A stretch of DNA of 18,198 nt from a virus (lineage: Duplodnaviria; Heunggongvirae; Uroviricota; Caudoviricetes). Shown here in pieces: positions 1 to 18,198 of the stretch. The translations under genes and the position numbers were made by a program. Location: IMG/VR virus record IMGVR_UViG_2740892229_000008, positions 1 to 18,198 of that record; one strand, 5' to 3'. A model generated the notes under the pieces. It worked only from the letters and a program-made list of their open reading frames with translations. It ran no database searches and was not told the origin of the DNA. Positions within the stretch are counted from its first letter, which is position 1. Each line of letters opens with the position of its first letter.

Positions 1-142
1 TAATCGCCTGCATCAGAGTATAAGGGGTTATGGCCACCGGACTACCAAACGGCTGCCAGCCCTCTTTCAGTTTATGTGTCAGCTTTTCCGCAAGATCTGA
101 TGGCGACGCCGCCCTGACAACATCATAGTGTTTAAATGCCAT
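1..142 (-). CDS. DUF1737-family protein, N-terminal fragment (start of a NanS-p-like esterase gene); runs off the window start
   Basis: Own translation of the reverse complement from ATG at 142: MAFKHYDVVRAASPSDLAEKLTHKLKEGWQPFGSPVAITPYTLMQAI, a close paralogue of the N-terminus of the ORF starting at 5112. The track ORF 79..282 is in another frame. Confidence 0.55.
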   Translation of the reverse strand, partial: MAFKHYDVVRAASPSDLAEKLTHKLKEGWQPFGSPVAITPYTLMQAI

Positions 143-401
143 GGTTCTTTCCACCATCTGAAAAATAATTCTTTAAAATACCTGACATGTAATACAGAAA
201 AAACACAAAACCATACCTTAAATAAAAACCTGATTATCAAGCAGATATGCATGGATAAACTACAAGACGAGATATAAACCACCCTGTATTTAAATAAACA
301 ATAAACAACATCAGAAAAATAATTCTGCTCTATGGTTTAATTCAAAAATATCATTTATACTTTTCAGAACATCACCAGCAAGGCATAAACAAGGAAAGTA
401 A

Positions 402-737
402 ATGAAGTGGATTGTGATTGATACAGTTATCCAGCCATCATGCGGAATATCTTTTTCAGTCATATGGAGTAAAATAAAATTAATAATCTGGTATCAATCG
501 GATGCTTTCTTACCTCCTGAAAGTATATTTACACTGACTCACACAGGTATCATGCTCAATAACAAAGTGCTACCTGTAACCATTTACAACATAGTACCAT
601 TCAATAAAACATTCTGGAATTTAATCAAAAACAGCCAGGAATGCCCTACAAATACAGATAACGTATTGAATGAATGCTTTAATAACCGTTGCACTCTGCA
701 AATATGTCCTTATGGGCTAAAACAACAAAATCCATAA
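402..737 (+). CDS. hypothetical protein (AT-rich cargo ORF)
   Basis: 111-aa ORF with ATG preceded by AAGGAAAG; AT-rich, no recognisable motif; lies between the tRNA cluster and the DUF1737 gene. Confidence 0.25.
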
Positions 738-756
738 GGAGTTTACTCACATCTGA

Positions 757-793
757 CAAAATCAATATAAACAGCCCCTCCGGAGAGGGGCTG
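757..793 (-). terminator. candidate intrinsic terminator (minus strand)
   Basis: Perfect 9-bp stem CAGCCCCTC/GAGGGGCTG (772-780/785-793) with 4-nt loop; on the minus strand it is followed by TTTATATTGATTTTG. Confidence 0.4.
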
Positions 794-1017
794 GAGAGTG
801 GCGCTATGTGCCATTGCATGGTGCCGGGTGCCTCCCGGTGAATTCAGTACCAGCACCTGAATCCGCGATTATCCCATATACCTACTCGCTGATTGCCCCT
901 CCGCACAGGGGGATTCACCATGCCAGTTTCTTTTAACAAACTCCCCGCAAACCAGACAACAGTCAACCGCCTGAATTGTGAAGTATTTAAAAATTTCTCC
1001 CGCTAACTGATACCCGG

Positions 1018-1104
1018 CTAACAGTCTGGCGTTTTCTTTTTCAGCAACGGGAAAGCAACAACCACCACACCCGCCACCAGCACACCGTCAGCCAGCACTG
1101 ACAT
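1018..1104 (-). CDS. small hydrophobic peptide (about 28 aa), paralogue of the peptide at 5411..5491
   Basis: Own translation MSVLADGVLVAGVVVVAFPLLKKKTPDC; amino-acid pattern is conserved with the 5411..5491 peptide although the DNA has diverged. No clear SD; start uncertain. Confidence 0.3.
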   Translation of the reverse strand: MSVLADGVLVAGVVVVAFPLLKKKTPDC

Positions 1105-1184
1105 TATCCGGCTGCTGCAATGCCATTCACAAAAACAGTAAGCAATCACTTTTTACCGTAACAGGTGATAATCCAGATATGTAT

Positions 1185-1538
1185 CTACCCCAGATGAGTA
1201 ATCCGAAGTTCATCCATACCACAGGTCCTGGCTATTCTGTTGTACTCCTGAACAAGAGCAAATAATTCTGAATTAGCAACCATGAACTCATCGCAAACCC
1301 TCTGTATAGCATCACTATTCAGAATAATAACGTCTCTTCCCGAAAGACGATCAGGAGTACAGAACAAAACTGTCAAACGGCTGAAGGCCTTTGCTCGTGC
1401 TGCATTGACTATATCAATACGCTGCCTAAGGATGAAACACCCCGACGCCTCATCAATATTCACTCTACCCACACCATATGAATGATAAATATTTAATGCT
1501 GAAAAAACCATTAGACCGTATAACAAATATTCAATCAA
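1185..1538 (-). CDS. hypothetical protein (117-aa ORF, doubtful)
   Basis: Track ORF with TTG start and no obvious RBS; overlaps a + strand 67-aa ORF; no motif recognised. Confidence 0.2.
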   Translation of the reverse strand: MIEYLLYGLMVFSALNIYHSYGVGRVNIDEASGCFILRQRIDIVNAARAKAFSRLTVLFCTPDRLSGRDVIILNSDAIQRVCDEFMVANSELFALVQEYNRIARTCGMDELRITHLG

Positions 1539-1648
1539 TACTTAACAGAACTTTTATTTTTGACAAACATATAATATTTTCAACAATATCCTGAGCCAGG
1601 TATATTTCAGTATAAGGCTCTGCCGGAAGGAATCTGGAAGAATGAATA

Positions 1649-1725
1649 TGGCGCGCTGTACTGGATTCGAACCAGTGACCGATTGCTTAGAAGGCAATTG
1701 CTCTGTCCGGCTGAGCTAACAACGC
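1649..1725 (-). tRNA. tRNA-Arg (anticodon UCU), prophage-encoded
   Basis: Minus strand GCGTTGTTAGCTCAGCCGGACAGAGCAATTGCCTTCTAAGCAATCGGTCACTGGTTCGAATCCAGTACAGCGCGCCA folds by eye as a cloverleaf: 7-bp acceptor, GCTC/GAGC D stem, ATTGC/GCAAT anticodon stem with loop CTTCTAA, TTCGAAT T-loop, CCA end. Confidence 0.85.
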
Positions 1726-1738
1726 TGAATACCGATAA

Positions 1739-1819
1739 TGGATCGCCATCGGGGACCCGCCCCCCGCACCAACAACCCTGTTATCGTGTCGTCTGCTCTT
1801 CCTGATAAGCTAATGGCGG
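1739..1819 (-). pseudogene. tRNA-like element, probably degenerate (no canonical anticodon arm found)
   Basis: Minus strand CCGCCAT-TA-GCTT...GAGC...CGGGG-GGCGGGT-CCCCG-ATGGCGA-T-CCA: acceptor pairing 6 of 7, D arm, T-arm-like hairpin and CCA present, but I could not pair an anticodon stem by eye. Confidence 0.3.
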
Positions 1820-1826
1820 TTTGTGA

Positions 1827-1902
1827 TGGTGGCCCTTGCTGGATTTGAACCAGCGACCTGGCGATTATGAGTCGCTCGCTCTCACCACTGAGCTAAAGGG
1901 CC
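1827..1902 (-). tRNA. tRNA with CAU anticodon (Met or lysidine-modified Ile2, as ileZ of Stx phages)
   Basis: Minus strand GGCCCTTTAGCTCAGTGGTGAGAGCGAGCGACTCATAATCGCCAGGTCGCTGGTTCAAATCCAGCAAGGGCCACCA; canonical cloverleaf, anticodon loop CTCATAA. Confidence 0.85.
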
Positions 1903-1941
1903 GGGAGCAGAATAATAACGATCCGTAATTAATTTCGCAAT

Positions 1942-1965
1942 AAAAAACCCGCTCAGCGGCGGGTT
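1942..1965 (-). terminator. tR'-like intrinsic terminator downstream of lambda-type Q
   Basis: 6-bp GC stem ACCCGC/GCGGGT (1947-1964), followed on the minus strand by TTTTTTA. Confidence 0.5.
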
Positions 1966-2012
1966 GTAGAAACTCTTCTAACGTCAGGCATAAAACGCCC
2001 ATCGTTATGACG

Positions 2013-2040
2013 AATTTACCACAGATTCCGGAAAAATCAA
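2013..2040 (-). promoter_or_regulatory. pR'-like late promoter
   Basis: Minus strand TTGATT (-35, 2040..2035), 16-nt spacer, TAAATT (-10, 2018..2013), beginning 6 nt after the Q stop; the -10 hexamer is the same as I recall for lambda pR'. Confidence 0.45.
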
Positions 2041-2045
2041 CCTTG

Positions 2046-2867
2046 TTACCTAGTTACCTTTTTTAACTGCCGCTCAGCCCATGCTTCTTCAATATCAAAC
2101 CGGGTCACCAGCGCATCATAAAATTTCTTAACTGTTTTTTCCCATGACGCGCGTGTTATCTGGTTTGTCACCTCGCATATAGCATTAAATGCCTCCGTTG
2201 ATGGTAGTCTTTCATAGCCACGACCACCACAACGCTGGCAGTCTCTGATAACAGGCATACCACGTTTTACCGACTCTTCACGATGAATGGCGACACCACG
2301 CCCACGGCAATCCTTACAGGCGGTGGAAACCTCACCCTTTCCGCCACACTCCGGACAGGCAACTTTTACCACCTCCCTGACTTTTTTCCATTCTTCCCAG
2401 TAAGACGGATACACACCTTTCGTACACTTTGCCCATACCGGCGGCTTACCATCCGGATACTGGACCTTGTTTGTAAAAACTATGCTTTCAATAAATTTTT
2501 CCCCATAGCAACAAGGGCACTGCTTTTTACTCGCTGCGCTGCGGGCATAATCCTCAAAAGCGTACGAAGCCATAATGCGCATCACTACCGGTTTTATTTC
2601 TGCCGGAAGTTTTCTCAACGCCGCCACACGATCGCACCGACTGAGTGCATAATCTGCCAGTAATTCTGTTGCCCGCGCCCTGTCATTCATACTGATGCCC
2701 ATTTTCCCCAGGAACGCAGAAAAACCCATCTCAGCCCGATTCTGTGTCATGCCCTGCGCGGCCATCACATCAGTGATACTCAGCGCATCTTTTGACGTTG
2801 AGGCCGATGCATCGGTCAGGCCAGGGGATTTTGGGGAGTAGTATTTCGGTAAATCTTCCAGTTTCAT
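2046..2867 (-). CDS. antitermination protein Q, lambda-Q family (273 aa)
   Basis: YSPKSP and TDVMAAQGM near the N-terminus, several CxxC pairs, C-terminal YDALV...KKVTR; resembles lambda Q as I recall it. Sits between rusA and pR'/tR'/tRNAs. Confidence 0.8.
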   Translation of the reverse strand: MKLEDLPKYYSPKSPGLTDASASTSKDALSITDVMAAQGMTQNRAEMGFSAFLGKMGISMNDRARATELLADYALSRCDRVAALRKLPAEIKPVVMRIMASYAFEDYARSAASKKQCPCCYGEKFIESIVFTNKVQYPDGKPPVWAKCTKGVYPSYWEEWKKVREVVKVACPECGGKGEVSTACKDCRGRGVAIHREESVKRGMPVIRDCQRCGGRGYERLPSTEAFNAICEVTNQITRASWEKTVKKFYDALVTRFDIEEAWAERQLKKVTR

Positions 2868-2881
2868 TTTTTGACCTGCTC

Positions 2882-3238
2882 TTAATGCATTATGGGGTAA
2901 ATCTTCACCCCCAGACGTCCACCAGATACTGGCTGACCACGAACGATATTGATTTCATCAAACTGCTCATCGTCCATTAACACTCCCGCATGCGTCAGCG
3001 CATCCAGCGGTGCTTTCAGAATGTTGTCCAGGTCGCGACGACGCTTATCCGGTGGCTCTGCAATCACCTTTATCGCCAGCCTTCCGGACAGGCTTAATTT
3101 CAGCCGCTGCTGGCGAACAATAAGCGCCACAGCCCGGCGATAACGCTTTCCCTCCTCCGAGATAAAATATGTGCTGCCACGGCGTCGCCAGTAAGTGTTC
3201 ACCGTCGGCGGGTAAGGTAAAACCAAATCTATGAGCAT
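2882..3238 (-). CDS. rusA: Holliday-junction resolvase RusA family
   Basis: LPYPPTVNTYWRRRG and PDKRRRDLDNILKAPLDALTHAGVLMDDEQ match the RusA pattern (LPWPPSNNRYYR, PDRRRRDLDN) from memory. Confidence 0.8.
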   Translation of the reverse strand: MLIDLVLPYPPTVNTYWRRRGSTYFISEEGKRYRRAVALIVRQQRLKLSLSGRLAIKVIAEPPDKRRRDLDNILKAPLDALTHAGVLMDDEQFDEINIVRGQPVSGGRLGVKIYPIMH

Positions 3239-3250
3239 CAGTCACCTCTT

Positions 3251-4300
3251 TTACCCAAGCACGCCAGTTGCAAAGGCGTGATCAAGAAAACGAAAAATTA
3301 AATCAACCTGAGAACCATGCTTTTCTTCGAACGCCAGCGGATCCGCATGAAGCTCGTTGTGATGCTCCCGACACAGCGGTAGCGTGAAAATATCGTGAGA
3401 TTTTGTCCCCATTCCGCCCTGACCATGACCAATCAGGTGATGGGGATCGTCGGCTGGCTTACCACAACACGCACACGGCTGTGTCTTCACCCAGCGTGTG
3501 TATTTCTCGTTAACCCAGCGGCGACGTTTAGGTCGTTTCATGAAAGATTCCGGAGGCTCAGGATCAACGGCAATGCTGACCACCGTCTTTTCCTGTGGTG
3601 GGTTCTGTTGCTGGTGGGCGTGAGGCAGCGGCGCAAGATTTTTTGTGCGCTGTTTCAGTATGCTGATGGCGGTCTGCTCTCCCGGTACGATGTCGCTTTC
3701 GCGGTACAAGGGGCGGATTTTTTCCGCACGTAACCCCAGAGAACGACGTAATACTGCCTCCGGAAGCGCGTCCGCCACCTGATTGCAGACCGCCCACCAG
3801 GATAATTCAGCCAGAGATAATTCACGCTCCTGCGTACCGCTTATTGCGTGACCGATGACGTCAATCATCCATGCTGACAGGTTTTGATGAGCAAGTTGCT
3901 CGAGTGATTCGGATGTCTGGTCACGCAGCTGGTTGTCGCAGTGCCAGCACAACACCATTGCGCCGGTACCATAACGGTGAATGACGGTTTCGCTGTGATG
4001 ATAATCGCCGTGTGGCCACTGGCAGGATTTAATATGGCGCAACAGCCAGTCAGACAATGCACCAGCACCACCAGCAGCACGAATCACCCGTGCGTTACTG
4101 AAAAACGGCAGCAATGTTTTGTCTTCCACTAGCGGCTGGTGAACGGCAGGAACAACCCCGGACGGCAGATTACGCATGCTTTTCGGTTCCGGCTCCACCA
4201 GTACCCGGGTATTGTGGAATACCGGCATGGATTCACGGCCCGGCTTAACGATCACCAGCCCGAGTTCCGGTACCAGAACAGGTCGAAGTAATACCCGCAC
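3251..4300 (-). CDS. DUF968-family prophage protein (YdfU-like) with C-terminal HNH-like Cys/His motif
   Basis: 349-aa ORF; C-terminal CACCGKPADDPHHLIGHGQGG...LCREHHNELH; position immediately upstream of rusA and Q as in Qin/DLP12-type prophages. True start may be an internal Met. Confidence 0.65.
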   Translation of the reverse strand: MRVLLRPVLVPELGLVIVKPGRESMPVFHNTRVLVEPEPKSMRNLPSGVVPAVHQPLVEDKTLLPFFSNARVIRAAGGAGALSDWLLRHIKSCQWPHGDYHHSETVIHRYGTGAMVLCWHCDNQLRDQTSESLEQLAHQNLSAWMIDVIGHAISGTQERELSLAELSWWAVCNQVADALPEAVLRRSLGLRAEKIRPLYRESDIVPGEQTAISILKQRTKNLAPLPHAHQQQNPPQEKTVVSIAVDPEPPESFMKRPKRRRWVNEKYTRWVKTQPCACCGKPADDPHHLIGHGQGGMGTKSHDIFTLPLCREHHNELHADPLAFEEKHGSQVDLIFRFLDHAFATGVLG

Positions 4301-4301
4301 G

Positions 4302-4580
4302 TTACCTCCAGATGCGTTGCTGGAATGTGCGGGACGGACGCGGTGGGCGCTCGGAGTAAGGAAGCCTGACGGAGATTATCCAGTGACGATAATCGAGGCT
4401 GAGGGCTTTCTTAATCTCGTATCCGTGTCTGCGGTAGCACTGAATTAGCCACTCGGCCTGTTCTTCAGTGCATGGGGGATGCTGGAACCAGTCAGATTTG
4501 AAAGTGCGGGAACGCCGCCCGTGCCTGCTGGCAAAGACGGCAGAATCATCAGAATTGTGTAATTTGGTATCGTGCGCCAT
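4302..4580 (-). CDS. hypothetical protein (about 92 aa)
   Basis: Track ORF 4302..4709 trimmed to the only Met (ATG at 4580), because the N-terminal extension would run through the terminator hairpin at 4653-4677; weak SD. Confidence 0.35.
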   Translation of the reverse strand: MAHDTKLHNSDDSAVFASRHGRRSRTFKSDWFQHPPCTEEQAEWLIQCYRRHGYEIKKALSLDYRHWIISVRLPYSERPPRPSRTFQQRIWR

Positions 4581-4652
4581 CGGTTGTCTCTGCTGGCGCA
4601 GCAGGTGCCAGTTGTTCAGGCTGGCGTGCGAATTGTAAACCAGAATGCTAGG

Positions 4653-4677
4653 AAAAAACAAAACCCGCCGAAGCGGG
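4653..4677 (-). terminator. intrinsic terminator (minus strand)
   Basis: CCCGC-cgaa-GCGGG hairpin (4664-4677) followed on the minus strand by TTTTGTTTTTT (4663..4653). Confidence 0.55.
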
Positions 4678-4790
4678 TTAAGTGCGGGTGCGTTGAGGAT
4701 GCCTGACACATCAGAGGTGGCGAGGGATTCTCCCCATAAGCGCTAACTTAAGGGTTGAACCATCTGAAGAATGCGACGCCTCGGTGCCTC

Positions 4791-4800
4791 NNNNNNNNNN
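4791..4800. other. assembly gap (10 N); no contig overlap detected
   Basis: Run of N; flanking sequences show no shared overlap, so adjacency is unverified. Confidence 0.95.
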
Positions 4801-5112
4801 AACTGTACTGCGGCGCGCCAGCTGTTTAATGCGCGGATCCGGAGCATCGTATGAATCCGGAAGCGGAAGCCCTTCACCGTAAGCCATGGCATTGGACTGC
4901 CCGGCCAGTACGATGACGTAGTACCAATCCGGCTCAGATGAAGGGCCGACCTGTGGCTCTCCTTCAATAGCCACCGCCTGCATCAGTGTGTACGGCGTAA
5001 TGGCAACCGGTCCGCCGTATGGCTGCCAGCCCTCTTTCAGTTTGTGTGTCAGCTTTTCCGCAAGGTCTGACGGCGACGCCGCCCTGACAACATCGTAATG
5101 TTTAATCGACAT
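4801..5112 (-). CDS. DUF1737 + SGNH (sialate O-acetylesterase, NanS-p-like) protein, 5' portion truncated by the gap
   Basis: MSIKHYDVVRAASPSDLAEKL... (DUF1737-like) followed by DWYYVIVLAGQSNAMAYGEGLPLP, the GQSN block typical of sialate O-acetylesterases; reading frame is lost after the N-run. Confidence 0.7.
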
Positions 5113-5198
5113 CGAATTTCTCCCGTGTAGAGGAACAGAGTTAAAAAGCCGGAAGCGGAATCAAATCACAGGATGACCATCTGCCAGTGGCAGGTCAT

Positions 5199-5225
5199 AA
5201 AAAAAAGGCTGCGCAATGCGCAGCC
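5199..5225 (-). terminator. intrinsic terminator (minus strand) upstream of the DUF1737 esterase gene
   Basis: Perfect 8-bp stem GGCTGCGC/GCGCAGCC with 3-nt loop (5207-5225), followed on the minus strand by eight T (5206..5199). Confidence 0.6.
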
Positions 5226-5410
5226 AGAACTCACAAGGAAAATGATAAAAGGAATAACACTAGTGATGTACGCATGGCGCCTCCCGCTAAGTTCTGCAAT
5301 GATCAAACAGAACTCGCTACGTGCCCTTAAAACTCGATCATTTAGCCCCTCCAAGGAGGATTCACCATGCGGTTGATTTTTTAATAAACAGTAAACAAAA
5401 AAGTCAAGAA

Positions 5411-5491
5411 TTATTCATTCTGTTCTTTCATCATCGGCCACAGCAATACCACAATGCCGCAGACCAGAGCGCCATCAGTCAGTACCAACAT
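5411..5491 (-). CDS. small hydrophobic peptide (about 26 aa), paralogue of 1018..1104
   Basis: Own translation MLVLTDGALVCGIVVLLWPMMKEQNE; pattern L-x-D-G-x-L-V-x-G-x-V-V...P...K shared with the 1018..1104 peptide despite many synonymous-type DNA differences. Start ambiguous (in-frame upstream codons are open). Confidence 0.3.
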   Translation of the reverse strand: MLVLTDGALVCGIVVLLWPMMKEQNE

Positions 5492-5654
5492 TATCCTGCT
5501 GGTGAAATCCATCATCACCATCACTAAAAGCAGGATCACAACAGCAAGCAGACACAGTTTATAAAACAATGTTCAGAAAACGCATTCAGCATGCCTAAGG
5601 TTCTATTCCTACGAATAGCCAACTTGCAACTTAAAATATTATTTATGCAGCCAA

Positions 5655-6413
5655 TTAAATTCTGGTCCTTACAATATCAACCTGAAGATTCTTATCTTGT
5701 GCTGATTGATAAATGACAAACCTTTTACTACCTGCATTGAAAGAAGTAGACAAAACCAGACAATTATCATAACGAGCAAGAACATAATACCAACCATCAT
5801 TATAATTAATCATTTCATATTCTTTCTTAAACTGTGGTTTGTAATATCCTGTCAGAAATGAAAAAAGCCAAAAATATGCCACAAAAGCAATCATCACAAT
5901 CTCAAAAAAATGTTTTTTTATAAATGGCTTATCATAGAAGCATGATACCGATAAAAATCGCCCATAAGATCTTATCGAAATTGTAACCGCCAGCGCAATC
6001 GCTGCTGACAGTAGCAAAAGAGGTACCTGAATCTTCTGTCTCAATATAGAAAACTCAATAATTGCCGGCACAAACAATAATTCCACAGCAAAATAAAGGC
6101 GAAATACATTTAGCTCTTGCATAGAATGTTTTCTTTTCACTGCGAAAAAGAATACAACACCAATACCCCAACCGATAAGAAATATAGCAATGACGATAAC
6201 TGCAAAAAATAAACTTCTGGCAACATCATCAACACCTGCACCTACAATCCACCATGGGAAGCCGTAGTAAAAAGAAGTACCCCATCCATAGAAATAAGCA
6301 CTCCCCCATCCAAGGCATCCCATGTAGGCAATAAAAAGTGAAGAACTCCTGAGCAGCGCACCATCCTTCATAACCACCCCAATACAAGATGATAACATTG
6401 GCTTACAACTCAT
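5655..6413 (-). CDS. polytopic inner-membrane protein of unknown function (cargo downstream of Q82-like/tR')
   Basis: 252-aa ORF, AT-rich; about five hydrophobic helices (e.g. LFFAVIVIAIFLIGWGIGVVFFFAV) plus a 60-aa hydrophilic C-terminal domain; likely start at the Met at 6371, which is preceded by GGGGTGG. Confidence 0.5.
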   Translation of the reverse strand: MSCKPMLSSCIGVVMKDGALLRSSSLFIAYMGCLGWGSAYFYGWGTSFYYGFPWWIVGAGVDDVARSLFFAVIVIAIFLIGWGIGVVFFFAVKRKHSMQELNVFRLYFAVELLFVPAIIEFSILRQKIQVPLLLLSAAIALAVTISIRSYGRFLSVSCFYDKPFIKKHFFEIVMIAFVAYFWLFSFLTGYYKPQFKKEYEMINYNDGWYYVLARYDNCLVLSTSFNAGSKRFVIYQSAQDKNLQVDIVRTRI

Positions 6414-6510
6414 AACAAAAGCAATTCAATGCCGTCAAGAGGTTACAGGCTAAAAAAACTCTATTACATAGCAGCCAGCATGTTTACCGTACAAGTACAA
6501 CTCAGGGCAT

Positions 6511-6536
6511 AAAAAAAACCCACTCGGCAGCGGGTT
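6511..6536 (-). terminator. tR'-like intrinsic terminator
   Basis: Minus strand ACCCGC-tgccga-GTGGGT (6 bp incl. one G-U) followed by TTTTTTTT (6518..6511). Confidence 0.6.
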
Positions 6537-6570
6537 TATACATTTTTTACAACATACCAAATTTGCATGA

Positions 6571-6599
6571 AGTATATGGCTTTTAATCCAGTTTTGCAA
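6571..6599 (-). promoter_or_regulatory. pR'-like sigma70 promoter overlapping the 3' end of the Q82-like gene
   Basis: Minus strand TTGCAA (-35, 6599..6594), 17-nt spacer, TATACT (-10, 6576..6571); predicted transcript reaches the terminator about 50 nt downstream. Confidence 0.5.
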
Positions 6600-7272
6600 T
6601 ATTTTGCTGTAAAAATGCTGCCTTTTGTTTTGAACGTGTTCTCGTCACAAGCAATAAAGCATCACTATCAAGCTGTAGAAAAATGTGCTTCATTGCAACC
6701 CAGCGTTCAGTAAATGTCTCGGACCAGTTTTTTGTTGTCACTCCCACCAATGATGCCAGTGTCTGGTATTCATAGGCCTCACGCCCTGCAAGTTCGCTCT
6801 TCACATCCTGTGCAGCCAGCCAGATTAACGTCTTCAGGCGATCCAGTGTCTTACCTGCAATTTTTCTGTTACTTAACAAATCTTTAAACTCGCTCCATGC
6901 CCATTGCGTTATGGTGACCTGATGCCCCCATCGAACGCTTTCGCTGTAACACCAAAGCAACCATGCTTTCTGATGTTCATCGAGAGACAAAACCGCGCGG
7001 CGCCATGAAGAGGTTGAGAATTCAACCGGGCTGACCAAAGCAATGGATGAACCTTTTGCGTACGACTGCTTACCGGAAGTCGGCGTATTATCCAGCGTAA
7101 TCATCTTGCCAGTTACCACATCCAGAATGCGCGGCTTCTTTCGTTTGTATGTACCAGTATCAAATTGTGCATGCTCCTGCCAGGCTTCGAGCTGGCCTTT
7201 CGTTGCTCCGTTCAAGTCAGCAGTAGCTGCCATAAGTTGCTCACGAACATACTGTAAATATTGGGTATTCAT
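6583..7272 (-). CDS. putative antitermination protein Q, phage-82-like family (assignment from context and recollection)
   Basis: Track ORF 6583..7356 trimmed to the Met at 7272 (MNTQYLQYVREQL...), which is preceded by GAAAGGA. A strong promoter and short terminated transcript immediately downstream fit a Q/pR'/tR' unit. Family assignment not verifiable here. Confidence 0.45.
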   Translation of the reverse strand: MNTQYLQYVREQLMAATADLNGATKGQLEAWQEHAQFDTGTYKRKKPRILDVVTGKMITLDNTPTSGKQSYAKGSSIALVSPVEFSTSSWRRAVLSLDEHQKAWLLWCYSESVRWGHQVTITQWAWSEFKDLLSNRKIAGKTLDRLKTLIWLAAQDVKSELAGREAYEYQTLASLVGVTTKNWSETFTERWVAMKHIFLQLDSDALLLVTRTRSKQKAAFLQQNIAKLD

Positions 7273-7746
7273 GCAGTAAATCCTTTCTATATTTTGGCAT
7301 AATTCTTCAACATTCGGTAATCGTTCAAAACCGAATCGGGGAAACGACATAAGCACAGGAGCCCCCAGCGACAGCGAAGGAGTTCTGATATATAAGACTC
7401 AGACATCATTCATTCCCCGGTTCTCCAATATCTGTTTCACTCATCATCCATAACTACCTGTAATTGCCCCCCTTTTTTTGTAACAGTTCTTATATTGCTA
7501 TATAGAATAGCCATTACTAATGCATTTAAATTTAATAAAATAAAAATTATAAAAAACATAAAACACCACGCAAACACACTTAATAAAAACACCGTTACAT
7601 TAAAAGATAATAAAAACCGCAATAAAAAACGAATAAATCAATTGTCTCACGCAATTATAAAACATCATATTGATTACGCACCTTGTATTACAAACTCATG
7701 TATGTAAAATACGCGCACCATTCAAAAAAAAGGAAGACAATAACAT

Positions 7747-18198: not shown

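Follow-up and report, generated by a model that had tools for sequence, protein, structure and literature searches.

Two partner-less copies of the phage gene tciB, one of them apparently a broken relic, upstream of STnc100-like sRNAs and sialate esterase genes

Two short reading frames on the minus strand of an 18,198-nucleotide stretch of phage DNA (IMG/VR record IMGVR_UViG_2740892229_000008; hereafter the window) are, judged by homology, copies of the phage gene tciB, a family already catalogued in Pfam, PHROGs, RefSeq and the record of phage 434. We think it probable that both descend from a two-gene tciA-tciB (tciAB) module from which tciA was lost, that the shorter one, copy B, is a pseudogene, that expression of the longer one, copy A, is doubtful, and that such copies persist by linkage. 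The finding is an ordinary one, since the family is known, neither copy has its partner and one of them is visibly broken; what the window holds is one broken relic and one partner-less copy. An earlier note on this DNA had singled out the same pair as tiny hydrophobic peptides but overlooked both the decay of copy B and the fact that the two copies stand without tciA, their usual partner.

Copy A (5411..5569) encodes 52 amino acids from a TTG start (MFYKLCLLAVVILLLVMVMMDFTSRIMLVLTDGALVCGIVVLLWPMMKEQNE) and copy B (1018..1149) encodes 43 from a GTG start (MIAYCFCEWHCSSRIMSVLADGVLVAGVVVVAFPLLKKKTPDC). The intervals in which the earlier note placed its peptides, 5411..5491 and 1018..1104, do fall on these ORFs but take in only their C-terminal halves. 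That the two peptides are diverged homologues is borne out by a common Pfam model (PF13064) and by a core of 25 codons, SRIM...K, in which 8 codons are identical, 7 differ synonymously only and 10 differ non-synonymously. Values of dN/dS for whole ORFs, window copies against relatives, are confounded by mosaic N- and C-termini and were therefore recomputed on the common core; between copies A and B it gives pS = 0.59, pN = 0.26 and a dN/dS of ~0.28, with 8, 5 and 13 differences at first, second and third codon positions respectively, an excess at third positions. The ungapped BLOSUM62 score of the core, 78, was reached by none of 20,000 composition-preserving shuffles. Together with the motif conservation described below, the dN/dS of the core upholds the argument that selection on the peptide, rather than chance, lies behind the resemblance, as a statement about past selection. 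The regions around the copies, described at first as unrelated-looking, are instead homologous modules of tciB, sRNA and esterase. Gaps of 10 Ns at positions 4791, 8921, 10134, 15270 and 17541 make the window a scaffold with copies A and B on different contigs, and for this reason the whole window, when sought in complete Escherichia coli genomes, is contiguous in none of them; taken singly, the copy A region occurs in 678 and the copy B region in 870 of 5,426 such genomes, in which places of the copy A type number ~3,800 and those of the copy B type ~8,100.

Membership in the family is clear for both copies. In a Pfam scan (cut-off 25) PF13064 (DUF3927) scores 53.0 bits on copy A (E = 3.4e-14) and 95.6 bits on copy B (E = 1.7e-27), and it scores 106 bits on TciB of phage P1. 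Copy A covers profile positions 7-49 and has two hydropathy maxima. Against PHROG 1470, 'TciB-like', the E-values are 2.5e-17 for copy A and 7.8e-13 for copy B, the match of the latter being limited to residues 12-40. The family is small, with 78 representatives at 50% identity among 1.84 billion proteins and the consensus M..K.RL-(hydrophobic)-VDFTSRIMSVLADG-(hydrophobic)-WP..K, and the motif VDFTSRxMSxxADG is kept among these representatives. TciB itself is a helical membrane protein of about 52-55 residues, with VDFTSR(I/L)MSVLADG as its conserved central motif. A full-length member is expected to have about 50-55 residues, arranged as an N-terminal K/R, a first hydrophobic segment, VDFTSRxMSxxADG, a second hydrophobic segment and the basic tail WP..K; this architecture is complete in copy A, and copy B lacks segment 1 and VDFT. 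Nor are the genes too small for standard gene callers, as had been supposed: PGAP annotates both loci, labelled 'DUF3927 family protein' in RefSeq (WP_000499454.1 for copy A and WP_000562553.1 for copy B), and the phage 434 record names copy A TciB, the two proteins being 98% identical with the reading of the start codon as their sole difference.

The name TciB derives from the phage P1 genes tciA-tciB-tciC, and the full label of PHROG 1470 reads 'TciB-like inhibition of cell division or resistance to colicin'. The family owes this name to annotation by association with the TerB-like TciA. A literature search found no experiment on TciB function; papers that mention DUF3927 hold no functional data on it, and others repeat the annotation. 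In a CRISPRi screen of P1, tciA, tciB and tciC were non-essential and knock-down of tciB gave no plaque phenotype (PMC10695390).

The usual setting of tciB is as the second gene of a pair. In ten intact contexts it overlaps or abuts tciA, a gene for a TerB-like cytoplasmic protein of ~142 residues directly upstream: the metagenomic and genomic loci that we label L007, L008, L011, L012 and L014, and phages TR2, LMessi, Klebsiella 5 LV-2017, Evi and P1. The exception is L013, a distant lambdoid context with a lone DUF3927 gene between Q and a holin. At the junction (CTGGAGAATCACCTGTGACGGTAAAA) the tciA stop codon TGA overlaps the tciB start codon GTG (cTGTGAcg), and GGAG lies 8 nt upstream of this canonical GTG, so translation of tciB appears to be coupled to that of tciA. 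TciA itself matches PF05099, with a faint match to DUF533, and aligns along almost its entire length with the solved TerB structure 2JXU (E = 4.4e-8). The pair is commonly preceded by tRNA genes; in P1 it lies between tRNA genes in the C1-repressed ban operon, in lambdoid phages its site is between Q, which tRNA genes often accompany, and the lysis genes, and TR2 is a lytic N4-like Salmonella phage. The tciAB pair is a phage cargo ('moron') operon carried in lytic-growth transcripts, with tciB as its second gene. The window copies likewise have Q, tR'-like terminators and tRNAs upstream and an esterase gene downstream, followed in identical loci by the holin. Among tciA-linked modules dN/dS is 0.01-0.15 for tciA at pS of 0.2-0.75 and 0.18-0.5 for tciB in the same pairs, some mis-registered tciA pairs (pN ~0.5) having been left out; the moderate constraint on tciB argues that TciB is a real protein in intact modules.

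What such a protein might do can be proposed from its predicted shape and its gene order. AlphaFold2, run on a 25-sequence alignment, models TciB as all-helical (pLDDT 92.7), a single continuous helix over residues 2-51 with no hairpin, and the hydropathy maxima at about 5-20 and 33-47 flank a less hydrophobic centre. On a helical wheel the conserved residues D21, S24, R25, S28 and D32 are confined to an arc of 100 degrees and form a polar stripe which may be a contact or ion-binding face. A PDB search with the TciB profile found no solved relative, only a noise hit to BioY, and the PADLOC defence models match neither TciB nor TciA. From gene adjacency and coupling alone, TciB would be the membrane partner or anchor of the TerB-like TciA, and the pair may act on the cell envelope during lytic growth.

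Copy B has lost most of what defines such a module. It keeps only the C-terminal half of tciB, SRIM...K with the basic tail, and its N-terminal 12 residues are out-of-frame filler. Between the start of copy B and the end of STnc100, DNA identity to L014, an intact relative, is 89%. Alignment to L014 also reveals deletions of 14 nt and 5 nt (19 nt) in the part coding for the first hydrophobic segment (TM1), which strip copy B of most of that segment. Pfam finds no TerB-like ORF upstream; what remains there is a stretch of 27 nt at 1151..1177 (minus strand), a blastn match to the L014/Evi junction that represents a relic of the 3' end of tciA and of the ancestral tciB start. At 1160..1162 the ancestral GTG has become GTT, the ancestral frame in this region stops after 11 codons (VTVKSDCLLFL*), and the 43-residue ORF begins at a GTG that by chance shares the reading frame of the C-terminal half. 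With its start codon destroyed, 19 nt missing and TM1 lost, copy B reads as a pseudogene remnant of the tciAB module. An antiterminator Q gene of the PF03589 type lies upstream of it (2046..2867, minus strand), and after this Q come a terminator (1946..1965) and two tRNA genes (1830..1902 and 1652..1725). As a separate matter, the interval 3251..4709 holds DUF968/NinG-like and RusA genes of a nin region according to Pfam, which rules out its interpretation as the C-terminus of an esterase.

Copy A is full-length, and the damage lies at its 5' end. It starts with TTG, has no Shine-Dalgarno sequence and has lost the GGAG; its expression is doubtful since a TTG start stands there without a ribosome-binding site. 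Its DNA can be aligned with canonical tciB from a point about 8 nt past the TTG onwards. Its first hydrophobic segment, though a homologue of the canonical one, differs from it at 11 of 18 residues, all of the changes being hydrophobic-to-hydrophobic or conservative except one from R to C. Neither a TerB-like ORF (by Pfam) nor any DNA remnant of tciA was found upstream; the place that tciA holds in intact modules is occupied by a gene at 5655..6413 (minus strand) for a multi-pass membrane protein of 252 residues with no assigned family, called 'putative membrane protein' in phage 434 and giving no Pfam and no PADLOC hit. The whole contig 4801..8920 corresponds to the late-regulatory region of phage 434, with LpxR, a Q82-like Q, tR', the 252-residue membrane protein, TciB, the sRNA and the SASA esterase. 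This Q (6583..7356, minus strand; PF06323, E = 1.7e-91, and the phage 434 annotation), accompanied by a tR'-like terminator at 6516..6537, defines the late operon to which copy A belongs. Copy A is found in phages 434 and 2B8, both of them viable.

The GC-rich hairpins and terminators seen earlier downstream of both copies are real; those behind copy B belong to a known sRNA family, STnc100/PasD, and those behind copy A probably do. Rfam model RF02076 scores 132.4 bits (E = 2e-29) on 763..952, downstream of copy B, and 41.4 bits (E = 4e-6) on 5196..5400, downstream of copy A, both on the minus strand; the gathering score being 47, the first lies above it and the second below, and both have intrinsic terminators, at 772..793 and 5207..5225 respectively. 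Compensatory changes in the sRNA affect 12 of 23 pairs across 8 copies. PasD and STnc100 are related Hfq-binding prophage sRNAs that adjoin a sialate esterase gene and have Q and LpxR nearby (Zhu, Shabalina and Storz, bioRxiv 10.64898/2026.05.13.724894), and the surroundings of copy A match this published setting in esterase, Q and LpxR. The element at 5196..5400 is assigned to the PasD branch by synteny alone, since Q and LpxR are its neighbours as they are of PasD. In Stx2 phages the distance from stx2B to STnc100, which follows it, is 75 nt (PMC12370729). A TTGACT/TATTAA pair, read from the sequence between the stop codon of copy A and the sRNA, suggests that the sRNA may have a promoter of its own.

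Both copies are also, as the earlier note had it, upstream of a DUF1737/SASA esterase gene, the starts being at 5112 and about 142 on the minus strand. The first of these genes is the 5' part of a nanS-p-type SASA/DUF1737 sialate esterase at 4801..5112 (minus strand; ORF MSIKHYDVVRAASPSDL...), cut by the scaffold gap 4791..4800, and PGAP calls it 'SASA family carbohydrate esterase' in loci identical to that of copy A. The second, at 1..142 (minus strand; MAFKHYDVVRAASPSDL...), is a gene start that runs off the end of the window, identified from the PGAP annotation of an identical locus.

The wider distribution of orphan copies was followed from the flanking DNA. A scan of genome contigs had given 3 loci, too few for use, and a protein-alignment scan of viral contigs 80 loci with identical protein, unfit for selection tests; the selection and context scans were therefore anchored on flanking DNA instead of protein. 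Scanning viral contigs for the sRNA core GCATGGTGAATCCYCCT, which avoids a choice based on the peptide, yielded 120 loci with 133 sites. A tciB-like segment lies upstream at 60 of the 133, with 33-41 or 94 nt between the tciB stop and the sRNA core save in a few truncated alleles. Intact tciA is present at 27 of the 60 and absent at the other 33, the orphans; the converse, tciA without tciB, was seen at none of the 133 sites. Every one of the 27 tciA-linked alleles has the canonical start GTG-TVKLRLA, and every one of the 33 orphans has an altered 5' end, the orphans comprising 12 alleles of the 434 type, 14 of the copy B type and 7 of a 38-residue form truncated at both ends. Visible truncations or frameshifts affect 21/33 orphans and 4/27 linked alleles (Fisher p = 1.8e-4, indicative only, as the copies are redundant and partly clonal). 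At 68 of the 128 evaluable sites there is no tciB upstream of the sRNA at all, and the sites without it carry an N6 methyltransferase, Stx2A/B or another copy of the sRNA instead, which makes the position upstream of the sRNA a general cargo slot. For the 434-type allele the flank-anchored sample holds two segregating sites in the ORF, one synonymous and one non-synonymous, and with site densities of 0.013 for the ORF, 0.015 for the sRNA and 0.024 for the upstream spacer, diversity is too low to judge selection, the flanks being as invariant as the ORF; the 434-type orphan is a recently spread haplotype.

Recombination has probably removed tciA from both window copies. Since the distance from the tciB stop to the sRNA is fixed, the orphans probably persist mainly through physical linkage to the STnc100/PasD sRNA-esterase unit as this spreads among E. 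coli prophages. An alternative is that orphan TciB (copy A, possibly also a product consisting of the second hydrophobic segment, TM2, from both copies) works as a small membrane protein independent of TciA; such a protein, translated from the late transcript that depends on Q, might for example influence membrane potential, the timing of lysis or the exclusion of superinfecting phages. The 52-codon frame of copy A is intact and homologous throughout, the phages that carry it (434 and 2B8) are functional, the gene lies a short way before the lysis region, the lone DUF3927 gene of L013 shows a comparable arrangement, both window copies keep TM2, D32 and the basic tail, and an in-frame internal ATG at RIM is preceded by AGGA or GGAT. 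That ATG is spaced merely 2-3 nt from these motifs, however, and the TTG of copy A has no Shine-Dalgarno sequence; the 5' end of every sampled orphan is damaged or replaced and most of the orphans are truncated, the ORF is no more conserved than the non-coding flanks, and no defence system matches. We regard independent function as unlikely. The specific proposal that the 434-type tciB was kept after the loss of tciA as an autonomous late mini-membrane protein, or as a shared TM2-only form of 26-28 residues, seems to us quite improbable; such retention, if true, would explain why about 12% of complete E. coli genomes, and the viable phage 434, contain it.

The near-constant spacing that we attribute to linkage could also be expected if the ORF were a leader peptide or upstream ORF that controls the STnc100/PasD terminator, sRNA output and read-through into the esterase gene, and the layout of the sRNA, whose multi-stem junction leads into a terminator immediately before the esterase gene, would suit such control. 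Yet each element widely occurs without the other. More than half of the evaluable sRNA sites do without tciB, as given above, and L007, L008, L013, TR2, LMessi and the Klebsiella phage have tciB but neither STnc100 nor an esterase; in P1 an STnc100-like element lies upstream of tciA and not downstream of tciB, and the TTGACT/TATTAA pair speaks for separate transcription of the sRNA. Control of this kind is therefore very unlikely.

The earlier note had likened the peptides to type I toxins or small membrane regulators, and a small hydrophobic peptide with a charged tail, encoded in a prophage of a type that bears Hok/Sok loci elsewhere, does invite the idea of a toxin repressed by an antisense sRNA. 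The adjacent sRNA, however, is co-oriented with the ORF, lies downstream and does not overlap it, and the intact relatives are translationally coupled second genes of operons, found also in lytic N4-like phages; the P1 knock-down without phenotype points the same way. A consensus scan of the opposite (plus) strand, which a weak promoter could escape, found no promoter-like site over 5411..5569 or 1018..1149, a negative outcome for the antisense promoter whose search had been recommended, and promoter counts show no excess over shuffles. Rfam finds no antitoxin RNA family at either locus, and a Pfam scan taken to E-values of 1 finds no Hok/Gef, Ldr, TisB, Ibs or ShoB toxin, returning DUF3927 and, for copy A only, a 10-bit noise match to Herpes_LMP1. 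We consider a type I toxin-antitoxin locus scarcely credible here. That A and B are chance open frames in AT/GT-rich intergenic DNA, alike through composition alone, might be argued from the want of a convincing ribosome-binding site in either copy and from the meaningless N-terminal filler of copy B, but is refuted by how well both fit the family HMM (E = 3e-14 and 2e-27) and by the shuffle test, along with the third-position excess and the clear DNA homology of both ORFs to intact tciB genes.

Three points of wider bearing follow from the reading of the copies as decayed or partner-less remains of tciAB. The label 'DUF3927 family protein' is given by annotation pipelines even to decayed relics truncated at the 5' end, WP_000562553.1 among them, despite the loss of the ancestral start and of half the protein. 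The coupling of TciA and TciB is tight and wide, extending over P1, N4-like and lambdoid phages, and so defines a clear two-gene module of lytic growth. Finally, tciAB, Shiga toxin 2 and a DNA methylase alternate in the slot that separates Q from the STnc100/esterase unit, which bears on how the late regions of Stx phages are assembled.

Several known systems resemble the window copies in part. With type I toxins (Hok/Gef, Ldr, TisB, Ibs, ShoB, ZorO) they share a small, hydrophobic, helical form, a charged end and carriage by prophages, but TciB has no antisense RNA, no separate promoter or leader and no match to those families, and is coupled to tciA. Class II holins, pinholins and antiholins are likewise short helical membrane proteins encoded late, between Q and the endolysin gene; in homologous modules, however, the genuine holins are separate and lie downstream, and Pfam gives no holin family match for copies A and B. 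The likeness to STnc100/PasD concerns the hairpins downstream and the adjacency to the esterase, and not the peptide. In membrane-associated TerB systems, TerB occurs with the membrane protein TerC in ter operons, and TerB-like domains are tethered to the membrane in YebE/DUF533 and DjlA; the tciAB module resembles these in joining a TerB-fold protein, TciA, to a membrane component, although TciB, at ~52 residues, does not detectably resemble TerC or the transmembrane parts of YebE and DjlA, the pairing is read from gene order alone and the window copies have no TerB partner. In P1 and most relatives tciA lies directly upstream with overlapping stop and start codons, whereas the window copies are without tciA and copy B is without its N-terminal half. 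To TciB of P1 and 434, even so, both copies are tied by their HMM matches and by their place in a phage lytic-cycle transcript near tRNA genes, and copy A also by its size, its two hydrophobic segments and its VDFTSR...ADG core.

The position immediately upstream of STnc100/PasD, the sRNA family found ahead of the SASA/DUF1737 esterase genes, is a hot-spot for cargo. We surveyed this slot in the viral contigs L109-L228, taking the region upstream of the sRNA core GCATGGTGAATCCYCCT, and found it occupied by tciAB or by tciB relics at 60 sites, and at others by an N6 DNA methyltransferase, Stx2A/B or a second copy of the sRNA.

Neither copy of tciB in the window retains tciA, the TerB-like gene that lies directly 5' of tciB in intact modules, and a different ORF stands upstream of each. 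Ahead of copy A, the orphan allele shared with phage 434, is a gene for a predicted multi-pass membrane protein of 252 aa (5655-6413, minus strand), which in 434-type modules sits between tR', the terminator after the antiterminator Q, and tciB, the position of tciA elsewhere; searches of Pfam and PADLOC with this protein gave no match. Upstream of copy B, the tciB remnant, the space of the lost tciA is taken up by an ORF of 117 aa (1185-1538, minus strand) that is unannotated by PGAP and was without a match in a family search. An IraM-like anti-adapter gene in the opposite orientation (402-737, plus strand) occupies the interval from STnc100 to the esterase start. At 5166-5354 on the minus strand, an ORF of 62 aa, recorded in phage 434 as a "putative membrane protein", falls wholly within the PasD-like sRNA and its terminator. 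The PGAP annotation of this stretch has a pseudogene on the other strand instead; both are probably spurious calls over an RNA gene.

The compared locus L105 carries a tciB whose 3' end and flank are of the 434 type, and it is a mosaic, intermediate between the intact tciAB module and the orphan allele. A TerB fragment of 48 aa (3858-4004) still overlaps the start of this otherwise canonical tciB. Within the tciB ORF of Escherichia albertii NBRC 107761, at 3086-3127 of that locus, a heptanucleotide is perfectly repeated, (GGCTGGA) x6. This repeat could be a slipped-strand on/off site, since the reading frame would shift whenever one unit was added or dropped, or simply an unstable relic; protein variants in the database differ by whole LEAGGWR units, each equal to three repeat units (21 nt).

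The window itself is a scaffold of short contigs, with five runs of exactly 10 N (4791-4800, 8921-8930, 10134-10143, 15270-15279 and 17541-17550), so that adjacency across these runs is unreliable, as is the short distance that seems to separate the two tciB copies. A search of complete E. coli genomes found the contiguous window in none of them.

Compensatory changes are seen in the closing helix of the STnc100 element (GCAUGGUG/CACCAUGC versus UUGCGGUG/CACCGCAA); in an alignment of eight sequences they occur in 12 of 23 pairs. Region 4261-5013 of the intact tciAB relative L014 holds three tandem STnc100 copies, scoring 139.7, 30.4 and 135 bits; after them, the other strand carries a match to an AsxR/AgvB-type sRNA (63 and 43 bits). 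Phage P1 (NC_005856.1) gives a weak match to the STnc100 core at 1481-1600 (33.4 bits, model positions 31-147), and there the STnc100-like element lies upstream of tciA, whereas in E. coli lambdoid prophages it lies downstream of tciB. The STnc100 family may be more than a trans-acting sRNA alone, because its layout, in which a multi-stem junction and then a terminator immediately precede an ORF, is one that cis-regulatory leaders share.

Follow-up and report, generated by a model that had tools for sequence, protein, structure and literature searches.

Organization of the locus

The window, that is, the whole stretch of 18,198 nucleotides of viral DNA analysed here (IMGVR_UViG_2740892229_000008:1-18198), carries a late antiterminator gene, Q, with accessory genes on both sides of it. 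The features required for the following discussion are listed below, with coordinates counted from the first letter of the window and the evidence for each in brackets.

7747–8706, plus strand: LpxR lipid A 3′-O-deacylase gene, a moron on the opposite side of Q (Pfam LpxR, E=6.8e-40; phage 434 annotation)
6583–7356, minus strand: late antiterminator gene Q of the Q82 type (Pfam PF06323 Phage_antiter_Q, E=1.7e-91; Q82-like in the phage 434 annotation)
6571–6599, minus strand: pR′-like late promoter, TTGCAA-17-TATACT, overlapping the end of Q (consensus scan)
6516–6537, minus strand: tR′ intrinsic terminator, a hairpin with a T-run, at the upstream edge of the cassette (terminator scan; terminator in the 434 annotation)
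6433–6438, minus strand: TTGACG hexamer flagged in the earlier note (present in the sequence)
6389–6418, minus strand: promoter-like TTGTTA-18-TATCAT with a TG before it (extended −10 type), candidate promoter of the gene's own (consensus scan)
6372–6413, minus strand: in-frame upstream extension with ATGs at 6413 and 6398, probably 5′ leader or promoter rather than coding (unconserved homologue N-termini)
6374–6380, minus strand: Shine-Dalgarno-like GGGGTGG before the ATG at 6371 (read from the sequence)
5655–6371, minus strand: probable true coding sequence of the TfpB/STM1630-family inner-membrane protein, 238 aa plus stop (start at M15, identity to 434, PHROG 1521, dN/dS)
5411–5569, minus strand: gene for a DUF3927/TciB-like membrane protein of 52 aa, the second gene of the cassette (Pfam DUF3927, E=3.4e-14; PHROG 1470)
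5166–5354, minus strand: ORF of 62 aa, coding doubtful (‘putative membrane protein’ in the phage 434 annotation)
5207–5225, minus strand: strong intrinsic terminator, an 8-bp GC-rich stem followed by T8 (terminator scan; terminator in the 434 annotation)
4801–5112, minus strand: 5′ part of a DUF1737/SASA carbohydrate esterase gene starting at 5112 (Pfam DUF1737; cut by a run of Ns at 4791–4800)
5088–6536, minus strand: AT-rich 1.45-kb mosaic cassette exchanged among prophages (homology boundaries, GC profile)

Right after Q, the pR′-like site lies where the late promoter of a lambdoid phage would be expected. In the earlier note, the membrane-protein gene had been described as the first gene behind a Q82-like pR′/tR′ unit and as lying before the DUF1737 esterase gene. 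The first part of this description holds, as the gene follows a Q82-type Q, a pR′-like promoter, and tR′; two small ORFs, however, precede the esterase, the product of which comprises 616 aa in the phage 434 annotation. The coding status of one of them, the 62-aa ORF at 5166–5354, is doubtful because a terminator lies inside it. An Rfam scan of the whole window revealed no RNA families within the cassette. The slot directly behind Q and tR′ is the one in which Stx phages carry stx.

Between positions 5300 and 6700, the window shows 100% DNA identity over 1401 bp to bacteriophage 434 (GenBank OL657226). The counterpart of the gene in this phage is CPT_434_68 (UMO75332.1), annotated as a ‘putative membrane protein’, and a neighbouring gene is labelled TciB. 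The neighbours in 434 are identical in kind, comprising a Q82-like Q, a terminator, the TciB-like gene, the esterase, and LpxR. Further out, the two differ: the window contains an extra Q of the PF06530 family and a tRNA beyond lpxR, and its sequence departs from that of 434 beyond the N-run at 4791–4800. A ‘tci’ locus belonging to phage 434 itself was considered and rejected, as published papers assign tciA, tciB, and tciC to phage P1, and the TciB label therefore applies only to the DUF3927 neighbour. This 52-aa neighbour, not the membrane-protein gene, shares with P1 TciB the DUF3927 domain and matches PHROG 1470 (‘TciB-like’).

Coding status and translation start

The ORF reported in the earlier note is indeed present at 5655–6413 on the minus strand and specifies 252 aa when counted from its first ATG. 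Comparison of the gene with seven homologues from different settings yielded dN/dS values of 0.06–0.18, from which it follows that the ORF has not arisen by chance but genuinely encodes a protein and is subject to purifying selection. The first ATG is probably not the start codon. Nearly all full-length homologues have a length of 236–238 aa, their first residue aligns with M15 of the 252-aa ORF, and M15 is invariant in the homologue alignment. The few longer N-termini found among the homologues are mutually unrelated and not conserved. Given the length of the homologues and the invariance of M15, translation most likely starts at the ATG at 6371, yielding a protein of 238 aa. At the position of the Shine-Dalgarno-like sequence, a purine-rich GG(A/T/G)G element is retained among the aligned homologues. 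In the phage 434 record, by contrast, the coding sequence begins at the ATG at 6398, 27 nt further upstream, and encodes 247 aa; the homologues favour the 238-aa form.

A mosaic cassette behind different antiterminators

When viral and genome loci were compared, homology was found to end upstream at exactly 6536, in the stem of tR′ (48 loci), and downstream at 5088, 24 nt inside the esterase gene (36 loci). Between these edges the cassette is organized in the order tR′, membrane-protein gene, DUF3927/TciB-like gene, and strong terminator. Upstream of it, a lambda-type Q is encountered in 35 loci and a Q82-type Q in 31, and a Yersinia copy of the gene (46% identical) resides behind a third Q family, PF06530. 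The fixed boundaries, taken together with the different Q families upstream, identify the cassette as a discrete mosaic module that has settled behind different antiterminators. Nearly all prophage copies of the gene are accompanied by the DUF3927 gene, which was not detected by a context scan beside the divergent non-phage homologues. With at least 80% of its length, the 1.4-kb stretch from 5300 to 6700 occurs in 682 of the 5426 complete E. coli genomes, i.e., in about one in eight, and the gene is carried by only two of 50,697 phage records, those of 434 and 2B8.

In 434B, a viable phage that forms clear plaques, the segment containing the gene has been replaced, and the gene is therefore dispensable for lytic growth. 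It had been proposed to be an accessory gene of the moron type in the slot behind Q, an assignment supported by its residence in a discrete 1.45-kb cassette, the association of the latter with two Q families, and its absence from viable 434B. In accordance with the AT-richness noted previously, the GC content amounts to 0.32–0.40 over the gene as compared to 0.52–0.57 further downstream, and this atypical base composition is accompanied by a terminator of its own (the hairpin with T8 at 5225–5207) and by the patchy distribution expected of a moron (two phages, two Q types, and no such region in 434B). Classical lambdoid morons, exemplified by stx in Stx phages and by bor and lom in lambda, are likewise optional cargo of atypical composition. 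Like them, the gene lies between a promoter-like site and a terminator, late read-through is to be expected, and expression in the lysogen is possible. It differs from stx, bor, and lom in that there is no relation in sequence or fold and in that its product is a polytopic inner-membrane protein, neither a secreted toxin nor an outer-membrane protein.

A possible promoter of the gene's own

The proposal that the gene possesses its own promoter had been based on the TTGACG hexamer. The hexamer is present at 6438–6433 and is retained in the copies from E. albertii, Escherichia sp., and the ETEC plasmid, but the consensus scan found no good −10 element at a distance of 17 bp. The TTGTTA-18-TATCAT site at 6389–6418 constitutes another candidate. 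Promoter-like sites are not enriched in the region, with 4 found and 5.5 expected from shuffled sequences. The 70 nt preceding the start codon, including both hexamers, are shared with the non-phage copy on the ETEC plasmid, which has no phage promoter upstream. As these 70 nt are kept in the plasmid copy and the Salmonella orthologue has a promoter of its own, expression of the gene in the lysogen appears plausible.

Family membership

According to the earlier note, the protein belonged to no recognisable family. This is true in so far as scans against local Pfam-A, NCBIfam, and PADLOC returned nothing above noise, but a match to PHROG 1521 was obtained over residues 31–252 (E=2.1e-154), and nearly every homologue, including a 100%-identical protein of 247 aa, bears the precomputed Pfam label PF27470 ‘TfpB’. 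The gene is thus a member of the PF27470 ‘TfpB’/PHROG 1521 family of membrane proteins, and neither database entry assigns a function to its family. With an annotation in the GenBank record of a classical phage and entries in both Pfam and PHROGs, the gene is known but uncharacterised: the sequence itself is already catalogued as an ordinary hypothetical membrane protein. Full-text literature searches for the origin of the name TfpB, which is also found as ‘TfpB protein’ on one copy from a Shigella dysenteriae plasmid, gave nothing relevant.

Consistent with the earlier note, no holin or antiholin family was matched in Pfam or PHROGs, and neither sequence nor fold searches revealed a match to a transporter or channel family; a transporter role was rejected on these grounds. 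A profile search of PDB sequences produced only noise at E>1 and a search of BFVD no match at E≤0.001, such that none of the PDB, BFVD, and profile searches provided a fold or family match from which a mechanism could be deduced. Among 1.84 billion cluster representatives, a profile search retrieved only 72 matches, all without functional names, indicating that the family is small, and a second, word-index search with a diverse profile added no further named relatives. Full-length members with 11–29% identity were found in Neisseria dumasiana, N. arctica, Klebsiella electrica, Mangrovibacter, and the Pasteurellaceae (Actinobacillus, Gallibacterium, Avibacterium, Pasteurella, Mannheimia, and H. 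ducreyi). All of these members are annotated as hypothetical proteins. The phage 434 protein has the common architecture of the family, consisting of an N-terminal aromatic/glycine helix, four more membrane helices, and a short beta domain at the C-terminus, within about 240 aa.

Homologues outside phages

Closer relatives are encoded on virulence plasmids. A 59%-identical copy on ETEC plasmids is situated 866 bp from eltAB, in divergent orientation, with IS elements around it and the STb gene nearby. An intact copy with 57% identity is present in 106 Shigella plasmid records, among them that of the M90T invasion plasmid pWR100, in which it is located at 166806–167522. In the plasmid collection, 37 E. 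coli plasmids match. These 57–59%-identical plasmid homologues are full length and belong to the same family as the 434 gene, from which they differ in that their surroundings consist of IS elements and toxin genes and contain neither the Q/terminator cassette nor a detected DUF3927 gene.

Other copies are chromosomal. The Salmonella copy (46% identical) is located between sseJ and frmR/adhC, an arrangement maintained alike by the subspecies enterica, diarizonae, and arizonae. In Citrobacter rodentium, a copy occupies the same frmR/adhC site but adjoins a split lpxR gene. Three Salmonella subspecies and C. rodentium carry a homologue at this site, and its chromosomal residence is an old one. 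Stand-alone chromosomal copies lie between housekeeping genes in H. ducreyi and Avibacterium. On a short Neisseria-type metagenome contig, the copy follows a gene for an fHbp-like lipoprotein, and in Mangrovibacter its neighbours are an EcsC-family gene on one side and a resolvase gene on the other, an integrase fragment being located some 2 kb upstream. No conserved partner gene emerged from the non-phage contexts examined. In every copy checked, the AT content exceeds that of the surroundings.

Predicted membrane topology

The earlier note had predicted about five transmembrane helices and a hydrophilic C-terminal domain of some 60 residues, a prediction with which both hydropathy analysis and AlphaFold modelling agree. 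Hydropathy analysis revealed four strongly hydrophobic segments at approximately 53–77, 88–110, 114–133, and 155–174 (numbering of the 238-aa protein), preceded by an N-terminal helix (LGWGSAYFYGWGTSFYYGFPWW) of moderate hydrophobicity with many aromatic and glycine residues. In an AlphaFold model built from a diverse 51-sequence alignment (pLDDT 79, pTM 0.73), helices are predicted at 4–36, 47–79, 88–111, 116–137, and 155–181, and five beta strands in the region 184–235, within a C-terminal domain of 64 residues. The family-wide mean number of Lys and Arg residues is 1.7 at the N-terminus, 2.6 in loop 2, and 3.9 in loop 4, which are predicted to be cytoplasmic, as compared to 0.8 in loop 1 and 0.5 in loop 3, predicted to be periplasmic. 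Under the positive-inside rule, this distribution suggests a cytoplasmic N-terminus, five membrane spans, and a C-terminal beta domain exposed to the periplasm. In the family alignment, no polar residue is conserved throughout, which argues against an enzyme and makes a catalytic role appear less probable.

The Salmonella orthologue STM1630

The orthologue in Salmonella Typhimurium is STM1630 (SL1560), a putative membrane protein encoded between sseJ and steB and the only family member found here for which experiments have been published. Its gene comprises 717 bp, and a deletion primer listed in the supplement encodes NSSMLLAYLGGLGWG, which confirms the identification. STM1630 belongs to the same family as the 434 protein, has the same length of 238 aa and an identity of 46% to it, and is likewise AT-rich. 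In contrast to the 434 gene, it is chromosomal, occupies a fixed site in three Salmonella subspecies, is transcribed from its own promoter, and has neither a phage nor a Q gene upstream.

STM1630 has been described as having no known function (PMC6785131). It is reported to contain an H-NS-binding site, by which the authors proposed to explain the near absence of transposon insertions in the gene (PMC6785131). For strain 4/74, expression has been described both within macrophages and in SPI-2-inducing medium; SNPs in the −10 element of the promoter abolish expression, this promoter is naturally inactivated in ST313, and S. Typhi does not possess the gene (PMC6785131). It is also listed among the SPI-2-co-regulated genes. 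STM1630 mutants have been cited as attenuated in calves and chicks, yet deletion of the gene in 4/74 increased intramacrophage replication (PMC6785131). The deletion mutant was hypermotile in one screen and displayed no growth phenotype. A follow-up study, in which the deletion was re-made cassette-free, suggests that some of the screen effects were polar. Taken together, the infection phenotypes of STM1630 are modest and partly inconsistent. They derive from the 46%-identical orthologue and not from the 434 gene; experiments, transcript data, or protein data on the 434 or E. coli copy were not found.

Possible functions of the protein

Toxin, exclusion, and lysis-modulating functions had been suggested in the earlier note as typical of genes in this slot. 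None of them has been borne out by the present analysis; a lysis function is unlikely, given that relatives exist as stand-alone genes on chromosomes or plasmids without any phage. An anti-phage protein would reside in the inner membrane of the lysogen and either block DNA entry or trigger abortive infection of competing phages, thereby causing superinfection exclusion. Polytopic structure, the predicted periplasmic domain, and the location of the gene in a prophage moron are compatible with such an activity, as are its mobility and patchy distribution, and lysogen-expressed accessory genes are common at such positions in lambdoid phages. We nevertheless regard exclusion as rather unlikely in view of the failure of all 5027 PADLOC defence models to match the product, the maintenance of orthologues at a single chromosomal site across three Salmonella subspecies, the co-regulation of STM1630 with SPI-2 and its expression in macrophages, and the existence of copies without phage context on the virulence plasmids of Shigella and ETEC and as stand-alone genes in Pasteurellaceae and Neisseria. 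The preponderance of family members outside phages also argues against a modulator of late functions that acts only after induction, whether as an antiholin, in lysis timing, or in cargo release. While the gene is the first on the Q-dependent late transcript and precedes the lysis cassette, phage 434 itself encodes a class II pinholin, an SAR endolysin, and spanins downstream of the 616-aa esterase gene, the protein matches no holin or antiholin family, and 434B is viable without it; we judge this function to be very improbable. Identification of the protein as the holin or antiholin itself was rejected for lack of a family match and given that the 434 pinholin is a separate protein encoded beside the SAR endolysin, with the esterase gene intervening.

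The presence of lpxR on the other side of Q raises the question of whether the protein cooperates with LpxR in the modification of envelope lipids, e.g., by exerting control from the inner membrane over the remodelling of LPS or lipid A by the neighbouring outer-membrane deacylase. Q is flanked by the two genes in 31 related loci as well as in phage 434, their homologues in C. rodentium are divergent neighbours separated by 178 bp, and lpxR of EHEC is likewise a virulence-regulated moron. Yet the identical gene occurs behind a lambda-type Q in 35 prophage loci in which the context scan did not detect lpxR, no lpxR is found near the copies in Yersinia, ETEC, Shigella, Salmonella, and H. ducreyi, lpxR of C. 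rodentium is split into two ORFs, and the residue pattern of the membrane protein does not suggest an enzyme, all of which renders a partnership with LpxR improbable. A different function is evoked by the name of the family. The ‘TfpB’ Pfam label on the homologues and the ‘TfpB protein’ annotation of the Shigella plasmid copy could point to an accessory protein of type IV pili, analogous to the TfpY/FimB-like proteins encoded beside pilin genes, and tfpB is an ORF in the pilin inversion region of Moraxella. TfpY, TfpX, and TfpZ, which are FimB-like and whose function is unresolved, are similar in size (235–245 aa for TfpY-like proteins) and are anchored in the inner membrane with a periplasmic C-terminal domain (PMC11841053). 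Compared by description only, however, TfpY-like proteins possess three helices and a periplasmic part that is much larger and of mixed alpha/beta structure, as opposed to five helices and a 64-aa domain in the present case, and they are always encoded beside a pilin gene (PMC11841053). In none of the contexts examined does a pilin or pilus-assembly gene adjoin a homologue, nor does any homologue lie directly downstream of a major pilin gene. A pilus function is therefore hardly to be expected.

Proposed role in the lysogen and significance of the family

The best explanation, to which we would assign about an even chance of being correct, is that the gene represents a dispensable lysogenic-conversion moron encoding an inner-membrane protein of the TfpB/STM1630 family, and that this protein serves in the envelope as a fitness factor for host association or colonisation. 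The present data establish the coding status, the family assignment, the organization of the cassette, the dispensability, and the distribution of the gene; topology, mode of expression, and the role in the envelope or in colonisation are deductions. According to this model, the cassette would be parked immediately behind the late antiterminator, and upon induction Q-modified RNA polymerase would read through it from pR′. In the lysogen, transcription would probably originate from the gene's own weak promoter, remain at a low level, likely as a result of silencing by H-NS, and stop at the terminator at 5225–5207. The protein would act in the envelope of the lysogen, where it would benefit the bacterial host in its association with animals, and would stand outside phage lysis, replication, and morphogenesis. 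A role in lysis or replication is unlikely because most family members are phage-free and 434B does without the gene. The conserved aromatic/glycine belt and the periplasmic beta domain would be suited to binding an envelope component rather than to catalysis, binding being favoured because no polar residue is conserved family-wide.

The literature searched did not reveal any study in which the 434 gene, STM1630, the copies on Shigella and ETEC plasmids, and the homologues in mucosal pathogens are united as one family. United in this way, they comprise a gene in the accessory slot behind the late antiterminator, found in about one in eight complete E. coli genomes, with full-length relatives at hallmark virulence loci in Shigella, ETEC, Salmonella, and Citrobacter. 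It is conceivable, if tentative, that the family represents a horizontally mobile inner-membrane factor with a novel fold and a common envelope function that enteric and mucosal pathogens have repeatedly recruited to their signature virulence loci, namely the late ‘stx slot’ of prophages, the invasion plasmid of Shigella, the plasmid bearing the LT toxin genes, and, within the SPI-2 regulon, the sseJ locus. A simpler cause of this association may be the sharing of hot spots for horizontal transfer. Since phage 434 is tractable and carries the identical gene, it provides convenient material for elucidating what the family does, of which the Salmonella member already displays infection-related expression and phenotypes. 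If the recruitment of the family to virulence loci is real, its envelope function would tune colonisation against invasive growth.

Homologues beyond the phage and a second accessory gene

On the ETEC plasmids (loci L002-L006), the homologue of the studied gene is flanked by toxin genes: the LT operon eltAB lies 866 bp away in divergent orientation on one side and the STb gene lies on the other, with IS elements framing the whole arrangement.

ETEC plasmid toxin-gene region
L002-L006, 2987-4134 and 8714-8929

The E. coli prophage cassette, 100% identical to that of the window, is carried by JAIITD010000172.1, a contig binned as the metagenome-assembled genome Veillonella sp., and a partial copy with 55% identity (protein P0069) bears the label MAG Acinetobacter sp. 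Both labels probably stem from misbinning rather than from a true host range.

Across the late antiterminator gene Q from the studied gene lies a second AT-rich moron, lpxR (7747-8706, +). An lpxR homologue in Citrobacter rodentium (3863-4823 of locus L015) is split into two ORFs, and 178 bp separate it from that species' homologue of the studied gene; this pair occupies the frmR/adhC site, which holds sseJ in Salmonella.

Within the window, the DUF3927/TciB-like gene (5411-5569, -) initiates with a TTG codon, and an imperfect hairpin, GGCTATTCGTAGGAATAGAACC, devoid of a T-run, is found in the 85 nt that separate this gene from the studied one.

Antiterminator genes and the architecture of the window

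Three Q genes, each belonging to a different Pfam family, are present in the window, along with a lambda-type Q represented by an N-terminal fragment.

Features of the window
763-952, (-), sRNA STnc100 (Rfam, 132 bits, full length)
1649-1725, 1827-1902 and 9096-9171, all (-), tRNA-Arg(TCT) and two tRNA-Met(CAT)-type genes
2046-2867, (-), Q, PF03589 (Pfam)
6583-7356, (-), Q, PF06323 (Pfam)
8832-8981, (-), lambda-type Q, N-terminal fragment
9485-9973, (-), Q, PF06530 (Pfam)
12509-14281, (+), 590-aa ORF

The 590-aa ORF and the early genes lie on opposite strands, and a Pfam search with this ORF returned no match. Five runs of ten Ns interrupt the window (at 4791-4800, 8921, 10134, 15270 and 17541), the first of which falls within the esterase gene. 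The left 4.8 kb, harboring DUF968, RusA, Q and tRNA genes, may belong to a separate prophage segment or have been joined during assembly: positions 1-4790 were found joined to 4802 onward in none of the complete E. coli genomes searched, and the best match among these spans 4802-18193 only.

The PF03589 and PF06530 Q genes are closely followed by the tRNA genes, an arrangement resembling the tRNA cluster preceding stx in Stx phages, and the STnc100 match lies downstream of the first Q/tRNA unit. The coexistence of three Q families and the lambda-type Q fragment in one window points to replacement of late-control modules in a nested fashion.
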